IMG/VR virus record: IMGVR_UViG_3300046665_000434
Location: 64,001 to 128,000 of that record
Length of the DNA stretch: 64,000 bases
Strand: one strand, 5' to 3'
Source of the DNA: a virus
Made by a program: the position numbers and the translations under genes. Numbering within the stretch: position 1 is the stretch's first letter; each line of letters opens with the position of its first letter. A model generated the notes under the pieces. It ran no database searches, was not told the DNA's origin, and worked only from the letters and a program-made list of their open reading frames with translations. This document shows, in pieces, positions 1 through 64,000 of this stretch.

Positions 1-152
1 CTGAAGGCTACACCTCCGCCCCGAGGTAAATTCCAGTGACGGTTTAATGTGCAAGGCGGATCAAGGCTGGCTGGCCGATGCTTCCGTTTTAGCCATTATC
101 CTAGGTACTGCGACAGGGGCGGTTTTATTTTCATAACCTGAGGTATTTTGTA

Positions 153-362
153 ATGGTAGATCATCCTGAAGACGCAGCACCGAAGCAATCCGATTCTTCA
201 TTGAAAGCAGGCGATCAAGTCTGGTTGAAAAGCGGGTCTCCGGCTCTTACTGTACGTGATGAAAGCTTGTGGGGCGTCGATGTCGTCTGGATGAACGGCA
301 GCGCACTGAATGAGGCGCGTTTCCCAGCGGCCTGTCTCACCAAATCCCCCACGTCTAACTAA
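153..362 (+). CDS. YodC/DUF2158-like small protein
   Basis: ORF with GAGGT SD; motif LKAGDQVWLKSGSPALTV...W resembles DUF2158. Confidence 0.7.
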   Translation: MVDHPEDAAPKQSDSSLKAGDQVWLKSGSPALTVRDESLWGVDVVWMNGSALNEARFPAACLTKSPTSN

Positions 363-369
363 GCATAAC

Positions 370-392
370 GCCGGTGGTCACCCACCGGCTTT
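370..392 (+). terminator. intrinsic terminator
   Basis: GCCGGTGG-TCAC-CCACCGGC followed by TTT. Confidence 0.6.
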
Positions 393-414
393 ATGTCGAT
401 ATAAGGATTGATCT

Positions 415-771
415 ATGAGCCATACCAACGAGAAAGGCAACGTTGTAAAGTTCTGCACTTGCGCCGATTGCATAGCTGCTGACCCAAAAACCCTATCGTC
501 CACCATGGTGGCTGGGGTATTGAATCGAATCTTCAATGACCTATCTGGCGCATTGCGCACGTTCGGTGTCCCGTACACTGAGGAGTATAACGTCAACGTC
601 CAGAAGTATCTCGACAATCAACTGGCCGCACATTTCCCGCTCCTTGGTGAAGCAAACCCTCAAGCGATTGTAGAGATCCTGGAGGATGGGTCAGTCAATG
701 GTTCTTATCGTTTCTCGATGTCTGCTTATTCAAATACAGCACATGTCGACTATTCCGTGAAGAGGGTGTAA
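415..771 (+). CDS. hypothetical protein
   Basis: ORF with AAGGA SD, in operon. Confidence 0.7.
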   Translation: MSHTNEKGNVVKFCTCADCIAADPKTLSSTMVAGVLNRIFNDLSGALRTFGVPYTEEYNVNVQKYLDNQLAAHFPLLGEANPQAIVEILEDGSVNGSYRFSMSAYSNTAHVDYSVKRV

Positions 772-773
772 TA

Positions 774-1250
774 ATGACTATGGAACTTCCACCGATCGAT
801 CCTAGCGATGTTAAGGAATTTGTAGGATTCTTGCTGTGCTGCGGGTTAGCCCTGACCTTGTCGTTCTGGGTAGTGGTTTGGTCTTTCGACGCTTGGCGCC
901 ATCTCTGGGCATGGATTGATGATAATCCAGAGCCCAAAACCAATCCGATGGTAGCGGCAATCATGCGGGCGTTTGGCTACACCGAAGTAGGTCCTCGCTA
1001 TATCTGGCAGACAGGGACAATCTTCTTAAACAAACGCGGTGTATCGGCTACCCTCCCCTACATCGAGATTTCGATAGGTCTATTTATCTTACCGACAGTG
1101 GTGTACACCATCATCTGTTGGTGGGATGTGGTATTGTCGGGCATTGCGCTGGTAGCTGTGGCATTTCTGGCGCGGTATAATCGACGGTTGTTGAAGAAGA
1201 TCGATAAACACGCCGCTGATACTTCGGCGCATGTTCAGAAGGATGATTGA
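774..1250 (+). CDS. hypothetical membrane protein
   Basis: three hydrophobic segments; coupled to upstream stop. Confidence 0.7.
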   Translation: MTMELPPIDPSDVKEFVGFLLCCGLALTLSFWVVVWSFDAWRHLWAWIDDNPEPKTNPMVAAIMRAFGYTEVGPRYIWQTGTIFLNKRGVSATLPYIEISIGLFILPTVVYTIICWWDVVLSGIALVAVAFLARYNRRLLKKIDKHAADTSAHVQKDD

Positions 1251-1251
1251 A

Positions 1252-1542
1252 ATGGGGTTGTTTAGTTTTCTCAAGGCATTGTTCTTCCCGGCGAAAGCAG
1301 ACGCGGTTGGGGCGCAGCGTATCCCTCTCGAAGCGTTCGAAGACATGAGAGTCAAGTTCGGCCTGGATTATGAGATCCATGTCGTGACGATCACCGGATC
1401 ATCAGGTTCTGTACAGCGGTTGTTCAGCAACGGCGATGTTGCCTACCGCACCAAACTTGATCGGATGGTCATCGTTCAATACCACGACATCACCGAAGTG
1501 CGGTACACGCCACCGGTCGATACCAACGGACATGCAGTATGA
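1252..1542 (+). CDS. hypothetical protein
   Basis: ATG 1252 directly after upstream stop, AAGGA SD. Confidence 0.6.
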   Translation: MGLFSFLKALFFPAKADAVGAQRIPLEAFEDMRVKFGLDYEIHVVTITGSSGSVQRLFSNGDVAYRTKLDRMVIVQYHDITEVRYTPPVDTNGHAV

Positions 1543-2057
1543 ACAAACTCTACATCTTAGGTGAGGACCACAACAGCCTTAAAGAGATAGCTCGTATCAA
1601 CGAACGTATAAAGGCTATCAAGCCTGACTACCTGTTGCACGAGCTGCTCTACACGGATCTGTGTCTGACTCGCGAAGAGATCAAACAACGGCTCGACGCT
1701 TGCTCAGAAGGCGGTATCTGTGATCCTCGCCTCAATAAGGATATCTACGAGTTGGGGTATGCTGAAAACATTCCACTTGTCGGTATCGATCTGGATCTGT
1801 CTGGTAGTGCGCGTATGACGCTGCGTAAGCAGTTTGAACTGCGCGAGAAGCAGATGGTGAAGATGATCGAACAGTACCGCACCAAGGGTACGGTAGTCGT
1901 CGTGGTAGGGGATGCTCATCTGAGGACACAATCCACAACCGAGTTAGGTCAGTCATCACCTATCCCGAGGATCTTTGCGGCCACGGCCACTATTGAACGT
2001 AGCCTTACTGCGAAGTATTCGGCAGAGGCGTCAATCCCATCCTGGCTTAAATGGTGA
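1539..2057 (+). CDS. TraB/ChaN/EreA-superfamily-like protein, possibly virion-packaged
   Basis: LGEDH ... HE ... GIDL ... REKQM ... VVVVVGDAH motif pattern; C-terminal SAE...W tail. Confidence 0.5.
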   Translation: MNKLYILGEDHNSLKEIARINERIKAIKPDYLLHELLYTDLCLTREEIKQRLDACSEGGICDPRLNKDIYELGYAENIPLVGIDLDLSGSARMTLRKQFELREKQMVKMIEQYRTKGTVVVVVGDAHLRTQSTTELGQSSPIPRIFAATATIERSLTAKYSAEASIPSWLKW

Positions 2058-2061
2058 GACT

Positions 2062-2433
2062 ATGAACGAGTTCTCGTACAATAGCTTCAATACGTTCCTG
2101 AAGTTTCCAGACCCTACCCCGGAAGAAGTCCGGAAGATGTGCGTCAAAGTCCTCGATGAAGTGATGACGAAAGTCTCCGACTATCTGGCGACAACGATGG
2201 TGCTTCCGAACAAGTCCCGTGTTATGGCACAGCAGAACAAACGCAAACTCGCCAATTATTACCGAGCTCTGCTGAACCATGATGTCGAGAAACAGTTCGA
2301 CATCTATTTCCCGTTCGTAGGTAAAGGTCCTCACTGGCGAGTCTTTTGGACAGCTGACAAATCCACCATCTATATCTCTGGTGTTTATCACGATCACCAG
2401 AAGACGTATGCGGTGGAAGCGGTTGAAATGTAA
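2062..2433 (+). CDS. hypothetical protein
   Basis: ATG 2062 after GGTGA, follows upstream stop. Confidence 0.65.
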   Translation: MNEFSYNSFNTFLKFPDPTPEEVRKMCVKVLDEVMTKVSDYLATTMVLPNKSRVMAQQNKRKLANYYRALLNHDVEKQFDIYFPFVGKGPHWRVFWTADKSTIYISGVYHDHQKTYAVEAVEM

Positions 2434-2550
2434 AAAGTTACGGAAGGTGATAAGGTTATGTAAAACACCGACTGCCGCACTCATGCAGCCAGGTTGGTGA
2501 ATTACGAGGGATACCCGGCAATCCCAGCGCTCTGCGCTAAATCCGGCTTC

Positions 2551-2627
2551 GCAGTATTAGCTCAGTTGGTTAGAGCGCAGCACTGTCACTGCTGAGGTCA
2601 CCGGTTCGAGTCCGGTATATTGCGCCA
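2551..2627 (+). tRNA. tRNA-Asp(GTC)
   Basis: full cloverleaf; CAGCA-ctGTCac-TGCTG; G73-CCA. Confidence 0.95.
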
Positions 2628-2634
2628 CTTTCAT

Positions 2635-2710
2635 TCCAAGGTAGCTCAGTCGGTAGAGCAGCACGCTGTTAACGTGTTGGTCCCTGGTTCGAATCCAGGT
2701 CTTGGAGCCA
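2635..2710 (+). tRNA. tRNA-Asn(GTT)
   Basis: cloverleaf; ctGTTaa loop; GCCA end. Confidence 0.95.
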
Positions 2711-2716
2711 CACAAA

Positions 2717-2792
2717 GGGTTAGTAGCTCAATTGGCAGAGCACCGGTCTCCAAAACCGGTTGTTGCAAGTTCGAGTCTTGCTTAGCCCGCCA
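2717..2792 (+). tRNA. tRNA-Trp(CCA)
   Basis: cloverleaf; CCGGT-ctCCAaa-ACCGG; GCCA end. Confidence 0.95.
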
Positions 2793-2798
2793 TGTTTT

Positions 2799-2885
2799 GG
2801 ATGATGTAGAGACAGATGGCTACTGTCAGCGGACTGTAACCCCGCCGCTTCATGCTAGAGGTTCAATTCCTTCCTTCATCCACCA
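2799..2885 (+). tRNA. tRNA-Tyr(GTA), somewhat divergent
   Basis: ctGTAac loop, variable arm, TTCAATT T-loop, ACCA end; some stem mismatches. Confidence 0.8.
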
Positions 2886-2892
2886 CTTTAAT

Positions 2893-3016
2893 AGTCTTGT
2901 AGCTCACTGGTAGAGCGCGTCCTTTCGGTTCGACTCCGAACATGCCTCGGCTTCGGCCAACGGCGTGATCTGGATACACGGACGAGGTAGCAGGTTCGAT
3001 TCCTGCCTAGACTTCC
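2893..3016 (+). tRNA. interrupted tRNA-Val(TAC)-like gene with 50-nt insert (2925-2974) after U33
   Basis: acceptor AGTCTTG/CTAGACT, canonical D and T arms, anticodon stem CGTCC/GGACG; TT + TACAC rebuilds a 7-nt loop. Confidence 0.75.
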
Positions 3017-3023
3017 TAGCAAT

Positions 3024-3191
3024 AACTCTGTAGCTCAGTTTGGATAGAGCGTCCTCATTTTTCCCCTAGGGGGATTGCAGGTTCAAGTCCTGTCCATTGC
3101 AAGTCCCCTAGGGGAGCCTTGGCTTTGGTGGCGGAATTGGTAGACGCGAACACGAGGAAGGTCACGGGTTCGATTCCCGTCATGAGTTACC
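3024..3191 (+). tRNA. interrupted tRNA-Val(AAC)-like gene with 90-nt insert (3059-3148) that is a permuted Leu-type tRNA
   Basis: acceptor AACTCTG/CA(T)GAGTT, stem TCCTC/GAGGA; AT + AACAC rebuilds the loop. Confidence 0.75.
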
Positions 3192-3198
3192 TGTTAAT

Positions 3199-3295
3199 GA
3201 TCCCCACTCCACTAAATCCCTCAAGGCGTTCTCTTAGGAGTTGCTGAGCGATGGTGGTGCGAGTAATAGCAAGTTAAAACCTTGTGGGGGTCACC
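3199..3295 (+). ncRNA. tRNA-framed RNA (acceptor stem + long rod + T-like arm)
   Basis: GATCCCC/GGGGGTC-A-CC; GCAAG-TTAAAAC-CTTGT; long imperfect hairpin between. Confidence 0.55.
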
Positions 3296-3303
3296 TTTTC
3301 AAT

Positions 3304-3380
3304 TGGGGTATAGCCAAGTTTGGTTACGGCAACGGGCTTTGATCCCGTCATCGCTGGTTCGAATCCAGCTGCCCCTTCCA
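3304..3380 (+). tRNA. tRNA-Gln(TTG)
   Basis: ACGGG-ctTTGat-CCCGT; T arm GCTGG-TTCGAAT-CCAGC; CCA end. Confidence 0.9.
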
Positions 3381-3385
3381 TTTAC

Positions 3386-3465
3386 GATCCTTTGCGACAC
3401 GGTTGCGGTGCCGATCCTGCGATAGTGAAGCATTAGTCCCGGCACTCGACGCCGGGAGGATCACC
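3386..3465 (+). ncRNA. degenerate tRNA-like RNA
   Basis: GATCCTT/GAGGATC-A-CC; CCGGC-ACTCGAC-GCCGG T-like arm. Confidence 0.5.
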
Positions 3466-3475
3466 CTTTCGTTAT

Positions 3476-3564
3476 ACTAGGTTCCTGCCTCGGGCAGGCC
3501 AGCTGTAGGTGACTGCGCGCAACTCCACCTCGGCTGTATGGATAATCGCCATGACCTGGTCACC
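3476..3564 (+). ncRNA. cloverleaf-shaped tRNA-like RNA with long central arm
   Basis: ACTAGGT/ACCTGGT; CCTGCC/GGCAGG; CAGCTG-AGGTG/CACCT-CGGCTG; TATGG-7nt-CCATG. Confidence 0.5.
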
Positions 3565-3570
3565 CTTTAT

Positions 3571-3658
3571 AGTCCTCTAGCTCAGTTGGTTCAGAGCGTC
3601 CCCCTATCTTGCTAACGACATGGGGAAGGTCGTAAGTTCGAATCTTACGAGGACTTCC
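3571..3658 (+). tRNA. interrupted tRNA-Val(GAC)-like gene with 11-nt insert (3606-3616)
   Basis: perfect acceptor AGTCCTC/GAGGACT, stem TCCCC/GGGGA; CT + GACAT rebuilds the loop. Confidence 0.8.
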
Positions 3659-3665
3659 TATTTAT

Positions 3666-3809
3666 AACTCTATAGCTCAATTGGTAGAGCGCCATCATCT
3701 TTAGGTTGCGGGTTCGATTCCCGCATGATCCGCATGGATCATTAGCTCAATTGGCAGAGCAGAAGATCACGCGATGGAGGTTGCAGGTTCGAGACCTGCT
3801 AGAGTTTCC
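3666..3809 (+). tRNA. interrupted tRNA-Val(CAC)-like gene; 69-nt insert (3699-3767) is a complete circularly permuted anticodon-less tRNA
   Basis: outer acceptor AACTCTA/TAGAGTT, stem CCATC/GATGG; inner T arm, acceptor ATGATCC/GGATCAT and D arm; AT + CACGC rebuilds the loop. Confidence 0.85.
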
Positions 3810-3811
3810 TA

Positions 3812-3929
3812 ATGCTAGACCCACCGGGAAGCGGGTAAAACGCCGAGGGGTTGAAATTGGCGTGATGGCCTAGAGGCTCATGTTGGCCCGAATGAGAGTG
3901 AGCGCATTGAAATAATCGGGCCCCCGCAT
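3812..3929 (+). ncRNA. candidate structured RNA
   Basis: non-coding; stems ACGCCGA/TTGGCGT and GGCCCGA/TCGGGCC; possible pseudoknot. Confidence 0.35.
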
Positions 3930-3962
3930 CAACTACTACTACTAGACTAGATGGTGATGCTA

Positions 3963-4493
3963 ATGTTCATGTTGAAAATTATGTCCGGTGAAGACCGGCC
4001 AGATTCTGATGTCTCGAAGTCGTTCAAGGGCGTTATCCTTGGCGATGGGATGTCGTTCGAGTTCTCCCGTAAGGTAACGACTGAAACGGCTCTGCTGACA
4101 TTGACGAGCCCAGATGGCTCTCACGTCACTATGGACCTCGCCGGTAACGCTTACATCGTAAGTAACACCGGTAAGACCGTGGCGTCATTCGCTTACAGTA
4201 ACACCAAGCTCGTTGACGCTGAGGTAGCTAACAGGCCTACGTTCAGCGAGCACGAAGATCGTCGACAGCGAGCAGCTGCGAAGCCGCTCAACTCTGTCTC
4301 AGTGAGTGCTGAAGCGGAAGCACTTACCAGTGCCCGCATCCTCTGGTTGAGATTACACGAACCTAAACGCCTTGACCGGTTGCGTGTATGTCGAAGAGCG
4401 GACGGCAGTCTCGTAGTAAATGATCAGGTCGACACGGTCCGACAATTGGATCAGTGGGGTGTCCCAAACACCTACGGCGAACTACTGAATTAA
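3963..4493 (+). CDS. hypothetical protein; C-terminal domain paralogous to 8371..8685
   Basis: WLRLHEP..RRADGSLVVN vs WLELNDP..RRDDGSLVIN. Confidence 0.7.
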   Translation: MFMLKIMSGEDRPDSDVSKSFKGVILGDGMSFEFSRKVTTETALLTLTSPDGSHVTMDLAGNAYIVSNTGKTVASFAYSNTKLVDAEVANRPTFSEHEDRRQRAAAKPLNSVSVSAEAEALTSARILWLRLHEPKRLDRLRVCRRADGSLVVNDQVDTVRQLDQWGVPNTYGELLN

Positions 4494-4502
4494 AGAGATT
4501 TG

Positions 4503-4664
4503 GCTCCAAGCGGAATCGGGGGATTTCTAACTTGGGGCGTTGTCAGAACAGACGTTGGGCGCGGTTGCTTGAAAGATAGCGTGCTAGCCCATCGAGTTAT
4601 GCTTCCTCCGGCGGCGTTCTGATAACTAAGTGACGGGCTTCAATCCTAAGCAAGCCGGGGACCA
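4503..4664 (+). ncRNA. candidate multi-hairpin RNA
   Basis: GCTCCAAG/CTTGGGGC; GTTGTCAGAAC/GTTCTGATAAC; ends in ACCA. Confidence 0.4.
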
Positions 4665-4685
4665 AATTCTATTGGAGATAACAAC

Positions 4686-5024
4686 ATGGCGTTGGTAAAA
4701 GTACGGGTTGCGGTGACTCGCGAAAGTCTGCTGGGTCGTCTTCTGCAACTCGATCCAGAGATGGATCTCACTGACAGTATCAAGGCGGTTGAAGTTGAGG
4801 CGGTTATCGATGAAGCTGGCGTGAATCATCCCGATTGGGAATTCAACATCAGCACCATTGCTCCGTTCATCACCGGCGTTGGTACTGTCGCAGGCCATGG
4901 CAAGATCAGCTTTACAGTAAACATGCAAGATGGCGCCCTCACCATTGAGTCTACAGAGGCTGCTAAAGACCTGCTGCTGGTTCTCAAGGTTACGACCGAG
5001 AATCATAACCACCGTCCGGTCTGA
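4686..5024 (+). CDS. hypothetical protein
   Basis: GGAG SD, 112 aa. Confidence 0.7.
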   Translation: MALVKVRVAVTRESLLGRLLQLDPEMDLTDSIKAVEVEAVIDEAGVNHPDWEFNISTIAPFITGVGTVAGHGKISFTVNMQDGALTIESTEAAKDLLLVLKVTTENHNHRPV

Positions 5025-5036
5025 CAAGTTTTTTTT

Positions 5037-5111
5037 AGTATCGTAGCTCAGAGGTAGAGCGCGGCCCCGATAAGGCTGAGGTCCGTGGTTCGAAACCACG
5101 CGGTACTACCA
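5037..5111 (+). tRNA. tRNA-Ile(GAT)
   Basis: CGGCC-ccGATaa-GGCTG; ACCA end; C33 is unusual. Confidence 0.88.
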
Positions 5112-5334
5112 TGTGTGCTGATGCGCCGATGTCTTCGACTAGCAGCCTTTGAGCGGGTAGGTCGTGAGCATTGGCGCATTGGCGCCTCTTTTCCCCTCCG
5201 CAGGGGGAGACTTGAGACTATAGGGTATCTTGGTATCACGCCTGAGAATGTGTGCTGGCATATCCTGAAACCTCTGCTGGGAGGTGTCTTTCGTATGTAG
5301 GGGTACTCAGCTCCGGCATCCCGCGACTAATTTC

Positions 5335-6042
5335 GGATAGATAGGGAAGTGGCCAAACCCATCGGATTGACTTATTCTATGTATTTAAACATGGGATACG
5401 TCAATGAACTGCATCCACTGTCAGCGAGAATGTGTTAATTGGAATTCTCGGCGTGCACACGAGTGTCGTTGTCCGATGAATCCCAATCGGAAAGTCTTTA
5501 GCCCCAATCTAGGCAACCGACATTCTGAAGCTACTAAGGAGAGATGTAGGGCTGCCGCTCAACAGCAACATCGGCAAGGTTTAAGTGCCGGTTTCCCTAA
5601 CTGGGAAGGTAGAACTCATCGAGAAGAAAGTAAGTTAAGAATATCCCAAGCGCTGATGGGTAACAGGAATGGTAACCATCGAGGGGATCGACAGTCCTAC
5701 TATCGCGGGATCAGAATGGATTCTAGATGGGAGGTTCGTACTGCCGAGTGGTTAGATGACATGGGTTGTTATTGGAGATATTCTCCGAGGGGATTCCAGC
5801 TATCCGACGGGCGACACTACTATCCTGATTTCTTTGTCTATGATGATGAAGGTTGTTTAGATTACCTGATCGAAGTTAAAGGTTATTTTAGAGAAGGTAA
5901 TCGTTTGAAATTCGAAACGTTTAAACGAGAATATCCTGAAATAGAAATACGGTTGTGGGAGAAACCTCAACTTAAAGAATTGGGTATCCTTTAGAGTCCG
6001 GTCTCTATGAGTACGTCGGTTCGAATCCGACTCTGTCCTCCA
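5335..6042 (+). tRNA. type II tRNA (Leu TAG-like) interrupted after U33 by a 623-nt endonuclease-encoding insert (5369-5991)
   Basis: 5' half GGATAGA..GGG-AAGTGGCCAAA-CCC-A-TCGGA-TT; 3' half TAGAG-TCCGG, variable arm, GTCGG-TTCGAAT-CCGAC-TCTGTCC-T-CCA. Confidence 0.8.
5404..5994 (+). mobile_element. putative homing endonuclease (Zn finger + NUMOD3 repeats + PD-(D/E)XK nuclease) inside a tRNA anticodon loop
   Basis: CxxC..HxxxC; HSEATKER and HREESKLRIS NUMOD3-like motifs; SRWE..YYPDF..IEVKG. Confidence 0.8.
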
Positions 6043-6060
6043 ATTGATGGAAAGGTAACC

Positions 6061-6489
6061 ATGTCCACTACGCCTCATGTTCGAGTTGGTGTCGCAGTCC
6101 TTATTCGGAGGGCTAACGGTAAGCTTCTCGTTGGTCGTCGTCAAGGAAGTCATGGCGCTGGTACTTGGACTGTCCCTGGTGGACATCTGGAGTTCGGTGA
6201 ATCGATCGAAGACTGTGCTCGACGTGAAGTGGCTGAAGAGACTGGCCTTACTCTGCTGAGCGTATCGGTAGGTTTTGCCGTAACCAATGATATCTTCACC
6301 GAAGTCAACAAGCACTACATCACCGTCTGGGTGGAAGCTACCGTCGGTGAGATTGACGAAGCCGAAAACCTAGAGCCTGAGAAGTGCGATGGTTGGGAAT
6401 GGTATCATGGACCAGAGGTTCCCACACCTCGATTCCTAGGTCTCCAGAACTTGATAGATCAACGTCCAGCCTACTGGAGTTATACTTGA
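6061..6489 (+). CDS. Nudix hydrolase (MutT/NUDT15-like)
   Basis: Nudix box GGHLEFGESIEDCARREVAEETGL; EPEKCDGWEW; ATG 6007 lies inside the tRNA, so 6061 is preferred. Confidence 0.9.
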   Translation: MSTTPHVRVGVAVLIRRANGKLLVGRRQGSHGAGTWTVPGGHLEFGESIEDCARREVAEETGLTLLSVSVGFAVTNDIFTEVNKHYITVWVEATVGEIDEAENLEPEKCDGWEWYHGPEVPTPRFLGLQNLIDQRPAYWSYT

Positions 6490-6498
6490 TACCATATT

Positions 6499-6627
6499 TC
6501 CATGATAGCTACTCGGAAAGGCGCCGTCAATGGGTTCGACTCCCGTTACCCTTAGGGGTATGTTGCCACCCGTACGGGTGGCTTGGCATAGACGGAGATT
6601 GTAGGTTCGACCCCTGCTCATGGAACC
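6499..6627 (+). ncRNA. tRNA-like RNA with a 62-nt structured anticodon-loop region
   Basis: TCCATGA/TCATGGA-A-CC; CCGTC/GACGG; a second T arm inside the loop. Confidence 0.7.
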
Positions 6628-6669
6628 TAATCTTCAGCACAGTAGCCTATTCACGTTAGGAGTATTTTC

Positions 6670-6819
6670 ATGAGTATCGAAAACGAAAAGATCGTAACCG
6701 AACGGAAAGCTTCCGGGCCAAATCTCTCGATGCCGAAATGGAAACCCAGTCAGAAGCTCGCTGATGAGATCGGCGATGAACTTGCGGAACTGATGGCGAA
6801 AGAAGCCTCGGCCAAGTAA
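6670..6819 (+). CDS. small hypothetical protein (49 aa)
   Basis: AGGAG SD; MSIENEKIV...KEASAK; below ORF-track cutoff. Confidence 0.6.
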   Translation: MSIENEKIVTERKASGPNLSMPKWKPSQKLADEIGDELAELMAKEASAK

Positions 6820-6834
6820 GCACAACTCTTTAAT

Positions 6835-6938
6835 CCCTGGTCGACCATGCGGGGTTGGGCCTATACCCACGATACGATACGATCTAGCTACACGTCCGTC
6901 GTGGTTATTTGTCGGGAGTTCGATCCTCTCACTCGGGG
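6835..6938 (+). ncRNA. degenerate tRNA-like element
   Basis: GGGAG-TTCGATC-CTCTC T arm; CCACGA/TCGTGG long arm; weak acceptor stem. Confidence 0.35.
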
Positions 6939-6955
6939 CTGTATTTGGAGTCGCT

Positions 6956-7159
6956 ATGCTTGACAACGTTGAAGAAAATGTTGAGTACAGGTCTCCATCA
7001 GGGATCAGGTTCAAGGTAACCAGTATAGCGAGACATGCTCAGGATTGTTCCTGGCCCATGATCGTATACACTAATCTCGAACCTACCAAAGACGCACCTA
7101 CCGGTACAGTCTGGGTTATCGCTGAGTCGATATTTCTGAGAACGTTTTCGCGGATATAG
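6956..7159 (+). CDS. DUF1653-like protein
   Basis: V..IARHAQD....IVY..L....VWV...F motif. Confidence 0.6.
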   Translation: MLDNVEENVEYRSPSGIRFKVTSIARHAQDCSWPMIVYTNLEPTKDAPTGTVWVIAESIFLRTFSRI

Positions 7160-7223
7160 TTTAATGGTAGAGCCTCAGCCTTCCAAGCTGTTGACCCGAG
7201 TTCGATTCTCGGTATCCGCTCCA
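7150..7223 (+). tRNA. tRNA-Gly(TCC)
   Basis: GCGGATA/TATCCGC; ctTCCaa loop; TCCA end; overlaps upstream stop codon. Confidence 0.93.
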
Positions 7224-7232
7224 ACACAGGTC

Positions 7233-7277
7233 GCCACCTACCCTTCGGGTAGGTGGCTATACCTTCTTCTTTTTTTT
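7233..7277 (+). terminator. terminator of tRNA cluster
   Basis: GCCACCTACCC-TTC-GGGTAGGTGGC and long T run. Confidence 0.8.
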
Positions 7278-7345
7278 GTTAACGTAAGTTGCGTTTATTA
7301 TGTAGATAAATTCTTCAATACAGTTTAGCAGTAAGAGAGGTACTG

Positions 7346-7627
7346 ATGTCCTCAACCGTTCACGAACTTAATGATAACGTGTTCAGAAAGTATCTGATCT
7401 ACGCAGTCGTCGAAGACAGTGATTGTCGGCCACTTCAGCTACAGCTCCACCTGATGATGGAGCACGTCTATACCCGTAAGGGCTTGCATCCTGACGTTCA
7501 GAAAGAGGAGTTCGAGAAGTCTCTCTTTTCGTGGGCGCGTAATAACCGGTTGTTCCCTGCCCGCATTACGCCGACAGTAGAACGGTTCTTGAAAGCTAAT
7601 AAATCTAACGGGAGGATTGCAGCATGA
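7346..7627 (+). CDS. hypothetical protein
   Basis: GAGG SD. Confidence 0.65.
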   Translation: MSSTVHELNDNVFRKYLIYAVVEDSDCRPLQLQLHLMMEHVYTRKGLHPDVQKEEFEKSLFSWARNNRLFPARITPTVERFLKANKSNGRIAA

Positions 7628-8328
7628 CTCAAGAATACGCAAGCACCAAGATCGTCACCGCCTGGCACGCACAAGCGCCTAACTCTGGCGGTAAAGGTGA
7701 AGACGGCTATAGCGTCAAGTACAAGAATGGCTACGTCAGCTGGTCACCGACCGCTGCATTTGAAGAGAGTAGCGTCGCTCTCGGTAACATCAGCCACTTC
7801 CCTCCATTCCTGCAACGCCTGATTGCAGAACACGCCATCTTGAGTGACAAACTCACTAAGCTCCAGGACTTCATCGATTCGTCTGATTTCCAGATACACA
7901 TCGACGATCCTGATGAGCGTGCGCGCTTGAATCTGCAAGAGTCCCTGATGGCCCGGTATGCCGAAGTGCTGGCTGTCCGTATCGCCGTCCACAAAGAGAA
8001 AGTCGTTAATGCACCGCCTGCGACCATCACTCCAGTCATCGTGAGGTACGCCGGTAAAGGCCCGCATGAACTCCAGGAGCAAACCGTCGCTTTGGGCGAC
8101 ATGCCTGAATCGTTTGATCTCGAGAAAGTCAGCGAGGCTGTTGCAGCAAAGGTTGGCGATGTCGTATATCAGGAAGACGTCTATGAACTCGACGGCCAAG
8201 GTAGTCCTGTCGTGAACGTAGGCCATGATGGACAGCAGGTGTTTGTGATCAAGCACCACAAAGGCACGCCCGTTATCCAGGAACCGATGAAGTTTGGCGA
8301 TGAGTTCAACTTCAACAAAAACGACTGA
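7624..8328 (+). CDS. multidomain phage protein (GYxVxYxxGYxSWSP domain + crAss001_48-like helical domain)
   Basis: TKIVTA..GYSVKYKNGYVSWSPTAAFEE; RLIAEH..L..KL..L..FI...Q..LM..Y..VL..RI. Confidence 0.6.
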   Translation: MTQEYASTKIVTAWHAQAPNSGGKGEDGYSVKYKNGYVSWSPTAAFEESSVALGNISHFPPFLQRLIAEHAILSDKLTKLQDFIDSSDFQIHIDDPDERARLNLQESLMARYAEVLAVRIAVHKEKVVNAPPATITPVIVRYAGKGPHELQEQTVALGDMPESFDLEKVSEAVAAKVGDVVYQEDVYELDGQGSPVVNVGHDGQQVFVIKHHKGTPVIQEPMKFGDEFNFNKND

Positions 8329-8370
8329 TATGGAATTGTTGTTAATTCCAAAACCTATCGGGAGAGTACC

Positions 8371-8685
8371 ATGACTAAAAAGTCCGATGCCGCTAAGGTG
8401 AAAGAAGTGGAGAAACGGTCAGTCTGGCAATCCGTTTCGAAAGAGGCGGAGACCCTGGCAGAGAAACGGCTGGAATGGCTGGAGCTCAATGACCCGGCGA
8501 ACGCTGCTCGCATCCGTACGTTGCGCCGCGATGATGGCAGCCTGGTAATCAACGAGTTGACCGGCACAGTCCATGACCTGGACGTTGCATTGGTTCCCCG
8601 GACTCTCGATGATCTGCAAAACACTGATCCGCTGGTAGGGCGTAAGTCCTATAAGCTGCAACCGGCTGATCAGAAAGCAGAGTAG
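8371..8685 (+). CDS. hypothetical protein
   Basis: GGAG SD; paralog of C-terminus of 3963..4493. Confidence 0.7.
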   Translation: MTKKSDAAKVKEVEKRSVWQSVSKEAETLAEKRLEWLELNDPANAARIRTLRRDDGSLVINELTGTVHDLDVALVPRTLDDLQNTDPLVGRKSYKLQPADQKAE

Positions 8686-8691
8686 CTGGAC

Positions 8692-8721
8692 ACAGCGTAG
8701 GGCTTTCGCCCTACGCTGTTT
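8692..8721 (+). terminator. hairpin terminator
   Basis: ACAGCGTAGGGC-TTTC-GCCCTACGCTGT. Confidence 0.65.
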
Positions 8722-8736
8722 ATGCCGGAGATATAC

Positions 8737-8997
8737 ATGGATAATACACAGTGGCTCTTGGAACGTTACGAGAAGGCTTTGAGAGCTATCGCTAAGGGTT
8801 TGTCAGGACATAACGCTAAAGCCGTCGCTACAAGCGCTCTAGGCTGGCCTGACATACCTGCCGATCACCACGTTTGGGTTCTGTTCGACATGGCTGAAGG
8901 TGGGGCGTTCATGTGTGAGCGTTGTGCGGACTGTCAGCTCGGTTATAACCACGCCCCTCCCCCTAAAGAAGGTTGTACTGGAAGGAAAATCGAGTAA
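8737..8997 (+). CDS. hypothetical protein, possible Zn ribbon
   Basis: GGAG SD; HVW..CERC..C. Confidence 0.6.
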   Translation: MDNTQWLLERYEKALRAIAKGLSGHNAKAVATSALGWPDIPADHHVWVLFDMAEGGAFMCERCADCQLGYNHAPPPKEGCTGRKIE

Positions 8998-9068
8998 GTC
9001 ATACATTACCTAACCGCTAAGTCTATGTAGGACCGGAGCACACCAATCTTACAGCGAGGAATATCCTT

Positions 9069-9227
9069 ATGTCTATTGGACTCTTGCTCCTCATCATCCT
9101 GATCGTACTGCTGATCGGAGGTCTGCCTACTTGGGGATATTCGAGAGGATTCGGGTACGGGCCATCAGGGGTGGTTGGAGTGGTACTGGTTATCGTTGTG
9201 GTCATGCTGGTACTTGGCAGGCTATAA
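9069..9227 (+). CDS. DUF3309-family small membrane protein (52 aa)
   Basis: MSIGLLLLIILIVLLIGGLPTWGYSRGFGYGPSG...LVLGRL; not in ORF track. Confidence 0.8.
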   Translation: MSIGLLLLIILIVLLIGGLPTWGYSRGFGYGPSGVVGVVLVIVVVMLVLGRL

Positions 9228-9238
9228 CGAACTACACT

Positions 9239-9266
9239 GCCGAGGGGCTTCGGCCTCTCGGCTTTT
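9239..9266 (+). terminator. intrinsic terminator
   Basis: GCCGAGGGGC-TTCG-GCCTCTCGGC-TTTT. Confidence 0.75.
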
Positions 9267-9291
9267 ATGCCGCATTAACGAGGAAATATAA

Positions 9292-9972
9292 ATGACATCA
9301 CCGCAAGATGAACTCAACAAGAAACATATCGAAACACCAGAACCTGGAGATTACTGGCACGAACGTATGGTTCCGTACCATCTGGTGCTGGCGGTTCTGG
9401 AAAATGGGAACATCGTTATTGCTGAAAGCGGGGATTATTCCGGCATCAGGCTTGATCGTTGTCGCGAAGTCACCAAGGCAGAACAGAACAAGCTCGTATG
9501 TTATCATGGACATACTCAGGCGTTCTGTGCCGATGTGTTAGTAGGGTCTGAAAATGGCTTGAAGGGCGTGGATGTTTGGAAGATGCATTACCGCGGGGAC
9601 TATACTTCCATCGACGAAAGTAAGGTCAGTAAAGAATCCCCAGTGGGCGTATCTGTTGAGATCATTGGTCCAACACCGCGCATCGATCCGATGATCCCTA
9701 ACGTCATCACCGGACGGTATATCCAAATGCTGGGTAGCCGTGGATTTGAGCCCGTCCAGAATGAAGACCCCGACCAATTCACTTGTCCTGATAGCTTCGA
9801 TGGAAATCATCTTCTCTGGATGCTAATCAAGATCCGTAAAGGTGAACTCTCCGATGTAGGTAAAGCCAACCGCTGGCTGGCCTTCGTACAAACCGTAATC
9901 ATCTTCAAGGGATGGACCACGATCAAAGAAGAACGTGACTTCACCCGCCCTTATTTCAACAACACTAACTAA
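9292..9972 (+). CDS. hypothetical protein
   Basis: GAGG SD, 226 aa. Confidence 0.75.
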   Translation: MTSPQDELNKKHIETPEPGDYWHERMVPYHLVLAVLENGNIVIAESGDYSGIRLDRCREVTKAEQNKLVCYHGHTQAFCADVLVGSENGLKGVDVWKMHYRGDYTSIDESKVSKESPVGVSVEIIGPTPRIDPMIPNVITGRYIQMLGSRGFEPVQNEDPDQFTCPDSFDGNHLLWMLIKIRKGELSDVGKANRWLAFVQTVIIFKGWTTIKEERDFTRPYFNNTN

Positions 9973-9984
9973 AGGAACATTGCC

Positions 9985-10353
9985 ATGAAAGTACTCACTT
10001 ACGAGCAATTCCTCGCTACCGATCGACCAGTCATCTACGCTACGATCGATCCAAAGACCGGCGAGATGTCTAACGATCTTTGCTTGAAATACAAAACGGT
10101 CGGTAAAGGTTGGGAATACACTAGCCTCTCCCCCGATTTGTCGGTAGGTACTGATTACAACAAACTGGCCACTAACTCCGACCTCGTCAAGGAATGCATC
10201 GCTAGCGGAGAAGACGTCCCCATGAACTTCGACGACAATGGTCGCCGTGAAGACGGCTCCTTTCAAGACCAATGTTTGTTTGGCGTCTTTACAGAAGATG
10301 AAGTTAAATCAATGGTCAGTGTCTTGAGGGCAGCGGCGGATTTGCCCGGTTAA
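9985..10353 (+). CDS. hypothetical protein
   Basis: AAGGA SD. Confidence 0.7.
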   Translation: MKVLTYEQFLATDRPVIYATIDPKTGEMSNDLCLKYKTVGKGWEYTSLSPDLSVGTDYNKLATNSDLVKECIASGEDVPMNFDDNGRREDGSFQDQCLFGVFTEDEVKSMVSVLRAAADLPG

Positions 10354-10413
10354 AGTTTAACGCCAAGCACGAACTATATAAGACAACCACGCAATATAAG
10401 GAAGCGTAGTAAG

Positions 10414-10845
10414 ATGTCCATTAGACCGCCAGTGTTGGCGATTGATCGCCAGAAACATTATCGTGATGCATTTACCGATAAAACGATGCGGCTCTATCTG
10501 CCCGTCAACGATCGGGACGAGGTGGTCGAGCACACTAACGGAGAGTGGTTGAAGTGCTGGACCTGGACCGATGTTGAAGGTGAGGTCCCGGTTGCGCTGT
10601 CATCGACAGCGGTGGGTATTTCCCACGCTCTGTTGTGGGCTCCTCGAGAAGATGCCCGTTTGACGCCAGATGGCGTGGTGATCGTCATGGCGCCATTACC
10701 TCGCAGTGTGGCATTCAATAGCCTCAGTAAGCTCGACCAATGGTCACGGCATCTGGAGCGGTCACCTGAATTTGATATCGAGTATCGAGTCGAGACAAAA
10801 CCGATATTCGTCGTTAATGACCCTGAAGAAAATCCACGTAATTAA
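10414..10845 (+). CDS. hypothetical protein
   Basis: ORF in operon. Confidence 0.65.
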   Translation: MSIRPPVLAIDRQKHYRDAFTDKTMRLYLPVNDRDEVVEHTNGEWLKCWTWTDVEGEVPVALSSTAVGISHALLWAPREDARLTPDGVVIVMAPLPRSVAFNSLSKLDQWSRHLERSPEFDIEYRVETKPIFVVNDPEENPRN

Positions 10846-10861
10846 TAAGGAGGGTATTCCC

Positions 10862-11953
10862 TTGGCTGAGAAGAAACCTTTGCTGCTGTTCTCCGGTGGT
10901 CTGGACTCCACGTACATCGCGTACAAACACTTCATTAAACAAGAACAGTTCGATATTGTCTATATCGATGGTCGCCAATCTCGTCGTAAAATCGAGGTCG
11001 AGGAGGCTGTTCGTGGTGAGATCCTCAATTGGTTACGTAAGCATACTGAGTTCTCCTGCTATCCTCGCCAACACTCCGCGGCGTCTACCGTGGACTGGTC
11101 TAACGCTACCAGCGCCGGGTTTCGTCAGGCTATGGCTTGGTTTGTATGCGCTCTGGAAGTGGTCGATCCACACGTACACTCTTGCGTGGAAATCGGCTAT
11201 GTTGCAGGTGATCAGATCTCATCCAATCTCGATACCCTGATCGCCGCTTGGAACGCGCTCTGGCCGGTAGCTAAAATCAGCGACAGCGTGGTCCCATTGA
11301 AATTTCCTCTTCGTTATACGACGAAGACTGAAATCATGAACCATATGCCGAAGGATCTGTACGAACTCACTTGGGTGTGTGAGCTTCCTAAGGGTGATGT
11401 TCGTACAGGGTATAAACCTTGTGGTGACTGTGTTCCATGCGATACCCGAGGAATGCTCGAGTACTCCAAAGCTCGTCGGAAAATGACTGCTGAAGAGCAA
11501 AGTCAGCTCGATGCATGGATCGGAAAAACTCTCGATCTGCGCCAACTGGCGAAACCTGAAATCGTGGCAGCGACTGCAAAGGACGCATATAGCGTTACGG
11601 ATAGTGTACAGGAGATCGTCGAGATCGCCAAGAAACTTTCCGAACCTGCCGATGAGAAGCCGGTCACTTACCAACTTGACTGGTCGAAGGTAAAGCAGGG
11701 AGGTACTGATGTCGCCAATGCGTTACAACAGCTTACCGATACAGCGCTGGCGATCAATAAACTCCCTCCTTCGGAAATGGCAAAACTGTTTGTGCTCGAT
11801 GATCACGGCGACCCTCTTCCAGTTGCAGACGGCGCGGTAAAATGGGTAGATCCGATGACATCTGTGCTTAAACGGGATCTTGAGGAACGCGGGTATATGG
11901 ATGCGATCCCATCGGGGCCGGTCAATGACTTACGGAAGGAGGCTGACCTGTAA
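10862..11953 (+). CDS. QueC-like PP-loop ATPase with C-terminal extension
   Basis: LLFSGGLDST PP-loop; TWVCELP..PCGDCVPC Zn site; TTG start after AGGAGG. Confidence 0.75.
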   Translation: MAEKKPLLLFSGGLDSTYIAYKHFIKQEQFDIVYIDGRQSRRKIEVEEAVRGEILNWLRKHTEFSCYPRQHSAASTVDWSNATSAGFRQAMAWFVCALEVVDPHVHSCVEIGYVAGDQISSNLDTLIAAWNALWPVAKISDSVVPLKFPLRYTTKTEIMNHMPKDLYELTWVCELPKGDVRTGYKPCGDCVPCDTRGMLEYSKARRKMTAEEQSQLDAWIGKTLDLRQLAKPEIVAATAKDAYSVTDSVQEIVEIAKKLSEPADEKPVTYQLDWSKVKQGGTDVANALQQLTDTALAINKLPPSEMAKLFVLDDHGDPLPVADGAVKWVDPMTSVLKRDLEERGYMDAIPSGPVNDLRKEADL

Positions 11954-12705
11954 TGCTGCAATCTATCGATAGCCTCGCCCTGAAGACCATGTTCAAAGTC
12001 AGGCTCGAGAAATTGGGCCTGTTGTTCGTACATGACTTCATCAGGATTCACAACCCTGGACGTAACACGTACCACAACACCACCCACATGCTCGGTGTCG
12101 CTGAGATGGCTACTCGTCTGTGGGATATCGAAGTAGGTCCAGCTGAGCACGATGAGGCCGGTAACTGTCTCGAAGAGCTCGTGGTGGCTGCGTTATTCCA
12201 CGACTTCGACCACAGTGCTGGTGAACTCCCTGACAAGGAGAACATAGCTGACGCCAAGCTTGGCATCGAACAGATGCTGGATCGGAAAGAGTACGACGGT
12301 CAAGTCGGCCTTTACATGATCATGGACGACGGGTTTATCCCGGCCGTTCATCGATTGATGGATGTTACGGAATACCCGTTCGTACATGAGCCAGTCAGTA
12401 CGTCTGAGAAGATCATCCGCGATGCGGATATCCTCTATACGTTCCAGAGCCGTACAGGGCCGATCGTACATGGCCTGTATCGAGAGCTGATGAAGTCTGG
12501 ACGTCTGACTATCGGCATGACGTTCGGACAGTTCCTGGAAGGTCAGCAAGGCTTCCTGGATGGTGTGCAGATGTTCACCAAGACGGGGGCGGTGTTGAAG
12601 GAAGCGTTGACTGCTAAGGTCATTGCCGAACAAAAGCGTTTCGATTACGAAGTCCTCAATGAACGAGGACAGATCCTCAAAAACCAGTTCAGGAATAAAC
12701 GATGA
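11953..12705 (+). CDS. HD-domain phosphohydrolase
   Basis: YHNTTH..ALFHDFDH..IIRDAD. Confidence 0.8.
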   Translation: MLQSIDSLALKTMFKVRLEKLGLLFVHDFIRIHNPGRNTYHNTTHMLGVAEMATRLWDIEVGPAEHDEAGNCLEELVVAALFHDFDHSAGELPDKENIADAKLGIEQMLDRKEYDGQVGLYMIMDDGFIPAVHRLMDVTEYPFVHEPVSTSEKIIRDADILYTFQSRTGPIVHGLYRELMKSGRLTIGMTFGQFLEGQQGFLDGVQMFTKTGAVLKEALTAKVIAEQKRFDYEVLNERGQILKNQFRNKR

Positions 12706-13493
12706 GTCTACTATCCGATCGGCAGATCAGGGCACGCTGTACACCGCCTGAGTTTTACGCAGTGACTACCCATCAGAAGACTAATCAGCAACTGGTCTTC
12801 CCGTATGGTCGGGATCAACTGATCAAGAATTCGAGAGATCTTGATCAGGCCCGTGGGGATGGTGCGACCATGGTCGATTGTCCCCGGACAATGGGGCCGG
12901 TTACTCATTCCGCCACGGCTGAACTGTTGCGCAAGTCAGGCTGGAAACCAATGATCTCGCCCTTCTCACCAGAGTTGGTCAGGTATCACGGGAAGACCAG
13001 AATCATCAGCTGGGGTCTGAGCTCCTACGGGTACGACATTCGTATCTCTGGGGTTGACCTCAAGCTCTTCAACAACATCGGTGGACAGATCGTTGACCCG
13101 ATGCGGATCCAGACTGGCCGCTACGCAGTGCCGGAAGTGATGCACGATGATGAGTTCGATCTGGACTACTTCATCTTACCGCCTAACAGTCTGGTGCTGG
13201 CTCACACGGTTGAAAGCTTCTGTATCCCACGGGACATCCTCGTGACGTGCATTGGCAAGTCAACCTATGCCAGAGTGGGTGTGCACCAACTGGTGACGCC
13301 GCTGGAGCCTGAATGGGAAGGCGAATTGGTGCTCGAGATTGCATCGACTACCAACTATCACACCCGCGTCTATATCGGCTGCGGTATCGCTCAGCTGATG
13401 TTCAACAAAGCTGATGAAATCTGCGAGGTCAGTTACAAGGACCGTGACGGTAAGTATCAGGGACAGACGGGTACTCAAGATGCGCTCGTTTAA
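12702..13493 (+). CDS. dcd: dCTP deaminase
   Basis: LSSYGYDIR; GKSTYARVG; TPLEPEWEGELVLEI; GKYQGQ. Confidence 0.93.
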   Translation: MSLLSDRQIRARCTPPEFYAVTTHQKTNQQLVFPYGRDQLIKNSRDLDQARGDGATMVDCPRTMGPVTHSATAELLRKSGWKPMISPFSPELVRYHGKTRIISWGLSSYGYDIRISGVDLKLFNNIGGQIVDPMRIQTGRYAVPEVMHDDEFDLDYFILPPNSLVLAHTVESFCIPRDILVTCIGKSTYARVGVHQLVTPLEPEWEGELVLEIASTTNYHTRVYIGCGIAQLMFNKADEICEVSYKDRDGKYQGQTGTQDALV

Positions 13494-13520
13494 GATGGGA
13501 CTCTACCAGGATCATCGGTT

Positions 13521-13802
13521 ATGAGAACACTGTGTGTAATTCTGTTTGGCGTGTTCTTCAGTACTGGGTTATTCTATATCGCTGGTGCGTTCGTGGCCGG
13601 TGATTGGAACTCTGGTCATTGGGATGTCGTTTCCAAGCTCTTCTTGGCGATATCAATAATCATCGTCCATTTCGTGATGGTTATAGCTGGACTTGTCCAT
13701 CGTAAAGAAATTGAGACCTGGTTCAGGACTAAGCGAGCCCAAGTATCGGCAGCTAACGTAGTGCCGATTGTAAAGGAACAGGACAATGCCCGGAAAGGTT
13801 AG
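13521..13802 (+). CDS. membrane protein
   Basis: two TM segments. Confidence 0.65.
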   Translation: MRTLCVILFGVFFSTGLFYIAGAFVAGDWNSGHWDVVSKLFLAISIIIVHFVMVIAGLVHRKEIETWFRTKRAQVSAANVVPIVKEQDNARKG

Positions 13803-14193
13803 ATCTCGTAACTTCGATCTGGTGGTGGCGCAGATGCAATCCACCATTCTTCCATCGATTGGGTTATACCGCACCCAGGGCTGGAAGAAGTTCAGTTATC
13901 GAGTCAGTCGTGAGGATGCGGGGATTGGCCGCATCCGTGAAGAGCTGGTGGAGAAGGTTGTCGCCTATGGCAAGAAGGTCGGCATGATCATCTTCTACGA
14001 CAATCTCCACCACAGTTTCCACTTCGATTATGACCTCTTTTCGGTAACACTAACTGTAGATGAGGCCAAAGCGTTCAATGTAGCTTTCGAGGAGAGACGT
14101 CTTGGAACTGTGGACAATACAAATAGCCAAACACCGGTTAGCCAAAAGCCAAGGGATAGTGTTCCTCGACACAACAGTCAAGAGCGGCGATAG
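13786..14193 (+). CDS. hypothetical protein
   Basis: AGGA SD; overlaps next gene. Confidence 0.55.
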   Translation: MPGKVRSRNFDLVVAQMQSTILPSIGLYRTQGWKKFSYRVSREDAGIGRIREELVEKVVAYGKKVGMIIFYDNLHHSFHFDYDLFSVTLTVDEAKAFNVAFEERRLGTVDNTNSQTPVSQKPRDSVPRHNSQERR

Positions 14194-14470
14194 ATGTTTT
14201 GCTCCTGGGTGGGGCATGGTAATGGCCCACAAGGCTGGTGAGATCTCGGATGAGGACTATACTGAGCGTTATATCGGGATGATGCGATACACCTATCACT
14301 TTCGCAAAGAACGTTGGTTGGAGGTATTGGCTAACGAACGGCTGGCTATAGCGTGTTATTGTACGCCCGGTAAGTTCTGTCACCGCCATCTACTGGCGGA
14401 CTACTTGGTGAAGGTTGGCCAACGAAACGGTATACTCGTAACGTTTAATGGCGAATTGACATCTGTATGA
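14102..14470 (+). CDS. DUF488-like protein
   Basis: FAPGW..K..CYC..FCHRHLLA; TTG start after GAGGAG. Confidence 0.7.
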   Translation: MELWTIQIAKHRLAKSQGIVFLDTTVKSGDRCFAPGWGMVMAHKAGEISDEDYTERYIGMMRYTYHFRKERWLEVLANERLAIACYCTPGKFCHRHLLADYLVKVGQRNGILVTFNGELTSV

Positions 14471-14486
14471 GAGAAGCGTAGTTAGG

Positions 14487-15125
14487 ATGACTGTCATGAT
14501 AAAGCACATGTTCAAGCTGTTCAAGTGGCTGAGTGACAAAACCGACCAGGAACCCACACCTGAGTCCGTAGAAGAAACACCCAAGACTATAGAACCGCCT
14601 ATCTTGCTGAGGATCGATAAGATCGATTCCGATCAGGAGAACTCACGGCAGTTCTTGGCGTATGGGTGGTGTCATGGCATCCAGACTTACCTGACTAACT
14701 TCGTTTTTGATTGGGTAGAATTCATCAATCGGCAGATAGGGCCCGATGGGCACTACACTACCCGGATGATGCACGTCCCTGTTAATGACGAGTATCAGGT
14801 CAGAGCAGACTGGATCGATTCAGTAGATGGCCGAGCTCTAAACTTTACTGGCGATACTCCGTTGTTTGTATTCATGCCGTATCCTCGTTGGGGAGATGAG
14901 GTGGCATCTACAGACATGCTGTTCGGAGGTCCTAGTCACAAAGCGTTATCTATCCTGCATGCCGTAGCACTGAGGCTGGAATGTCGGATCAATACGATCG
15001 AGACCAGCCCTAACGGCGACATGCTGGTGATATTCAAACCGCGCGATAAAAACTTCGACTTAAAAGAAGTGGTCGGTCGCATCAAAGCGGTATTAGAAGA
15101 AACAACTCAAGAAAATAAGGGGTAG
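14487..15125 (+). CDS. hypothetical protein
   Basis: 212-aa ORF in operon. Confidence 0.7.
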   Translation: MTVMIKHMFKLFKWLSDKTDQEPTPESVEETPKTIEPPILLRIDKIDSDQENSRQFLAYGWCHGIQTYLTNFVFDWVEFINRQIGPDGHYTTRMMHVPVNDEYQVRADWIDSVDGRALNFTGDTPLFVFMPYPRWGDEVASTDMLFGGPSHKALSILHAVALRLECRINTIETSPNGDMLVIFKPRDKNFDLKEVVGRIKAVLEETTQENKG

Positions 15126-15127
15126 TC

Positions 15128-15838
15128 ATGGAACAGAAAGCTGCTAAGAAGCCTCGGGCCCGTACGATCGTAATCCCGATCGACCCTAGCCTCTCCCTGC
15201 GAGAGGTCGCTACGAGTAACTGTCAGGTATTCCATGCATTGAGAAAGCGCACCAATGCTGATATCTACCACTATGCCATTCCTGATAAAGAAGGCGGTAT
15301 CTTTCTGCGCCGTATCAGAGTGGTCAAGTCTGCAAAAGCCGACATAGGCTTCGAATTGGAAGACCTCCCGGATATCTCGGATCTGCACGATACCAATATG
15401 CCCTGGGCTGGACACTGCTCGCTCAAAGACGGAAGCCGTCAGTTTAACTCCAAGTACGTATTGTCCACCGTGATCGATACAGTGCTGGAGTTTGAGAACA
15501 TCCTGTACAACCTACATGTCTACCATGACCCGTCGGCGGGTCCTCTGCAACTGTTCGATCTACATCGAGCCGGGCGGATGGATACTTGCCATACGGTAAG
15601 TGTGCGGGACGATATCCCAGAGATCGATCGGCTACCTTTCTATGAGGAGCCTGAAGCGCTTCCAGAGGCTCTTGTGGAGTTGTTGGCGACGTACGGATAC
15701 CGTCACTCAGGAGGCACGTTGTTCGAACACCCTGACTGGTCTCACAATGCTAACGGTCGCATCAACTGCGTACCTTACGGCGTCATTCGCGAAGTCATCA
15801 TTGGTGAAAAACATGTTCAAGTTAGAACTGGTTCCTAA
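15128..15838 (+). CDS. hypothetical protein
   Basis: 236-aa ORF, coupled. Confidence 0.7.
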   Translation: MEQKAAKKPRARTIVIPIDPSLSLREVATSNCQVFHALRKRTNADIYHYAIPDKEGGIFLRRIRVVKSAKADIGFELEDLPDISDLHDTNMPWAGHCSLKDGSRQFNSKYVLSTVIDTVLEFENILYNLHVYHDPSAGPLQLFDLHRAGRMDTCHTVSVRDDIPEIDRLPFYEEPEALPEALVELLATYGYRHSGGTLFEHPDWSHNANGRINCVPYGVIREVIIGEKHVQVRTGS

Positions 15839-16256
15839 GTGGGCCTGGGTGTTGTTGGCACTGGCATTGCTGGGTGGCGTGTATCTGGGTGCCAAGCATC
15901 TTGTCGATACCTACAACGCAGCGATCGAAAATGCGGCTACGTTGAAGTCGGCCAACGACAGTCTCCTGTTCGTCAACAACAATATCAATAACGAGCTCAT
16001 CAGTCAGATCGACGATCGCAAGACGGTCAACGACATGAACGTGAAGCTCGATACTGATAAGCAACAGTTGGCCGGACAGATTGGTGATATCTCCTCTCAG
16101 CTGGATCTGGAGATAGCCAAGCGTAAGTCCCTTGAGCGTGCTGGTAAACTCCAAGTGTGCGTCGACCCAAATCCAGGACCGCCTCCTGAAGCAGCGCTGA
16201 CTTGGAAAGCTTATTGCAAAGCCTCCAAAGACCCTAAATGTAGTACCGGGAGTTAA
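15813..16256 (+). CDS. inner-membrane spanin (Rz-like)
   Basis: N-terminal TM, coiled coil, C-terminal Cys; upstream of a lipoprotein. Confidence 0.7.
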   Translation: MFKLELVPKWAWVLLALALLGGVYLGAKHLVDTYNAAIENAATLKSANDSLLFVNNNINNELISQIDDRKTVNDMNVKLDTDKQQLAGQIGDISSQLDLEIAKRKSLERAGKLQVCVDPNPGPPPEAALTWKAYCKASKDPKCSTGS

Positions 16257-16262
16257 CCACCC

Positions 16263-16595
16263 ATGATTCGTCCACTGTCGTTACTGTTGCTGCTGGGTCT
16301 ACTCGCGGGCTGTACCACCACTCGCGATGTTGTTGTTAAAGAAACCACCGTTCGTTATGTTACGCTTGACGATCAGTGGTTGGCTGATCTGCCGTTGCTG
16401 GTCACTCCAGCGTACGGTGAAGAGTATCAGAAAGCTACCCTGCAAGAACGTATCGACATGTGGTCGAAGTTCTACATCAAGTACGTAGAGCAGGGCGGTA
16501 GTCACAACCTGACGTTGGAAAACGCAAGGAAGTACAACGCATTGAAACGCGATGAAGTGCAGACCACCACTTGTCGCGATGGAGCGTGTAAGTAA
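16263..16595 (+). CDS. outer-membrane spanin lipoprotein (Rz1-like)
   Basis: lipobox LLAGC after signal peptide. Confidence 0.7.
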   Translation: MIRPLSLLLLLGLLAGCTTTRDVVVKETTVRYVTLDDQWLADLPLLVTPAYGEEYQKATLQERIDMWSKFYIKYVEQGGSHNLTLENARKYNALKRDEVQTTTCRDGACK

Positions 16596-16891
16596 TGGAG
16601 CTGGTTTATTTCTACGTGATAAACGCGATGCTGCTGTCAGGTAACGATGCGGTTAAAACACCCTCAGGGCCTGTACCGCCGTTTAACATTGGTTATATTG
16701 CCATCATCGTCTGTTTCATGGTGTGGTGCGTAATGAATGGTACATTAATCGTCAGGCAGGTCAAAGGTAAACCGATGACGGCTACTACGTGGGTTATCTT
16801 TGGCGTAGTGACTATCCTCTGTTTTGCCGGGGTTTGGGTTGGCGGTGAGTATCACACCAAGTTCTTGCAACATTGGTACGCAACACACTGA
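16595..16891 (+). CDS. membrane protein
   Basis: two TM segments; coupled to spanins. Confidence 0.6.
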   Translation: MELVYFYVINAMLLSGNDAVKTPSGPVPPFNIGYIAIIVCFMVWCVMNGTLIVRQVKGKPMTATTWVIFGVVTILCFAGVWVGGEYHTKFLQHWYATH

Positions 16892-16925
16892 CATAGAGGG
16901 CGGGGAAACCCGCCCTCTATGCTGC

Positions 16926-16953
16926 TTCATTGAAAACATTTACAGTCATACAT
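16926..16953 (+). promoter_or_regulatory. putative early (virion RNAP) promoter
   Basis: TTCATTGAAAACATTTACAGTCATACAT, identical 28-mer at 48602-48629. Confidence 0.6.
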
Positions 16954-16996
16954 TGTAAACTTGCACCACCCAACCAACTATTAGGAAGAGCTAAGT

Positions 16997-17890
16997 ATGA
17001 AAGTCCCGAAAACTTATACCAAATCTGACTTCGGTCCAGAGATCGCACGCAGCTCCGATAAACATCGCGTTATCGACATCCTAACCTCGGTCATGGAAGT
17101 CATGGCTGCCGAATTCCCGGCACAGTTGGGCTTCCCCTTCACTATCAATCGTGCTGGGCTGTATTCCTCGCTGCTGAAATTTACACCAGAGGCTTATGAC
17201 CTCTATATCGCTGATGGTGACGGCCTGGCCAACACCGAGGCGTACGAGCACTTACTCAACGAGATGGTGGTACATGCATACAACCTCTCCTGGTCGCATG
17301 TGTGTTTCACTAATCGTGTCCCGTTACCCTCCGATGCTGAATATACCGTAGGGTTATTCCTGGCCAATACGGATCTTCTGCACAAACAGGCCAGTCAATA
17401 CAGTCAGCTGACTCGCAGCTTCGACCATCTGTCTGTCACGGCGGGTGCGCCTGATCCTCTTGATGTCCTCGACCAGAAGGTTAAAGACATCACTGGAATC
17501 CGAGCAGAGGACATCGCAGGACTCATCGAATTCGAAGGGTTCCTCGCGAAGAATCTGGAGGATGGGATGGTGACGATCCACAATCTCGCAAATGTGAATG
17601 AATGCATCCGTGAAGTCATTCTCGATCTGATGCACAAACGCCTGGCAGAAAAACCTCGCCAGTCTCGCGCAACGCTCGAAGACCTGACCGACATGAGCGC
17701 CGCTCGTGAAGAGATGGACCAGGACCGCGCTGGCTATACGCCCAACCGCCCCGGCCGTACTCTGGGTCGCCAGCGCAGCACTGACCTTGAAAATATCCAC
17801 CAGACGCTGGAGATCATGGAGAAACAACTCCATTTCGCAACAGACCTGCTGCTGGGTATTGCGCGGCCTAATCGTAATAAGCAATACTAA
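16997..17890 (+). CDS. hypothetical protein
   Basis: 297 aa, after promoter motif. Confidence 0.75.
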   Translation: MKVPKTYTKSDFGPEIARSSDKHRVIDILTSVMEVMAAEFPAQLGFPFTINRAGLYSSLLKFTPEAYDLYIADGDGLANTEAYEHLLNEMVVHAYNLSWSHVCFTNRVPLPSDAEYTVGLFLANTDLLHKQASQYSQLTRSFDHLSVTAGAPDPLDVLDQKVKDITGIRAEDIAGLIEFEGFLAKNLEDGMVTIHNLANVNECIREVILDLMHKRLAEKPRQSRATLEDLTDMSAAREEMDQDRAGYTPNRPGRTLGRQRSTDLENIHQTLEIMEKQLHFATDLLLGIARPNRNKQY

Positions 17891-17930
17891 CACTGATGCA
17901 CCCCACTAACCGAGTAGGTAAGGAAGTAAG

Positions 17931-18227
17931 ATGTCCCAAGTCAATAGCGTGCAGTACGACGAAAACTTCATCATGACATCCAACGGATATTATGCGGAGG
18001 TAGAAGCGTTACGGATGGCTCGGTCAGCACTTGACTCGAAGTATTCCGAACTCTCGTTGAAGCGCCAAGCTGCACTCATGGCGCATGACGATCTGGCTGA
18101 GGTCAACCGCAACATTGTTGAAGTTCAGATGGCTCGCCGCGACATCAACGACAAGATCGATGAAGCCCTTCAGAAACATCTGGGGTACATCCATACCAAC
18201 ACGCACCATCGCAACATGGTCGGCTAA
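17931..18227 (+). CDS. hypothetical coiled-coil protein
   Basis: AAGGA SD. Confidence 0.7.
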   Translation: MSQVNSVQYDENFIMTSNGYYAEVEALRMARSALDSKYSELSLKRQAALMAHDDLAEVNRNIVEVQMARRDINDKIDEALQKHLGYIHTNTHHRNMVG

Positions 18228-18317
18228 CTGACCTGATGGGTAGATAGGGGAGGGAGACTTAGGTCTCCTTCTTCTATTCTTTCTTTTTTATCAGTACGTT
18301 TTGAAAAGGATAGCAGC

Positions 18318-18887
18318 ATGAATTTCCAACGCACGGATACTGCTCCGGTGCCAGCAATCCTCTTGCTGGTGAGTTCCGAAGATCTGGTAACCCCAGCTCT
18401 GGAACGTCTGGGCATTTCACCGGATGAAACGATTACCCTGGATGCTGCAACCGTATGGGATCGCCGGTGGCGCGAAGCAGACAAACAGAAGGTGTACGTA
18501 GCCGTTCTCACTGAACGTCTCTACACGCAATACACCAGTCAGGTATGGATCACGGCGAGTGGCATGCCTGATCTTGACTGGTCTGGTCTTGATGATATCC
18601 CTGAATACCATCGCCAGTTCCTGGCCCTGCGTGCTCTGGGTTACTTCTTCGGCAATACGCTGATCGATGCAAACGGCGATACTCAGTCGCTGTATCAGCC
18701 TGACGTCATCAACGAGTTCGATGTCATCCTGACTGAAACTGCAATCGATGCCTATTTGAACAAGTTCGAAAACGCATTGCTTGTCGATCCGTACGATGCT
18801 AAGAACCCAGTACCGCCAGGCGGTGGCGGTGGTCTGTTGGATCAGATGGTAGCCACTCCACCTGATGGCGACGATAACCTCATCTAA
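18318..18887 (+). CDS. hypothetical protein, tandem paralog 1
   Basis: RLGISPDETITL..WDRRWREADKQKVYVA shared with next gene. Confidence 0.8.
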   Translation: MNFQRTDTAPVPAILLLVSSEDLVTPALERLGISPDETITLDAATVWDRRWREADKQKVYVAVLTERLYTQYTSQVWITASGMPDLDWSGLDDIPEYHRQFLALRALGYFFGNTLIDANGDTQSLYQPDVINEFDVILTETAIDAYLNKFENALLVDPYDAKNPVPPGGGGGLLDQMVATPPDGDDNLI

Positions 18888-18947
18888 CCTCAAGTCGAGG
18901 GACTTCGGTCCCTCGGTTTATGCCGTATCTATAAATAAGGAAGCCGT

Positions 18948-19394
18948 ATGCAATTCAATCTGCTAAGCATGATTAAGCCGCACGCCACGTTACTCATCGT
19001 CAGTGATTTTGAACAGATCGGCAAGGCCATTACCCGCCTTGGCCTTCATCCAGACGAAGTGATTACGCTTGAGCCAAACACAACCTGGAATCGGACTTGG
19101 CGAGAAGCTGAGAAAGAAAAGGTATTTGTGGCTACGTTGGATGAACATCTCTACGACCGAGCAGTTGCCAAAGAACTGTTCGACCGCCTCGAGGACTATC
19201 ATCGCTATTGCTTACAAGACATTATCCTTCCCCACTTCTTCTCTGAAGATACCGTTAACTGCACCGAGACCATTTCAAGACCTGCTAGGTTCCGGGATGT
19301 TGAATTTGACATCATCCTCATCGAAACTGATACCCACGCTTATCTACACAAGTATCGGGCAGCCACGATTCTTGATCCAATCGAGGTCAAGTGA
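18948..19394 (+). CDS. hypothetical protein, tandem paralog 2
   Basis: RLGLHPDEVITL..WNRTWREAEKEKVFVA. Confidence 0.8.
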   Translation: MQFNLLSMIKPHATLLIVSDFEQIGKAITRLGLHPDEVITLEPNTTWNRTWREAEKEKVFVATLDEHLYDRAVAKELFDRLEDYHRYCLQDIILPHFFSEDTVNCTETISRPARFRDVEFDIILIETDTHAYLHKYRAATILDPIEVK

Positions 19395-19456
19395 CATACT
19401 CCAGAGACAGCCGCAAGGCTGTCTCTGGATATATTCTTTTTTGTATTTAAAAAGAT

Positions 19457-19469
19457 TACAGTCATACAT
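19457..19469 (+). promoter_or_regulatory. putative early promoter motif
   Basis: TACAGTCATACAT after terminator, before operon. Confidence 0.6.
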
Positions 19470-19520
19470 AGTTAGCCTGAAGGGTTGTACAATCAATTCA
19501 CTAAATGGAGAACTATCGTG

Positions 19521-19700
19521 ATGCTAACCCGCCTCTTTGCTAAGAAGAAGTCACCCGACGAGATCGAGATGCTTCGCCGTCAGGCGGGTACAGCTCGGAA
19601 GTTGTTCGAACGTGCAATGAAAGAACAAGGTATCAACAGTGAGGCCGCTACCTACTGGGCCAATAAACTCGATGATGCAGAAGATCAACTCAACGCTTAG
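19521..19700 (+). CDS. small hypothetical protein
   Basis: GGAG SD. Confidence 0.6.
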   Translation: MLTRLFAKKKSPDEIEMLRRQAGTARKLFERAMKEQGINSEAATYWANKLDDAEDQLNA

Positions 19701-19712
19701 TGGGATGACGTA

Positions 19713-19922
19713 ATGGCTAAATTCACACCGAGTGATCTTTCTAAAATACTACTCCCAGAGGGTTGGAATTCTTCTGAAGAACGATTGGCCTTAGAGATGG
19801 CGATCAAAGCCACGACCAAGAAAGTTTTCGTTGGGGGCGTAGGTAACCACATCTCGGGAGGCTCAGTAATGGATACGGATATCACGTTCAAACAAACTGG
19901 TCAAGTAGGTGTCGAAGAATAA
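19713..19922 (+). CDS. small hypothetical protein
   Basis: ORF in operon. Confidence 0.55.
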   Translation: MAKFTPSDLSKILLPEGWNSSEERLALEMAIKATTKKVFVGGVGNHISGGSVMDTDITFKQTGQVGVEE

Positions 19923-19975
19923 TCGCCGACATCTACAGCAACACTCTTACATCTTAACGTCCGAGGAGGACTGCC

Positions 19976-20575
19976 ATGCCCCGTACCAACGAACAAACCC
20001 CAAACATCCTCACTGCCCCAGACTCCATAACCAAATCCGCAGCCTGTTACTGGAATTCGGTCACCAAGCGGATGGAACCTTTCATCGGCCTGGGTTATGG
20101 CCGCCGGGTTTATATCTCGGTGCCTAAATGCGATCTGTGGGTTCGTCCAACCGTTCTGACTTTAGGTCTTGTCGAGTTCAACAAAGTTCTCGCTGACCTT
20201 CGTTACGACACCATCGATCCAGTCGACTGGGCAAAAATGGAACAGGCCGATCAGAAGATCGATCGCCTGACTGTGACTTTCGATAACCTGTTCGACAAAC
20301 AAATGATCACCGGGCTGGGAACTCTGGCAGAATCTCTCAGCCTGCGTTATCCGATACCTGCCAATGTATTCCAGGAGATGGCTTCAACAACATTCGCAGA
20401 GATGATTGTTGAGGTAGAGAAACTTCTGCGCGGTATTCTTTCCATCCCGTACAACGAACAGATCGCAACTCAGGCGTTCGATCCTGAACTGCCTGAGATC
20501 AAACACATTCTCGATAACTATAACCCCATCAGACATCGTGCATTGGTGTATCTGGCGTGGTTACTTTCTGAGTAG
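19976..20575 (+). CDS. hypothetical protein
   Basis: preceded by GTCC-GAGGA-GGAC SD hairpin. Confidence 0.75.
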   Translation: MPRTNEQTPNILTAPDSITKSAACYWNSVTKRMEPFIGLGYGRRVYISVPKCDLWVRPTVLTLGLVEFNKVLADLRYDTIDPVDWAKMEQADQKIDRLTVTFDNLFDKQMITGLGTLAESLSLRYPIPANVFQEMASTTFAEMIVEVEKLLRGILSIPYNEQIATQAFDPELPEIKHILDNYNPIRHRALVYLAWLLSE

Positions 20576-20585
20576 GTAAACGCCC

Positions 20586-20963
20586 ATGACGTCGTTAAAA
20601 CCTTGCATGTACCCGTACGAGCGTAAAGAAATTCACGATGCTTACGGCTGGCTCTTCACCCGTGAAGAGTACGAGTCGATCGTGACGCGTAACAAAGAAG
20701 TAGCTTGGCACATCGTAAGGAATAACGACGTCGCCGTATCTGATGTCTACATTCGTGAGTATAACGCAGATGGCGGCATTTGCCGCTATATGTCGCTCGA
20801 GTTTTTCGTGACGACAGTTATCCACGGTAAATTCAGCCTTAGTGAAAACATCACTCGTGACTATGAGAAGATGAGACTCGCTTATGCCGAGTTCCTCGGC
20901 GAGCGTATCAGAGATCTCCACTGGCACGAGCGGTTATTGAAACATTTACGCAAGCAGCAGTAG
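20586..20963 (+). CDS. hypothetical protein
   Basis: ORF in operon. Confidence 0.7.
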   Translation: MTSLKPCMYPYERKEIHDAYGWLFTREEYESIVTRNKEVAWHIVRNNDVAVSDVYIREYNADGGICRYMSLEFFVTTVIHGKFSLSENITRDYEKMRLAYAEFLGERIRDLHWHERLLKHLRKQQ

Positions 20964-20971
20964 GAGGTTTC

Positions 20972-21322
20972 ATGGCTGATGATGCGCGCGAAGAGGTCCA
21001 TCTTTGCGTCGAGACTTTCTCGAGGCCTTACTCAGATCGCGCAAAGATCCTGGTATCTGAGGAGTTCTTCCACAAGCGCGCTAAGCTCTTGCGGGTGATG
21101 GCCACAACTGTAGAGCAACGGGGCGAGGAGTGGGTAATGGCTACCTACTCCCCGACTGGCCTCAGGTACGAATACGCAGAGGCCCTGCGAATGTTTACCG
21201 ACGGGGAGTTACCGCCCCTGAAACCCGAACAGAAATGGTGTATCTTCGATGGCCCTACCATCAAGTACATCTTCGACCCGTCAATCCCTGATCGGGCTGT
21301 CAACCTCGCCATACCTACCTAG
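20972..21322 (+). CDS. hypothetical protein
   Basis: AGGAGG SD. Confidence 0.7.
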   Translation: MADDAREEVHLCVETFSRPYSDRAKILVSEEFFHKRAKLLRVMATTVEQRGEEWVMATYSPTGLRYEYAEALRMFTDGELPPLKPEQKWCIFDGPTIKYIFDPSIPDRAVNLAIPT

Positions 21323-21335
21323 GAATACTGAGACC

Positions 21336-21782
21336 ATGAAAAAGAAAGAACAGAAGATTGCAATCAAGTTCCACCATCGAGACCAAGGTTCGCACGGTTA
21401 CTCCACGTACGACAACGTCGTCTACAAGCGCCTGGAACTTGCGAAAAGCAAGCGCGGCTTCCTCCATCTGGAACGCAAGGGTAACACCTGGATCCTGCTG
21501 GATGGCCTTGGCCGGGATTCCGATCTCATCGAACAACTGACGTTCGTACGGGAGGAAGATAAAGCCACGGTCATTGTCTGCGATGACGCTCGTTTGGAGA
21601 TCAGTACCCATACTGAGCTTCACCTCCCCAGCCACCAATTCTGGCATCTCGACGAGTTGCCGGACCGTAAGTGGCGGTTGGCATACACCACCGGCCATGA
21701 TATCTGGAATAAACGCCTGACCTTGATTGAGTTTCTTGAGAGCGGGACTCTTGAGGAACTGGGGAAGGTGATGGGTGAGTGA
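21336..21782 (+). CDS. hypothetical protein
   Basis: ATG 21336 after AGGA. Confidence 0.65.
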   Translation: MKKKEQKIAIKFHHRDQGSHGYSTYDNVVYKRLELAKSKRGFLHLERKGNTWILLDGLGRDSDLIEQLTFVREEDKATVIVCDDARLEISTHTELHLPSHQFWHLDELPDRKWRLAYTTGHDIWNKRLTLIEFLESGTLEELGKVMGE

Positions 21783-22092
21783 AGACACCTTCAAACGCGT
21801 TCCAGGCAGGGTAGGTCCGAAAGGATCTACTCTCATCCAATCTCGGGTCACCTATGTAAAGGAGGCCTTCATCAGCGGCTACATCGACGTCCGAGAAGAT
21901 TTGATCGCACTCGGCATTCCTCACGTAGACAGTGCGATCATCACTTTCGAGTGGGAATCCATGGGGATTGAGAACAACGGATTCCGGCTGGACTCAAAAC
22001 CTGGACTCGTTACCTACTCTCGTATCAGACGAGATGACAATGAGGAGGATGCTATCACCATCATCGTTAACCTGAACTACCCCAAACCCTAA
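21775..22092 (+). CDS. hypothetical protein
   Basis: GTG start overlapping upstream stop. Confidence 0.6.
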   Translation: MSEDTFKRVPGRVGPKGSTLIQSRVTYVKEAFISGYIDVREDLIALGIPHVDSAIITFEWESMGIENNGFRLDSKPGLVTYSRIRRDDNEEDAITIIVNLNYPKP

Positions 22093-22119
22093 CACACCCA
22101 ACTACCGATAGAGGTACGT

Positions 22120-22896
22120 ATGAAAATTGACATCATCCCCCACCTGCTCACTGAGCGCACCCTCCGTCGCAACCCCATAGCGATTAAGATTAACCTTGCT
22201 GTAGAGGGGAAACTCTGCCTGCATTATAAATATCCGAAGCAGCGTACCGTTTACCATGTCTACAAATGGCTGGCGAACAAAGACTTCATCGCCGAGGAAG
22301 AACGGAGCACTGACGTCGGTGAGTTGATCTGCGACATCATGCAGATCGATGATGATACCTCTGAAGACATTGAGGTGAATCACACTCTGGCCGGTCAGTT
22401 CCCTACGGTCTGGAATCTCATTTCAGAGTTCGATTCCAGAAATCTCAGCCCTTCGGCGTTTCTGTCGGAAGCTATCGATCGCCTCTACAACGCCACTCCT
22501 GAAGAGATGATTGCTGTCCCTTCGCCAGAGAAGGCCGACGAGTTTACTCTCTTCTGCACTCGTCTGGAATTGGAAGAGCTGCGTCTTGAGAAGAACAACC
22601 CCAAAGGCCGTGACCTCAGCGACCGGACTCTGGAAGATGTCTGTGCAACGCTGCACGACATTCGCCGTTTGACAGAGGAGGCGGGTGACCTTAATCAAAA
22701 GACCTGGGTGCCTAATATAAAACTGGCCATTCAGATTCTCGAAGAGTATAGCATCACAGCCTTTTCTCAGCGTGATAACCGCAGTGAACGAGGTCGTGAT
22801 ACCCGCGATGAGCGCGATGAGAATCAACGTGACCGAGATCGTAATGACCGAGATCGCGATCGCGTTGAACGCACTGCTCGCCGCCGCGACCGTTAA
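22120..22896 (+). CDS. hypothetical protein with Arg/Asp-rich C-terminal tail
   Basis: GAGG SD; RDRDRNDRDRDR tail. Confidence 0.75.
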   Translation: MKIDIIPHLLTERTLRRNPIAIKINLAVEGKLCLHYKYPKQRTVYHVYKWLANKDFIAEEERSTDVGELICDIMQIDDDTSEDIEVNHTLAGQFPTVWNLISEFDSRNLSPSAFLSEAIDRLYNATPEEMIAVPSPEKADEFTLFCTRLELEELRLEKNNPKGRDLSDRTLEDVCATLHDIRRLTEEAGDLNQKTWVPNIKLAIQILEEYSITAFSQRDNRSERGRDTRDERDENQRDRDRNDRDRDRVERTARRRDR

Positions 22897-22956
22897 TCCG
22901 CAACCTTCTCATCATCCTGTCGCCAGATAGTCTGGCGGCATTCAGGAGTAGTTATA

Positions 22957-24420
22957 ATGAGCGAAAACCTCGGTAGCCCTATCCACCTGTCCTTCTATTC
23001 AATGGAAGGTTTCTCCAAACCAACTGGCTTTGCATTCGGACCGTTTCTGAATGAGTCGCTGGTTCAAGACCTCCGCACTGCCTCCTACCCAGCGATCGCC
23101 AATGACTCCCTGCGTCATGCGATCGCTGCCGCGATGACTCGTGCTGAGGCATTCGAGATCGATGGCGGTTGGGAAGCTGATCGGTTCTTCTTCTCCGGCG
23201 TCATCGAACTCCCTTCCCGCAGCGCCAGTCAGCGCCGCTTCGAATCGGTGATGGGCTATACGTCACCGGCCAAAGCCATCAGTGAAGATATCAAACTCTA
23301 CGTGACGCAAATCCGTGAGTATGAGATCAACACAGCCATCGATAAAAACGGTGAGCTGGGCATCTACCATCAACGTTCGGCCTCTCTGATCAATGCCGAG
23401 TCGATCCACCCAACTAAACTGACGGAAATATTCAGTCCAGACTTCGGTAATGTTGTCCGCCGTGCTTTGGGTGAACGGGCGTTCGGTTCGATGGTAGGGT
23501 TGGTCGGCATGGACCGGTCCATGGTACGTAGCCATGTTGGCACCCAGGCCCGTACTGATGGGTTTGCGCTGTCCGGCATCAGTCCCAACGCGCTGGTCGA
23601 TAACATCGCTACGACCCATCGCCGGATGAACATCGACCAGCGATGTGTTGGCTGGGGCGGGGATGAGTTGGAAGAGGACCGGCTAACGGACCTGATCCAC
23701 GAATACGTGTTCTACAACAATAACGATTTCAAACAACGTCTGCGTTGCCGGACTCACTACCAAGGCCAGGGCTATGTAACCCTGGCTGAGTTGCGTGAAG
23801 TTATTGGCGTGTCGTCCAACCACAACGACGGCGCAGGTTGCGTTAAAAGCATCAACGGTTTCTCGTCACCGGCAACGTATGTCGACGATATCCAGGAGCA
23901 GGTCGACAAGATCATCTACCTGGCTACGCTGGCGGTCGCGGCAATCATGCCGCAATATGGTCTTCGTCGGCTGCGGTTCGATTACAAGAACTTCTACCAC
24001 AAAGTGAACCTCACGTATCTGGTAAACAATTCGGACCTGCGAGTAGCTTCTGGTGACCGCATGGACCAGATGACTGAAGACCAAGTGACACTGATCCTCG
24101 GCGATGCCATGAAAGCTGTAGACGGTTTGACTGATCGCATGTACACCCTGAATATGGATATCGTCGACGGCGCAGCAGCGAACATCATGTTTGCATTCGA
24201 TGGCGAGAAAGCGATCTCCAAGTCGCTCCCTCTCTTCGCACTGTCTGCGTTCCATCCGGGTTGTAATGCCGATACTGCGCAGTATGACCAGTTCTGCCGG
24301 GATGTCTACCAAATGGTAGTCGAACCGTTTCTGACTGCGAACGACCCCTCTGTCAACCCACTCACCGTCGATGATCCGGACCTCAATGTCGACAATACCA
24401 AGCTTCCTTGGAACGAGTAA
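22957..24420 (+). CDS. hypothetical protein (487 aa)
   Basis: AGGAG SD; long ORF ending at terminator. Confidence 0.8.
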   Translation: MSENLGSPIHLSFYSMEGFSKPTGFAFGPFLNESLVQDLRTASYPAIANDSLRHAIAAAMTRAEAFEIDGGWEADRFFFSGVIELPSRSASQRRFESVMGYTSPAKAISEDIKLYVTQIREYEINTAIDKNGELGIYHQRSASLINAESIHPTKLTEIFSPDFGNVVRRALGERAFGSMVGLVGMDRSMVRSHVGTQARTDGFALSGISPNALVDNIATTHRRMNIDQRCVGWGGDELEEDRLTDLIHEYVFYNNNDFKQRLRCRTHYQGQGYVTLAELREVIGVSSNHNDGAGCVKSINGFSSPATYVDDIQEQVDKIIYLATLAVAAIMPQYGLRRLRFDYKNFYHKVNLTYLVNNSDLRVASGDRMDQMTEDQVTLILGDAMKAVDGLTDRMYTLNMDIVDGAAANIMFAFDGEKAISKSLPLFALSAFHPGCNADTAQYDQFCRDVYQMVVEPFLTANDPSVNPLTVDDPDLNVDNTKLPWNE

Positions 24421-24424
24421 CACC

Positions 24425-24463
24425 GCAGGGCCTTCGGGCCCTGCATCATCTTTCTTTTTTTTT
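24425..24463 (+). terminator. intrinsic terminator
   Basis: GCAGGGCC-TTCG-GGCCCTGC and T run. Confidence 0.75.
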
Positions 24464-24504
24464 GTATGAAATGGTATGCCATCATCTTAACCTGAGTATG
24501 TACC

Positions 24505-24957
24505 ATGTCCGACTCCTTCAACTATCTCGATTCTCGCGAGATCTCCCGCCGGGAATACCTGATCGGTTCAGACTTCCAGTACCGCGATAGTGTATTCGGA
24601 ATCATCACTGCCCGTAAGGGCTTCAGTACCAACTACGCCAGTATTGATGTGTTGCACAACATCTGGCTGTTCATCTTTTACGCACTGCTTGCGTCTTATG
24701 GGGATAAGGGCGCTACCATCCATGACTGGATCTACAGCGGCTACGGGATCATCAAAGCAGATGGTACGACTTACTACCCTACCCGTAAGGAGTGTGACGA
24801 TATTCTATACCGCGCTCTACGGGCAGAAGGGTTAGCCAGATGGCGAGCGTACATCTTCTACGCCGGCGTTCGTCTTGGCGGTAGTGGAGCCTACACCGCA
24901 GGTCCAGCCCTGTTCACCCCAACCCCTGTCGAACCGAACTATCTATTGGCCGCTTAA
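24505..24957 (+). CDS. DUF1353-family protein
   Basis: GFSTNYASI..IHDWIY..RKECD.I...AGVRLGG. Confidence 0.8.
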   Translation: MSDSFNYLDSREISRREYLIGSDFQYRDSVFGIITARKGFSTNYASIDVLHNIWLFIFYALLASYGDKGATIHDWIYSGYGIIKADGTTYYPTRKECDDILYRALRAEGLARWRAYIFYAGVRLGGSGAYTAGPALFTPTPVEPNYLLAA

Positions 24958-24966
24958 AGGTATTCC

Positions 24967-25263
24967 ATGAATCGCATACACCTGAAGAAAGAGACTGCAA
25001 CGACTGGGTTCTACTATCTGGATCATGAACCTACCGGTAAGGTATTTACTGGGACGGCCAAGAATATGCAAGCAGGTATCCTAGGGATCCTCGGTGAGCT
25101 CAAAGCCGGCACTCTCGACTATCCGGTCATGTTGCGGCTCTGGAAGGCCGAGCCTTTGTTTACAGCTAAGTGCTTCCCAACGAAGACCATCAGAGAAGCC
25201 CGAGCGCTCGAGAAGGAGTTTCGTAAAGATAAGCAGCATCTGTTGCTCAATACGTATCCATAA
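24967..25263 (+). CDS. degenerate GIY-YIG-like protein
   Basis: GFYYL..TGKVFTG..EARALE..LLN; catalytic Arg not evident. Confidence 0.5.
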   Translation: MNRIHLKKETATTGFYYLDHEPTGKVFTGTAKNMQAGILGILGELKAGTLDYPVMLRLWKAEPLFTAKCFPTKTIREARALEKEFRKDKQHLLLNTYP

Positions 25264-25265
25264 GG

Positions 25266-25295
25266 CATACAGCGGGGCTAACGCCCCGCTGTATG
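25266..25295. terminator. bidirectional hairpin between convergent genes
   Basis: CATACAGCGGGGC-TAAC-GCCCCGCTGTATG. Confidence 0.7.
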
Positions 25296-25301
25296 TTGTA
25301 C

Positions 25302-26396
25302 TTACGCCAGAATGCGCGTGAGGTCTTTGTGAACCACTACCGCCAGTGCCATGATTCGGCCTAGGAAGTGAGTAGCTTCGCTGAGGTTCTGGAGCTCCAG
25401 CTTGGCATCTTCCTTCAACTGGGCGACAGCTTCCTTATCGTTCGCTTTCTTGACTGCCCGTTCGAGATTCTTCTCGATAATACCCCGATGCTCTTCGAGG
25501 GACTTGGCCTTGTTGGAGATCAGCAGGATCGTCCGATAGGCTTCAGTAATAGCTTTGGTCAGCTGAGGTACGTCGACCTTATATTCCATGGTCTTGGTCC
25601 CGCCCTGAGGGATCTTCTGCCAGACCCGTTGGGCTGCTTTCTTGTAGCCATTGTCATTCAGGAACTGTTTGAGGTTGCTCGTATCCTGCTTGCCGCCGTA
25701 AGCTTTCTCACCATCGGCGTAATCCATGACTTCTTTCGAAGTGAGGATACCGAGTACAGAAGTGATCTTGCTGTACTCAAGACCGTTGTTCTGCACCATC
25801 CACGTAGGGATTTTCGGCATGAGTTTCTGCTTCTCGAACTTCTTGTCCGCAGGAGCAACAAACTTCTCATGTCCGATGGTGGTGAACCCTTCGGTCTTGT
25901 ACTTGGCAGCGCTTGCAGCAGCGGCCTTGGTATCTTCGTCAGCCTTTTTGGCACGTAGACCAACCGCCGAGAGGAAACGATTGAGCAGTTTACCAAGTGC
26001 CGCCAGGCGCTCACGAATCCATTTCAGAATGGCGTCGATAGTACCTTTGATTTTATCGCCGATCGACTTCTTGTCCTTCTCGGCTTCTTCAAACGAAGGT
26101 ACGGCCACCGATACTGGAATGTCCAGGCCGCTGACTTTGATCAGCTGAGACAGAGTGAAGGTGTAGCTCTCCATCGATTCGACCGTGAATTCGGCCTTTT
26201 CGAATCGAACGTACATCGACTCAAGAGACTCTGCCAATGCGCACGCACGATTGACTTCGTCGTTGTTATTGCCGACGAGTTCGACAACATCATCGAACTC
26301 CTGTTCAGGATCACCAAGGTGTTCGCCGGTCAGGATCAGAGGCCGATCGATCTCACCTGCTTCTACCGCATAGTCGAACAGCGGGTTATTTAACAT
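25302..26396 (-). CDS. internal head (virion) protein, phiKZ-type propeptide paralog family
   Basis: acidic N-terminus with SLE/SME/SFE sites, then IKGTIDAILKWIRE helix. Confidence 0.7.
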   Translation of the reverse strand: MLNNPLFDYAVEAGEIDRPLILTGEHLGDPEQEFDDVVELVGNNNDEVNRACALAESLESMYVRFEKAEFTVESMESYTFTLSQLIKVSGLDIPVSVAVPSFEEAEKDKKSIGDKIKGTIDAILKWIRERLAALGKLLNRFLSAVGLRAKKADEDTKAAAASAAKYKTEGFTTIGHEKFVAPADKKFEKQKLMPKIPTWMVQNNGLEYSKITSVLGILTSKEVMDYADGEKAYGGKQDTSNLKQFLNDNGYKKAAQRVWQKIPQGGTKTMEYKVDVPQLTKAITEAYRTILLISNKAKSLEEHRGIIEKNLERAVKKANDKEAVAQLKEDAKLELQNLSEATHFLGRIMALAVVVHKDLTRILA

Positions 26397-26423
26397 GGAT
26401 TGCTCACTTGTGCTGAGTGTTGG

Positions 26424-29117
26424 TTATTCCGTAGTACGTTTGATATCGACTCGCATCGATGCCAGCGTCTTATAGATATCGATCGGCTCACACTTGAGGA
26501 TATACTCCTCGATCGTGTGTTGTGTCTTGTACTCGTTCTGAATGCCGTTCTGCTGATTGAGATTAGGAAACCATCCGTCTTCCGCTTCAGCTTTGATGGT
26601 GTACAAGAACACCGGCAGGCGCAGAACATCGTTCAACGTGAAGCTGTCTGGTGTTTCGATCGTGATACGTTTTGTCTTCTGATCGTAGTGATACCGATCC
26701 AGACGCCATTTCTTTTCGATCGCAGACGAGATACCCAGCATGATGGCTTCATGCCGATCCGATGAACTATACAGCCATTCATTGGATTCAGTACCGTCCC
26801 ACTCAACCAACTTACCTGAACGCAAGAAGCCAGGCATCAGCTCCTCTTGTTTATACATCGACCCGTGGTACAGGTAGTGCGGCAGCTCAAACCCTGAGGA
26901 TTCTTTACTGTAGCTACGTTCCTGTCCCCAACCTTGGCCGCTGTGGCCGCTCTGGTCAAGCGTATTGCCGATACCTAAGATGTCAGCCAGCAACTGACCA
27001 AGACCTTGCAGGAACGAGAACGTGAAGCCTTCTGACGAGTATTCGGATATGTCCACCGACTCCAGAGACAGATACGCGCCCAATGGATCAGTGACCATTC
27101 GTTTCTCAAGCGCCAGCGTGTCGAGGTCGACGTTCTTCACCGACATGATCGCAGCTACCTGAGCCTGACTCCACTCCAGGATCTCGTTACTACGAGTACT
27201 GATGTTAGGCTGACTGCCGGTATCGAGCAAGAACGAGAACACATCCACGTCCTCATCCTGACCAAGGCGCGCAGCACGAGCGATGGTCTGGATCTTGATC
27301 GCTTCACGGAATGCCTGATTGAGCAGCAGGATACGGTTGGCTGCCGTCAGCGGAACCCCGGTCGACAGGGACTGGTAGGTCGCAATCAACGGATTGAGGT
27401 CTTCGTCCTTATAGAACTTAGCCACAATCTGAGGCAGGTCTTTGTTAGTAGCGCCAAAGATACGAGCAGGGGAATACCCGTCCTTGAAGACCTTCTCAGC
27501 AACAGCCTCGACGACCTCTACCCAGCTGGTGAAGATCAGCGTCTTCTTCTTGGCACCATCGATGTATTTCTCAAAGTCGATGTACTGCACCATTTCGACG
27601 TGACACTTGGAACGCATGCCGCCAACAATCGAGCCGAGCGCCTCACCCATCACTTTGAGTGGTAGGTACTTCACGACACTCTTAGCCGATCTGAACTCAG
27701 CCTTCATTGCAGAAGGTAGAGACGGGATGATCTGCTTACGCTCGTACTGGTTGGCGAGCATCGCCTCTTCTTTCATGGTCCGTGGATCGAATCCAGAGGA
27801 CACGATCTTCACTGCCTTGTTGTACTCGACGAATTCTCTCCGTTGAGCATCATTGGTTAGTGTCTTCTCGAACCAGTCAAGACCTGCCTGATACTGGCGT
27901 TCGTAAGCCTTACGGTTGAGTTCGTAATAGTGCGTACGCTCATCGATGAATTTTCGCAACACCGTACTGATGTTCTCAAGCGTGTACTTGTCGCCGTCCG
28001 GCATCTTGACGAGAACTTGCTCTTCGGTAACGTTGGTCTTGACCACGTCTTGTTTAGGGACATGGTACTTGAGGTGCCCCATCCGGTTACGCAGGATATC
28101 GTTGGCGCGCTTTGCATCACGGCCGTAGATCTTCCTGAAGCGTTCTTCCGTATCGTTGTCAAACAACGGGTCGATACACTTGAGGAATGGGATACACTCA
28201 ACGCCCAGCGCCAAGATAGGCGTACCGGACGACCAGATGGAATAACTGACAGCCTTCATCTGGCACAGTTCGATCAGCAGTTGCGCACGGTCGGACTGGA
28301 TACGGTTGAAGTTGTGGGACTCATCAAGAATAACAAACGTGTTGTTAAACTCACGGCTGTTGGCCTTGACGTAATCCAACATTTCCTCAAGCGACTCGTA
28401 ATGGCAGATGTAGTAGTGCTTGTCCAACGTCAATGGTTGTCCGCTGGTGCTGTACCAGTAAGGACGGCGCTTGGTCAGAATACCATCGATGGTATCTTTC
28501 CAGACGGTCTCAGTTACTGGTTTAGGGCAGATCACGATCACCTTGTTAGGGTGAGTAGATTCCGCACACACCAACGTACCAACGGTCTTACCGCTACCAG
28601 CGCCTGCATCGAGCATGTAGCCCTTCAGCTGGAAGGCTGGGACCAGACGTCCAAAGATCTCGATGAACTCGCTCTGGAACGGTTTGAGAGGGAATGGAGC
28701 CAACCCGACAATAGAGTCAGGGTCAGTCGCCATCTTGAAACTCTTACCGTTAGGATTGCTGAGCTTACCGCCCTTCTGCTGAGACTGGATTTCAAGAGCT
28801 TGTCGATCAGCATCACCCAGCCAAGTGTTTTCCTTACACTCGTCAATGATCTTTTGCAGTACACGTTTTGGCGTACGTGTTTGTCTGTCGTCGTAGATAC
28901 GTTGACAGATATACAGGAAGTCAGGGCCGAAGAAGTGACGCATGCGGATCTCAGACGACCGCACCACCGAGAACATGTATTTGAAGAGGGTGTTGTTACC
29001 CCAAAGCCGATACATGTCACGACGTAGCAATTCGGTACTGATCCCTTCAATAATCAGAAAGGTTGGGGTGGATTCAACTTCGATCAACCCTAGGCGACGT
29101 TTCAATCCTGCAAACAT
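26424..29117 (-). CDS. SF2 (SNF2-like) helicase with C-terminal YHGS domain
   Basis: Walker A GAGSGKT, DESH, SGTP, QTIARAARLGQ; extra C-terminal domain. Confidence 0.85.
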   Translation of the reverse strand: MFAGLKRRLGLIEVESTPTFLIIEGISTELLRRDMYRLWGNNTLFKYMFSVVRSSEIRMRHFFGPDFLYICQRIYDDRQTRTPKRVLQKIIDECKENTWLGDADRQALEIQSQQKGGKLSNPNGKSFKMATDPDSIVGLAPFPLKPFQSEFIEIFGRLVPAFQLKGYMLDAGAGSGKTVGTLVCAESTHPNKVIVICPKPVTETVWKDTIDGILTKRRPYWYSTSGQPLTLDKHYYICHYESLEEMLDYVKANSREFNNTFVILDESHNFNRIQSDRAQLLIELCQMKAVSYSIWSSGTPILALGVECIPFLKCIDPLFDNDTEERFRKIYGRDAKRANDILRNRMGHLKYHVPKQDVVKTNVTEEQVLVKMPDGDKYTLENISTVLRKFIDERTHYYELNRKAYERQYQAGLDWFEKTLTNDAQRREFVEYNKAVKIVSSGFDPRTMKEEAMLANQYERKQIIPSLPSAMKAEFRSAKSVVKYLPLKVMGEALGSIVGGMRSKCHVEMVQYIDFEKYIDGAKKKTLIFTSWVEVVEAVAEKVFKDGYSPARIFGATNKDLPQIVAKFYKDEDLNPLIATYQSLSTGVPLTAANRILLLNQAFREAIKIQTIARAARLGQDEDVDVFSFLLDTGSQPNISTRSNEILEWSQAQVAAIMSVKNVDLDTLALEKRMVTDPLGAYLSLESVDISEYSSEGFTFSFLQGLGQLLADILGIGNTLDQSGHSGQGWGQERSYSKESSGFELPHYLYHGSMYKQEELMPGFLRSGKLVEWDGTESNEWLYSSSDRHEAIMLGISSAIEKKWRLDRYHYDQKTKRITIETPDSFTLNDVLRLPVFLYTIKAEAEDGWFPNLNQQNGIQNEYKTQHTIEEYILKCEPIDIYKTLASMRVDIKRTTE

Positions 29118-29181
29118 GGTGACTCTCACTTAGAGCCTGGGGCCCCTGAATTCATGGAACCCCAGTCAGTGTGGGGATTGA

Positions 29182-30513
29182 CTACTTCTTCTCTTCTTTC
29201 TTTTCAGCTTTCTTGAAGATGGTGTAACACTCGACGTTGGTTCTGAGGATACGAACACCGCAACGTTGGAAGTTGTCGCACTCTTGGGCGATTTCATTGT
29301 AACCCATCGACATCTTCATGAACGCATTGATAACGTACTTATAGCCTGCGTATTTCGAGATGCGTTTCTTGTAAGTGGCAAGCGCCACATTACGTGCGGC
29401 TTTCCAGTCGTCTTTCCGCTGCTGCTCGTTGGCGCTAAGGTGTTCGCCCCGAAGATTCGCCAGATCTGCACTGCCCAGACTCCAGCCGTATTCCCTGTCA
29501 GTTTCTCTCAAAATTTTATCGAGAGTATCACCTTCGGTCTTGGTGGCCTTGTCCAAGATCTGTTGGTAACGCTGACTCATGCCGGTGAATCTGCCAATGG
29601 TGGCCTGGATCGAATCGTTGATCGTCTTCTGCTCGAACGAGAAGGCTTCCAGCGCATTGACTGCCTCGACCAGATCCTTGATTTCCATCGGAGCAGTTTC
29701 GGTGACTTGGTGCGTACGATTATGCCGCTTGACGGACAGGGCGAAATGCTGCTTGGGATCGAACACCGCTTTACTGTCTTCGATGAACGGCATCTCGGTG
29801 ACCCGGTTAAAACCGATCTCGTGATAAATATCTTCAGAGCTAGTCACGCCCTCGAGAGTCGCAGGATCAAGGCGAATAACGTCTTCCTGGATCTTGGACA
29901 GTTTACGCGTGGTGTCTTGGATATGGCGAACGGCTTCATGGATGTCAGACATCTTGATGGCGAACTTACCACTGGCGGTGAATCCGTATCCAGGAGCCGC
30001 CATCGAGAACGCTCTGACCTTCTTGTCAGACAGTGTCGGAATGATCTCTTTGATCGCGCGCAGATCGTCAGCGACTTTAGCAGCGTGGTGGATACGCATG
30101 CCTAGCAGCTTTCTGAGGCCCTCCATGAACTTTGCAGCAGCTTGCTTGATCCATTCCCAGATCTTGGCGAGGAAGCTTTTCTGCTTATCCTCAGCTTCGG
30201 TAGAGTAATCCGACGCCGACTCGAACGAAGGCGCAATCAGACTGATCGGCAGATGTGCGATACCGGCAGACTGGATCAGCGCACCTACCGCTACCTCGTA
30301 CTGTTTAGCAGTCGCCGCAGTAGCTTCTATCGACAAGAAACGCAGAGACAGACTCTCCATGCTTTCGACGAAGGAGATTGCTCTTACCAAGTCATGACCA
30401 TGCTGACGGATTGCATGGACAGCCTCTTGGGAATACTCGATTGGAACTAGTACTGGCACCGCACCGGATTCCACGGCATAGCCCATCAATAGGTTATCTT
30501 CACGCATGATCAT
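29182..30513 (-). CDS. internal head (virion) protein, paralog of 25302..26396
   Basis: YAVE..SMES..PSFESAS.STEAE..LAKIWEWIKQ. Confidence 0.7.
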   Translation of the reverse strand: MIMREDNLLMGYAVESGAVPVLVPIEYSQEAVHAIRQHGHDLVRAISFVESMESLSLRFLSIEATAATAKQYEVAVGALIQSAGIAHLPISLIAPSFESASDYSTEAEDKQKSFLAKIWEWIKQAAAKFMEGLRKLLGMRIHHAAKVADDLRAIKEIIPTLSDKKVRAFSMAAPGYGFTASGKFAIKMSDIHEAVRHIQDTTRKLSKIQEDVIRLDPATLEGVTSSEDIYHEIGFNRVTEMPFIEDSKAVFDPKQHFALSVKRHNRTHQVTETAPMEIKDLVEAVNALEAFSFEQKTINDSIQATIGRFTGMSQRYQQILDKATKTEGDTLDKILRETDREYGWSLGSADLANLRGEHLSANEQQRKDDWKAARNVALATYKKRISKYAGYKYVINAFMKMSMGYNEIAQECDNFQRCGVRILRTNVECYTIFKKAEKKEEKK

Positions 30514-30542
30514 GTCCCAAATAAGGAAGTAGTTTCATAAAA

Positions 30543-30857
30543 TTACGCTGCCGGAAAGCAGGTCTCTGGAATGTCTGGAAGATCGACAGTAATCCCAGCT
30601 TTGTCGTGCGTACAATCGGCACAATAGATGATGGTGTTGTTCGTCACGAAGCTGTGACAGATTGAATTCAGCCAGTCTTTGGAGACCTTGACTGACGGCG
30701 TAAACGTGATCATTGAGGCATCCTGATTCCAGCCCCAGTTATAATCAGGACGGACATGGTAGACCCGTATCCAATGCAGTTCATCGCATGCGGGGCAATA
30801 GAAAGCTACTCCGTCACCGCGCTTTACCAACTTAGATCCTAACCGTTCCATAATCAC
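30543..30857 (-). CDS. DUF6527-like Cys/His protein
   Basis: FYCPAC..H..W.W..TFTPSV..CHSFV..DCTH..G.TVDLP. Confidence 0.65.
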   Translation of the reverse strand: MIMERLGSKLVKRGDGVAFYCPACDELHWIRVYHVRPDYNWGWNQDASMITFTPSVKVSKDWLNSICHSFVTNNTIIYCADCTHDKAGITVDLPDIPETCFPAA

Positions 30858-30906
30858 ACCTCTCGTTAAAAGTTATTATATAGCCTAATCTTCTTGGACA
30901 GTCATC

Positions 30907-31704
30907 ATGCTAGCGGTCATTATTAAAGGCAATCCGAAGTTCATCAACACTCCGCTAGCTAAGTCGTACTATAGTGATATCGAGACGTTTCTAAAATCTC
31001 TCGGTTACACAGTTGAGTTTAATGCCGGTAAAGACTACACTCGTCCTAGACAGGATGCGGATCTCTATATCGGACATTCTCGTGGTGCCGACCGTTATGA
31101 CTTCATGGACGCTAAGAACAAAAGCAAGTTCTTGAAGTTCGGTGTCCTTGAAGGCTATATCCATCCGGTAGATGCCGCGTGGCAGAAAGTAACGAAGCCT
31201 GGAACCGGCGTTCCCCCAAACGAACACTTCATCTTCACTGATGAGCAGAAAGAAGCTATCCGAAGTAAAACGGCCGAGCTCTCTACGGAATCGAACTCAA
31301 CTGTCGATACGTTGATTGCTAACGCCATGAAAGAAAAGTTCCTTGGCCCAGCCTCTCTTAATAAACACATGGAGAATCTGGTTGTCATCGAGTCTAATGG
31401 TAAACCTGTAGGCTTCTATATACCGTTCCAAGAAAAGGACGGTGTCTGGCGTACGGGATCGATTTACCTGCTACCTGAATATCGTGGACGTGGGATCGCT
31501 AAAGACGTGATCGCCAAGTTCGCGAAAGAGCGGAGAGTAAGGGCATGGATAGAGCGTGGAAATACAGCCAGCGTTCGGGCCTTTACTGCGGCAGGGTTGG
31601 CGGGGACTGGACGACGCTTGCTGGTGAACGGTAAGCACTTTGATGAGTACGTTACTCTTGAAGAATCGTTAGAGCGCAATACGCGTATCCTGAGCTGGGA
31701 CTAA
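30907..31704 (+). CDS. two-domain protein with C-terminal GNAT acetyltransferase
   Basis: IYLLPEYRGRGIAK and NTASVRAF acetyl-CoA motifs; N-terminal IGHSRG domain. Confidence 0.75.
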   Translation: MLAVIIKGNPKFINTPLAKSYYSDIETFLKSLGYTVEFNAGKDYTRPRQDADLYIGHSRGADRYDFMDAKNKSKFLKFGVLEGYIHPVDAAWQKVTKPGTGVPPNEHFIFTDEQKEAIRSKTAELSTESNSTVDTLIANAMKEKFLGPASLNKHMENLVVIESNGKPVGFYIPFQEKDGVWRTGSIYLLPEYRGRGIAKDVIAKFAKERRVRAWIERGNTASVRAFTAAGLAGTGRRLLVNGKHFDEYVTLEESLERNTRILSWD

Positions 31705-31710
31705 TCATTA

Positions 31711-31991
31711 TATGCAAGCACCGGGTAGGGTGTAAGCAGACGGTGGCGGTTACGCCTGATCGAGTGACACACTCCTCGGTTAGGTAACCAGTGGTCAGGA
31801 TGTCCTCTCTGACCTAAGACGTTATTGCTGTGGGTGCGATAACGTCTGCTGAAGCGAATGCTCAGCCTACAACGTTTGGTAGCGCGGGGACATGCCAAAC
31901 GTTGTGGGGTGGACATACATACCCCAGTGTGACCACTACCGTACATCCCTCGATCCTTCCACTCCTAGGGATCGAGGGATGTACCTTTCTT
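31711..31991 (+). ncRNA. candidate multi-hairpin ncRNA
   Basis: starts at TATG; several long stems; ends in 16-bp terminator. Confidence 0.5.
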
Positions 31992-32025
31992 TATGCCGCA
32001 TCCATACTTTTTCAATGAAATTATC

Positions 32026-32038
32026 TACAGTCATACAT
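32026..32038 (+). promoter_or_regulatory. putative early promoter motif
   Basis: TACAGTCATACAT. Confidence 0.6.
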
Positions 32039-32078
32039 AACGGAGGTGACTAAACAAACCAATGTCCGAGGAGGACTC

Positions 32079-32420
32079 ATGTCGTATTCTAATGCATTGA
32101 AAATCGGTGGTGTGCTGGTATTGGCTGCAATCGGTGTCGTAGCTGCTGTCAAAGCGTACCACGAGAAAGAAGCCGCTTCTGAAGAGAAGCTAAAACCTCT
32201 CCAGACACTGGCCATGAAAGTAATGCTCAATAAACTCCTGGTGGAGATCAGCGAGCTGATCGTATCCAAACAGGTGATGCCGGATGACGATCTGTTTATC
32301 AGAGTCAGGGTGTTCAGGGATCTCGCCAAGGCCGACTATGTAGATCTCAGCCATCTTGACCTGTGTATGCTGGTTCAGGAAGCGCAGGGCATACTGTCCA
32401 CACTCAAATCCATGCCTTAA
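32079..32420 (+). CDS. membrane-anchored hypothetical protein (N-terminus like 33464..33814)
   Basis: SD hairpin; N-terminal TM. Confidence 0.7.
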   Translation: MSYSNALKIGGVLVLAAIGVVAAVKAYHEKEAASEEKLKPLQTLAMKVMLNKLLVEISELIVSKQVMPDDDLFIRVRVFRDLAKADYVDLSHLDLCMLVQEAQGILSTLKSMP

Positions 32421-32431
32421 TAGGAGGTTAC

Positions 32432-32887
32432 GTGAAGAATCCATTCAAACGTTACGCAACTATATTCGATCGGTTGGCAGATAGTTTTCGAATCCGTACC
32501 TTTTCTCCTAAGGACGAGGTGAAGGACGTTGTAGAAATAGGCTTCGTTGAGGCATTAGGTATATATCTTCACCACATCACGCGTGACCTTATTCGTCAAG
32601 GACATTCTGTAATGAGTGTCGTCGGTAAGGTCAAAGCCGCCAGAAGTGACGGTTGGGAAGATGATATCGCCGCAATGATCAACGAGTATACCAGTCGCTC
32701 TACGGTCACGTATCAGCGCTATCCGGCCGGTGTCATGTCGATAGGTATCCCTCAACAAACTTATCGCTTGAAGCTGGTGCGTACGGTGAAGAAACCGGCT
32801 TCGGATTTCGCGGGAGATATGACCCGCGGAAAAGTAGAACTGTCGGAACAAGTGCTGACCACTATCAAAAATTATTCGTCGGACTGA
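32432..32887 (+). CDS. hypothetical protein
   Basis: GTG after AGGAGG. Confidence 0.7.
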   Translation: MKNPFKRYATIFDRLADSFRIRTFSPKDEVKDVVEIGFVEALGIYLHHITRDLIRQGHSVMSVVGKVKAARSDGWEDDIAAMINEYTSRSTVTYQRYPAGVMSIGIPQQTYRLKLVRTVKKPASDFAGDMTRGKVELSEQVLTTIKNYSSD

Positions 32888-32914
32888 TCCGACTAAAGAC
32901 CGTAGGAGGTCATC

Positions 32915-33433
32915 ATGTTTCTTGTTTCTCGCAGTATCTTCAATCAACTCAAATCTGATTATCTCGACCTCCCTCTCGGCGCCATCGATGAAGGTCTGCG
33001 TAACAGCATCCGTAAGATCAACATGATGAACGGTATAGTGACGTTCGCTTGCTGTGAAAGCCATTTGGAGACTGAGGAGTTTCCAGAATACGGTAGTCAA
33101 TTCTACGTCGCCTTCCGGGCTAGCACTAACTACGGTATCCTTAAAATAAAGAGCATCTACAAAGGCTTTGCAGGACAGCTGGAGTTGATGGTCCCAAACC
33201 CTTATCTTGAGAATGAGTTATCGTGGACCAACCCGCGACTCGAGATCGATGAGACCTGTCAAGTTGATGGTACTGATCGACAATGGTCATTAGTGATCAG
33301 AGTAACCGTATTCAGCCATTCTTTCAAGGAAGTAGTCCTTAAAGCTTTCGAGAATGCTGTCAATAAAGAGCTGGTGCGGGACATCCCAAAAACAACTGCG
33401 GCTAAGCCGCGCCGATTCAGGCCGTCTTTCTAA
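32915..33433 (+). CDS. hypothetical protein with TYW3-like N-terminal motif
   Basis: IDEGL..IN...GIVTFACCESH. Confidence 0.45.
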   Translation: MFLVSRSIFNQLKSDYLDLPLGAIDEGLRNSIRKINMMNGIVTFACCESHLETEEFPEYGSQFYVAFRASTNYGILKIKSIYKGFAGQLELMVPNPYLENELSWTNPRLEIDETCQVDGTDRQWSLVIRVTVFSHSFKEVVLKAFENAVNKELVRDIPKTTAAKPRRFRPSF

Positions 33434-33463
33434 ATCTTACTGTCATCGACCGAGGAGGTCATT

Positions 33464-33814
33464 ATGTCGCTTTATAACGTATTGAAAGTTGGTGCTGTAC
33501 TGGCAGTTGCTGGCGCTGCCGGCTACATTGGTTACAAAGCCATAGTGGCCTATAAAGAAGAACAGGAGTATCAGGCAAAGCAAGAAGAAATCAACGACAT
33601 TAAAACACAGTTAGTGTTAAAAATGATGTCCATCCGCCTGATCGTTTCTTTCAACGGTTCTGAATGGCTGGAGATTAAAGATCCTCAGGCTTACAGTTAT
33701 TACGTAGATCTTGTCAACGCCCGCAGCACCGGTTACCGTGGATTCAGCCATGCTGACTTCAAGCTCCTCTTGTACAAGCTGGAATACGTGTACGCAGTAG
33801 TTACTGCACGGTAA
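33464..33814 (+). CDS. membrane-anchored hypothetical protein
   Basis: SD hairpin; N-terminal TM. Confidence 0.7.
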   Translation: MSLYNVLKVGAVLAVAGAAGYIGYKAIVAYKEEQEYQAKQEEINDIKTQLVLKMMSIRLIVSFNGSEWLEIKDPQAYSYYVDLVNARSTGYRGFSHADFKLLLYKLEYVYAVVTAR

Positions 33815-33816
33815 TA

Positions 33817-33858
33817 TACAGGAGAGGCGTAAGCCTCTCCTGTACTCTTCTTTTTTTT
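33817..33858 (+). terminator. intrinsic terminator
   Basis: TACAGGAGAGGC-GTAA-GCCTCTCCTGTA and T run. Confidence 0.8.
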
Positions 33859-33888
33859 GTTGTAATAGCTTACATTTGGTTTCAATAC

Positions 33889-34191
33889 TATGTAGAAGTA
33901 CCCGTGGCTAATAGCCATTACAGTACAGCCATGCTCTTTAACAACTCGGTGTCAGTCACAGTAAGTGCTATCTCAGTACAGCTCCCTGATAATGACTCTC
34001 TAGCATAGCGGGTATCCAGCCCTGCATCTTAGCGCCTTTCTGGAACGATAAGCGCGCTCCATTCGATCATGTACGAAATATCAAGTCGTTGAGCAGTAAG
34101 GGCGCTGCGCTCTGGCGATACACGACAAGGGTTGAGTCGGGTCTTTGGAAGAAACAAAGAAGTCATACGGCCCGGCCTTGCGCCGGGCTTT
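33889..34191 (+). ncRNA. candidate structured ncRNA
   Basis: TATG start, no credible ORF, long-range stems, terminator 34170-34191. Confidence 0.4.
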
Positions 34192-34252
34192 ATGCTGTAT
34201 GTAAGTATTTATAATGACGAAGTACTTATGAACATCAGTGTAGACTTCCGCC

Positions 34253-35041
34253 ATGACAAAGATCAACTACCCTATCCTTGGAGCAGAATCCATGAACCCA
34301 GACATCGATCGTCCTACACGGCCAACTTTAGCTGAAGCTATCGCAGCGATCACAAAGCCAGCGCCGTATTGGCCACAAGACCTCATCGTCAAAGTGGTAT
34401 CGCTACCGTCGAAGATGGCCGCAGACGAGCAGTTGCGTGATGCGTTTATCAACGTAATCGAAAACTTGGCAACCAATATCAGTTCGTTCAGTACTGAGCG
34501 TGTATTGCGGCCAGCTAGTGTCGGCGATGATGTCCTTGAATTCTCCAATAACTTTAATGGCATCACTGTCCACGCGCCGGAATACGAGAACAAACCCGTC
34601 CTGCGCATGTTGCGCCAGATCCAGAATCAGTACATGGTAGGTCGTAGTCTGTCCCAACTGGCAAGGGACCCTTTCGCACTGATTGCGTTCGAGCCGAACA
34701 AGACTCGTACCGACGTGATCGATGCCTGGTTCATTCCGTCGTTTTTCATCAGCACCCTGCCTGCACATATTTGCAGTAAGAGTATCAGATCCGCGGCCGA
34801 TACCGTCATCGGCGGTGAAATTTATTCGTTCGATCTGTCCGGTGAAACCCTCCAGAGTGATCTGATCAGCGATGTCGCGTCGAAGATGTACAAGTCTATG
34901 ATGCTCACTCCGGAAGGTGAACAGACCAACTCTGAGTTCTCATGGCCAGGTGCGTTGAAACAGCTGCTGCCTAACGGTAGTACTGATGTACTGAGTAACC
35001 GTATGCAAGGTTATTCGGAAGTCATCAAACAGGCAGAATAA
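34253..35041 (+). CDS. hypothetical protein
   Basis: 262-aa ORF between hairpins. Confidence 0.7.
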   Translation: MTKINYPILGAESMNPDIDRPTRPTLAEAIAAITKPAPYWPQDLIVKVVSLPSKMAADEQLRDAFINVIENLATNISSFSTERVLRPASVGDDVLEFSNNFNGITVHAPEYENKPVLRMLRQIQNQYMVGRSLSQLARDPFALIAFEPNKTRTDVIDAWFIPSFFISTLPAHICSKSIRSAADTVIGGEIYSFDLSGETLQSDLISDVASKMYKSMMLTPEGEQTNSEFSWPGALKQLLPNGSTDVLSNRMQGYSEVIKQAE

Positions 35042-35138
35042 CCTGATCCCTGCATAGGTCCGGCTACTGCCGGACTTTATGCCGTGTCATTTCTCACCAA
35101 ACCGACTTATCTAATAGACAACTAATCGAGCATCTGAA

Positions 35139-36128
35139 ATGACTACATTTATCGTAATGACTTATGAACGTTCTTATCATGCCCATCACCGTCACGCCAG
35201 CAGTGGCTTTATCGCGTTTGCTGTAGCTAGCGCCGATATATTGGACTATAAACGAACCATAGTCGATAGCCCTAGCCCTCACCTTACGAAACCTGACCAT
35301 TTTATCGAGATGGAGTTAGGGTTTCCGCATGCGGTAAGACCATTTTTGAGTGAGCTGGTCGACTCGTTCTTTCATCACAAAGACAGTGAACTATGGAAAA
35401 TGTCGCAGTTCTTGGTGGTTGCTCAGTACGACCCGCAGAAAGACAAGATCGTCAATAAGCAAATTATCCCGCTGCGCGATATCAAGAAAGCATTTCTGCC
35501 GGAGCAACCGATTGACGATAAGTTTTCCAAAGTGGGGTTGGAGTTCCGTAACAACTTGAACGAGGAAGATATCTCTATCGTAAAAGAGGTGGCGTTGAAC
35601 CTCGACCTGAACGAACGGCTGCTCACAAAAGCCAGACGCTGGAATGCTGGAGATAACAAACGCCTCGGCCAATTTCAGCTGGTGAAGAACCACTGCAAAA
35701 TGATCGGTATTCGTCAAGCTCCATTCTCGGTCCACTCTTTAGATACCGATATCCATATTGATCGGTTCAATTCGAAGAACATCGAATTGATGGAGACGTT
35801 CTTCAATAAACACGTCACTTCGATCGAATACGGTATCGGTGATTTGAGAAGCGCGAAACTCTTTTACGCCGGCCCTCTTACGGCAGAGATGGTCACTGGC
35901 ATGGTGGAGTTGTTTAAACGTTCTGAATTCGACATCCTCTATTATCAAACCAATACCCTCGGTAATGAGGTCGTCGAAGCTGAGGTTCTGAATCTTAGTT
36001 CCGGTAGTTTTGGGATCCATGAACAGGCTGGGATGCCAGAGCGTGGCTTTGTTGATTTCCACGCCCTCAGACATCCAAAAGGCGAAGGTGCGCTGCGATT
36101 CGCCGAACAACTCCACAACCAGCTGTAA
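35139..36128 (+). CDS. hypothetical protein
   Basis: 329-aa ORF. Confidence 0.7.
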   Translation: MTTFIVMTYERSYHAHHRHASSGFIAFAVASADILDYKRTIVDSPSPHLTKPDHFIEMELGFPHAVRPFLSELVDSFFHHKDSELWKMSQFLVVAQYDPQKDKIVNKQIIPLRDIKKAFLPEQPIDDKFSKVGLEFRNNLNEEDISIVKEVALNLDLNERLLTKARRWNAGDNKRLGQFQLVKNHCKMIGIRQAPFSVHSLDTDIHIDRFNSKNIELMETFFNKHVTSIEYGIGDLRSAKLFYAGPLTAEMVTGMVELFKRSEFDILYYQTNTLGNEVVEAEVLNLSSGSFGIHEQAGMPERGFVDFHALRHPKGEGALRFAEQLHNQL

Positions 36129-36151
36129 ATAATTACATGATGTCACCGTGA

Positions 36152-36546
36152 TATGTAAAAGGTCTATCACGGATCAGTTACCTCCTTTGGGGAGCGGTGT
36201 TGTAATTCCCCGTCTGGCCGACAACCGCTCTCACTTTTTATTCCTTGGGATCGTATTACGGTTCCTCAAGAACCCCGCCGCGTAGCGTATTTGCCCGCGC
36301 GCGGCTAGGTACTGCACCGCCTCACCCTATAGGTTGCAGTTACAGCCAGCGAAGGCTGGTGGACCTCGTATAGCGCTGTCGAATGCTGTTAGTTAATGGG
36401 GTGGTCTCTCACACTGAGCCGCCAGTTGTCGGTAGGCCGGGTTAAGGCTTGGTCGCCCAGTTCACCTTGACCTGATCTTGGTGTTCTACCTGAATCTATC
36501 GACAAGTCCTGCCTCTCCTGCCTCCTTAGGGAGGTGGGGGAGTTTT
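36152..36546 (+). ncRNA. candidate ~390-nt multi-hairpin ncRNA
   Basis: TATG start; about 8 hairpins; terminator at end; no credible ORF. Confidence 0.5.
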
Positions 36547-36613
36547 ATGCTGTTAGGGATATGGTATGCAGTGGTAGCCTCCATTGTACCGCAACACTTT
36601 AAAGGACTGTCAC

Positions 36614-37138
36614 ATGAAACTCAATATCGCTCTGTCTGCTGTAGCGAACGTGCTGGGTGCTATCAACGCTGCCAACACCGCTGTTAGCCTGGCCCTCACC
36701 GAAGCCCAGGTTACTTTCGCTGCACCAGCGGTAACTGCCGGCACTGCTGGCCGTAACACCTCCATTACCTTGACCGGCGTCAATGGCCAGGGCGTCGAAG
36801 GTTCTCGTACATTCTCCTACACCCGCCAATCCCTGGCTGCTGGTGCCGTGGCTTCGACTGCTCCGGCAAGCGTTACCACAGCGCCTGGCGATACCGAAGC
36901 AGCTTCGCTGACCAAGGTCGCTACTGCTCTGGGTCTGCTGGCTGGTGAGTTCACTTCGAGTGCGTTTACCGCTCCTGCGGACATGACCACTCCGGGCACC
37001 ATCACTCTGACCGCCAACGCGGCCAGTCTGGTGTACACCGGGGCTCGTACGGTGGCTTTGAATTTTCCTGACTCCGACGTAGACTTCGCCACCCTGGCGC
37101 CGACTACTGACCTGGACGGTTTCGATGCTGAAGCCTAA
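36614..37138 (+). CDS. virion structural protein (tail/baseplate paralog family)
   Basis: Ala/Thr-rich; RNTSITL..G...YTR..L..S.VYTG motif; AAGGA SD. Confidence 0.7.
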   Translation: MKLNIALSAVANVLGAINAANTAVSLALTEAQVTFAAPAVTAGTAGRNTSITLTGVNGQGVEGSRTFSYTRQSLAAGAVASTAPASVTTAPGDTEAASLTKVATALGLLAGEFTSSAFTAPADMTTPGTITLTANAASLVYTGARTVALNFPDSDVDFATLAPTTDLDGFDAEA

Positions 37139-37155
37139 GGCAGTTAGTTGATACA

Positions 37156-37189
37156 GCATACAGCCCCGGCGAAAGCCGGGGCTGTATGC
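37156..37189. terminator. bidirectional hairpin
   Basis: GCATACAGCCCCGGC-GAAA-GCCGGGGCTGTATGC between convergent genes. Confidence 0.75.
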
Positions 37190-37202
37190 CGTTCGTGTTA
37201 CA

Positions 37203-39041
37203 TCACGGGTTGTAATGCAGAATCATTCGATTCTGGAACCACGACCCTACCGTCGGCTCGATACAAACGCATCGAGTGTACTTGGTCGAGTTAGCCTCAG
37301 GAACTGACGTACTCGGCAAGACGAAACGGAACCAGTTACAACCTCCGATACCGCCATCGACCTTACTGTCGTTCATCGACCAGTTGGTCCTGTCAGTGTT
37401 GGCGTTCAACCAGTTGATAACCGCCGCTGCGGTAGTCGACGGATCGTTAGGCTTCCACCAACCTCCAGTACCGAGTGCTTCGAGGTTGGTCTTGATAGCA
37501 CTGGCATCGTACGCGTACAGGATGTCTCGGCCGATACGGAATACCGAACCTGGAACAAACAACGAACTGGTCGACAATACCGTCAGGTTAAAACCAACCA
37601 GACCTGTGATAGTTGCATCAGCAACATCGAGAGTAGTCAGCGACAACCCGAACTTACTGTTGATCGCAGCCAGCGAAGTCCAGATGGTAGATCCCATCCC
37701 GCTGCCCGGAAGTGTCAGATCAACTTTGTTTATGAACGCAAGGTTGATCGGGAACCGTTTGAATTTAAGAGTTACAGCATTCTTAAACCCAGATGGCCTC
37801 AATGCCCTCACACTCACGGACGAGTTATACGTAGCATCTCCGGTAATTGTCTGAACCGACTCGAAGACTACACCGTTTGACTTGAACCCAGTACCGTACT
37901 GTTTGTTCAGCTGGGCCAGGAACGATGCCAGAGGCGTCAAGGAGAACGTCGGTTGGATAGGCGGTTTTGTGATCGCATAAGCCTGGACGTTACGAAGACG
38001 CATGATCTTACCAGCAGTGACTGGAGTGAACGTCAATGTGGTGGCGTCGACACTAGCAGCAGTCCATGCCGCACCATCAGGAGATGTCGGGAAAGTACCC
38101 AACGGCAAGTTGTACGTATATGCCGTAGGCATCGCTGTGGCTTTAGCCGTAGACGTCGAACCATTGGTGGTCAACGTTGTGTTAACCGTAATCCCCGTCG
38201 AATCACCGGCCTGACCGCCCATGCCGAGGACGAGTGCATCGATCGTGTGGTTGGGTGGCAGGAACGTTGCCAAACTGACTGCCAGTGCTCCGGTATTCGT
38301 AGACTGGACAGCGGCTCCTGACGAAGGGAGTACCCAATTCAACGTGTCCAGAAGGGTCGTTGTATAGATGCCCGTCAAGGGTGCCCAAGCGGAACCTACT
38401 GCCGAATCAAGACACAGCGGAACCAGACGACGTGGTCCAATGCGACCGTTGAAGGTATCGCCAGTCACGTTGTCGTACAGCATGATATCTCGGAAGGAGC
38501 ACCCGCCTGCATAGTTCGATGGTGAGAGCCTGAAAAACACACCGAAGTTACCAGCAGCGAAAGCGGTCTTTAGAGTAGCCGACAGTGCTTTACTGCGGAC
38601 AAACACGTTATTGACGTATACCGAAACCGTCCCCGCTACCGTATCAAACACGTCTTCAATGTACGCGGTATCACCGACCGCGATGTTAGGACTGAAGTCA
38701 GAAACGATCAGGCCGCCATCCGCACTCCCAGTACCGTTGAAGTTCTGGTCAACCGACACCATCGTGTGCGCTGGCAACAATGGCACAGCTTCGATGGTAA
38801 CCCGATACGCCAGAGTGAAACTCGTAGGGTTAGTCATCAACCCCGTGAAGAGGATCGTCGCGTACGTATCGGTGGTCGAAGTTCCGGGCGGGGCGGTAAT
38901 CGCCCCTCGGTTGTTAACCTGGAATCCTTTCCCGTTGCTAGGCTCTTGGGCATAGCGAGTGAATGCATAGCCGCTGGTTGCAAGCCAGGTATCCGTAACG
39001 TTCTTGACGCAATGGTCAAATTGAATTGCTGCACGTAACAT
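37203..39041 (-). CDS. tail fibre/baseplate virion protein (beta-sandwich + adaptor + C-terminal ...LHYN domain)
   Basis: paralog-family motifs; C-terminus similar to 42647..43582. Confidence 0.7.
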   Translation of the reverse strand: MLRAAIQFDHCVKNVTDTWLATSGYAFTRYAQEPSNGKGFQVNNRGAITAPPGTSTTDTYATILFTGLMTNPTSFTLAYRVTIEAVPLLPAHTMVSVDQNFNGTGSADGGLIVSDFSPNIAVGDTAYIEDVFDTVAGTVSVYVNNVFVRSKALSATLKTAFAAGNFGVFFRLSPSNYAGGCSFRDIMLYDNVTGDTFNGRIGPRRLVPLCLDSAVGSAWAPLTGIYTTTLLDTLNWVLPSSGAAVQSTNTGALAVSLATFLPPNHTIDALVLGMGGQAGDSTGITVNTTLTTNGSTSTAKATAMPTAYTYNLPLGTFPTSPDGAAWTAASVDATTLTFTPVTAGKIMRLRNVQAYAITKPPIQPTFSLTPLASFLAQLNKQYGTGFKSNGVVFESVQTITGDATYNSSVSVRALRPSGFKNAVTLKFKRFPINLAFINKVDLTLPGSGMGSTIWTSLAAINSKFGLSLTTLDVADATITGLVGFNLTVLSTSSLFVPGSVFRIGRDILYAYDASAIKTNLEALGTGGWWKPNDPSTTAAAVINWLNANTDRTNWSMNDSKVDGGIGGCNWFRFVLPSTSVPEANSTKYTRCVCIEPTVGSWFQNRMILHYNP

Positions 39042-39051
39042 AGTTCAGCTC

Positions 39052-39582
39052 CTAGGACCAGTCGAGGGTCGTACCGGTAATCACGGCGGTGATTGGTTTC
39101 AGCGCCATGCCTAGAACAATCGTCAGGCCGGGAATGAAGAAACGGCTGGTCGTCGCTGCGGTGAGCGTGATACTCTCGTCCGTACTGGCGATGGTAATGG
39201 GATTGATGTCATCAGATGTCAACGTCATCCCACTGGCCGTATTGAGCAACGGCAGCAATGAAGTCAGGTCTGTTGCAGAACTGAAATCGAAGTGAGATTT
39301 ATCGTCGATGATCCGGCCGATGTCAACCCGATTGTACGGCAGCGTAATAGAGCCCTGGAGGTTCGATGTACCTGTAGCCGTCACCAACACCTGGCTGTTG
39401 TAGTTGGCATTCCCGGTGAGCACTGTAGGGGCTCCCAGCGTGAAGTCAGACGATGTCCGCGGAGACTTAGCCGCAGCAATGACCAAGTTCATCAAAGCGA
39501 CCTGTCCAGTTACCCCTTTTGGCAGAACGGCTGGAGGAATACCGATGGCATAACCAACGATGCTTCTGATGGCGATTGTCAT
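39052..39582 (-). CDS. virion structural protein (adaptor domain)
   Basis: YNRVDI..LLPLLN..G..LTSDD..SRFFIPG. Confidence 0.7.
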   Translation of the reverse strand: MTIAIRSIVGYAIGIPPAVLPKGVTGQVALMNLVIAAAKSPRTSSDFTLGAPTVLTGNANYNSQVLVTATGTSNLQGSITLPYNRVDIGRIIDDKSHFDFSSATDLTSLLPLLNTASGMTLTSDDINPITIASTDESITLTAATTSRFFIPGLTIVLGMALKPITAVITGTTLDWS

Positions 39583-39594
39583 TTTTGTACCTCC

Positions 39595-40608
39595 TTACGC
39601 GTCTGGGGTCATGGTGAGGGTAGTGGCAAGGATCTTACGATCCGTCCATTTACCGCCGTCTGGAGCAAGTGGGATGTTCGGCAACTTCTGCCCGTAAGTC
39701 AACGTGGTAGGAACGACCAGCGTAGTAGAAGTACCCGCAGTAGCTCCCTGCTTCACATCAACTTTGAGGTTGGCCGCAGTAGCTGAGGTCGTACGGCCAG
39801 ATATTGCCAACGATACACCGTCGATCTTGAACCCTGTCGGAATCGAAGACCCAAGACCCACTACTAATGGAGTCTTATCCGCAGGGCTGTTGAGCACCGC
39901 GGCGTTGTTGTAGTCATTGGTAAGAACTGTCAGCAGATCGGGACTAGCGCCTGACGTCGGAGTCCATCCCGCACCACTGGCGGTTGCAGCGTAGATAGGC
40001 AGAATCTTTCGATCACCGAGCCGAGTCGTGATACCGTCACCTGCCACATCGTCAGCACTGTGGAAGTCTCTGATCTCCATGACGCCAGCTGAGTTAGCGC
40101 TAGACAACATGGGGAAAATATAAAGTCTCCTTGTACTGGCCATCTCGGTCTTAAATGCGGCCGCCAATACGATTGGTGTTTTTGCCACGCCGTCGTAATA
40201 CGGAGTGATGGTCCCAGCCGCGATGTCGTAAACGTAATCGACGAACATCGTAGTCCCGACAGTACTCGCTGGGAAGAAATCCGTAAACGACCCAAGAGAA
40301 ACTGTATTCGAAGATAACACAGATGGGGCCATGGCAATTGCGAATCCGCTACTACCCGCTGCCGTTAGTGTCACTCTGAGTCCAAAGAACACTTTAGTCG
40401 CAGTAGCACCAAACGTACCCCCGTCGATCTGCATCAACGTGCGGTTAGCGTTAGTGCCAGTAGGGCACGTCATCGCACCAGCAGTAGTGACGAAAGCACC
40501 TTTCCCGACTTCACCGTTATAATGACTAACCGGAATGCCTGCCGTTGTAAACCACGTATCGACTACGTTTTTAAGGCAGTGGTCGTAGTTGAAAAAACTG
40601 AGTAACAT
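39595..40608 (-). CDS. virion structural protein (lectin-like beta-sandwich)
   Basis: DHCLKNVVDTW..APDGGKWT, paralogous to N-terminus of 37203..39041. Confidence 0.7.
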   Translation of the reverse strand: MLLSFFNYDHCLKNVVDTWFTTAGIPVSHYNGEVGKGAFVTTAGAMTCPTGTNANRTLMQIDGGTFGATATKVFFGLRVTLTAAGSSGFAIAMAPSVLSSNTVSLGSFTDFFPASTVGTTMFVDYVYDIAAGTITPYYDGVAKTPIVLAAAFKTEMASTRRLYIFPMLSSANSAGVMEIRDFHSADDVAGDGITTRLGDRKILPIYAATASGAGWTPTSGASPDLLTVLTNDYNNAAVLNSPADKTPLVVGLGSSIPTGFKIDGVSLAISGRTTSATAANLKVDVKQGATAGTSTTLVVPTTLTYGQKLPNIPLAPDGGKWTDRKILATTLTMTPDA

Positions 40609-40620
40609 ATCGACGCCCTC

Positions 40621-42120
40621 TTACAGGAACCCGTTGAGAACCGGGTTAGGGAATTCAGTGCTGATGTTCGGGATGTCACGACCGACCAGGAATGTAGAGC
40701 CTGGGATAAAGAAGCGACTAGTCGCAGCAGCAGTGAGTGTCACCGATGTGGAACCGGAGACGATGTCCCCATCTACGATATCATCAGCGTTGATGGTCAT
40801 TCCGCTCGCCGTTACCAACTTAGGCAACAGATCGAGGATCTTCACTTCAGAGCCGATGGTCAGTGAGAGTGGGTCGTCGAACATCCGGGTAAGATCTACC
40901 CGGTTGTAGAACATGGTCCACGAGCCACGAAGACCCGACCCTACAGTTGAACCTACCACTACTTGAGTGTTAAAGTTCGCATTACCGGTCAACACGTCCG
41001 GCGCAGCAGCCGTGAAGTTTGCAGGTACTCGAACCGGCTTAGCGGTCGCAGCGATCAGGTTTAGCAACGCTTGACGGCCAGTCACGCCCTTAGGCAGTGG
41101 AGGCAGTGCGTAGGTAACCGCATAGCCCTGGATGTTAGCGACGTTCACTACCCCGGCCGGAGTCGTAACCAGATCGATGTTTCCGATCGATGTCTTGGTC
41201 AGCTTCTCGCCCAGAGGACCTTTGTGGAATACACCAAGAGATCCGCTGTAGGAGTACCCGGTTGCTGCGGCGTTGGCCGAAGTACCAGCGAGATCAGTAC
41301 CGCCTTCGTTCAACTTACCGGCTACGGCGATCACCGCACCGGTGGTCGATCCGAGACCTGCGTTCAGCTCAATCGCATATGCTGCACGAGATGCAGGGAT
41401 GGCGCTGAGAAGACGTGTAGTCAACGGCATCACTGGACTAGGAGCTACGGCGATCTTTGTAGTCGGAACAGCTCCAGGCTCACTCAGAGCGGCTACAAGA
41501 GATCCTCCAGCTGGGTTGGTCGTCCAGTTGGTCCCTGTTGCAGCATTCAGAGTAACCGGATAGTTCTTCCAGCTGGTGTATGGCCCAGTAGGTTGACCGA
41601 GGCTTGCTTGATCATCACTGATGATGATGTCGGACCAGTCGATCTGGTTGGCCACACTACCTTTGGCTTCCAGGCCGAACGAGAAGCTGCGCAGACCTGC
41701 GCCGACGTTGAGGCCGCCGATACTAACCCCATCGCACAGACATTCGACGTTACCCGTTGCGAAGGTATACGAGAACTCGAGGCAGTATTCTTTGTTGAGG
41801 ACAAGGTTCGTGATCGCAGCAGCGCGAATCAGGAACGTACCACCGAAGTAAATGATCCCGGCCTGGTTGTTGACCAGCGCCGTAACGCGAGCTTTTACAC
41901 TCACCCACAGCTTGGCCGTAGGAGCAGCCAAGTAAGGGTCAAGCGGGATGGTGATTCGTTCCAGGCCTGCGGTGGTGCTGTTACTGACGATCCAGCCGTT
42001 GACGATAGTGTTCGACACAGATTGATCTGCGCCGCGAGTCAAGCCGTGAGTAGCGTAGTTGGCCCAACTCGTATCGTTCTGCGGTAAATGGTTGACTGCA
42101 ATAATTGCTCTGACGGCCAT
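40621..42120 (-). CDS. virion structural protein (beta-sandwich + adaptor fusion)
   Basis: C-terminal part near-collinear with 39052..39582. Confidence 0.7.
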   Translation of the reverse strand: MAVRAIIAVNHLPQNDTSWANYATHGLTRGADQSVSNTIVNGWIVSNSTTAGLERITIPLDPYLAAPTAKLWVSVKARVTALVNNQAGIIYFGGTFLIRAAAITNLVLNKEYCLEFSYTFATGNVECLCDGVSIGGLNVGAGLRSFSFGLEAKGSVANQIDWSDIIISDDQASLGQPTGPYTSWKNYPVTLNAATGTNWTTNPAGGSLVAALSEPGAVPTTKIAVAPSPVMPLTTRLLSAIPASRAAYAIELNAGLGSTTGAVIAVAGKLNEGGTDLAGTSANAAATGYSYSGSLGVFHKGPLGEKLTKTSIGNIDLVTTPAGVVNVANIQGYAVTYALPPLPKGVTGRQALLNLIAATAKPVRVPANFTAAAPDVLTGNANFNTQVVVGSTVGSGLRGSWTMFYNRVDLTRMFDDPLSLTIGSEVKILDLLPKLVTASGMTINADDIVDGDIVSGSTSVTLTAAATSRFFIPGSTFLVGRDIPNISTEFPNPVLNGFL

Positions 42121-42140
42121 GTGTTTTCTCCACCGTTGGG

Positions 42141-42638
42141 CTAGAAGCCAGGCAACGTATTGTCGACGAAGGCATTGTTGATCAGGATCGAATCAGAGAA
42201 GTCGATCGTGACGTTTCCGATCCAGCCGTAACTGTCGGACTTAGCCTCCATCTGGAACGTGATAGTGCCGTCCGAGTTTGCTGTGGCCGTATGGTCAACC
42301 AAGTCATCGGCGCCGAACGGGATGCCTGAGATCTTCTTCAAGAAAGGAAGCATACCGGCAGTGTTAGTGCCATCGACTGCTTTGTTGCCTTTCTTGTTGA
42401 CGAACGTGAACTCGCTCAGATCGATCCGGTTATACCAGACCACGCGCTTGCCAGTACCCACTGTCGACGACGGAGTGAACTCGACCGTGATGCGAGTGTT
42501 GGCGTTGTACGTAGTCTGTTCGCCGGAAGTGGTCGCTCTCGGGACACCGAGCGTAACATCAGCAGCAGCGACAGTAACACCGGCCGCGACTGACAGGTAC
42601 GCTAAGACGTCTTGCTTACTTGTCAAGTAAATGCTCAT
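42141..42638 (-). CDS. virion structural protein, paralog family
   Basis: YNRIDL..DDL..SYGWIG..LPGF. Confidence 0.7.
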   Translation of the reverse strand: MSIYLTSKQDVLAYLSVAAGVTVAAADVTLGVPRATTSGEQTTYNANTRITVEFTPSSTVGTGKRVVWYNRIDLSEFTFVNKKGNKAVDGTNTAGMLPFLKKISGIPFGADDLVDHTATANSDGTITFQMEAKSDSYGWIGNVTIDFSDSILINNAFVDNTLPGF

Positions 42639-42646
42639 CGTGCACG

Positions 42647-43582
42647 TTACCTGTTGTAATGAAGATAGATTTTACCGGTGAACCAACTATCGGCCGCGGC
42701 GTTGAGAACGATCAGCTGGTTGTAGTCCGTGGAGTTGGCTTCTGGATAATTGGCGTTTGGCAATGCCACGTTGTTCCAATTGATGTTACACGTACCGCCG
42801 TCGGTAGACGCTGCACTATTGTTCCAGTTAGTTCGACCGGTGTTAGCATTCAACCAATCGAGTATCTGGATAAACGGTCCGGTTGCCTGCCCTGCCGGAG
42901 AATACCACGGATTCGGGATGGTTGCGAACACCGCTTTAAGTGCAGACGCATCAAGACCATAAGTCTGAAATTGTCCAAGCGGCTTCTTACCGACCAGAGT
43001 CAGGCTACCATCAGGGAATACACGCCCCGCCAGCACTTGCTTAGCATCAGGGATCAGATCCGTGATCTTAGGCTTGGCAGCAATCCAACGCACAGCGAAC
43101 GTGCCGATGTATCCGACACTCGTCTCTTTCGCGGTAACTGTCAGTGTTTGAGAAGGACGGCCTTTGATCAACGGATCGCTAGTCGAAATGGTGAACTGGA
43201 TGTTGTTGAAGTCATCCGTGGTAAACGCTGTGCCATTCTGACTGTTGATATCCGCCAGAAGCTGGTACAGCGTAAACGTGTTCTGCGCAGCGCCGTTAGG
43301 CACTACCGGACTTGGCTTCATCACGGTCAGCGGGTTACCGCGGAACAGGACAGCCAAGTCGATACGACGATAGCGAATTGGCTTGCTGTTGATCCAGGTG
43401 GTGTGCGTACCAGGACCTACTGTCAGCGCACTGTTAAGAGTCGGCTTGGACGAGACGCTAACTTTGGTCACAGGCCCCAACCGACAGTTGTCCTTAGACA
43501 CTGGTGTCGGAAGAGAACCCGAGTTGTTAGCGTTGATCAAATCCAACACCAGACTGGTTGAATCTTCGGTGATGATCGGCAT
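42647..43582 (-). CDS. virion structural protein, paralog family
   Basis: YRRIDL..IN..G..FTTDD..SVGYIG; PEANS..LHYN. Confidence 0.7.
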   Translation of the reverse strand: MPIITEDSTSLVLDLINANNSGSLPTPVSKDNCRLGPVTKVSVSSKPTLNSALTVGPGTHTTWINSKPIRYRRIDLAVLFRGNPLTVMKPSPVVPNGAAQNTFTLYQLLADINSQNGTAFTTDDFNNIQFTISTSDPLIKGRPSQTLTVTAKETSVGYIGTFAVRWIAAKPKITDLIPDAKQVLAGRVFPDGSLTLVGKKPLGQFQTYGLDASALKAVFATIPNPWYSPAGQATGPFIQILDWLNANTGRTNWNNSAASTDGGTCNINWNNVALPNANYPEANSTDYNQLIVLNAAADSWFTGKIYLHYNR

Positions 43583-43587
43583 GGTGA

Positions 43588-44382
43588 CTAGACCTTATCG
43601 AAGGTGTTGTAGTGGAAATACAAATCCCCCGACATTCCTGAGGACTGGATCGCACTTTGGATAACCACCCGATCGAACGCCTGATTGCTATCAGGGATTG
43701 CCGAGGTAGCGTTATCGCTGCACGGACCTTTAGTCCATGGTGGAATTTCCAATGCGCCGCAGGCAGTGGAGAACGCTGCGTAGTCCTTGTACGTCCCGGT
43801 TGCGATATCCGGCAGCATCGAATCACGCAGAGAAGTGAAGTCCTTACCCCACGTCAATACACGCGCCGATTTCTTGCCGAGCTTCGGATCAGTCGGATGG
43901 GTCAGTACCGGCAGATACCGCAGACCAACGATGCTGTCGAGCAGAGTCCTGCCGTACATGAACTCAACATCAAACGATCCCAACCAGCCGAGACTTTCAG
44001 GTTTTGCTGTCAGAGTCAGTGATGCTGTTTCGTTCAACTGAAGAGTCGGAGGAGTAAAGTCCTCCAGATCCTCAACCGACAGGAACATCTGAAACGTCGC
44101 ATTGAGCAACGAGATGATCGATTCCTTGGTGAACGGTTCGGTACTACGCACCTGAGCATCGGGGGCGATGTCTGCAAGTACGATACGCTTATACAGCACA
44201 TCGACTTGGTTGATGTACGTACGACCAGGAACCGCCAGCACTGTTACACGGGTGTTGTAATCATCCCCAGTTTCAGCCGTCGGTACATCGAACGTCACGT
44301 TGAGCGTGTTCAAAGGGCGCAGTGGCGTGTTAGCCAGGTTGATCTCTTTGAGCAGTTCGGTTTGACTGAGAGTGGTCGCCAT
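43588..44382 (-). CDS. virion structural protein, paralog family
   Basis: YKRIVL..SLGWLG..FHYN. Confidence 0.7.
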   Translation of the reverse strand: MATTLSQTELLKEINLANTPLRPLNTLNVTFDVPTAETGDDYNTRVTVLAVPGRTYINQVDVLYKRIVLADIAPDAQVRSTEPFTKESIISLLNATFQMFLSVEDLEDFTPPTLQLNETASLTLTAKPESLGWLGSFDVEFMYGRTLLDSIVGLRYLPVLTHPTDPKLGKKSARVLTWGKDFTSLRDSMLPDIATGTYKDYAAFSTACGALEIPPWTKGPCSDNATSAIPDSNQAFDRVVIQSAIQSSGMSGDLYFHYNTFDKV

Positions 44383-44384
44383 GA

Positions 44385-45218
44385 TCAGTCCTCAACAGGT
44401 GCGTTAAAGTGCAGGCACAAGTCCCCGGTGAGTCCCAGAGAGGCAGTGGCAGACAATGTAACCACGATACCGAACTGGTAGGCCGGGTTCAGACGAGGGT
44501 GACCGGAAGCCGCTCCCACGTAAGCCACGGTAGCCCCGTCCAGAGAATAACGACCGTTACCCGTCACGATCCACGAATCACCTGTGTTAGCCGCAAGAGC
44601 AGCCTGCAACAAAGTGAACCGATCAGCACCGTCTACGGTCACTGCATGCAGACCGGTGTATTGGTCAGACATGTCGCGCCAGTAAGAGTAGAACACCGCG
44701 AATGGTTTCGTGGTATCCGTCTCTGGGTAGTAAAGGCCTGGAAGATCAGTGTTAGTGATCGAGGTGGTCAGATCGTAACCGCCCGCAGTGACGGTAAAGG
44801 TGACTTGGCCTACCCAACCCAGGCTACCTTCGGCAGCTACGAGGGTGACATCGCCAGCACCGTTGGTCAGGTTGACTGGAGAGGTGACTACGTCGGATAG
44901 CAGAAAGCCAGTACCGTACAACTGGTTCAGACGCTGAGCGAATTTCCAAGTGTCGGTGATACCGCTGGCCAGAAGACCGGGTTTGGTCAGAGTCACCAGA
45001 TCTGCCAGATTGCGACGCTTGTAGCGAATGGTCACAGCGCCATCGTAGGTACTGTTGACGTCCTTACTGGTGATGGTAAGGCTGGTGTTCGTGCCGGAAG
45101 CATCTGGAGTTACAACCGTCGGAGCACTGTACGTGTATTGCTCACGGATCAGTTGTACCAGACTGGTGGTATTGATAGAGCCCAGGATGTCCGTGATCGG
45201 ATCTTTATACAACGACAT
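44385..45218 (-). CDS. virion structural protein, paralog family
   Basis: YKRRNL..LNQLYG..SLGWVG..LHFN. Confidence 0.7.
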   Translation of the reverse strand: MSLYKDPITDILGSINTTSLVQLIREQYTYSAPTVVTPDASGTNTSLTITSKDVNSTYDGAVTIRYKRRNLADLVTLTKPGLLASGITDTWKFAQRLNQLYGTGFLLSDVVTSPVNLTNGAGDVTLVAAEGSLGWVGQVTFTVTAGGYDLTTSITNTDLPGLYYPETDTTKPFAVFYSYWRDMSDQYTGLHAVTVDGADRFTLLQAALAANTGDSWIVTGNGRYSLDGATVAYVGAASGHPRLNPAYQFGIVVTLSATASLGLTGDLCLHFNAPVED

Positions 45219-45228
45219 AGTGACAACC

Positions 45229-46026
45229 TCAAGCCCGGTTATAGTGAATGTAAGCCGTTCCGTGGTACGTAGCCGATGACACAGCTTTCTGAACGACCAC
45301 GTTAGTGAAGGCCTGGTTGGCTTCAGGGACGTCCTTGGTCAGGTAGTCGAAGGTCGTGCCAGGCAACGGTCCCGGATAGTTAGGGAAGCCGTTTTCAGCC
45401 ATCATGCCTTGGATATATTCCCACTCAACCCAATAACCGTAACGGGTCAGGAAGTGAGCCTGATAGTCCGAGAAATCAATCCCCCAAGACAAAAGATCGA
45501 TACATTTCAGAGTCGCATCCGGAGTTTGTGGATGGACCAGCACTGGAAGTTCGGTAGTCGTCACTGCCGTAGCCAGCATAGGCCGCAGCCGAGTGAAGCG
45601 TACTACAAAGCTGCCGGTATAGCCGAGGCTGTTCTGATCGGCTTTGAGTTCGATGTTGAGCTGCTCATTACCGCCCAGCCAACTGACACTGGTGTTCACC
45701 ACGTCATTCGTCGTCAGATTGATGCCGACGGCTTTGTTGATGGCGGGCAAGAGACTCCAGACATCCAACTGACCGAGCGCTTTGACGACAGGGCGTACAC
45801 CGCCAAATGCTTTCGTCAAGTCGATCCGTTGGTATTGGAAGTTGGCAGAGCCTTCGTAGTTCTGGCTATTCCACATGGCCGTAGTTGGAAGGATGATTTT
45901 ACCGGTATCCCCTGGTCTCATCTTTCCGAAATACAGATCGGATGCCACCAGCGCAGCAGGTAGTGTATTCTGAAGATTGATGAGCCGTAGGATCTCATCG
46001 ATCGGTTTCCCATCGAAAAGCTGCAT
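45229..46026 (-). CDS. virion structural protein, paralog family
   Basis: YQRIDL..LLPAIN..SLGYTG..IHYN; ATG 46026 after AGGAG. Confidence 0.7.
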   Translation of the reverse strand: MQLFDGKPIDEILRLINLQNTLPAALVASDLYFGKMRPGDTGKIILPTTAMWNSQNYEGSANFQYQRIDLTKAFGGVRPVVKALGQLDVWSLLPAINKAVGINLTTNDVVNTSVSWLGGNEQLNIELKADQNSLGYTGSFVVRFTRLRPMLATAVTTTELPVLVHPQTPDATLKCIDLLSWGIDFSDYQAHFLTRYGYWVEWEYIQGMMAENGFPNYPGPLPGTTFDYLTKDVPEANQAFTNVVVQKAVSSATYHGTAYIHYNRA

Positions 46027-46120
46027 GGTTTTCTCCTGCGGTGACACGCGTTAACGCAATAAAGAATGAAGAGACAGGCCGAAACCCGTCTCTTCATCCG
46101 TTTGACCAGGATACCGGGTA

Positions 46121-46678
46121 TTACGGAGTAACAGGTTTGGCGCGAGGAACCACGGTCAGACCATCCAGAGTTTGGTTGGTGATCACGGTTGCCAGGTCGA
46201 TATCTTCGGCCTTCAGAATGAACGTCAGGCTGCCGCGATATGCCAGGGAATCAGCATCGGCCACCAGCTGTACAGCGTGTTCTTCGTTCAACTCACCGGT
46301 GAACGTCGGCAGAGGGCCGTCGACGATTTCGGAAGGGTCGATGTTGGTCAACAGCTGGGCGTTGATTTCCGGCAGCATGTCGGCGATGTTCACCGCGTTA
46401 CCGACAGTGAAGACCAGTTCCATGTCGGTGCCATCAGCCCACTTGGTGTGCTCGGCCAGATTTGGACGGTTGTACTGGACAGTCACCGCGCCAGTGTAGC
46501 CAGAACCTTCTTTGGCTGTGAAGGTAATGGTGGTGTTCTTCGGCGGATTAGTGCCGGTGGTTTCGATAGGTAGACCAATGTCGACCAGACCTTCGGTCAG
46601 GACTTTGCCATTGGTGATACCGGACGTGTTGACCAGATCGAGCAACAGCGCCTTCGAGGCTTTAGTGAAATCACTCAT
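46121..46678 (-). CDS. virion structural protein, paralog family
   Basis: YNRPNL..LPEIN..SLAYRG..LDGL. Confidence 0.7.
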   Translation of the reverse strand: MSDFTKASKALLLDLVNTSGITNGKVLTEGLVDIGLPIETTGTNPPKNTTITFTAKEGSGYTGAVTVQYNRPNLAEHTKWADGTDMELVFTVGNAVNIADMLPEINAQLLTNIDPSEIVDGPLPTFTGELNEEHAVQLVADADSLAYRGSLTFILKAEDIDLATVITNQTLDGLTVVPRAKPVTP

Positions 46679-46749
46679 GGTAGATAGACTCGCATGGTTA
46701 CAGTGAGGTGCCGCCAGAAGTGACGGTGTCTATTAGGTAGGCATAGGAT

Positions 46750-47292
46750 TTACGTCGGAGAAGGGGCTTCTCGTGGAACGTAAGTCAGGCCGTCCAGATC
46801 CAGGTTGGTAATGACAGTGCTCAGTTCGATCAGATCAGGTTTGATCGTCACGGTCAACGAACCGATGTAGCACAATGAACCCGGTTTCGCAGTGACGGTC
46901 ACATCGATCGGGGTATCGACATACGGAGGTACGTCACCGTCGGTGTAATCGTCGGAAGTCAGATTGACGCCGAGACGCTCGTTCAGAGTGACGACCACGT
47001 CGGCAATCTTCTTGTAGCTGTTCGGGTTGAGGCTGAGGGTGTTATCCGGAATCGCCAGATACACATCGGCAATATCAGTAGTCAGGTCGAGTCGGTCGTA
47101 ATTGACGTCGACAGTACCCTTGTACTTGGTCGAATCAGGCTTTGCAGTGACGGTCACCTTGGAGTTCTTGGCTCCGGTAGTTGTCGCCACGTTACTGTAG
47201 ACCAACTCGGTGTCTTCGATAGTTTTACCGTTGACGCGGTTGATCATGTCAGTAATGACGACGTGGGGGACCTTCGTTAGATCATCAGCCAT
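46750..47292 (-). CDS. virion structural protein, paralog family
   Basis: YDRLDL..LNERLG..SLCYIG..LDGL. Confidence 0.7.
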   Translation of the reverse strand: MADDLTKVPHVVITDMINRVNGKTIEDTELVYSNVATTTGAKNSKVTVTAKPDSTKYKGTVDVNYDRLDLTTDIADVYLAIPDNTLSLNPNSYKKIADVVVTLNERLGVNLTSDDYTDGDVPPYVDTPIDVTVTAKPGSLCYIGSLTVTIKPDLIELSTVITNLDLDGLTYVPREAPSPT

Positions 47293-47388
47293 GATGCAGC
47301 TCTCGTGTGGGTTTTAGTTAGGGGCGGTTATATCATCGTGAAGCGCATAGAGCCGTATGGAGAGGTACTCCTCTCCATACGTTAGGGC

Positions 47389-47925
47389 TTATGCTGGCGG
47401 GGAGTACGTCAGGCCAGACAGATTCGGAATAGTGATCAGTGTTGCCAGATCCACCAGACTCCTGGTAACCTTGAGTGTCAGCTGACCCAAGTACACTACC
47501 GAGTTCGGCCGCATCACCAAATCAACGCTTACGAAGTCTTCATCATCGCCACTCAATGCAGGCAATGTTTGTTCGATGATCTTGTCAGCGGTGATGTTGG
47601 TGTTCAGACGTTCATTCAACTCAGGCAACAGATCAGACAGGACCGTGTACTCGCCTTTATCGAACGTCAGGATAGACGGCGCATTAGGCGGTATGAAGTC
47701 TATCAACCGTACGCGGTTATAATAGAACGAGGTGCTGTCCCGAAAGCCTAAGCCTGGGATAGCAGTCGCCATGATCACCGTGTTGCGATTCACAGTCGGA
47801 AGCGGATTGAACGTGGTCGGCGTACCGAAGGTTACCTGCGCAGAACTTAGGGGTTTGTTGCCATTGTCGTTACGGATGAGGTCGATGAGAACATCCACCT
47901 CACTTCGTGTGTAATCGATATCCAT
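47389..47925 (-). CDS. virion structural protein, paralog family
   Basis: YNRVRL..LLPELN..SVVYLG; start MDIDY at 47925. Confidence 0.7.
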   Translation of the reverse strand: MDIDYTRSEVDVLIDLIRNDNGNKPLSSAQVTFGTPTTFNPLPTVNRNTVIMATAIPGLGFRDSTSFYYNRVRLIDFIPPNAPSILTFDKGEYTVLSDLLPELNERLNTNITADKIIEQTLPALSGDDEDFVSVDLVMRPNSVVYLGQLTLKVTRSLVDLATLITIPNLSGLTYSPPA

Positions 47926-47962
47926 ACACGCATACTCAGCTGAAGGGCATATAGGAAGAGGT

Positions 47963-48559
47963 CTACGCCGGGTCGAATGCGGAGAGGTTGGTGACAGGCG
48001 CGAGGTTCGCAAAATCTCTGGCTACCAACTCATCATAATTGCCGCCATCAGTCGGCTCGGTCGCCCCAGGCGCTGTAAGGCCATTCAGGACGTTGTTAGG
48101 GAATTGGGCTGCCAACGATAGCGAACCTTCCACAACGTTGATCTGAAGCGTCCCTATCCAGACGTAGGACTGATCGATAGGTGTGATCGTTGCAACACTT
48201 CCATCGAAGGTATAAGTCTTGACCTCTTCATAACCCAAGGGTAGGTTGTACTTAGTGCGCAGAGCGTACATGATGGAGGCGTAAGTAGGCTCGCCGTCGA
48301 GTTCGACAGTTACGTCATCGACACCGATTTCATGAAACGCTTCAGTGAGGTCATGGCGTTTGTAATAGTAGACTTGGGAGCCTTCTATCTGTGTGCCAAA
48401 CGCGGTGCCCATCACGGCGGTGTTCATGCCATCATCAAACACTCCAGGATATAACTCCGTAAACCTGAGGTTGGAAGCATCTAGAAAGACGCCGTATTCC
48501 TCAAGTATTGCGCTATTCGTTGTACGAATCATGTCGTACAGTAGTTCAACACCTGCCAT
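47963..48559 (-). CDS. virion structural protein, paralog family
   Basis: YKRHDL..SYVWIG..FPNNVLNGL. Confidence 0.7.
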   Translation of the reverse strand: MAGVELLYDMIRTTNSAILEEYGVFLDASNLRFTELYPGVFDDGMNTAVMGTAFGTQIEGSQVYYYKRHDLTEAFHEIGVDDVTVELDGEPTYASIMYALRTKYNLPLGYEEVKTYTFDGSVATITPIDQSYVWIGTLQINVVEGSLSLAAQFPNNVLNGLTAPGATEPTDGGNYDELVARDFANLAPVTNLSAFDPA

Positions 48560-48601
48560 ATCGACACCTGTTCTGTGGGCTGATCCCTACATTATTCGTT
48601 A

Positions 48602-48629
48602 TTCATTGAAAACATTTACAGTCATACAT
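48602..48629 (+). promoter_or_regulatory. putative early promoter
   Basis: 28-mer identical to 16926-16953; at divergence point. Confidence 0.65.
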
Positions 48630-48670
48630 AGTGAAGGTGAATCCACAACCAGCGACCGTAGGAGGTCATC

Positions 48671-49267
48671 ATGGATTATTCAGCAATCAACCACGTCATC
48701 TATCGGATCAAATTGCCGAAAGAGATGTTCGTTATCGGTGGCACATTCGCTGCCGGTCTGACGGAACCTAGCCTGGCAAAGGCGATGGGTGGTGGTGGCG
48801 AGCAGATTAAACTGTTCGTCTCGTCGAGCAACTTCGAAGTGTTGAAAAACTACACTCCGGATGTTCCTCGAGCTGTTCTGACCGTGGAGGACGATCAGAT
48901 CAGTTTGCGCGATGGACACATGCACATTGTGTTCCATCGGGGACTTCCTCAATCCTGGGTTAACGAGAGTGGTTACCAGGTCCAACATCCAGTGCCTCTC
49001 AAGCACTGGCTCGACACCAACGGCTATGAAAGCTGGGCGGTGTTGATGCAAGACACTCCATTCGAAAAACGGATGGAGGGTTGGGTGTTGACGGAGGAGG
49101 AGGCTGTATTCAAGGAAGAATGCTCCCGCCATGACTGGTATTCCGATTACTCCGACGACTTCAGTGTCGTCAAGAACGGAAAGGTAGGACTTAATGTTCT
49201 ACTGGCCCGTCGGGATGTAATCGGCGGTAAGGCGCGCGAGATCTTCGCGCACTACTCCAACCGGTAA
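48671..49267 (+). CDS. hypothetical protein
   Basis: SD hairpin; C-terminal HDWYSDYSDD motif. Confidence 0.75.
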   Translation: MDYSAINHVIYRIKLPKEMFVIGGTFAAGLTEPSLAKAMGGGGEQIKLFVSSSNFEVLKNYTPDVPRAVLTVEDDQISLRDGHMHIVFHRGLPQSWVNESGYQVQHPVPLKHWLDTNGYESWAVLMQDTPFEKRMEGWVLTEEEAVFKEECSRHDWYSDYSDDFSVVKNGKVGLNVLLARRDVIGGKAREIFAHYSNR

Positions 49268-49331
49268 GGTGGGGAAGGAGGGAGTGAAAGCTCCCTCTTA
49301 TTTTCTAACAGAATCCGAGGACGATAGATCA

Positions 49332-49826
49332 ATGAATATTGATAGTAAATCAAATATTAAGTTCAGCCGTAATTTACAATTTGTAGGCATCGATCATCCG
49401 TGCGTCTACTCTCGACTCCATACTCCGCCGGCGAACAACATTCCGGTGACTCTGGAAATTACCGACGACAGGGATGATCAGATATCTGTGAAGGGTGAAC
49501 TCTGGGTTTCTTTGGATTTCATCGGGGACGATGTGTTAGATTCGGTTGCAGTTAGGCAACGTATCTACATGTCAGTGCAAAATTTCTTCGGCGCGAGTAA
49601 ATTTCTCGGCCGGGTAAAAATACGGTACGCTGATCAGCATCAATCTTCCAGTCAGCCTGACGACGCAGATGATGAGTTCTGGGACCACCGCAGCACCTAC
49701 GAGTCCATCGCTCTACTGGCGGCGCAGCTGGCTAAGGTCGATCCTAAAGACTTCCTTAAAACGGAAGACTCGAAGATCTTAAATAAAGCGCTCGGCGAAC
49801 TCTGTTTCCACGCCGCGTTGTCTTAA
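49332..49826 (+). CDS. hypothetical protein
   Basis: ATG 49332 after GAGGA. Confidence 0.65.
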   Translation: MNIDSKSNIKFSRNLQFVGIDHPCVYSRLHTPPANNIPVTLEITDDRDDQISVKGELWVSLDFIGDDVLDSVAVRQRIYMSVQNFFGASKFLGRVKIRYADQHQSSSQPDDADDEFWDHRSTYESIALLAAQLAKVDPKDFLKTEDSKILNKALGELCFHAALS

Positions 49827-49852
49827 CTCAATAAACGACCGAGGAGGTCACC

Positions 49853-50227
49853 ATGCAACTCAATAATGACAGCGTCATTCAAATCGCTGATAAGCTTTGG
49901 TTCGTTATGGGACCAGACGATAAATGTCGAGAATTCACCAAATCGCTTAGCGGCGCTGAGTCGATCTACTGCGTGTCCGGTTACTTCGGCGGTTTGTCGT
50001 TAGATGTACCGCTTGGCCTGTATCGAGCTATTGGTAATTTCGTGATCGCGGATGTTGTCGACGAAGTTGACGCATCGATCCACTTCGCCAACCTCAAGCT
50101 GATCAAAAGCATGTTGGGAAATAAGTTGATTGAAAATACAACTACCCGAATGACCGTTGATTATCTTTTCGTCAGTCGTGACTGTCCTGTTTTAGAGCGG
50201 GGCGAGCCTGGTTTCTATTGTTCTTAA
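49853..50227 (+). CDS. hypothetical protein
   Basis: SD hairpin. Confidence 0.7.
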   Translation: MQLNNDSVIQIADKLWFVMGPDDKCREFTKSLSGAESIYCVSGYFGGLSLDVPLGLYRAIGNFVIADVVDEVDASIHFANLKLIKSMLGNKLIENTTTRMTVDYLFVSRDCPVLERGEPGFYCS

Positions 50228-50244
50228 CGTCCGAGGAGGACATG

Positions 50245-51072
50245 ATGAAAAAGTCACAACGCAACAAACCCAATGCTTCTCAAGGTACACCATGTCTCGT
50301 CATCTTTGACGAGTTTGCTAAACTACAGGCGAAGATTGCTGCCTTCCAACCGAAATACATTGTGGCGTATGAACTGCTGAGCTTCTTGCCGCACAGCTTG
50401 ATCGAGCGTATCCACAACGAATGTAAGGGAAATGATCTCGCTCACCAGCCTGATCATGTCTTCGGTGTTGTCCGTCAGGTGGATCGGATTCTCACTACCT
50501 TTCCACAATACGAGCATTATCGCAAGGTGTTGCTCGGCGCGGCGCTGCTCCACGATGTCAAGTGTCACGTCAACCGTGATATCCATCACGTCCTGGCTGC
50601 GCAGTCTGTCGATGCGTACTACGGCAACATCGGCGTCTACGATATCCATGAGCTGGAGTTGATCAAACTCTGCATCCTGGAACATCGTGCGTCGTTTAAA
50701 GGCGTACGTACTGGCCCGATTACTGAGATCATGGCTGCTGCTGATCGAGGTATTCCTGACGTGATGCGCTTCTTGCAGCGCGCTGTGTTGTTTCGCATCA
50801 GTAACGAGGGGATCACTCCCGATAACGTTACCGATGTAATCATTGAGCGACAGGTCAATAGTGCTGTCGAGCACTTGATCGATAAGTACGGTTCAAACGG
50901 GTACGCTTGGAAAAATGAATCCAAGTTCACGACCTGGGTAATGCGTGATCACATCGCCTCGTTTATCGAGACGCTTACGGACTTTACGCCTGAGGTTATC
51001 GCTAGCGGTATTCAGCGGTATCCCGGTTGGCTTAAAGAAGCCTATAAACCCACACACGAGACTCCATCATGA
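50245..51072 (+). CDS. HD-domain phosphohydrolase
   Basis: AHQPDH..ALLHDV..HH..EH..AAAD; SD hairpin. Confidence 0.8.
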   Translation: MKKSQRNKPNASQGTPCLVIFDEFAKLQAKIAAFQPKYIVAYELLSFLPHSLIERIHNECKGNDLAHQPDHVFGVVRQVDRILTTFPQYEHYRKVLLGAALLHDVKCHVNRDIHHVLAAQSVDAYYGNIGVYDIHELELIKLCILEHRASFKGVRTGPITEIMAAADRGIPDVMRFLQRAVLFRISNEGITPDNVTDVIIERQVNSAVEHLIDKYGSNGYAWKNESKFTTWVMRDHIASFIETLTDFTPEVIASGIQRYPGWLKEAYKPTHETPS

Positions 51073-51422
51073 GTAGCGTCAAAATTGTAGTAATGGGTAA
51101 TCCACTTATCCTGACTCTATCTACCGTGACTCCTGTTGGCCAGCACCGGATTGGTTCGGTGCGGGTGGAGTTTGATCATGGCGAACCAATCCATGTCCGT
51201 GTCTACGGACATGTGCGTATCTTTGAGAACGCCAAACTCCGTGCTCGCTTTGAGACGGACCTGCGCAAGTACTGCGAGAACCCGGCAGTGCTCGAACAGA
51301 TCATCCCGTACAACGGTAGCCTCGCAAAGGCTCGTCGATTCAATCCATCCAAAACCCAAGTAAATGAACGTGACTGGTATAAAGGCACAAAGAAGGGCCT
51401 CGCAGCCGTCATCGTTAGCTGA
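51069..51422 (+). CDS. hypothetical protein
   Basis: ATGA coupling. Confidence 0.6.
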   Translation: MSSVKIVVMGNPLILTLSTVTPVGQHRIGSVRVEFDHGEPIHVRVYGHVRIFENAKLRARFETDLRKYCENPAVLEQIIPYNGSLAKARRFNPSKTQVNERDWYKGTKKGLAAVIVS

Positions 51423-51453
51423 GCATAACACCCGAAAGACCGAGGAGGTCACT

Positions 51454-51912
51454 GTGTCGTATCGAATCTCTCCAGCAACAGCAGAACTTTTGCTTTCAAT
51501 TAGTCAGAAAGGTATTCGTCTGACTAACAGCGCTGACATTCAGTTAGCTGGGAACGCAGAGGTGATCCTTAAATCAGGTAAAGAGTTTATCGTCGGTGTC
51601 GATAGCGGCACTCTTTACCTGATCGATATTGTTGACGATCAGCCGTTCTTCATCTCTGACGCGACTCACTGGGGTGAATTGCAGGGCGTCTGGTCGCATT
51701 ACTTTAATTTAGTCGCTATGACTAATTCGTCCGATCCGTTAGGACCTATCTGGTTCGAGTACGATGATCCTGAGATCTGCCGATTTGACGGACTATCTCA
51801 CGCCGAAGCCATACGTCAAGATCAATTGGTGATGTCGGCACACAAACAAATCGAACCGCTGCCTAAACAGGTTCACCGTCAAGCTGACAAACTGTCTATC
51901 CAGCATCACTAA
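51454..51912 (+). CDS. hypothetical protein
   Basis: GTG after SD hairpin. Confidence 0.7.
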   Translation: MSYRISPATAELLLSISQKGIRLTNSADIQLAGNAEVILKSGKEFIVGVDSGTLYLIDIVDDQPFFISDATHWGELQGVWSHYFNLVAMTNSSDPLGPIWFEYDDPEICRFDGLSHAEAIRQDQLVMSAHKQIEPLPKQVHRQADKLSIQHH

Positions 51913-51943
51913 TCGGTATACCCACATCGACCGAGGAGGTCAC

Positions 51944-52447
51944 ATGAACATCATCAAACTCAATGCCCGTCGTGTAGTAGTCAGCGAAGCTGGCGTCACC
52001 AAAGTGATCAACCTGCCGTGTGGCGTCAGCTATTCCGAAGATCACCAGCGCTTTTACGCCTGGGTAATCGATCCTCAAACTGACAGCTGGAAGGGCAAGA
52101 GCTGGGGTGCCAAGAAGCATGGTGCTATCGAAGCCTTTGAGAACGCCGTAGAGGCTCGTGAAGAGTCGTTGTCGTATCTCTTGACCCGTCGTCTGCTTCC
52201 GCGCATTCGTCGTCCCTACGAGATCCGTGAGATCAGCGGGCTGTTTTACGTCAGAGATCCGTTGGCGAAGAAGTATCGGATGTTCTCAACGCTTGCACAA
52301 GCTGCGAAGTTCAACATCGATATCACTAAAGAGTGGATCGGTGAATACACGTTTGACAAGTTGACCATGATTCAGATCGAACGTAGCGGCTATGGCGTAA
52401 AAGCCGTCCTCGCTAAATACGACCATCGGCATGAGACTCGTCACTGA
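51944..52447 (+). CDS. AP2-like DNA-binding domain protein
   Basis: GVSY..QRFYAW..KSWGAKKHG..EAFENAVEARE. Confidence 0.6.
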   Translation: MNIIKLNARRVVVSEAGVTKVINLPCGVSYSEDHQRFYAWVIDPQTDSWKGKSWGAKKHGAIEAFENAVEAREESLSYLLTRRLLPRIRRPYEIREISGLFYVRDPLAKKYRMFSTLAQAAKFNIDITKEWIGEYTFDKLTMIQIERSGYGVKAVLAKYDHRHETRH

Positions 52448-52644
52448 TGACTCACTTCAGCACGAACCAAGGTAATCACGGCTCAGCTGATGCACATCGT
52501 GAGCTCGACAATATCCAAGACCGTAAACGGAGAGAGCGCTTTGAACAGAAAGCAGTCATCGTCCTCAGTGTTGTCATCGGTGTCTTCAGTCTCCTCGGAG
52601 CTGTTCTCATCATCCAAGGCCTTCCTATCCTCTTCGAGGGGTAG
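52447..52644 (+). CDS. small membrane protein
   Basis: C-terminal TM; coupled. Confidence 0.6.
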   Translation: MTHFSTNQGNHGSADAHRELDNIQDRKRRERFEQKAVIVLSVVIGVFSLLGAVLIIQGLPILFEG

Positions 52645-52654
52645 ACGTCGGGAG

Positions 52655-52828
52655 GTGTTACCCATCCTGGCTTTGGCTGCGGTGTTTGTGGTAGCGTTGG
52701 ACTTCTGTCTGATGCGAGACATCTCTGCGGCTAATACGCCTCCCTGCTTCGATTACAAGGGCCAAGCTGAAGCAGGGGTGATTGTAAACACCGAGGCTCT
52801 TCGAAACGTAGACCTGTGCGGGAAATGA
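52655..52828 (+). CDS. possible small secreted/membrane protein
   Basis: hydrophobic N-terminus; start uncertain. Confidence 0.35.
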   Translation: MLPILALAAVFVVALDFCLMRDISAANTPPCFDYKGQAEAGVIVNTEALRNVDLCGK

Positions 52829-52895
52829 GTCATGCCAAAAGTAATTGAACCGGGTAAGCGCTAGTTAATTACATCACCGACCGTAGGAGGTCACT

Positions 52896-53276
52896 ATGAG
52901 TAGTAATGAAATCGTTATAGGTCGAGGTGGCATCACCCGACGTCAAAATGCCGTAATGGCGTATGAACTGTTCCTTACTGCGAAGCATCTGGAAGTAATG
53001 GAAGCTTTGCGGCCTCACTACAACGATAACTACGTCGACACCTTGATCTGTTCTGAGATCCTGTTGGAGTGGTTCGAGATCGTATCGTCGAATACGGCTG
53101 GATCTTTCGACGAGCTGTGGTGGGCATTTTACTACACTCGCATTGCGATGACCGATCCGAAGCTCGGCAACCTTTTAAGTGTTAGGGCGAGCGACTACTG
53201 TAATTTTACGGCTAAGGCTAGTGAGATCATGCGTTTCATCGCAAACCTTGACAACCGTATCTCTCAATACTGCTAA
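52896..53276 (+). CDS. hypothetical protein
   Basis: SD hairpin. Confidence 0.7.
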   Translation: MSSNEIVIGRGGITRRQNAVMAYELFLTAKHLEVMEALRPHYNDNYVDTLICSEILLEWFEIVSSNTAGSFDELWWAFYYTRIAMTDPKLGNLLSVRASDYCNFTAKASEIMRFIANLDNRISQYC

Positions 53277-53297
53277 CCAACGACCGAGGAGGTCACT

Positions 53298-54275
53298 ATG
53301 AACCGTCATGCCAGTAAGTTTGATCATGTACCGTATCCCGAAGTCAGTCCGTTTACTAAGGAACATGTCGTCGCAGGATTCCTTCCTGGAACTCGTCCAG
53401 TCGTTTTGGAAAGCCAACTCGCCGGCGGTGTTCTGAAGATCACCTACACTGGGCTGTTCGATCTTTACCGTAAACACATCGCTTCGACCATCATGCGCCA
53501 CCGCGGCACAAGTATCACGCCAAGTGATAAACTGGTAGATTCGATGCGACTTCTGAAACCAGCCATGGAGCCGGTGCTGATCTACATGTTGCAATGCTGG
53601 TCGCCAATTGTTAAAGGTAGTTTCGAACCATTGGGACGCTTCGCCTACGAAATCATTGATGAGCCTTACGACGTGAAGGCGAACATTGAAAAGGCAGTGG
53701 GGTATGCTGAGGAGCTGTATGCGCTGGCTCAGGCCATGGAAGATCCAACGATCATGGAACAAGCTGCGCTGAGCGGGGTGACGTTTGATGAGTTCCGTGC
53801 TTCGGTGACAGCGGCAGCCAAGAAAGCTCATGGCTACAAATGGAAAGAAGGGGTTCCGATTACGCAGGGGCAGAGCGATAACGATACCCCAACGACTCCG
53901 TTCAAGTCTAAGCTCGCCGGACTGGGAGAACTGAATCCTGGCCTCGACGACTCCCTCACACGCCTGATGTCAAAAGAACAGAAGATCGGCATTAGTCTTA
54001 CTAACCTGCGCACGGTCTACGAGTGTCTTGATGACCTCTCGGGCGTTGACGATGCGTCCGGTATCAACATCACCTATCCGATTGCAGGCGGCGAGTCTGT
54101 TACCAAGTGGGTGCCGTTCGACACGCTGGCAGATGTGTTTGCCGAACCTCTGGGAATGCGGTCCATCAAGATGATCCTGAGTATCAATCCTGAACTTCGG
54201 AACATGGCCATCGTTTCCGTAGCGTCTCGGATCACCACCATGTTTGCCGAGGCTGTAAAGAGAGGCGAGATGTAA
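53298..54275 (+). CDS. hypothetical protein
   Basis: SD hairpin, 325 aa. Confidence 0.75.
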   Translation: MNRHASKFDHVPYPEVSPFTKEHVVAGFLPGTRPVVLESQLAGGVLKITYTGLFDLYRKHIASTIMRHRGTSITPSDKLVDSMRLLKPAMEPVLIYMLQCWSPIVKGSFEPLGRFAYEIIDEPYDVKANIEKAVGYAEELYALAQAMEDPTIMEQAALSGVTFDEFRASVTAAAKKAHGYKWKEGVPITQGQSDNDTPTTPFKSKLAGLGELNPGLDDSLTRLMSKEQKIGISLTNLRTVYECLDDLSGVDDASGINITYPIAGGESVTKWVPFDTLADVFAEPLGMRSIKMILSINPELRNMAIVSVASRITTMFAEAVKRGEM

Positions 54276-54308
54276 TCTCGCTAACCCCACACCCACTAGG
54301 AAACTGAA

Positions 54309-54635
54309 ATGAAGAGTTACGATCTGAACGAAATCGAAGAAGCCATCAAGCTCAACTCTGCCCGGACTGTTCCACCAGTAACGCGTATTGTTGATGATGC
54401 GCCCCGCCCGGTGCGCTGGTACACTCGTGAAGAACCTCGCGGTACTGTCAGCCGTCCTTCTAAGGAACGGGTGAACGAGATCGTCATCGAGCGTCATCTG
54501 ATCGAACTGGTCGATTACAGCAATGCCGGTGGTGACCATGTCTGCTTCGGCATCAAGGAGGGTACTGCATATCGCAAGATCCACCTCGATACTGAAACTG
54601 GTGACCTGCACGTTGGTCTTGATCTGATCTTCTGA
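54309..54635 (+). CDS. hypothetical protein
   Basis: AGGA SD. Confidence 0.7.
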   Translation: MKSYDLNEIEEAIKLNSARTVPPVTRIVDDAPRPVRWYTREEPRGTVSRPSKERVNEIVIERHLIELVDYSNAGGDHVCFGIKEGTAYRKIHLDTETGDLHVGLDLIF

Positions 54636-54646
54636 TCAGTGCGGCA

Positions 54647-54690
54647 TACAGCTGGGGCGTGAGCCCCAGCTGTAGCTTCTTCTTTTTTTT
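54647..54690. terminator. terminator between convergent units
   Basis: TACAGCTGGGGC-GTGA-GCCCCAGCTGTA and T run. Confidence 0.8.
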
Positions 54691-54693
54691 GTC

Positions 54694-55038
54694 TTAGCCA
54701 CGAACAATTTGAAGTGTCGTCGAGAAGTTCTCATGCGATAAGTGGGTGAAGATGCCGTTCTCCAGCCCTGCTGCGAAATCTTCGCCTGACCGGTAGTGGA
54801 GTCTTCCACACTGGAATCGCATCAACCACCCGCCTACTTCAACATCGTAGATATCATGCCAGACTCCGGCTACATACACACACCGCCCATCACTTAACAC
54901 AAGGATCAGCGGCACTTTACCCTGCTTGTCAAATATGCGGTAGTGGTTAGTCGACCACGAACACTCGAAGATCGTAGTTACCGTAGGGGCGTACTGTTTG
55001 ATCTCTACGATCTCAAAAGCCTTTATCACTTCACGCAT
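54694..55038 (-). CDS. hypothetical protein
   Basis: GAGGT SD downstream of helicase. Confidence 0.65.
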   Translation of the reverse strand: MREVIKAFEIVEIKQYAPTVTTIFECSWSTNHYRIFDKQGKVPLILVLSDGRCVYVAGVWHDIYDVEVGGWLMRFQCGRLHYRSGEDFAAGLENGIFTHLSHENFSTTLQIVRG

Positions 55039-55048
55039 GAGTTACCTC

Positions 55049-56593
55049 TTAGTCGAAGTCAGTCCAATCCTGACCAGGTTCACCGGCTGTGAGTCGGCCA
55101 CCTACCTTCTTAAAGGAAGTGTCTTCTTCAAGATCGATATCCCACTTCACGCCCATCATCGGGTGAGGTAGGAACTTGACAGCGAAGTATTTATCCTCTT
55201 CTGCTGTACTGCCCATCTTCCGGTGTTTCTCCCACTGGTACTCGAGATATGCAAATCCGTTATGCATGGTCTTGGCAATCAGCTTGGCAAAGTCAAACTC
55301 TGTCTCAAGCTTCTTACAGCTCTCGTAGTACCCGCCGCCAGGGAGGCGTTTAATGTAGTCGGGATAGTTACGTGCCAGCTCTTTTGCCTGAGTAGAGAGT
55401 TGGTGTACGCCATAGACCGCAATGTTGTTAGGCGAGGTGTAGCGACGAATGATCCGTACGACGAGCTGTGCTTCTTCACCAGCCACAGACGCGACGATAT
55501 CAGACTTATCCATCAGGTGAGGGTAGTCGATGCCCAGAGAGAAGATCTCGAAACCTTCTTTCTTGATCTCTTCCAGATCAGCAATCAGATCAAATGGAGA
55601 TGCGCCAGTGGTGTAGTCGAGGATGCGAACGTTCCAACCGTTCTCGGTCAGACGCTTACTGACATACGACGCCATCTCATCAGCAGGGACACCCTTCGTT
55701 TTGATGGGCATCTCGTACTTGGTTTCGTGCTGCTTCAAGCCGACATACAGCTTCTGGAGGATCAGCTCAGGCTTATCTTCCAGTGTGGCCAGGACGTGCA
55801 TCGGCTTCTTGGTCTTATCAATCAGTGTAGGACTGTTGAAGATACACATGGCCATGAAGTCATCGAGCAGATCACCAGATTTGTTATTGCCTGGCAACGC
55901 ACTGGTATTGCCCCACTCGCCTCGGCGTACACCGTACTGTTCCCCGTACATCCTGTTCTTGGCTTTCAGGCCCAGTTTCAGAATGCTGTTAGGATCGATG
56001 GCAGCCTGGGCCATCTCGTACGCTTGGGTGATGTTTTCAATGTCATTGAAGTCAAGGCTACGTACCGCAGTAACTGCACGACGTTTACCTGCCAGAGGGA
56101 GTTCCTGGAGTTTCAGGATGAGCTCATCCCGCCACTTGCTCAGGTTCTCGATCTTGTCCCTGTTGAAGCCTACCCGATGGCTGGCTTTCTTCAACGTGTC
56201 AAACAGTTCCTCAACGCCAATAAAGTCGTAGAGTTCGTGAGAGACTTCTTTCACTTTCTCGGCAGCCGCATCAGGATCATCGACTACCAGCAACGTTCTG
56301 CAAAAGAGATCATATAGGCGATCATTGTCCCCGCAGGCGAGACGTACTCGCACCATCATGTCGTTCAGATCGTACGGATGAGCAATACCTTTCTGCTTCA
56401 TCCAGACCAAATGTCCACGCAGTCGCTGGATTGCGTTCTGCTCTCGGCCTGATCCATTGGGATCATCGTTGACGACGATGTGCACTAACGCACGATCCAG
56501 CATGAACGTCAAAGCGTCCGCGTCGTGGTTAGGGATGTAGCTTGCGTAATAAACGGCACTAATGGCCTTGGCTAACAGTAGCTTGATTTCCAT
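55049..56593 (-). CDS. DnaB-like replicative helicase (phiKZ gp118-like)
   Basis: GVRRGE..ALPGNNKSG; TLED; GIDY; HQLS; KHR; divergent from capsid gene as in phiKZ. Confidence 0.85.
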   Translation of the reverse strand: MEIKLLLAKAISAVYYASYIPNHDADALTFMLDRALVHIVVNDDPNGSGREQNAIQRLRGHLVWMKQKGIAHPYDLNDMMVRVRLACGDNDRLYDLFCRTLLVVDDPDAAAEKVKEVSHELYDFIGVEELFDTLKKASHRVGFNRDKIENLSKWRDELILKLQELPLAGKRRAVTAVRSLDFNDIENITQAYEMAQAAIDPNSILKLGLKAKNRMYGEQYGVRRGEWGNTSALPGNNKSGDLLDDFMAMCIFNSPTLIDKTKKPMHVLATLEDKPELILQKLYVGLKQHETKYEMPIKTKGVPADEMASYVSKRLTENGWNVRILDYTTGASPFDLIADLEEIKKEGFEIFSLGIDYPHLMDKSDIVASVAGEEAQLVVRIIRRYTSPNNIAVYGVHQLSTQAKELARNYPDYIKRLPGGGYYESCKKLETEFDFAKLIAKTMHNGFAYLEYQWEKHRKMGSTAEEDKYFAVKFLPHPMMGVKWDIDLEEDTSFKKVGGRLTAGEPGQDWTDFD

Positions 56594-56625
56594 ACCGCCT
56601 CACCGCAGGCATTGCTAGTTGATGG

Positions 56626-57159
56626 GTGCATCTAATGAACAGACCTATTGAACTCAGGTTCATTCCGAAATGGTTGGGTGGTGCAATCACTCATTATAAA
56701 ACGGACTACAAAGACTTCGAAAGCATAGTATCGAGTCATGATGTGGATCTTTACCGCCTCGCTAACACGATGCTGAAAGCGGCTCTGTTTCGGCTGGGGA
56801 TTCGTGACTTCGTGATGCCTGATGCACTGGTCTCGTTCAAATATTCTGAGGAGGATGCACTCTTCGCTTTGTTTGGCCCAAACGCCGGTGACAAGAAGAT
56901 CGCTGAGTTTGCTTTGAGTAGTTTCTCCATTGTTCCTGATAAATATGACGGTATCATCATCGTCGAAAAGGACAACACTACTGGTAAGCAAGACTTCTTG
57001 CGTGAGTTGCTTAATGCCGTCGCCTTGTACCGCGGCAAGGAAGCAGCTTACTCGTCTGACTCTTTCAGACAGTTTCTTATCCGTATCGATACCAGTGCTG
57101 GTGAAAGTCACGCAGTTCATGAGAAGCTTGAACTCGAGAACGACACCGAAAAGAACTGA
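56626..57159 (+). CDS. conserved hypothetical protein (phiKZ gp119 position)
   Basis: lies between helicase and capsid genes. Confidence 0.65.
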   Translation: MHLMNRPIELRFIPKWLGGAITHYKTDYKDFESIVSSHDVDLYRLANTMLKAALFRLGIRDFVMPDALVSFKYSEEDALFALFGPNAGDKKIAEFALSSFSIVPDKYDGIIIVEKDNTTGKQDFLRELLNAVALYRGKEAAYSSDSFRQFLIRIDTSAGESHAVHEKLELENDTEKN

Positions 57160-57334
57160 TTGATGATATGGAAATCTGTTATGCGCGTGCGCAGATAGAT
57201 TTGATAGTTTTGTGAAGTAATACGCCTTGCTGGACAAGGGTTGCTAATTGTAGTCGACTATAGTTAGACAGGCGTCAATCCTAAAATCGAAGCTTCGTAT
57301 ATTTAAGTTACCAAATTGCAATTTGGAGCAACAC

Positions 57335-59590
57335 ATGAGTCTCATTAAACTCAACAATGCCGGATCGAATTTCGAAGACAAGAAACTGTCTGCGCCGGCA
57401 CTGCGTCAAGCTCTGGCCGATCCGGCTCAGAACTATACCACCGAATCCAACGACATGCTGAAGTGGCTGGAAGACGGTAGCTTCGAAGGCCGTGCTGACC
57501 TGAACGGCGCCGCCAAGACCCTGCAACAAATCCTGGAACCGGACCACGTCGGCAAGGCTGCCTATGGCAACCCGAACGGCATGAAGATGGCTTCGTTCGT
57601 TGCCTCCTTCGCCAACAACCTGCCTGCTCTTCTGCGCATGCAAACCTCGGTTGAAGCCAAAGGCCTGGCTGACGGCGTGCGTTACGCACCTGCCGACGGT
57701 TCGGACTTCGAATCCGAGTACTCGAAAGAGTCCTTCGACAACCAGGAACTGAACGACTTCTTCGCCGTCTCCATCGGCCTGAACTACAAAATCGCTCGCC
57801 AGGGTCCGGCGATGGAAATGGTGTACCGCACCATTCCTCTGACTCCTGAGCAAGGCGGTTTCGACATCGTCGTTCCGAACCTGTTCGTTGAAAACACCCT
57901 GCGCCACGAACTGGACGGTTCCGAGTCCGACTTCGGCTTCCGCCGCGTCATCGACTCCTCGATCGACTACACCGTTCTGAACGACAACAGCACTCAGATC
58001 GTTCCGACCTACAACGACACCACCAAGGACAACTTCGTTTCGACGACTGTCCTGGCTCCGTTCGAATACGAAAACGGTCGTCGTAAGGTTCTGACCAGCG
58101 GTCTGAAACTGGGTCAAACCATCCAGATCTTCGGCCTGGGCCAAGCTGACAGCGTGCAACGCGTTGGCCAACCTGACTACACCGAAGCCCTGGACCGTAA
58201 CATCGGTATCGCTACCGTCTTCGTTGCCCTGGGCGGCGAAACTGTCGGCTTCGACACCAAAGGTCTGCCATTCAGCCGCTACATCAAGATGCCAGAACAA
58301 GGCGGCCGTCAAATGTCGCTGAACTTCAACGTATCTTCGTTGGAGATCTCGCCGACCACCAAAGCGTGGGATGGCGATGCACTGACTGGCGCTACCTTCA
58401 AGCTGATCCAGGATGGCAAGTACACCGTCCGTCTGAAAACCCGTCTGAACGGTCAAGTTGACGTTGAGCGCGGTACTATCGACGTGACTGCTACCAGCCT
58501 GACCGTGATGTACATCACCAACGAAGCCAAAGAGCGCATCCCACTGGACAGCGGCGTTGGTCAACAAATCGTTACCGGCCTGGCCGGTCTGGCGACAGTA
58601 GCCTGGTGGCCGGACGCTCGTCTGACCAACAGTAACCACCGTCACCTGGGTCTGATGCTGAACGTCCGTACCGTTGCCGAGCGTCTGCTGACCCGTCAAC
58701 GTTCGCCGTTCTTCGTTCCGTACCCGCTGAACGAAAACCGTGACCAGTCCGTAATGGATTGGCTGACTTTCGCGGTGAGCCAGTACATCAACAACGAAGG
58801 TGTTGGTACGCTGATCAACTACCACGAGCGCCTGATGCGTCTCACTGGTGGTCTGCGTGGCGACCTGACCGTCGGCGACTTCGAGATCAACGCCCTGCCT
58901 ATCGAAGGTATCGGCCGTTACCTCGTCAACCCGTACGTCCAGGAAGTCGAGATCGACCTGCTGAACAACACCCAGTCGCAGAACACTGCCGACAACGTTG
59001 AAAACGGTATCGCGGTTCTGACCAACGCCCTGCGTTCGGTTGGCTTCGACATCCTGCAACGTACCAACTACGAAAACGCCGCCCGCTACATGGACGGTGG
59101 TGAAGTAGCCAACAAGTTCAAGTTCGGCCTGGTAACCAGCCCGATCATCGAACGCTTCCTGACCATCACCGGTGACAGCCGTACCCTCGGCGCGAACCTG
59201 ACTTACCAGCTGGAATCTGACGTCGACGCCCGTCTGACCGAAAGTCTCTACATGGTAATGATCCGTGATGGCGACGGTGTTGACCCGCTGAACGCTGGCG
59301 CAATGCTGCTGACCCCAACGCTGGTATCGACCATCTCCGCGACCCGTGACAACCGTCCGGTCAACGAAGCAATCGTACAGCCGCGCTTCCAGCACTACAA
59401 CTTCTGCCCGATCGTGGTGAAGTTCGTCGTGAAGGGCGTGCGTGAGCTCCTGGAGCAAACCATTCCCTTTCGTGTCAAGGTCGAACCGGCTGATGTTGAA
59501 GACGGTGACACCGATCCAGGTACTGGGACTGGCACCGGTGGTACTGGGGCCGGCGCAGGTAACATCGACTCCGGCGCCGGTGGCGCTTAA
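57335..59590 (+). CDS. major capsid protein (phiKZ gp120-like)
   Basis: ~750 aa, strong codon bias, SKE/SF propeptide site, synteny with DnaB and RNAP subunit. Confidence 0.88.
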   Translation: MSLIKLNNAGSNFEDKKLSAPALRQALADPAQNYTTESNDMLKWLEDGSFEGRADLNGAAKTLQQILEPDHVGKAAYGNPNGMKMASFVASFANNLPALLRMQTSVEAKGLADGVRYAPADGSDFESEYSKESFDNQELNDFFAVSIGLNYKIARQGPAMEMVYRTIPLTPEQGGFDIVVPNLFVENTLRHELDGSESDFGFRRVIDSSIDYTVLNDNSTQIVPTYNDTTKDNFVSTTVLAPFEYENGRRKVLTSGLKLGQTIQIFGLGQADSVQRVGQPDYTEALDRNIGIATVFVALGGETVGFDTKGLPFSRYIKMPEQGGRQMSLNFNVSSLEISPTTKAWDGDALTGATFKLIQDGKYTVRLKTRLNGQVDVERGTIDVTATSLTVMYITNEAKERIPLDSGVGQQIVTGLAGLATVAWWPDARLTNSNHRHLGLMLNVRTVAERLLTRQRSPFFVPYPLNENRDQSVMDWLTFAVSQYINNEGVGTLINYHERLMRLTGGLRGDLTVGDFEINALPIEGIGRYLVNPYVQEVEIDLLNNTQSQNTADNVENGIAVLTNALRSVGFDILQRTNYENAARYMDGGEVANKFKFGLVTSPIIERFLTITGDSRTLGANLTYQLESDVDARLTESLYMVMIRDGDGVDPLNAGAMLLTPTLVSTISATRDNRPVNEAIVQPRFQHYNFCPIVVKFVVKGVRELLEQTIPFRVKVEPADVEDGDTDPGTGTGTGGTGAGAGNIDSGAGGA

Positions 59591-59613
59591 CAGCTGATGT
59601 TGCTAGCTGAATA

Positions 59614-59645
59614 ACATACAGCGGGGCGTGAGCCCCGCTGTATGT
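59614..59645 (+). terminator. hairpin after capsid gene
   Basis: ACATACAGCGGGGC-GTGA-GCCCCGCTGTATGT. Confidence 0.7.
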
Positions 59646-59747
59646 CGTTAATGTAAGTAAAGAGATTACAACAATACATTATTAATTCTGACGAGGCGAA
59701 ATACAAAGAGATGCTTGGAGCGTTGTACTTTTTAACTACGGGGATAT

Positions 59748-60869
59748 ATGAGTATGAATAGTGGAGATCGTACGCCCACTTTCACGAAGTACTCTGTGCT
59801 GACTAACATGCACGTCATGGAACTGGTAGATGGTCATGCGTGTTCATCGATGACTCAGTCTGTCAGGAACGTTAGTTCTCGCGAGGTGAGAATAAAGGAT
59901 AGGTTTGGTGTGAACCAAATCCTCCACGCCTCGAAGAATGCTCGACCGCCGGAATATATCGATATCTTCTTGCGTTGGGAAATGACGGAGCAGGCTTACA
60001 AAGACACATGCAGGGATTTCAGGAGACGTTACGGTTCTGGAGCACCAGTTACCGCAGCGCTACTGGCTGCGTGGTACGATGGGGAAGCATTGAACCATCG
60101 ACGCGATATGATGCGCACTTACGAGATCCAAGTGGAGATCGTGGTTGCGGATGTAATTGCCGCAGGCGGTACTGTTTATATCGAGGAACTCGATTTGACA
60201 GTCTGTGTCAACGGTGCAGATCGTCGCGAGGAGGAGCATCCTTTTAGTCCGAGCAATCGGGTAAGAAGGGGCTTAGCTAGCGAGATCCCGCACATGGGGG
60301 AGGAAACTTTCGTTATGTCTATTCGTGCAATTGACAACAGTTCGTTGAAGTCAAGGCACGACAGGTTTCTGAAGATCGGTGATTTGGTTTACCATGTTCC
60401 GATTGAAAGAGACCACATGTGTGATAATGGCGTATACATCACAACGAGATATGACGCAGATACAAAGAACGCCACAGGGAGAACTCAAAGGGTGGTTACT
60501 CGCCGGATGGGTTTCGATGAAGCTGACAAACTGTTTCAGATGTACGATACAATCGAACAGGCCCGTGAAGGCCTGACCACGGAAGAGCTTCGTAAAGAAG
60601 AAATTCTAAGGCGACAGTATGAGCAGAAGATTGCTGATCTGGAGCGGCAAAATGAGAAACTCGAACGGGACCATGCGCATTGGCGTGAGCGGTCTACTCA
60701 TGAACAGCAATCTAGCCGAGAGAAGGAGGAGAGGAATCAAAAACGTAACTCAGAGGAAAATGTGCGGGAACAAACTCGCAGTTTCACGGAATGGATGAAA
60801 CTTGTGGGTGGCTTTATGACTGCATTAGTGGGTATAGCCGCGACAGTCGCGAAATTGAAACCTACTTAA
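59748..60869 (+). CDS. conserved hypothetical protein with coiled coil and C-terminal hydrophobic helix (phiKZ gp122 position)
   Basis: synteny; coiled coil. Confidence 0.7.
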   Translation: MSMNSGDRTPTFTKYSVLTNMHVMELVDGHACSSMTQSVRNVSSREVRIKDRFGVNQILHASKNARPPEYIDIFLRWEMTEQAYKDTCRDFRRRYGSGAPVTAALLAAWYDGEALNHRRDMMRTYEIQVEIVVADVIAAGGTVYIEELDLTVCVNGADRREEEHPFSPSNRVRRGLASEIPHMGEETFVMSIRAIDNSSLKSRHDRFLKIGDLVYHVPIERDHMCDNGVYITTRYDADTKNATGRTQRVVTRRMGFDEADKLFQMYDTIEQAREGLTTEELRKEEILRRQYEQKIADLERQNEKLERDHAHWRERSTHEQQSSREKEERNQKRNSEENVREQTRSFTEWMKLVGGFMTALVGIAATVAKLKPT

Positions 60870-60892
60870 CAACTAACTAGCAGGGCTGACAA

Positions 60893-62617
60893 ATGCCGGA
60901 TATCGAACTGTTTTTAGAAGCTCAGGAGGATATGCCTGTTTTCTCTCAGGACATCCTGGATGGCTTAGCCGTCAAGGGTCTCCTCTGGGCAAAAGAAGAG
61001 GTTGACACTCTCATCGAATGCGCTGAGAAGGCTTATCCCGAAGGCTTTGAGTTCGCAAGGTCTCGTATCTGTAGTCCAAAAGAAGCCATCATTGCGATGT
61101 CTTCGTTACTCTCCAAGTCCTCGGACCGTGATCCATCCATCGATCTGGCCCCAACGGATGTCTACTTGGTTGAGTATCAGTTCACGTTCAATGGCCAGGA
61201 CCTGATCAAACGGTATCTTTTCTTGCCGTATGCTCGTACTGCCGGTTTGATGATGATTGCTGCAAAGTTCTTTTCCATCAGTCCGGTAGCTTCTGACCCT
61301 GGCTTGTCGATTGGACCTGATTATGTCTTCGTCAGGTTCAGCCGGGCACCCGTCACGTTTCGTCAAACATTGGCAACCCTCAACGTCAACGGTGAGGAAG
61401 TCTCTGAGTATCTCGCGTACTCGTGGTTGCACAACCGTGGCGGTGCCAACAACAAGACCAATCAGAGCGACACTCTGGTAATTGGCGGCGCTTTGGCTAC
61501 ATTGCCGCACTATCTGTTTGCAAAATACGGTCTCGAAGAATCCTTCCGCAAGTTTGCGGGTACGGAGTTTGAACTGACCAAGATTGATATTCCCTACGGC
61601 GGTGAAGAAAAAGACCGTTGGGAACTCACTCGCGAATGCCTGATGGCTCAGGGGTACGATCTGAGCTCGTGGACGGTGTATTCCTCCGCACACTACAAAC
61701 CCACCGCGTTGAAGATGAAGACGCCTTACAAGGCTATCGCTACAAACGTGGTGATGTTGGTGCCAACGCGTAACGTGAGCAAACTGACATCTGCATTCGT
61801 CAGGGCGTTCTTTTACATGTTGGATCATTTCCCTGAACCTACATCAGGTATTAGCTTCGAAGAATACTTGGTGGAATTGCGGGGAGAAGAGCGGTGGAAG
61901 ATCTGGATGGGATATATCCAATTCGGTGATCAGTATGGCGTTGGTAAGCTGACTGAAAACATCAACCACCATTTAGCGAGTCTCGATCAGTACGTCGACA
62001 TCGAGGCTCGTCGGATGTTCATGGAAGAAGAACGTCTGGATATCGACGATATCTATCAGTTGTTCTGCTACATCCTCAACAACATTGAGGAATTGATCAA
62101 CAACAAGGAAGAAGATATCGGGACCATGTACGGTAAGCGGTTGCAGACTTCGCAGTATGTTCTTCGGGATATCACTGCATCGATCTTTCGTTGCTTGTTC
62201 GAGATTACCAACAACAAGAAGCGCAAGTTCGAGAAAGAGGACTACAACAAGACGCTCGGCAAGTACTTCATGCCGACTATCATTTTCAATCTGAGGAAAA
62301 CCAGCCAGAAGCCTTTCATGTCGTCCGTCTCTACCCCAGGCGACAACATGTATCCAAAGATCACTTCTCGGCTCGTTATGCAGGCGCAAACCAGTAGTGG
62401 CAGAAAGCCTTCTAACCTCAATGTGAATGATCCGACATCCTGGCTTCATGCCTCCATTGCTGAACTGGGTAACCATCTGGTACTGCCCAAGAACACGCCG
62501 CTGGGCCGCATGACGTTAAACCCTACGGCGAGGCTCGATGATAAGGGCACTACTCAGCGAAAAGAATCGATGGCACCCACAGTCGAGTATATCGGCGACG
62601 CCATTAGCCGCAATTAA
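60893..62617 (+). CDS. non-virion RNA polymerase beta-like subunit, N-terminal part (phiKZ gp123-like)
   Basis: YLFLPY..G.M.I...F.ISPV..D; MYGKRL; LHASIAELG..LPK..P.GR..LNP; synteny. Confidence 0.75.
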   Translation: MPDIELFLEAQEDMPVFSQDILDGLAVKGLLWAKEEVDTLIECAEKAYPEGFEFARSRICSPKEAIIAMSSLLSKSSDRDPSIDLAPTDVYLVEYQFTFNGQDLIKRYLFLPYARTAGLMMIAAKFFSISPVASDPGLSIGPDYVFVRFSRAPVTFRQTLATLNVNGEEVSEYLAYSWLHNRGGANNKTNQSDTLVIGGALATLPHYLFAKYGLEESFRKFAGTEFELTKIDIPYGGEEKDRWELTRECLMAQGYDLSSWTVYSSAHYKPTALKMKTPYKAIATNVVMLVPTRNVSKLTSAFVRAFFYMLDHFPEPTSGISFEEYLVELRGEERWKIWMGYIQFGDQYGVGKLTENINHHLASLDQYVDIEARRMFMEEERLDIDDIYQLFCYILNNIEELINNKEEDIGTMYGKRLQTSQYVLRDITASIFRCLFEITNNKKRKFEKEDYNKTLGKYFMPTIIFNLRKTSQKPFMSSVSTPGDNMYPKITSRLVMQAQTSSGRKPSNLNVNDPTSWLHASIAELGNHLVLPKNTPLGRMTLNPTARLDDKGTTQRKESMAPTVEYIGDAISRN

Positions 62618-62643
62618 AAACCCGCGCAACTTAGGAGTGTGTA

Positions 62644-64000
62644 ATGAGTCGACGCGATGAACAACTTTGGGAAGATGTGTCTCAAGAGGTTATTGACTAC
62701 ATCAAACGCAAAGATAACGATCGTGATCTGAAAGGCACCTTGGTCGGCGAGCTGCGCTCTAAGTACTACGATGCAATGAGCGAAGATCGTTGGCGTTCTC
62801 GTGAGTTTGGTGATCTGGTTGATACCGTGGTCGCTTCCTTGCGAGAAGTCGAGGACAACTATGCCCGTGAGGGTGACCGTAAGCGGGATATCATTGCGCA
62901 AGCTGCGCAGCTGATCGTTGATGGTCACTTTGCGGTACAGGTTCTCGATTCCAATGTGGCTCGTGAGCTGAAGAACGAGGTCTACGATGCGCTGCTCGAT
63001 GCCAAGGATGAAGCTATCCGCATCGCTCGGCGCAGTTCTCGTGGAGATCGTGATGATGATCGTGACCGGGATCGCGATGGCCGTAACCCCTACGACGATC
63101 GACGCGATCGGGACAGGGATCGAGACCGTAATCGGGATCGCAGCAGTCGTCGCGATACTGGTACAAGCGGCCGCCGGCGTGAAACTACTGATGATGGCTG
63201 GGATATCCTGTCTGACATCGGTGATGACGATGATGACGATCGTCAGCGCGAGAAAGATCGCAAGTACCAGGATGAGATTCGGGAAGTGGATCTGCGGGAT
63301 GATCGCAGCTATGCTCCAGAGCCTCTGCGGGAAGAACCGGTACGTCAGCCTCGGGTTACTATCTCGACTGACGTGGACGGTCCAGATTACAGCCAGGCGA
63401 GTCCTTTCGAGGACTTCATTGAAGGTGGCGAGCGGTTTCGTGCAGCTCACCTGAGTGACTGGCAACTGACGCCTGATTTCGATCTGGATACTCCAGAACA
63501 GATCCGGCTCAGCGCTATTCCAACGCTGTACAACATCAACACCCACATCAAGTACTACGTGATGGACGCCGAAGGTTGCGTCCGAGAGGAGTTTGAAAAA
63601 GTGACTGACGAAAACCGCCGTCTTGCTCATCAACTGCGCGAAGATCCTCGCGTAGAAGAAGTCTCTCGTCCACGTTCGGCCCGCGTTACTCTGACGCGTG
63701 ACGACAGCGACCTCAGCCAACATCGTGAACAACGCCAAGCCGGTCAGTCGCTGGCTAAGCAGTTGGACGAAGTAGATATCAGCGAACTGAAGTTCTCGGC
63801 CACCAACATGGCTGACAGTTTGCCAGGTATCGTCTTCTCCGGTCAGATGGACATGATCGACGGCGGCAACAAGCCGCGGGCTGGTCTGTACTTCCGTCGT
63901 TCGCCATTGGTCATCCGCGGTGAAGGCCAGCTGGACCTGATCGATCAGGTAAATGATACCACCACCCTGACGGCTGCTGCTGACCGTATGGTCGAGCTGC
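62644..64000 (+). CDS. large hypothetical protein with Arg/Asp-rich disordered region (runs off window)
   Basis: AGGAG SD; open frame MSRRDEQLWEDV... to window end; absent from ORF track because it has no stop. Confidence 0.8.
   Translation, partial: MSRRDEQLWEDVSQEVIDYIKRKDNDRDLKGTLVGELRSKYYDAMSEDRWRSREFGDLVDTVVASLREVEDNYAREGDRKRDIIAQAAQLIVDGHFAVQVLDSNVARELKNEVYDALLDAKDEAIRIARRSSRGDRDDDRDRDRDGRNPYDDRRDRDRDRDRNRDRSSRRDTGTSGRRRETTDDGWDILSDIGDDDDDDRQREKDRKYQDEIREVDLRDDRSYAPEPLREEPVRQPRVTISTDVDGPDYSQASPFEDFIEGGERFRAAHLSDWQLTPDFDLDTPEQIRLSAIPTLYNINTHIKYYVMDAEGCVREEFEKVTDENRRLAHQLREDPRVEEVSRPRSARVTLTRDDSDLSQHREQRQAGQSLAKQLDEVDISELKFSATNMADSLPGIVFSGQMDMIDGGNKPRAGLYFRRSPLVIRGEGQLDLIDQVNDTTTLTAAADRMVEL

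Follow-up and report, generated by a model that had tools for sequence, protein, structure and literature searches.

A candidate family of non-decoding tRNA-Val look-alikes and an endonuclease-bearing tRNA-Leu gene in a phage tRNA cluster

Oversized anticodon loops in a phage tRNA cluster

The window analysed here (64,000 nucleotides of a large uncultured phage, positions 64,001 to 128,000 of IMG/VR record IMGVR_UViG_3300046665_000434) contains a tRNA cluster in which ordinary genes stand among tRNA-like bodies with greatly enlarged anticodon loops (Table 1). These bodies raise the question of whether they are intron-containing tRNA genes, damaged genes, or genes for RNAs that never decode. 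All searches for missing genes covered the whole record, which has 154 kb and is about 62% complete. The initial annotation found no intact tRNA-Val or tRNA-Leu in the window, and this extends to the whole record, since its only ordinary tRNAs are those for Asp, Asn, Trp, Gln, Ile and Gly.

The same annotation described five bodies with canonical arms and oversized loops. The loops are there, with inserts of 50, 90, 11, 69 and 623 nt in the bodies at 2893, 3024, 3571, 3666 and 5335, but the arms are not canonical throughout: the outer acceptor at 3024 has a 1-nt bulge in its 3' strand and that at 2893 a single U-U mismatch. An outer cloverleaf of acceptor, D, anticodon and T arms was found in the bodies at 2893, 3571, 3666 and 5335, and not in that at 3024. 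ARAGORN with its intron option called 2893-3016 (insert of 50 nt), 3571-3658 (11), 3666-3809 (69) and 5335-6042 (621-623); the 3024 body went uncalled at default settings, also in joined form. The Rfam tRNA model (RF00005) scored 49.5 bits for 2893-3014 and 55.3 bits for 3571-3656. The encoded loops measure 57, 97, 18, 76 and 630 nt, and about 62 nt in a further gene at 6499; none is the seven-base anticodon loop of a decoding tRNA.

In our loop parse, joining the first two loop bases to the last five produces U33, a purine at 37 and the anticodons TAC, AAC, GAC and CAC (Val) and TAG (Leu), exactly as had been reported, and ARAGORN accepted three of the joined sequences as tRNA-Val and one as tRNA-Leu. 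The splice junction is nevertheless undefined: the last seven loop bases of the 3666 and 5335 genes already form a complete canonical loop, and a 3+4 join alters two anticodons. The chance that four genes carry all four bases at position 34 is about 9% (4!/4^4).

Table 1. Features of the tRNA cluster (positions in the window)
Feature	Positions	Strand	Basis or remark
tRNA cluster with all interrupted and ordinary tRNA genes	2551..7223	+	Rfam tRNA, 3' ends
Ordinary tRNA-Asp	2551-2627	+	CCA encoded
Ordinary tRNA-Asn	2635-2710	+	CCA encoded
Ordinary tRNA-Trp	2717-2792	+	CCA encoded
Val(UAC)-like body, c1	2893..3016	+	Rfam, ARAGORN, parse
c1 loop, 57 nt	2923-2979	+	manual parse
Val-like body, c2	3024..3190	+	parse
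c2 loop, 97 nt	3057-3153	+	manual parse
Ordinary tRNA-Gln	3304-3380	+	CCA encoded
Val(GAC)-like body with perfect stems, c3	3571..3658	+	Rfam 55.3 bits
c3 loop, 18 nt, unstructured	3604-3621	+	manual parse
Twin-cloverleaf RNA, c4	3666..3809	+	segment parse, comparison with L126:66-215
c4 loop	3697-3772	+	manual parse
c4 outer acceptor	3666-3672/3800-3806	+	parse
c4 outer D arm	3675-3690	+	parse
c4 anticodon-type stem	3692-3696/3773-3777	+	parse
c4 inner-domain closing stem	3698-3702/3762-3766	+	parse
c4 inner T arm	3708-3724	+	parse
c4 inner closed 7-bp acceptor, 4-nt loop	3725-3731/3736-3742	+	parse
c4 inner D arm	3745-3760	+	parse
c4 6-nt strand carrying U-CAC-GC	3767-3772	+	parse
c4 outer T arm	3783-3799	+	parse; tail N-C-C without A
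Ordinary tRNA-Ile	5037-5111	+	CCA encoded
Type II tRNA-Leu(UAG), split by homing-endonuclease gene	5335..6042	+	ARAGORN, parse
tRNA-Leu anticodon loop	5367-5996	+	manual parse
Intact endonuclease ORF, 196 aa	5404..5994	+	Pfam, PHROG, translation
Additional member, c6	6499..6627	+	model R1 match 52.9 bits, alignment
c6 outer acceptor	6499-6505/6618-6624	+	alignment
c6 anticodon-type stem	6524-6528/6591-6595	+	alignment
c6 inner T arm, T-loop same as c1	6530-6546	+	alignment
c6 closed 5-bp stem	6547-6560	+	alignment
c6 7-bp hairpin	6565-6582	+	alignment
c6 8-nt strand without U33 or NAC	6583-6590	+	sequence
c6 outer T arm	6601-6617	+	alignment; tail N-C-C
Ordinary tRNA-Gly	7150-7223	+	CCA encoded

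A twin cloverleaf and its paralogues

The proposed family of five had to be redrawn. Its Val-like genes belong together, but one member, c6, had been missed, and the Leu gene forms a class apart because it encodes CCA. The genes c1, c2, c3, c4 and c6 all end in N-C-C-U with the final A of CCA not encoded, unlike the ordinary tRNA genes of the cluster and the Leu gene, and most of their inserts contain tRNA-like pieces. The sharing of this end by all five, and of an inner T-loop by two, suggests a maintained family. Between the outer bodies of c1 to c4, stems show 4-10 double compensatory changes, and no more than two positions are unpaired. All four Val-like genes retain U33, A35, C36 and purine 37, and U-NAC is kept in them and in a relative of c4 while the neighboring stems have diverged; the triplet would thus appear still to matter, an observation that splicing would fit as well.

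In c4 the anticodon stem of an open outer tRNA continues into an inner tRNA-like domain that is closed and circularly permuted, as in YrlA. The YrlA family (RF02553), tRNA-like Y RNAs of bacteria and phages, has the order of the c4 inner domain: a closing stem, a variable region, a T arm, a closed acceptor stem and a D arm. Positions 3700-3767 matched positions 23-88 of this model with 41.8 bits (E 5.6e-7), short of the family threshold (gathering score 69), and the T arm, closed acceptor and D arm on a closing stem are all present, with stems conserved in the relative. The 7-bp closed acceptor is common to c4 and the YrlA of M. smegmatis, where it made the RNA a substrate of RNase P; the authors of the YrlA work proposed that YrlA arose from a dimeric pre-tRNA (Chen et al. 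2014, PMC4201824; structure, bioRxiv 10.1101/312249). The two RNAs differ in their handles, that of c4 being a whole tRNA body, open and ending in an acceptor of its own, and in that YrlA has a Ro60-binding stem, whereas c4 lacks its GNCGAA-type motif and the record lacks a Ro60 gene. The motif is absent from all five family RNAs, and a TROVE (Ro60) search gave no match in this 154-kb record, nor in five further ones that contain such modules, among them a complete phage of 61.8 kb that has a twin RNA.

The relative (L126:66-215) has the same eight helices as c4. Among 42 pairs compared, 28 are identical, 14 show double compensatory changes and none is broken. Of the unpaired bases, 50 could be aligned and 39 agree. 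In alignment A3, 37 c4 pairs were scored; 100% are paired, 11 with double changes, a result reached by 0 of 500 shuffles and by none of the slid-partner controls. An inner Levitt-type pair also covaries (A:U in c4, G:C in the relative). By this comparison the two-domain structure of c4 is clearly under selection. The contig is syntenic with our record, sharing tRNA-Gly, homologues of the ORFs at 4686-5024 and 7346-7627, and Sequestin-like, QueC-like, HD and dCTP-deaminase-like genes. It carries one gene of this kind only, adjoining tRNA-Gly, and c4 is the only family member for which an orthologue was found. The initial annotation had called for relatives as a check on the junction; the helices and U-NAC are indeed kept, but excision leaves C33 by the 2+5 rule or U at 37 by a 0+7 rule and never a canonical loop. 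The architecture of open outer and closed inner domain recurs in two phage contigs that are unrelated (L097:7573-7702 and L066:4839-4975), with a connecting helix free of any anticodon remnant. In viral contigs, 20 of 110 pattern matches have a perfectly closed 7-bp inner acceptor, for which about 0.1% is expected by chance.

The other members are more varied. The c1 loop holds a T-arm-like hairpin (2924-2940) and then, at 2941-2967, a closed stem of 6 bp that encloses a tetraloop hairpin, and no inner D arm; this inner fold is tentative because its energy does not beat shuffles (z -0.31). A 10-nt palindrome present twice in the c2 loop (3063-3072 and 3105-3114), and related to a hairpin elsewhere in the cluster at 5193, pairs into a stalk of 12 bp that encloses a T-arm-like hairpin (3077-3093), with a tRNA-Leu-like acceptor strand and D arm at 3122-3147, 3' of the stalk; its inner stems are imperfect. 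In c3 there are only 11 extra, unstructured nucleotides. The c6 RNA folds with z -2.4 against shuffles, and no simple excision from it yields a canonical anticodon loop.

An endonuclease gene within tRNA-Leu

The 623-nt insert of the Leu gene is nearly all ORF, whose TAG stop is the anticodon triplet of the tRNA. The predicted protein has a Cys-rich N-terminus, a NUMOD3 motif (Pfam 4.6e-6; DUF1064 and Phage_endo_I match weakly) and a C-terminal PD...EVK nuclease motif, and it matches PHROG endonuclease/resolvase families at about 1e-12. We found 74 homologues. Those cited here (50-61% identity, contigs L007-L014) lie within tRNA-Tyr in L007/L008 and, in L014, within a type II tRNA whose 3' exon is truncated. 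In L009 the gene has a relic 5' half on one side and a complete tRNA-Tyr on the other, and in L011-L013 it is immediately 5' of an intact tRNA-Tyr. An intact predicted-nuclease ORF, joined to a DNA-binding module and found at variable sites in or beside type II tRNA genes, marks a homing endonuclease. Rather than belonging with the Val-like genes, the Leu gene would have been invaded by this endonuclease gene at the DNA level, and the invaded tRNA is probably inactive. SegB of T4 is likewise an endonuclease encoded among phage tRNA genes; it differs in being of the GIY-YIG family rather than NUMOD3 plus PD-(D/E)XK and in sitting between genes and not inside a tRNA. The Leu insert documents a putative PD-(D/E)XK/NUMOD3 homing endonuclease family specialized for type II tRNA genes, at the DNA of their anticodon loops.

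Splicing, decay or mimicry

Group I introns interrupt tRNA anticodon loops, for example in tRNA-Leu(UAA) of cyanobacteria and plastids, and sometimes carry a homing-endonuclease ORF. A phage tRNA example is found at L007:216-459. The present genes resemble them in the site of interruption and, for Leu, in the endonuclease ORF, but the inserts of 11-90 nt lack the necessary length, that of 623 nt consists almost entirely of ORF, and a search of 2400-7400 at E up to 1 gave no group I core (RF00028), while the same method gave the real intron in L007 93.2 bits. In Lak megaphages, tRNA genes have "enigmatic" anticodon-loop introns that are not recognizable ribozymes; a possible tRNA was predicted in one of them, some alleles have the insert and others lack it, and splicing was assumed (Devoto et al. 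2019, PMC6784885). The likeness lies in anticodon-loop inserts without a recognizable ribozyme, one of those in Lak phages maybe tRNA-shaped; the c4 inner domain, however, is permuted and closed, and its orthologue gives no canonical loop. RNAs rnaC and rnaD of T4 are also stable RNAs from a tRNA cluster, and rnaC ends in a T arm and acceptor-like stem; a comparison of folds showed no second cloverleaf in them, and they have no sequence relationship to the family.

A new protein-dependent splicing system, one of two readings offered initially, found no support. The recommended search for ligase, PNK and EndA-like genes returned nothing in the 154-kb record, about 62% complete, for EndA, RtcB, Rnl1, Rnl2 or a PNK-type/AAA_33 kinase (profiles PF01974, PF01139, PF09511, PF09414 and PF13671), nor was a CCA-adding enzyme gene found there; given that degree of completeness, these missing enzymes prove little. 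Protein-spliced tRNA introns of archaea and eukaryotes depend on an EndA/Sen endonuclease and an RtcB- or Trl1-type ligase and have a bulge-helix-bulge motif where exon and intron meet; by eye, the exon-insert borders of the present genes share no motif. True tRNA-Val and tRNA-Leu introns at or near 33/34, removed by an undescribed protein-dependent endonuclease and ligase of phage or host, are quite unlikely in our judgment, despite several facts in their favor. One loop position is interrupted in five genes by unrelated inserts of 11-623 nt, which an enzyme measuring from the mature tRNA body could ignore; a single rule restores canonical loops, accepted by ARAGORN in four joined forms; the bases at 33 and 35-37 persist despite stem divergence; the record has no other Val or Leu genes; and the Lak introns offer a precedent. 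Against this stand the relative and c6, neither of which can be given a usable loop, and the inner domains, which are closed and permuted, so that RNase P or Z would cut within them and not at exon borders. Furthermore, no ribozyme was found in 2400-7400 and no splicing or CCA-adding genes in the 154 kb, A76 is encoded in none of the five, and where relatives of the endonuclease insert occur, an exon has decayed or a spare intact tRNA is present, which splicing would make unnecessary. We consider even less probable, and indeed doubtful, a protein-only splicing by phage or host that would cut on both sides of 33/34 whatever the insert and reseal the loop, yielding all four tRNA-Val isoacceptors and tRNA-Leu; if true, it would be the first such pathway in bacteria and their viruses. 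Its weaker variant is that the twin RNAs are unspliced, Ro60-independent decoys, perhaps recognized and even charged by ValRS through exposed A35 and C36.

It is also unlikely, though less so, that most of the genes are dead scars of endonuclease cuts in anticodon-loop DNA, with repair drawing filler from hairpin elements and other tRNA genes; the bodies would look intact only because the events are recent. The cluster encodes a homing endonuclease acting on such DNA, whose relatives leave behind tRNA genes with a relic half or a truncated exon; the defects of c2 and its duplicated palindrome, the mismatch and insignificant fold of c1, the remnant in c3 and the single gene beside tRNA-Gly in the relative all suit this account. 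It does not explain the clear structural selection on c4, the closed acceptors far above chance (a fragment spanning two adjacent tRNA genes would not give 7-bp acceptors closed by 4-nt loops), the common N-C-C-U end and inner T-loop, or the compensatory changes in the outer stems.

Since neither c6 nor the relative yields a canonical loop, and since ribozyme, ligase, kinase, EndA and Ro60 genes were not found in the 154 kb, we regard unspliced mimics as the best reading. This was the second initial proposal, a folded domain replacing part of the anticodon loop, with decoy action against an anticodon nuclease as a hypothetical role; its structural part suits the Val-like genes, with c4 conserved, but the inclusion of Leu in the family is not supported. 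The Val-like genes are, on sequence evidence, most likely non-decoding tRNA look-alikes rather than tRNAs awaiting a new splicing system, and we hold, with moderate confidence, that the cluster combines two phenomena, an unspliced family derived from tRNA-Val and an endonuclease-invaded tRNA-Leu. Observations that sit less well with this are the restoration of canonical Val loops in three genes by joining, the retained U-NAC, the single orthologue, the shuffle-like fold of c1, the acceptor defects of c2, the unstructured insert of c3, and the absence of a Ro60 gene both from this 154-kb record and from the complete 61.8-kb phage.

We infer that the five paralogues would be transcribed within the cluster, their outer acceptor and T-arm halves trimmed as in tRNAs by host tRNA enzymes, and A76 supplied by a host enzyme. 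Extra RNA would fill the place of the anticodon loop; in c4 this would be a complete second L-shaped domain stacked on the outer anticodon stem, leaving the short U-NAC strand exposed and the RNA unable to read codons. The function is most likely mimicry, occupying one or two proteins that recognize the elbow or the acceptor end of tRNAs, or else A35 and C36 as Val identity bases. The likeliest origin would be a tRNA-Val dimer in tandem that underwent a domain swap through re-pairing of its strands, in which case the "anticodon" strand is the former loop of the second copy; c1, c2 and c3 may be remodelled or decaying paralogues.

If this is correct, phages of jumbo and smaller size have genes for a class of tRNA mimics absent from Rfam, in which the anticodon stem of an open outer tRNA-like body joins it to a closed domain of YrlA type, and which does without Ro60, the protein that defines known Y RNAs. 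Such a class would add to the forms of tRNA mimicry known from viruses and, for the proposal that YrlA arose from dimeric tRNAs, supply a plausible intermediate. It would also serve as a warning that phage tRNAs which gene finders report as intron-containing may be non-decoding RNAs.

Interrupted tRNA bodies of the gene cluster

The source record (154 kb, about 62% complete) is that of a phiKZ-like jumbo phage, and its 755-aa major head protein has its closest isolate match in Pseudomonas phage pPa_SNUABM_DT01 (36% identity). The cluster's six ordinary tRNAs (Asp, Asn, Trp, Gln, Ile and Gly) are found by default ARAGORN and by Rfam, and further bodies are called by ARAGORN when introns are allowed (see table). 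We parsed the five interrupted bodies of the initial annotation independently and reproduced its insert and loop figures: the anticodon loops of the genes starting at 2893, 3024, 3571, 3666 and 5335 are 57, 97, 18, 76 and 630 nt long. Joining the first two loop bases to the last five does yield U33, a purine at position 37 and the anticodons UAC, AAC, GAC, CAC and UAG. ARAGORN calls four of the five joined forms tRNA-Val or tRNA-Leu; that of 3024 is rejected because of an extra base in its 3' acceptor strand. The junction position is ambiguous, as the final seven loop bases of 3666 and 5335 already make a canonical loop, and the occurrence of all four bases at position 34 has a chance of about 9%, which is not significant.

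Coordinates of the features discussed (window coordinates unless a fetched contig, L-number, is named)
Feature	Location	Description
tRNA cluster	2551-7223	
Val-like gene	2893-3016	ARAGORN, introns allowed
Val-like gene	from 3024	
Val-like gene	3571-3658	ARAGORN, introns allowed
Val-like gene, twin cloverleaf	3666-3809	ARAGORN, introns allowed
Fifth member of the Val-like family	6499-6627	covariance-model search
Leu gene	5335-6042	ARAGORN, introns allowed
Endonuclease ORF	5404-5994	splits Leu gene
Orthologue of twin cloverleaf	L126:66-215	150-nt RNA right after tRNA-Gly
Sequestin-like protein	7624-8328	
tRNA-Tyr(GUA)-like gene	2799-2884 (+)	type II
Motif-bearing spacers	3191-3300, 3381-3470, 3471-3569 (+)	about 100 nt each, between tRNA genes
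C4-T...A-G4 hairpin	5186-5211 (+)	after tRNA-Ile, T-rich lead
C4-T...A-G4 repeats	3059-3075, 3102-3116	inside 3024 insert
T-arm-like hairpin	6905-6935 (+)	in non-coding stretch 6821-7150
QueC-like block	10706-13493 (+); L126:3423-6221	
tRNA-Pro(CGG)	L007:194-506	true group I intron
Endonuclease homologue	L007, L008 (near-identical)	within tRNA-Tyr anticodon loop, exons intact
Endonuclease homologue	L014	within type II tRNA, 3' exon truncated
Endonuclease homologue	L009	relic tRNA-Tyr 5' half, endonuclease gene, complete tRNA-Tyr
Endonuclease homologue	L010	short contig, L009-type; visible only: gene directly 5' of tRNA-Tyr
Endonuclease homologue	L011-L013	directly 5' of intact tRNA-Tyr
Outer-open/inner-closed RNA	L097:7573-7702	adjoins tRNA-Met and tmRNA
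Outer-open/inner-closed RNA	L066:4839-4975	within complete 61.8-kb phage

CCA is encoded by every ordinary tRNA of the cluster and by the Leu gene; all four Val-like genes end in N-C-C-U. The same end is found in a fifth member of their family, 6499-6627, absent from the initial list and recovered with the covariance model R1, for which the best gene served as template. R1 is unspecific (ordinary and tandem tRNAs also score 40-70 bits) and served only as a finder of candidates, which were checked by hand. The fifth member has a perfect outer acceptor, and its insert holds a closed 5-bp stem plus a 7-bp hairpin; its inner T-arm shares a T-loop with the 2893 insert, and the strand ahead of the 3' half of the anticodon stem carries neither U33 nor NAC. 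The N-C-C-U ends and this additional gene therefore place the Val-like genes in a family of five, distinct from the Leu gene. The five bodies originally grouped together thus hold as a family for the four Val-like genes, while the Leu gene, with its encoded CCA and endonuclease insert, stands apart.

Nearly all of the Leu insert is taken up by a single intact ORF, whose 196 aa include a NUMOD3 motif and a nuclease motif of the form PD...EVK; the stop codon of this ORF is the Leu anticodon triplet. No group I core was detected in the insert by a search for which the intron-bearing tRNA-Pro of L007 (Rfam, 93.2 bits) was the positive control; a PDB sequence search with the endonuclease matched nothing. 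There are 74 homologues of the endonuclease, and we fetched eight loci, together encoding four of them. Exon decay and a spare intact tRNA copy are expected if a dispensable gene was invaded at the DNA level, and are not expected of a spliced-out insert. Besides the tRNA-Pro with the group I intron, the short contig L007 contains a tRNA-Tyr that is interrupted by the bare ORF of an endonuclease.

Several other features of the region were observed. The usual partner of this endonuclease family elsewhere is tRNA-Tyr, and the cluster itself has a tRNA-Tyr(GUA)-like gene, which encodes CCA, has an odd D arm with a 5-bp stem, receives no ARAGORN call and only a weak tRNA-Sec match in Rfam (23.5 bits), and may be a non-canonical tRNA. 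Three spacers all terminate in G-R-TCACC-Y-TTT, a motif that occurs only these three times in the 154-kb record and that in each case pairs with a complementary stretch close to the spacer start, which suggests related structured RNAs or processing elements. The C4-T...A-G4 hairpin, which recurs twice inside the 3024 insert in a loop-less palindromic form, may be a small repeat or a terminator-like hairpin. Neither R1 nor ARAGORN finds a cloverleaf around the T-arm-like hairpin further downstream. Outside the cluster, a block of QueC-like, HD phosphohydrolase and dCTP-deaminase-like genes is conserved in this phage and its relative L126 and may form a module for the modification of nucleotides or DNA.

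The twin cloverleaf and its orthologue

Within 3666-3809 the insert forms a closed tRNA-like domain whose parts are in circularly permuted order. A closing stem of 5 bp comes first, followed by a variable region of five bases and a T arm; next is an acceptor stem of 7 bp, capped by a 4-nt loop (3732-3735), and last a D arm. In the folded model the RNA is thus two cloverleaf bodies placed head to head via their anticodon-type stems, with connecting strands of one base and six bases (U-CAC-GC). The other inserts are predicted to be less complete, the fold being uncertain for both 2893 and 3024. That of 2893 has a closed stem and a T-arm-like hairpin but no D arm, and folds no better than its shuffles. 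In 3024, two palindrome copies form a 12-bp stalk enclosing a T-arm-like hairpin, followed by a tRNA-Leu-like acceptor strand and a D arm; a complete permuted type II cloverleaf was rejected here, since the palindromes pair with each other in the 12-bp stalk even with the T-arm enforced. The 3571 insert is just 11 additional, unstructured bases. Comparison of the four outer bodies in pairs gives 4-10 double compensatory changes and no more than two unpaired positions, and the spacers show (2893, 3024) and (3571, 3666) to be copies of one two-gene unit.

A syntenic relative, Logan contig L126, was traced through the Sequestin-like protein, whose homologue there is 58% identical, and shares the gene order. 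Its orthologue has exactly the architecture of 3666-3809. Over eight helices, 28 of the 42 base pairs are identical and the remaining 14 are changed on both sides yet still paired, with none broken or half-changed; 39 of 50 aligned loop bases are identical. When seven helices were scored on the tool's own alignment all cells paired, a result approached by none of 500 shuffles and by no slid control. Drawn from two sequences only, this comparison is strong evidence that the structure is under selection. Conservation is lowest in the connecting strands, which in the relative measure two and ten bases; the orthologue retains U-GAC and encodes CCA.

This relative supplied the sole orthologue, and since all its contigs end in tRNA-Gly, those of the other family genes are out of reach. 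We found no relatives in IMG/VR, JGI metagenomes or isolated phages, and none of use by searching viral contigs for neighboring proteins. Likewise, there were no tRNAs in the major-head-protein relatives L004 and L005, no homologue of the 180-aa ORF, and no match to DNA patterns of the gene-pair spacer and twin RNA in viral and metagenome collections. Against isolated phages, blastn of the genes returned single-tRNA pieces only, and R1 found two ordinary tRNAs only in the three nearest isolates.

Splicing or an unspliced RNA

The initial annotation offered two explanations, a new splicing system and unspliced tRNAs acting as nuclease-resistant forms or decoys. One observation favors splicing, or at least a triplet that is still functional: the U33-like U and A35-C36 persist in all four Val-like genes and the relative, even though the stems beside them have diverged. 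However, excision from the L126 orthologue leaves C33 (joining two and five bases) or a pyrimidine at 37 (none and seven), and 6499-6627 gives no canonical loop either. Because the inner domains are closed and permuted, cleavage by RNase P or RNase Z would fall within them and miss the exon borders, and no member of the Val-like family encodes A76. The inserts contain no group I or II ribozyme or other Rfam family. A check for ligase, PNK or EndA-like genes found no EndA, RtcB, Rnl1, Rnl2, PNK-type kinase or CCA-adding enzyme in the 154 kb, a weak negative given that a third of the genome is missing, and one that counts for less than the three preceding arguments (loop, inner domains and A76). 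We therefore prefer the unspliced alternative, on the strength of the conserved twin fold and the lack of a canonical loop in L126 and 6499-6627, and read the Val-like family, from these comparisons, as probable tRNA mimics that arose from tRNA-Val and do not decode. The conserved form would be the twin cloverleaf, with some paralogues remodelled or decaying.

Related RNAs, origin and possible function

The closest described RNA is YrlA, the tRNA-like Y RNA of bacteria and phages (RF02553; PMC4201824; bioRxiv 10.1101/312249). Positions 23-88 of its Rfam model align to the inner domain of 3666-3809 with 41.8 bits (E 5.6e-7), a score short of the family's threshold. The inner domain has the structure by which YrlA is defined, but it differs in the Ro60 handle, the Ro60 gene and the score, and is for these reasons not filed as a YrlA member; the Ro60-binding motif is absent from the Val-like RNAs. 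The closest described observation is that of "enigmatic" tRNA introns in Lak megaphages (PMC6784885), and among the papers that could be searched, none describes the fusion of an open tRNA body with a tRNA-like domain that is closed and permuted. Two other candidates were discarded: T4 rnaC/rnaD as homologues, as the folds differ, and the inner domain as a functional tRNA encoded in permuted order, as joining its ends leaves no anticodon loop.

Viral contigs were scanned with a pattern in which a D arm is followed by a short gap, a T loop and another D arm. This gave 110 matches, 20 of which form a perfect 7-bp closed acceptor from the strands flanking the gap (about 0.1% by chance). The majority of these are tandem arrays of YrlA-like modules. 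Two contigs, L097 and L066, carry RNAs of the outer-open/inner-closed design, both with a connecting helix lacking an anticodon remnant; no Ro60 gene was found in their records or in the 154-kb record. Tandem closed permuted modules, ordered T arm, closed 7-bp acceptor and D arm, lie in or near tRNA clusters in contigs L020, L025, L030, L055, L075, L095, L113 and others; all of them score below the gathering threshold of YrlA in Rfam, and no Ro60 gene is present in the five records that were tested.

The Val-like RNAs could have originated in a tandem tRNA-Val dimer, able to fold either as two cloverleaves or as a domain-swapped nested pair. Compensatory changes would then have fixed the nested fold while the loop of the first copy shrank; such an origin would account for the whole, contiguous Val-type loop that 3666 carries on its 3' side. 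A similar dimer origin was proposed for YrlA by its authors. In M. smegmatis YrlA, RNase P cuts the closed acceptor of 7 bp, after which CCA is added. By analogy, the inner acceptor of 3666-3809 might be opened likewise, which would leave an RNA of two strands that has two tRNA-like ends. The most economical guess is that these RNAs bind tRNA-recognizing proteins; candidate targets would include ValRS via A35/C36, processing or modification enzymes, and host defense nucleases that target tRNA.

What the first reader, a model, noticed from the sequence alone, without database searches (positions are those of the whole stretch)
3024..3191. Second twin: Val(AAC)-like tRNA carrying a permuted Leu-type tRNA
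Seen in sequence: insert order is variable arm TCCCC-TAG-GGGGA (3062-3074), T arm GCAGG-TTCAAGT-CCTGT, acceptor 3' strand CCATTGC-A, a linker hairpin repeating TCCCCTAGGGGA, acceptor 5' strand GCTTTGG (two mismatches) and D arm TGGCGGAATTGGTAGACGCG. Established: that D-arm sequence and a long variable arm are typical of bacterial tRNA-Leu. Inference: the twin architecture arose independently from a different donor tRNA than at 3666, suggesting a recurrent mechanism or selection.
Basis: partly seen in the sequence, partly recalled or inferred. Interest (0 to 1): 0.78.

Follow-up and report, generated by a model that had tools for sequence, protein, structure and literature searches.

The report
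Two-headed tRNA look-alike in phage
A giant uncultured phage carries, among its tRNA genes, a conserved 169-base RNA gene. A leucine-tRNA body without an anticodon arm is grafted into the anticodon loop of a valine-type tRNA frame. It is most likely a non-decoding tRNA mimic, not two usable tRNAs.

Summary
Observation confirmed. Window 3024-3192 lies in the tRNA array of a phiKZ-like jumbo phage (an IMG/VR record). It is a class-I tRNA frame whose anticodon loop holds a 90-nt module. The module runs hairpin, T arm, acceptor 3' strand plus A, hairpin linker, acceptor 5' strand, D arm.

- **Leu origin:** the D-arm stretch is 22/22 identical to E. coli tRNA-Leu genes. Re-permuted, the module scores 31.8 bits on a Leu profile; the next isotype scores 17.8 and 500 shuffles reach at most 7.7.
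- **Conservation:** orthologues in three other phage lineages keep the two-bodied fold, with compensating changes in 5 of 7 inner-acceptor pairs. It is therefore a selected RNA.
- **Not a tRNA:** the inner body has no anticodon arm.
- **The "Val" label:** it rests only on an A-C doublet, kept in 21 of 22 family members. U33 and purine-37 are not kept in relatives, and every member ends N-CCT, not CCA.
- **Not found:** no ribozyme or bulge-helix-bulge (BHB) motif in the element; no splicing endonuclease, RNA ligase or Ro60 gene in the phage record.

Best reading: an unspliced two-headed tRNA mimic, with a YrlA-like module in a valine-type frame.

Caveat: two palindromes unique to this copy are predicted to refold the insert.

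This scan has flagged similar two-headed RNAs in other jumbo phages. I found no paper describing them.

The parts
3024..3030 (+). outer acceptor stem, 5' strand (A1; U at -1)
   Evidence: Identical in all orthologues. Pairs with 3181-3188.
3033..3050 (+). outer D arm (4-bp stem, GG in loop)
3052..3056 (+). shared helix, 5' strand (outer anticodon stem 27-31)
   Evidence: Pairs with 3154-3158. Invariant among the four orthologues; it covaries only when the 3666-type paralogues are included.
3057..3061 (+). 5' junction nucleotides (ATTTT); the first two stand for positions 32-33
   Evidence: The two nucleotides vary across the family: AT, GT, AC, CC, TT.
3062..3074 (+). inner variable-arm hairpin; first copy of the CCCCTAGGGG palindrome
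   Evidence: L005 has a 4-bp GAAA-capped hairpin here; L001/L002 have none.
3077..3093 (+). inner T arm (loop TTCAAGT)
   Evidence: 16/17 identical to the orthologues, which differ only at A/G in the loop and C/T at the stem's last base.
3094..3101 (+). inner acceptor stem 3' strand plus discriminator A
   Evidence: Against the orthologues, 5 of 7 pairs are changed on both sides and still pair (read).
3102..3121 (+). linker closing the inner acceptor stem, with the second palindrome hairpin (3104-3115)
   Evidence: The orthologues have a 7-nt loop here.
3122..3128 (+). inner acceptor stem 5' strand (two U.U mismatches)
3131..3147 (+). inner D arm, Leu type (3-bp stem, 11-nt loop)
   Evidence: 22/22 identity of 3127-3148 to E. 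coli tRNA-Leu genes. Invariant in the orthologues.
3149..3153 (+). 3' junction AACAC; A-C at the places of anticodon positions 35-36
   Evidence: NAC holds at this offset in 21 of 22 family members. The first letter varies among orthologues.
3154..3158 (+). shared helix, 3' strand (outer anticodon stem 39-43)
3159..3180 (+). outer variable region (AGGTC) and T arm
   Evidence: The T stem shows compensating changes.
3181..3192 (+). outer acceptor 3' strand (one bulged T), discriminator A3189, CCT tail
   Evidence: All 22 family members end N-CCT, while the ordinary tRNAs of the array end CCA.

Best explanation
Window 3024-3192 is one RNA gene of a small paralogous family found in a clade of uncultured phiKZ-like jumbo phages. 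Each member is a class-I tRNA frame with an extra module grafted between loop positions 33 and 34. Here the module is the acceptor/T/D/variable core of a tRNA-Leu in circularly permuted order, without an anticodon arm. The RNA folds as two L-shaped tRNA bodies joined through one shared 5-bp helix. That helix is the anticodon stem of the outer frame and, read from its other end, also stands where the inner body's anticodon stem would be. I infer that it is transcribed with the tRNA array and cut out by the tRNA-processing enzymes: RNase P at A3024, then 3' trimming to N-CC followed by A addition. I further infer that it stays unspliced and does not decode. It would act as a tRNA mimic that occupies a tRNA-binding protein. 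The invariant A-C doublet sits two bases from the stem's 3' strand. This points to a partner that reads valine-type anticodon nucleotides, either ValRS or a host anticodon-directed nuclease. Shown here: the anatomy, the Leu origin of the inner body, conservation with covariation, and the absence of a ribozyme or BHB motif in the element and of known splicing or ligase genes in the record. Inferred only: expression, processing, absence of splicing, and the partner.
For: - Anatomy and Leu origin.
- Orthologues: L001:193-337, L002:5730-5874 (same as L003 and L004) and L005:7525-7674 (same as L008 and L017).
- Covariance model: the model built on them scores 173-176 bits for the orthologues, 143.9 for the window copy and 83-103 for the 3666-type twins, while ordinary tRNAs stay at or below about 55.
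- Independent fold prediction: RNAalifold on the unfitted MAFFT alignment predicts the twin helices. The MFE and centroid of L005 are exactly the twin fold.
- Pair counts over both twin types: 98.4% of cells paired and 18 pairs with double changes, against 30-46% paired in slid controls.
- Conservation pattern: the inner D arm is invariant, while the inner acceptor helix is rewritten at 5 of 7 pairs and still pairs.
- Against decoding and splicing: the inner body has no anticodon arm. Position 33 is C in 9 of 22 members and position 37 is a pyrimidine in 8 of 22, while A35-C36 hold in 21 of 22. The letter at 34 changes between orthologues. All members end N-CCT.
- No splicing machinery: no Rfam intron or ribozyme hit. 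No splicing endonuclease, RtcB, Rnl1 or Rnl2 in the record.
- Precedent: the sister twin's insert matches the tRNA-like module of YrlA at 41.8 bits, and YrlA is a proven non-decoding tRNA mimic (PMC4201824).
Against: - No expression or end-mapping data exist.
- In this phage all four Val-like members do have U33 and purine-37, and together they show all four NAC triplets. That is what an intron reading predicts.
- Removing the insert from the L001 and L005 orthologues gives sequences that ARAGORN calls tRNA-Val(AAC).
- The window copy is the weakest of its group: a bulge in the outer acceptor, two U.U in the inner acceptor, and a predicted equilibrium fold that pairs the two palindromes instead of forming the inner T arm and acceptor.
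- The record is only 62% complete by CheckV, so missing enzymes prove little.
- No partner protein has been identified.
- Only four distinct orthologue sequences exist for this element.
Confidence: 0.55

Rival explanations
1. Interrupted tRNA-Val(AAC) gene. The 90-nt insert is an intron removed by proteins after U33, giving a working tRNA-Val. The excised Leu-like module is released, perhaps circularised, as a second product.
For: The rule 'first 2 plus last 5 loop nucleotides' restores a canonical 7-nt loop in all four Val-like genes of this phage, with U33, purine-37 and all four NAC triplets. The orthologues with the insert removed are called tRNA-Val(AAC) by ARAGORN. A CCA-ending Leu(TAG)-like gene at 5335-6042 is interrupted at the same loop position by a nuclease ORF. 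The array holds no uninterrupted tRNA-Val.
Against: The insert is far too short for a group I or II ribozyme, and Rfam reports no intron or ribozyme match. No bulge-helix-bulge motif can be drawn at the junctions by inspection. No splicing endonuclease, RtcB, Rnl1 or Rnl2 is in the record. In related phages the would-be mature loops have C33 and pyrimidine-37. All members lack CCA. The insert's own tRNA-like fold is conserved by compensating changes, which a discarded intron would not need. The spliced outer of this copy is not recognised as a tRNA. A34 tRNA-Val is not a bacterial type (own knowledge).
Confidence: 0.1
2. Two-piece RNA. RNase P cuts 5' of G3122 in the open inner acceptor stem and the linker is trimmed back to A3101, where CCA is added. 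Two chimeric half-molecules would then stay paired as a complex with two free acceptor ends, one of Val type and one of Leu type.
For: The inner stem has G1-C72, A73 and a 7-position acceptor stacked on a T arm. It is closed by a dispensable 20-nt linker where the orthologues have 7 nt. M. smegmatis YrlA, with a 7-bp acceptor-like stem, is cut by RNase P and receives CCA in vivo (PMC4201824). E. coli LeuRS does not read the anticodon (own knowledge).
Against: Two central U.U mismatches weaken the RNase P substrate helix. The linker hairpin would hinder 3' trimming. The orthologues have C1-G72 with G after the stem, not Leu-like ends. Nothing has been tested.
Confidence: 0.15
3. This particular copy is a decaying relic of a once functional twin, or a recombination scar between tRNA genes, with no function of its own.
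For: It has the lowest model score of its orthologue group (143.9 against 173-176 bits). It has an outer acceptor bulge, two U.U mismatches and two palindrome insertions absent from the relatives. The predicted equilibrium fold is not the twin. ARAGORN and the Rfam tRNA model do not call it.
Against: Five of seven inner-acceptor pairs changed on both sides and still pair. The D arm and both T loops are intact and invariant. The outer acceptor re-pairs 7/7 by using the extra C that all orthologues carry. The junction AAC and the A-CCT tail are kept.
Confidence: 0.1
4. In this phage the insert works through the alternative fold. The two CCCCTAGGGG copies pair into a 12-bp helix, making a long hairpin or a two-state switch in place of a second tRNA body.
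For: The MFE of -63.9 against -49.3 kcal/mol for the twin; the duplex has pair probability about 1.0. The palindrome occurs only at these two sites in 154 kb.
Against: No orthologue has the palindromes, so the conserved fold is the twin. Each palindrome can form its own local hairpin as it is transcribed, one of them where L005 also has a hairpin. Energy models ignore tRNA tertiary contacts.
Confidence: 0.1

Closest known systems
YrlA, the tRNA-like Y RNA of bacteria and mycobacteriophages (Rfam RF02553; Chen et al. 2014, PMC4201824)
   Same: It has a non-decoding module with T arm, closed acceptor-like stem and D arm in this permuted order, and conserved tertiary-contact nucleotides. Likely YrlA genes were also reported in phage species. 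M. smegmatis YrlA can be cut by RNase P and receive CCA. The sister twin's insert matches model positions 23-88 at 41.8 bits.
   Different: The Ro60-binding helix formed by the RNA ends is replaced by a whole tRNA frame. Rfam gives no YrlA match within this element at E up to 1; the only overlapping hit (2986-3050, 24.1 bits) spans the junction with the preceding gene. No Ro60/TROVE gene is in the record. The element keeps a valine-type A-C doublet and an N-CCT tail.
Intron-containing tRNA genes (archaeal/eukaryotic bulge-helix-bulge introns; bacterial group I introns in tRNA anticodon loops)
   Same: An insert sits in the anticodon loop of an otherwise cloverleaf gene. Deleting it restores a 7-nt loop.
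   Different: The site is 33/34, not 37/38 or after the wobble base. The element has no BHB motif and no ribozyme, and the record has no endonuclease or ligase gene. The loop rules are broken in relatives. The insert's fold is itself under selection.
Circularly permuted tRNA genes of Cyanidioschyzon merolae and permuted two-piece tmRNA genes (own knowledge)
   Same: The 3' half (T arm, acceptor 3' strand) is encoded ahead of the 5' half (acceptor 5' strand, D arm), with a linker between them.
   Different: Those genes encode a complete functional RNA after processing. Here the permuted body has no anticodon arm and is embedded in another tRNA frame.
Valine-accepting tRNA-like structure of tymoviruses (own knowledge)
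   Same: A tRNA mimic that does not decode yet keeps the anticodon-loop A and C that ValRS reads.
   Different: It is the 3' end of an RNA virus genome with a pseudoknotted acceptor stem and a normal loop. Valylation of the phage RNA is untested.
Engineered tRNA scaffolds for RNA expression (Ponchon and Dardel 2007, own knowledge)
   Same: A foreign RNA module is grafted in place of the anticodon loop, so that the chimera is processed and stabilised like a tRNA.
   Different: That design is man-made. Here the family is natural, with modules that range from 11 nt to a whole second tRNA body.

Membership tests
YrlA (RF02553) | tRNA-like module: T arm, closed acceptor-like stem, D arm in permuted order | tested here: met
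   The sister element 3700-3767 aligns to model positions 23-88.
YrlA (RF02553) | Ro60-binding helix formed by the 5' and 3' ends (GNCGAA-type motif); score above the Rfam gathering cut-off of 69 bits | tested here: not met
   No YrlA match lies within 3024-3192 at E up to 1. The only overlapping hit (2986-3050, 24.1 bits) joins the preceding gene's T arm to this gene's D arm. The best in the array is 41.8 bits and lacks model positions 1-22 and 89-114. The ends form a tRNA acceptor stem instead.
YrlA (RF02553) | encoded next to a Ro60/Rsr (TROVE) gene | tested here: not met
   No TROVE match in the 154-kb record, which is 62% complete.
Functional tRNA-Leu (inner body) | Leu-type D arm, A73, class-II variable arm, T arm, 7-bp acceptor | tested here: met
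   The acceptor has 2 U.U mismatches.
Functional tRNA-Leu (inner body) | anticodon arm with a Leu anticodon; free 5' and 3'-CCA ends | tested here: not met
   The D arm is followed by G plus AACAC and the outer stem. There is no anticodon arm and no CCA. ARAGORN finds nothing unless a donor arm is added.
Functional tRNA-Val (outer frame) | 7-nt anticodon loop with U33, NAC, purine-37; encoded or addable CCA; recognised by tRNA finders | tested here: not met
   The loop is 97 nt. After in-silico removal of 90 nt, ARAGORN still calls nothing, and isotype profiles rank Val sixth at 24.9 bits. The tail is CCT. Relatives have C33 and pyrimidine-37.
Functional tRNA-Val (outer frame) | ValRS identity nucleotides A35, C36 and A73 (own knowledge of E. 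coli tRNA-Val identity) | tested here: met
   A3150, C3151 and A3189. A-C is invariant in 21 of 22 family members. Charging itself is not testable here.
Protein-spliced tRNA intron (BHB type) | bulge-helix-bulge motif at the exon-intron junctions; intron at 37/38; splicing endonuclease and ligase available | tested here: not met
   The junction strands ATTTT and G-AACAC do not form a 3-4-3 motif (inspection). The site is 33/34. No tRNA_int_endo, RtcB, Rnl1 or Rnl2 was found. Host enzymes were not examined.
Group I intron in tRNA | ribozyme core of about 200 nt or more, matched by Rfam intron models | tested here: not met
   The insert is 90 nt. No intron family matched at E up to 1 in 2000-8000.

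The most novel reading that the evidence does not exclude
The family is a set of split valine tRNA genes that a jumbo phage or its host splices with proteins at position 33/34, the site where PrrC-type anticodon nucleases cut. This would yield working tRNA-Val isoacceptors plus released tRNA-shaped by-products. That would be the first protein-only tRNA splicing pathway in the bacterial or phage world.
Probability: 0.08. Interest if true: 0.95.

Novelty: new variant of a known kind. Interest (0 to 1): 0.62.

Why it matters
Phage tRNA genes are usually read as codon supplements or as replacements for tRNAs destroyed by host defences. A conserved family of tRNA frames carrying a second tRNA body, or other modules, where the anticodon should be would add a new class to that list. 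These would be phage RNAs built from tRNA parts but meant for binding, not decoding. The family shows which parts are kept: two elbows, acceptor stems, an A-C doublet and an N-CC end. That gives direct handles for finding the partner, be it ValRS, LeuRS, RNase P, the CCA enzyme or an anticodon nuclease. Standard tRNA finders either miss these genes or report arbitrary 'introns' and anticodons for them. Phage tRNA censuses are therefore affected.

Tried and rejected
1. blastn of the element and of the array against 50,697 phage records found only ordinary tRNA similarity and no orthologue.
2. Relatives sought through neighbouring or conserved proteins gave nothing. The 180-aa ORF at 3951-4493 and the nvRNAP subunit had no relative in viral contigs. 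The 180-aa ORF matched only itself among 5.8 billion proteins.
3. The single metagenome scan returned only the contig already held as L002.
4. The pattern from the mini-elbow member found one more short contig (L040, holding only the 2893-type member) and one false positive (L041, an ordinary tRNA).
5. Model R1 run over four cultured Pseudomonas phages (DT01, Psa21, RVTF4, ZY21) found only 76-78-nt tRNAs.
6. Ro60, RtcB, Rnl1, Rnl2 and the tRNA splicing endonuclease were not found in the record. The CCA-adding enzyme was not found in it or in four related contigs. The Rnl1 control rang nowhere, so that search says nothing. All these records are fragments.
7. ARAGORN in intron mode calls most family members, but with inconsistent intron sites and anticodons (Arg, Thr, Cys, Gly, Leu, Lys), so I gave its labels no weight.
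8. MAFFT and the covariance model both align this copy's inner acceptor 3' strand to the second palindrome instead of 3094-3100.
9. Reading the element as two tandem tRNAs without anticodon arms fails. The outer 5' strand pairs at only 1 of 7 positions with the inner 3' strand (read).
10. No sigma-70-type promoter or intrinsic terminator lies in or next to the element, and only two 42-aa chance ORFs overlap it.
11. Six literature searches found no description of two-bodied phage tRNA mimics.

Full report
**Setting.** The window is part of a 154-kb IMG/VR virus record, 62% complete by CheckV. Its non-virion RNA polymerase subunit is about 35% identical to that of phiKZ-like Pseudomonas jumbo phages. 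DnaB-type and other helicases and phiKZ-type virion proteins fit this assignment. A tRNA array runs from 2551 to 7223. ARAGORN and Rfam call Asp, Asn, Trp, Gln, Ile and Gly, all ending in CCA. Between them lie tRNA-like genes with oversized anticodon loops at 2893-3017, 3024-3192 (the finding), 3571-3659, 3666-3810 and 6499-6628. A Leu(TAG)-like gene at 5335-6042 is split by a 196-aa ORF with a NUMOD3 motif and weak PD-(D/E)XK-type nuclease matches.

The outer frame has acceptor, D arm, a 5-bp anticodon stem (3052-3056 with 3154-3158), T arm, discriminator A3189 and CCT. The 97-nt 'loop' has seven parts:
- two nucleotides, followed by three Ts;
- a 5-bp hairpin (3062-3074);
- a T arm (3077-3093);
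- a 7-nt acceptor 3' strand plus A (3094-3101);
- a 20-nt linker with a second hairpin of the same palindrome;
- the acceptor 5' strand (3122-3128, two U.U mismatches);
- a D arm (3131-3147), G, and AACAC.

The outer acceptor pairs 7/7 only if T3183 is bulged. The element ends at 3192.

**Not chance, and of Leu origin.**
- Window 3127-3148 is 22/22 identical to annotated tRNA-Leu genes in all 5426 complete E. coli genomes.
It gives Leu 31.8 bits, His 17.8 and the rest at most 11. The best isotype score of 500 shuffles never exceeds 7.7. In its genomic order the insert scores only 15.7.
- The Leu profile leans towards this D arm, because many loci were fetched with that motif. One search is the unbiased check.
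- ARAGORN accepts the re-permuted insert as a class-II cloverleaf when the 17-nt anticodon arm of a real phage tRNA-Leu is lent to it (0 of 300 shuffled controls accepted). It finds nothing without that arm.
- So the insert is the body of a tRNA-Leu without an anticodon arm. Joining its two ends would put the D arm directly against the variable hairpin.

**The outer frame is Val only by its triplet.** With the 90-nt insert removed by the '2 plus 5' rule, the outer frame scores as a generic class-I tRNA: Arg 33.7, Ile 27.0, Pro 26.3, Met 25.9, Gly 25.0, Val 24.9. ARAGORN does not call it.

**Relatives.** Similarity searches against cultured phages and searches through neighbouring proteins found nothing. 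A pattern joining the Leu D arm to a nearby T loop found orthologous arrays in IMG/VR contigs:
- L001:193-337;
- L002:5730-5874, identical in L003 and in the metagenome contig L004;
- L005:7525-7674, identical in L008 and L017.

All have the same outer acceptor 5' strand, the same shared helix, an identical inner D arm, A as discriminator and CCT. They differ where a structured RNA is expected to differ:
- The inner acceptor helix is a perfect 7 bp of entirely different sequence closed by a 7-nt loop. Against the window copy, 5 of 7 pairs are changed on both sides and still pair.
- The variable position holds a 4-bp GAAA-capped hairpin in L005 and no hairpin in L001/L002.
- The outer T stem shows compensating changes.

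**The fold.** RNAalifold on the plain MAFFT alignment predicts all twin helices. The MFE and centroid structure of L005 are exactly the twin fold. A covariance model built on the four sequences scores 173-176 bits on the orthologues, 143.9 on the window copy and 83-103 on the 3666-type twins of all four lineages. Other inserted members and ordinary tRNAs score about 55 or less. On the model-fitted alignment of both twin types:
- 98.4% of cells pair;
- 18 of 35 pairs show double changes;
- slid controls pair at 30-46%.

That alignment leans towards the model, and it places this copy's inner 3' strand on the second palindrome. Thermodynamic z-scores of single sequences are weak, -0.9 to -2.2, as usual for tRNAs. 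The comparative evidence carries the case.

**A peculiarity of this copy.** CCCCTAGGGG occurs only twice in the 154 kb, at 3063 and 3105. No orthologue has it. The two copies can form two local hairpins (twin model, -49.3 kcal/mol) or pair with each other in a 12-bp helix that dissolves the inner T arm and acceptor (MFE -63.9, pair probability about 1.0). Which fold forms in the cell cannot be decided here. Local hairpins form first during transcription, and the energy model ignores tRNA tertiary contacts.

**The family.** I tabulated 22 members from the four lineages.
- **Inserts:** they range from 11 nt through plain hairpins and a 'mini-elbow' (T arm plus closed stem) to whole permuted tRNA bodies.
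- **The A-C doublet:** in 21 of 22 members the five nucleotides before the stem's 3' strand read N-A-C-N-N.
- **Position 34:** the first letter changes between orthologues, for example CAC, CAC, AAC, AAC in the 3666 group and AAC, GAC, TAC in another.
- **Position 33:** it is C in 9 of 22 members.
- **Position 37:** it is a pyrimidine in 8 of 22 members.
- **3' ends:** discriminators are A, C or U, and every member ends N-CCT followed by A. The canonical tRNAs end CCA.

A35 and C36 are the main anticodon determinants for ValRS, and A73 contributes (own knowledge of E. coli tRNA-Val identity). The family therefore keeps what a valine-specific reader would need, but not what a ribosome needs.

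**Spliced or not.**
*For splicing:*
- In this phage all four Val-like members have U33 and purine-37 and show the four NAC triplets once each.
- The orthologues with the insert removed are called tRNA-Val(AAC).
- The array has no intact tRNA-Val.
- A nuclease ORF splits the Leu(TAG)-like gene at the same loop position.

*Against splicing:*
- There is no room for a ribozyme and no Rfam intron hit.
- No BHB motif can be drawn at the junctions.
- No splicing endonuclease, RtcB or Rnl2 was found. The Rnl1 search also found nothing, but its control rang nowhere, so it carries no weight. The records are fragments in any case.
- Relatives have non-canonical would-be loops.
- The CCT ends are uniform.
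- Above all, the insert's own tRNA-like fold is conserved through compensating changes, which a discarded intron would not require.

I put the unspliced mimic at 0.55 and splicing at 0.1.

**How it most likely works (inferred).** The RNA is released from the array transcript by RNase P; U stands at -1 in the members I looked at. 3' trimming then stops at CC, and the host CCA enzyme would add A. The RNA folds into two L-shaped bodies on one shared helix. The N-A-C-N-N strand stacks on the helix's 3' strand much as nucleotides 34-38 do in a normal anticodon loop. Grafting the module at the 33/34 turn leaves that stack free. The RNA would then occupy a protein that reads valine-type anticodon nucleotides together with a tRNA body. 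Candidates are ValRS and a host anticodon-directed nuclease, which would meet a substrate look-alike whose cleavage region is rebuilt. Anti-phage tRNases and phage tRNA countermeasures are well documented (PMC10264068, PMC13056530). None specific for tRNA-Val is known to me.

A sub-variant is cleavage by RNase P in the open inner acceptor stem, as shown for M. smegmatis YrlA (PMC4201824). That would give a two-piece complex with a second, Leu-type acceptor end.

**Comparison with what is known.** The closest described RNA is YrlA. It has the same permuted T arm, closed stem and D arm module and the same tRNA mimicry. The sister twin's insert matches the YrlA model at 41.8 bits. Membership fails on three defining points: no Ro60-binding helix, no score near the cut-off, and no Ro60 gene. 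The element works like the YrlA tRNA module but is not a Y RNA. It is also not a permuted tRNA gene in the Cyanidioschyzon sense, because it has no anticodon arm, and not a known kind of tRNA intron.

**Novelty.** Six literature searches found no description of such two-bodied phage RNAs. Earlier notes of this scan report similar two-headed tRNA-like RNAs in other jumbo phages. I did not check those. They make the design recurrent within the scan and are not independent evidence.

The two twins of this phage have inner bodies of different classes. One is Leu type without its own stem. The other is class I, scoring best on Lys at 31.4 bits, with its own 5-bp stem. Each has its own orthologue group in the related phages. 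Different donors and long-term retention are supported. A specific 'mechanism' of origin is not shown. A segment spanning the junction of two tandem tRNA-Leu genes, inserted into a Val-type gene, would give this gene order; that is only a suggestion.

**Verdict.** This is a real and conserved RNA gene, and a new variant of the tRNA-mimic kind. This copy is the most irregular of its group. Function and processing remain open and are directly testable.

Noticed in passing
window 5335-6042: A Leu(TAG)-like class-II tRNA gene that ends in CCA is interrupted two nucleotides into its anticodon loop by about 620 nt. Nearly all of the insert is a 196-aa ORF (5404-5994) with a NUMOD3 motif and weak DUF1064 / phage endonuclease I matches. 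Its stop codon TAG is the would-be anticodon. No group I intron hit appears in Rfam, and no uninterrupted copy exists in the related contigs.
   Followed up: partly
window 2893-3017, 3571-3659, 3666-3810; L001, L002, L005 arrays: Sister members of the same family carry a 50-nt mini-elbow, an 11-nt insert and a 69-nt class-I permuted tRNA body. Each has an orthologue in the related phages. The 11-nt insert keeps its length and the motif TAAC-GAC in this phage and in L001/L002; L005 has AAAGAC.
   Followed up: partly
window 6499-6628: A further tRNA-like gene ending A-CCT has a T arm and two hairpins in its loop, but a degenerate D arm and no N-A-C before the stem. It is the only one of 22 family members without the doublet.
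   Followed up: no
window 2799-2881: A Tyr(GTA)-like class-II tRNA ending in CCA has an aberrant D arm. ARAGORN and the Rfam tRNA model both miss it; the only hit is tRNA-Sec at 23.5 bits, E 0.31. The related array in L002 has a regular tRNA-Tyr.
   Followed up: no
window 3063-3072 and 3105-3114: The 10-nt palindrome CCCCTAGGGG occurs only at these two sites in the 154-kb record. Both lie inside the finding, and both are absent from the orthologues.
   Followed up: yes
L018:114-151, L022 (- strand, 5327-5364), L038:4942-4979 and other loci: Unrelated IMG/VR contigs carry Leu-type 5' halves with the same D arm, followed after only 10-26 nt by a T arm. In L018, L022 and L038 a T-arm-like hairpin seems to stand in place of the anticodon loop, followed by a second T arm. 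These may be other designs of anticodon-less tRNA mimic.
   Followed up: no
window 3281-3289, 3461-3469, 3560-3568: A short motif TCACCYTTT recurs in the spacers of the array, twice just upstream of a tRNA 5' end. It could be a processing or promoter signal of the phage.
   Followed up: no
window 3024-3192; L001, L002, L005: ARAGORN in intron mode gives arbitrary intron sites and anticodons for these genes (Arg, Thr, Cys, Gly, Leu, Lys, Ser). Automatic annotation of such phages will therefore list tRNAs that do not exist.
   Followed up: yes

What the first reader, a model, noticed from the sequence alone, without database searches (positions are those of the whole stretch)
3666..3809. Twin-cloverleaf RNA: two tRNA bodies fused through their anticodon stems
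Seen in sequence: the outer 5' half (AACTCTA, D arm, CCATC) is followed by an inner 3' half (ATCTTT, AGGTT, T arm GCGGG-TTCGATT-CCCGC, ATGATCC), a 4-nt GCAT loop, an inner 5' half (GGATCAT, D arm GCTC-AATTGGCA-GAGC, GAAGAT), a 5-nt bulge CACGC and the outer 3' half (GATGG, T arm, TAGAGTT). All stems pair fully. The inner tRNA is circularly permuted, has a capped acceptor stem and no anticodon; the outer anticodon CAC sits in the bulge. Inference: intact pairing in both halves argues for selection on a pseudo-two-fold RNA with two elbows, e.g. a substrate for a dimeric processing enzyme or a bivalent decoy for tRNA-binding defence proteins. I know of no described RNA class with this architecture.
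Basis: partly seen in the sequence, partly recalled or inferred. Interest (0 to 1): 0.92.

Follow-up and report, generated by a model that had tools for sequence, protein, structure and literature searches.

The report
Conserved twin-cloverleaf phage tRNA mimic
A giant bacteriophage encodes a 141-base RNA in which one tRNA-shaped body sits inside the anticodon loop of another; the double shape is preserved by compensating mutations in distantly related phages, so it is a real and selected RNA, though what it does is still unknown.

Summary
Window 3666-3806 holds an outer tRNA body. A 69-nt insert sits at the U-turn of its anticodon loop and consists of a T arm, a 7-bp acceptor stem capped by GCAT, a D arm and a 5-6-bp stem.

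It is neither chance nor a chimera. Three further distinct versions lie in other phage contigs, one of them in a complete 254-kb genome. In these versions 18 of 42 base pairs change on both sides and 99.4% of pair cells stay paired. The 15:48 tertiary pair also co-varies in both bodies.

The inner body has the architecture of the tRNA-like domain of YrlA (bacterial Y RNA), at 41.8 bits against Rfam's cut-off of 69. No Ro60 gene and no Ro-binding motif accompany it.

The twin belongs to a set of 2-6 interrupted "Val-type" tRNA-like genes per phage. All 17 keep A35-C36 directly after the insert. U33 is present in only 9 of 17, and 15 end CCT where the phage's normal tRNAs end CCA.

My best reading (about 0.4) is an unspliced bivalent tRNA mimic with valine identity. 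The main rival (about 0.3) is a protein-spliced pre-tRNA-Val.

Earlier notes of this scan flagged related tRNA-shaped inserts in other phages. Devoto 2019 called such inserts in Lak phages "enigmatic introns".

The parts
3666..3672 (+). outer acceptor stem, 5' strand (AACTCTA; A1-U72 end)
   Evidence: pairs with 3800-3806; 4 of 7 pairs co-vary in relatives
3675..3690 (+). outer D arm (GCTC-AATTGGTA-GAGC)
   Evidence: invariant in relatives; A15 pairs with T48 at 3782
3692..3696 (+). outer anticodon stem, 5' strand (CCATC)
   Evidence: pairs with 3773-3777; 3 of 5 pairs co-vary
3697..3698 (+). loop nucleotides 32-33 of the outer body (AT); in this window they also pair with 3766-3767
3699..3767 (+). 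69-nt insert: a circularly permuted, anticodon-less tRNA-like module of YrlA type
   Evidence: ARAGORN intron call; Rfam YrlA 41.8 bits at 3700-3767
3698..3702 (+). inner 'anticodon' stem, 3' strand (TCTTT)
   Evidence: pairs with GAAGA 3762-3766; 2 of 5 pairs co-vary
3703..3724 (+). inner variable loop AGGTT and T arm GCGGG-TTCGATT-CCCGC
   Evidence: T48 at 3707 co-varies with inner A15
3725..3742 (+). inner 7-bp acceptor stem ATGATCC / GGATCAT closed by the 4-nt cap GCAT (3732-3735); predicted RNase P site 5' of G3736
   Evidence: 4 of 7 pairs co-vary; RNase P cutting is inferred from M. smegmatis YrlA (PMC4201824)
3745..3760 (+). inner D arm (GCTC-AATTGGCA-GAGC)
3762..3766 (+). inner 'anticodon' stem, 5' strand (GAAGA)
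3768..3772 (+). CACGC: nucleotides 34-38 of the outer loop; Val-type C34 A35 C36, then G37 C38
   Evidence: A35 and C36 are invariant in 17 of 17 family genes
3773..3777 (+). outer anticodon stem, 3' strand (GATGG)
3778..3799 (+). outer variable loop AGGTT and T arm GCAGG-TTCGAGA-CCTGC
   Evidence: 4 of 5 T-stem pairs co-vary
3800..3810 (+). outer acceptor 3' strand TAGAGTT, discriminator T, then CC-T in place of CCA
   Evidence: Val-type genes end N73-CC-T (15 of 17), while all six normal tRNAs of the window end CCA
2893..3016 (+). sister gene, family A: Val(UAC)-type body with a 50-nt insert (T-arm-like hairpin + capped helix + CUGGA)
3024..3190 (+). sister gene, family B: Val(AAC)-type body with a 90-nt insert (hairpin, T arm, capped acceptor-like stem, Leu-type D arm)
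3571..3658 (+). sister gene, family D: Val(GAC)-type body with an 11-nt insert

Best explanation
The locus encodes a stable, structured non-coding RNA that I read as a covalent double tRNA mimic. The scaffold is a tRNA-like body of valine type. A second tRNA-like module is grafted into the turn of its anticodon loop, between nucleotides 33 and 34. That module is L-shaped, lacks an anticodon and is circularly permuted, like the tRNA-like domain of YrlA Y RNAs.

Shown: the two-cloverleaf fold and both elbows are under purifying selection. The five loop nucleotides 3' of the insert always read N-A-C-N-N.

Inferred: host tRNA enzymes mature the RNA. RNase P cuts at the outer 5' end. RNase P probably also cuts 5' of G3736 in the cap, as it does in M. 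smegmatis YrlA. The CC-U 3' end is trimmed and completed by the host CCA-adding enzyme. The insert is not removed.

On this reading the RNA works as a bivalent tRNA look-alike. Its outer half displays the valyl-tRNA synthetase identity nucleotides A35 and C36, stacked on the 3' strand of the anticodon stem. Its inner half offers a second elbow plus acceptor helix to proteins that bind tRNA. It would therefore act as a decoy, a sponge or an adaptor, and would not act as a decoder on the ribosome.
For: 1. Covariation in every long-range helix and in both 15:48 tertiary pairs, across phages whose neighbouring proteins are only 30-66% identical. An intron that is simply discarded would not need a tRNA-like tertiary fold.
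2. The nucleotide pattern fits the ValRS identity rules and does not fit decoding rules. A35 and C36 are 17/17. N34 is free. U33 is present in only 9/17 and a purine at 37 in only 12/17. Valine-accepting viral tRNA-like structures likewise keep A35-C36 and a conserved anticodon stem, tolerate large inserted stem-loops and vary the discriminator (PMC9976931).
3. The inserts of families A, B and C and of the 6499 element all build a T arm plus a capped acceptor-like helix plus a D-loop mimic, which amounts to a second elbow.
4. The inner module hits Rfam YrlA at 41.8, 40.9 and 37.7 bits in three orthologues. YrlA is a stable tRNA mimic, and its 7-bp-stem form is cut by RNase P and receives CCA (PMC4201824).
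5. Each insert type is retained in every orthologue seen, and no insert-free allele was found.
6. Three complete genomes that carry twins lack RtcB, Rnl1, Rnl2 and TROVE, and the window's own record also lacks EndA and PNK-type domains.
7. The 3' ends differ from those of the phage's normal tRNAs: CCT against CCA.
Against: No RNA data exist for this phage, so neither the transcript nor its ends have been seen. No binding partner is identified.

In this window all four Val-type genes would give canonical loops after excision (U33 and a purine at 37), and together they cover all four NAC anticodons. The complete relative G001 has no uninterrupted tRNA-Val. Both facts are what a spliced decoder set would look like.

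A tRNA-Leu here and a tRNA-Tyr elsewhere carry an endonuclease ORF at the same 33/34 site with both halves intact, which hints at a trans-acting splicing route.

The discriminator is U, C or A and is not the universal A73 of tRNA-Val, so charging by a bacterial ValRS is uncertain.
Confidence: 0.4

Rival explanations
1. It is a genuine pre-tRNA-Val(CAC). The 69-nt insert is an intron of a new kind, removed by proteins. An endonuclease measures from the tRNA body and cuts after U33 and before C34. A ligase such as host RtcB joins the exons. The tRNA-shaped intron is either a handle for the machinery or a by-product with a role of its own.
For: Removing the inserts from the four window genes gives canonical 7-nt loops with U33 and a purine at 37, and one each of UAC, AAC, GAC and CAC. 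There is no uninterrupted tRNA-Val in the window's record or in the complete relative G001. All inserts, from 11 to 621 nt, lie at the same 33/34 position. One of them is an endonuclease ORF inside an otherwise intact tRNA-Leu, and a homologue sits in a tRNA-Tyr of another phage without any ribozyme. Devoto 2019 treated similar Lak-phage inserts as introns and saw alleles with and without them.
Against: The insert is too short for a group I intron and Rfam finds no ribozyme. There is no bulge-helix-bulge motif (sequence). No EndA, RtcB, Rnl1, Rnl2 or PNK domain occurs in the phage records, three of which are complete. In relatives 8 of 17 genes would have C33 and 5 of 17 a pyrimidine at 37, which is poor for decoding. 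Nothing but N-A-C is conserved at the junctions. A discarded intron would not need covarying tertiary pairs. The permuted order means RNase P and RNase Z would cut inside the insert and not at its borders.
Confidence: 0.3
2. It is a Y RNA in the strict sense: a YrlA-family RNA that binds a Ro60/Rsr ring protein from the host or a divergent one from the phage. On this reading the outer tRNA body replaces the usual Ro-binding stem, or itself provides the binding site.
For: The inner module has the YrlA domain order and gives sub-threshold Rfam YrlA hits in three orthologues. YrlA RNAs are known from phages (PMC4201824). Unchecked notes of this scan report tRNA-Val/Y-RNA hybrids next to Ro60-like genes in other giant phages.
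Against: There is no TROVE domain in the window's record or in five related records, three of them complete. The GNCGAAN0-1G motif is absent from the 5' part. The only two hits lie in the 3' anticodon stem of L020 and L097. Scores are 28-31 bits below the family cut-off.
Confidence: 0.1
3. RNase P and 3' processing open the cap, so the mature form is a non-covalent pair of tRNA-length strands, a 'domain-swapped' tRNA dimer. One strand is 66 nt and has no loop. The other is about 71 nt and carries the whole Val anticodon loop AUCACGC in normal tRNA order. The bimolecular complex, with two free acceptor ends, would be the active species.
For: In linear order the gene reads as two tandem tRNA-like units separated by 4 nt, with their acceptor and anticodon-stem partners exchanged. 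The inner acceptor has 7 bp and starts with G in three of four orthologues, as in the M. smegmatis YrlA that RNase P cuts in vivo and that then receives CCA. Two-piece tmRNAs from permuted genes are an established precedent.
Against: There is no evidence of cleavage. The cap sequence and length are not conserved (GCAT, GTAT, GCAA, ACCCACCGA). This is a refinement of maturation and not a separate function.
Confidence: 0.12
4. It is a non-functional scar of recombination or double-strand-break repair among tandem tRNA genes, for example after cutting by the homing endonuclease encoded nearby.
For: tRNA arrays with homing endonucleases are recombination-prone. The outer and inner bodies resemble each other in sequence.
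Against: Compensatory changes at 18 pairs and in tertiary pairs, across phages with only 30-66% protein identity, cannot be neutral. Five other insert types are conserved in the same way.
Confidence: 0.03

Closest known systems
YrlA, the tRNA-like Y RNA of bacteria and mycobacteriophages (Rfam RF02553; Chen et al. 2014, PMC4201824)
   Same: The inner module has the same order and shape: a stem, a variable loop, a T arm, an acceptor-like stem closed by a loop, then a D arm. The tRNA tertiary nucleotides are conserved and the 15:48 pair co-varies. The 7-bp stem matches the M. smegmatis form that RNase P cleaves.
   Different: There is no Ro60 gene nearby or anywhere in complete relatives, and no 5' GNCGAA(N)G motif. 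The score is 41.8 against a cut-off of 69. The Ro-binding stem is replaced by a complete second tRNA body with a Val-type anticodon strand.
'Enigmatic' introns of Lak megaphage tRNAs, one of which 'may itself encode a tRNA' (Devoto et al. 2019, PMC6784885)
   Same: A phage tRNA gene is interrupted in the anticodon loop by a short, conserved, tRNA-shaped insert that fits no ribozyme class and has no known mechanism.
   Different: The phage lineage and host are different. I did not compare sequences. Here the insert is permuted and lacks an anticodon, the family is restricted to Val-type bodies with CCT ends, and covariation of the whole twin is shown.
Circularly permuted tRNA genes of Cyanidioschyzon merolae and two-piece tmRNA genes of alpha-proteobacteria (established knowledge; not re-read here)
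   Same: The 3' half (T arm, acceptor 3' strand) lies upstream of the 5' half (acceptor 5' strand, D arm). A short linker joins the acceptor ends, and tRNA-end processing enzymes remove it.
   Different: There is no bulge-helix-bulge at the outer junction. Circularising the insert would leave a 0-6-nt loop and no anticodon. There is no tag reading frame. The permuted unit is nested in another tRNA.
Valine-accepting tRNA-like structures of plant viruses (TYMV TLS-Val; Giege and Eriani 2023, PMC9976931)
   Same: These are viral RNAs that are not decoders. They keep A35-C36 and the anticodon stem, tolerate large inserted stem-loops, and have a variable discriminator.
   Different: They are 3' ends of RNA genomes with a pseudoknotted acceptor and a complete 7-nt loop. 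Charging of the phage RNA is untested.
Archaeal and eukaryal protein-spliced tRNA introns
   Same: A short insert without a ribozyme lies in the anticodon loop of an otherwise intact tRNA. Archaeal introns can also carry homing endonuclease ORFs.
   Different: The position is 33/34, not 37/38. There is no bulge-helix-bulge and no EndA. The host is a bacterium.

Membership tests
YrlA (RF02553) | tRNA-like domain in the order V loop, T arm, capped acceptor-like stem, D arm, mounted on a stem | tested here: met
   The cmscan alignment of 3700-3767 covers model positions 23-88, and the stems were verified.
YrlA (RF02553) | Score at or above Rfam's gathering threshold (69 bits) | tested here: not met
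   41.8 bits (window), 40.9 (L097) and 37.7 (L020).
YrlA (RF02553) | GNCGAAN0-1G Rsr-binding motif near the 5' end (PMC4201824) | tested here: not met
   A regex search finds none in the window or L037 twins. In L020 and L097 the only hit is at position 114, in the 3' anticodon stem.
YrlA (RF02553) | Encoded within about 4 kb of a Ro60/Rsr (TROVE) gene on the same strand | tested here: not met
   PF05731 is absent from the window's record and from 5 related records, 3 of them complete. A divergent Ro60 that Pfam cannot see is not excluded.
Canonical tRNA (RF00005) | Acceptor, D, anticodon and T arms with a 7-nt anticodon loop; in this phage also an encoded CCA | tested here: not met
   All four arms of the outer body are present, but the loop is interrupted by 69 nt. 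Rfam gives only partial hits of 27.8 and 22.2 bits, below the cut-off of 29. The gene ends CCT.
Group I intron in a tRNA anticodon loop | Ribozyme core of about 200 nt or more (RF00028) | tested here: not met
   The insert is 69 nt and the window has no RF00028 hit. The same search does detect a true group I intron in L004 at 93 bits.
Archaeal-type bulge-helix-bulge intron | Two 3-nt bulges separated by a 4-bp helix, and a splicing endonuclease EndA | tested here: not met
   The junction is 0-1 nt against 5-6 nt here and 4 against 7-9 nt in relatives, with no internal 4-bp helix. PF01974 is absent from the window's record.
Permuted tRNA gene (C. merolae type) | After the termini are joined, a complete tRNA with a 7-nt anticodon loop results | tested here: not met
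   Joining the insert ends gives loops of 0-6 nt with no conserved anticodon (sequences).
Phage 'enigmatic' tRNA inserts (Devoto 2019) | A short, conserved, non-ribozyme insert in the anticodon loop of a phage tRNA gene that can itself fold like a tRNA | tested here: met
   for this locus. The class is defined only descriptively, and sequence relatedness to the Lak inserts was not tested.
Valine-type tRNA-like structure | Aminoacylation by ValRS | not testable with these tools
   Only the identity nucleotides can be read: A35 and C36 are invariant in 17/17, and the discriminator is U, C or A.

The most novel reading that the evidence does not exclude
These giant phages use a tRNA splicing route that has not been described and needs no ribozyme. 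It would cut exactly at the U-turn (33/34) of Val-type pre-tRNAs and release tRNA-shaped, YrlA-like introns, linear or circular, that act as small RNAs in their own right. The twin cloverleaf would then be the precursor of two functional RNAs at once.
Probability: 0.2. Interest if true: 0.9.

Novelty: new variant of a known kind. Interest (0 to 1): 0.72.

Why it matters
tRNA mimicry is a recurring theme in the conflict between viruses and hosts, seen in anticodon nucleases, tRNA-targeting toxins and viral tRNA-like structures. Here a clade of phages of about 250 kb maintains, under clear selection, a family of tRNA-like genes whose anticodon turn carries a second tRNA elbow.

If the RNA works unspliced, it is a new composite class: a tRNA body fused to a Y-RNA-type module without Ro. 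That would give a concrete handle on what the still unexplained tRNA-like domain of Y RNAs binds.

If the RNA is spliced, bacteria-infecting viruses would have a protein-only tRNA splicing pathway at a position not known from any domain of life. That would also explain the "enigmatic introns" of Lak phages.

Either way the covariance model and the four orthologues make the question testable.

Tried and rejected
- **Close relatives by protein patterns.** ORFs 3951-4493 and 7624-8328 gave none.
- **Exact DNA pattern of the inner module.** No match.
- **BLAST against GenBank phages.** The twin and a family-A gene gave only generic tRNA-arm hits or nothing.
- **Covariance model R1 over 246 loci.** It mostly returned ordinary and tandem tRNAs. 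The top hits were checked by hand and were tandem pairs, except L076/L068.
- **Metagenome and bacterial-genome pattern scans.** They added only one identical copy (L387) and no twins in bacteria.
- **Two viral scans lost to over-tight patterns.** In one of them I mis-set a gap by one base, so they say nothing about insert-free alleles.
- **RNA evidence.** No RNA holder is listed for this stretch.
- **Joints in run X2.** These come from unrelated tRNAs in DNA contigs and are not evidence of splicing.
- **Inner tRNA as a real permuted tRNA gene.** Rejected, because no anticodon loop can form.
- **Isoacceptor ancestry.** Comparing the un-permuted inner and the spliced outer bodies with 2101 phage tRNAs gave no clear affinity, including none to Val. 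The resemblance I recalled between the L020 inner acceptor and the E. coli tRNA-Val acceptor stays an unverified lead.
- **Conserved neighbour protein (PF21825, crAss001_48-like).** The AF2 model has mean pLDDT 60, and Foldseek against the PDB gave nothing at E <= 0.001, so no link to RNA processing was found.
- **Promoter and terminator scan.** It was at background level.
- **Pfam on ten neighbouring ORFs.** It found NUDIX, dCTP-deaminase-like and weak HD domains, and nothing specific to RNA.

Full report
**1. The observation**

They concatenate exactly to the sequence.

- The outer parts form a cloverleaf: acceptor AACTCTA/TAGAGTT, a D arm, the anticodon stem CCATC/GATGG and a T arm.
- The inner 69 nt run in permuted order: stem strand, AGGTT, T arm GCGGG-TTCGATT-CCCGC, acceptor strand ATGATCC, cap GCAT, acceptor strand GGATCAT, TA, D arm, stem strand.
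- The designed fold evaluates at -49.2 kcal/mol. The MFE is -52.0 and differs only at the junction. No shuffle out of 200 folds as well, with z = -3.68.
- ARAGORN with introns allowed reports tRNA-Val(cac) with a 69-nt intron.
- Plain ARAGORN finds nothing here, and Rfam tRNA finds nothing above its threshold.

**2. It is conserved and it co-varies**

The capped 7-bp acceptor was perfect in 19 of them. Four loci are true twins with an outer Val-type body: L020 (identical to L073), L037 and L097.

Further scans added only L273 and L387, which are identical to L020. A covariance model found no more.

On the alignment of the four distinct sequences:
- 99.4% of pair cells are standard pairs.
- 18 of 42 pairs change on both sides.
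- No shuffle out of 500 reaches this, and sliding the partners drops pairing to 33-45%.
- Compensatory changes occur in the outer acceptor (4 of 7 pairs), outer anticodon stem (3 of 5), inner stem (2 of 5), inner acceptor (4 of 7) and outer T stem (4 of 5).
- The Levitt pair 15:48 is A:U in both bodies of the window and G:C in both bodies of the other three. This argues for two real L-shaped folds.

The phages are only distant relatives, with 30-66% identity in shared neighbouring proteins. L097 lies in a complete 253,921-bp genome with terminal repeats.

Two other complete phages of 276 kb (L076, L068) carry a more distant twin whose outer body is of Ala (UGC) type. In both, the twin fold is the MFE.

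Independent assemblies, and a 28.8-kb contig from another run that spans the twin without gaps, exclude a chimera.

**3. What the inner body is**

With relaxed thresholds, Rfam's best non-tRNA hit in the region is YrlA (Y RNA-like) at 3700-3767. It scores 41.8 bits and covers model positions 23-88, the tRNA-like domain. The L097 and L020 twins score 40.9 and 37.7.

Chen et al. 2014 (PMC4201824) describe the same layout for YrlA: V, T arm, acceptor-like stem-loop, D arm. They also report three further points:
- The 15:48 pair co-varies.
- tRNA-modifying enzymes act on YrlA.
- The M. smegmatis form, which has a 7-bp stem, is cleaved by RNase P in vitro and is cleaved and receives CCA in vivo.

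Membership of the family fails, however:
- The scores are below the 69-bit cut-off.
- The 5' GNCGAAN0-1G motif is missing.
- No TROVE/Ro60 gene is found in the window's record or in five related records, three of them complete.

So the inner body works like a YrlA module, but the RNA is not a YrlA.

**4. The family it belongs to**

Earlier notes of this scan pointed out that several tRNA genes here are interrupted after U33. I checked this and extended it to the relatives.

The window has four Val-type genes:
- 2893, 50-nt insert, UAC
- 3024, 90-nt insert, AAC
- 3571, 11-nt insert, GAC
- 3666, 69-nt insert, CAC

L037 has six, L020 five and L097 two. They fall into six insert types (A to F), and each type is conserved between phages.

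In all 17 genes the five nucleotides before the 3' strand of the anticodon stem read N-A-C-N-N. A35 and C36 are 17/17 and N34 is free. Position 33 is U in 9 genes and C in 8. Position 37 is a purine in 12.

All 17 end with discriminator-CC. The next base is T in 15 and A in the two L097 genes. The six ordinary tRNAs of the window all encode CCA.

Types A, B and C, and a further element at 6499-6625, all contain a T arm followed by a capped acceptor-like helix and a D-loop mimic. That arrangement amounts to a second elbow in permuted order. The twin is the complete form of this theme. The 6499 element has GCA, not NAC.

The complete genome G001 has only Asn, Ser-like, Asp and Tyr tRNAs besides its interrupted genes, and no plain tRNA-Val.

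**5. Mechanism**

Two readings compete.

*Splicing.* This reading is favoured by several facts:
- The loops and the full NAC set that excision would give in this window are canonical.
- Other Val tRNAs are absent.
- All inserts share the 33/34 site, including a 621-nt insert that is an endonuclease ORF (NUMOD3 plus a DUF1064/endonuclease-I-like domain) inside an intact tRNA-Leu(UAG).
- A 59%-identical homologue of that ORF splits a tRNA-Tyr at the same site in another phage, without a ribozyme.

Several facts count against it:
- There is no ribozyme and no bulge-helix-bulge.
- No EndA, RtcB, Rnl1, Rnl2 or PNK domain occurs in the phage records.
- C33 or a pyrimidine at 37 occurs in many orthologues.
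- No junction sequence beyond NAC is conserved.
- The insert has a selected tertiary fold.
- With the permuted order, RNase P and RNase Z would cut in the middle of the insert and not at its borders.

*An unspliced mimic.* The pattern "A35-C36 fixed, everything else in the loop free" matches the identity set of valyl-tRNA synthetase. It also matches valine-accepting viral tRNA-like structures, which tolerate inserted stem-loops and vary the discriminator (PMC9976931).

An insert placed exactly at the U-turn leaves nucleotides 34-38 stacked on the 3' strand of the stem. This point is inference from tRNA structure.

I therefore favour, at about 0.4, an unspliced bivalent tRNA mimic with valine identity, matured by host tRNA-end enzymes. 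The cap is perhaps opened by RNase P, which would give a two-strand, domain-swapped pair. Splicing remains a serious rival at about 0.3. Both are unproven, because no RNA data exist.

**6. Novelty**

The inner module is a known kind of structure (YrlA). tRNA-shaped inserts in phage tRNA genes were seen once in the literature, as "enigmatic introns" in Lak phages, with one insert said to perhaps encode a tRNA (PMC6784885). Notes of this scan report them in other phages (unchecked).

I did not find any of the following in the papers searched:
- a covarying twin cloverleaf with a tRNA body in place of the Ro stem
- its membership in a Val-type, CCT-ended gene family
- its spread over at least two giant-phage lineages

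I rate it a new variant of a known kind. It is of high interest because either outcome, a Ro-less Y-RNA-like tRNA mimic or a new splicing route, would be informative.

Noticed in passing
window 5335-6042: A type-II tRNA-Leu(UAG) is split after U33 by ORF 5404-5994 (NUMOD3 plus a DUF1064/endonuclease-I-like domain). The ORF's TAG stop codon is the anticodon. Both tRNA halves are intact and there is no ribozyme. A 59%-identical homologue splits tRNA-Tyr(GUA) at the same site in L004-L006. Other homologues are free-standing inside tRNA arrays (L007, L009).
   Followed up: partly
window 6499-6625: A further insert-bearing tRNA-like gene ends A-CCT. Its insert is a T-arm-like hairpin plus two hairpins, and the triplet before the stem is GCA, not NAC. 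It overlaps a probably spurious 91-aa ORF.
   Followed up: partly
window 2799-2884: A tRNA-like sequence with a GTA triplet and an encoded CCA was not called by ARAGORN. Rfam gives only a weak tRNA-Sec hit of 23.5 bits. It may be a divergent type-II tRNA-Tyr.
   Followed up: no
window 3571-3658; L037:638-724; L020:8251-8337: The 11-nt inserts of the Val(GAC)-type genes carry palindromes (TTAGCTAA in L020, TAGCTA in L037, imperfect TTGCTAA here). These could let two RNAs pair loop to loop.
   Followed up: no
L076:3461-3608 and L068:4264-4413 (minus strand): Two complete 276-kb phage genomes carry a more distant twin cloverleaf. Its outer body is of Ala (UGC) type, and the acceptor stems differ between the two genomes by compensating changes.
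   Followed up: partly
window 7624-8328; L037:754-1473; L020:8368-9093; L068:5964-6803; L076:1383-2288: A protein of 234-301 aa with a crAss001_48-related domain (PF21825) lies in or beside the interrupted-tRNA cluster in every lineage. Its function is unknown, and the fold search gave only weak Tudor/CarD-like hints.
   Followed up: partly
L029, L040, L041, L121, L074 (GC-rich viral contigs): A different recurring layout: D arm, mini hairpin in place of the anticodon arm, T arm, capped 7-bp acceptor stem, a second D arm, then non-tRNA sequence. These may be phage YrlA-like RNAs.
   Followed up: no
L411, L414, L419, L422, L433 (Bradyrhizobium) and other bacterial loci L408-L434: tRNA-like genes with a 3-4-nt loop in place of the anticodon loop sit directly upstream of normal tRNA genes in several bacterial genomes.
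   Followed up: no
L004:194-506: A tRNA-Pro(CGG) with a genuine group I intron (Rfam 93 bits) lies next to the endonuclease-split tRNA-Tyr in the same phage contig.
   Followed up: no
window 10706-13493: A QueC-like gene, a weak HD-domain gene and a dCTP-deaminase-like gene lie downstream of the tRNA cluster. This suggests nucleotide or 7-deazaguanine modification functions.
   Followed up: no
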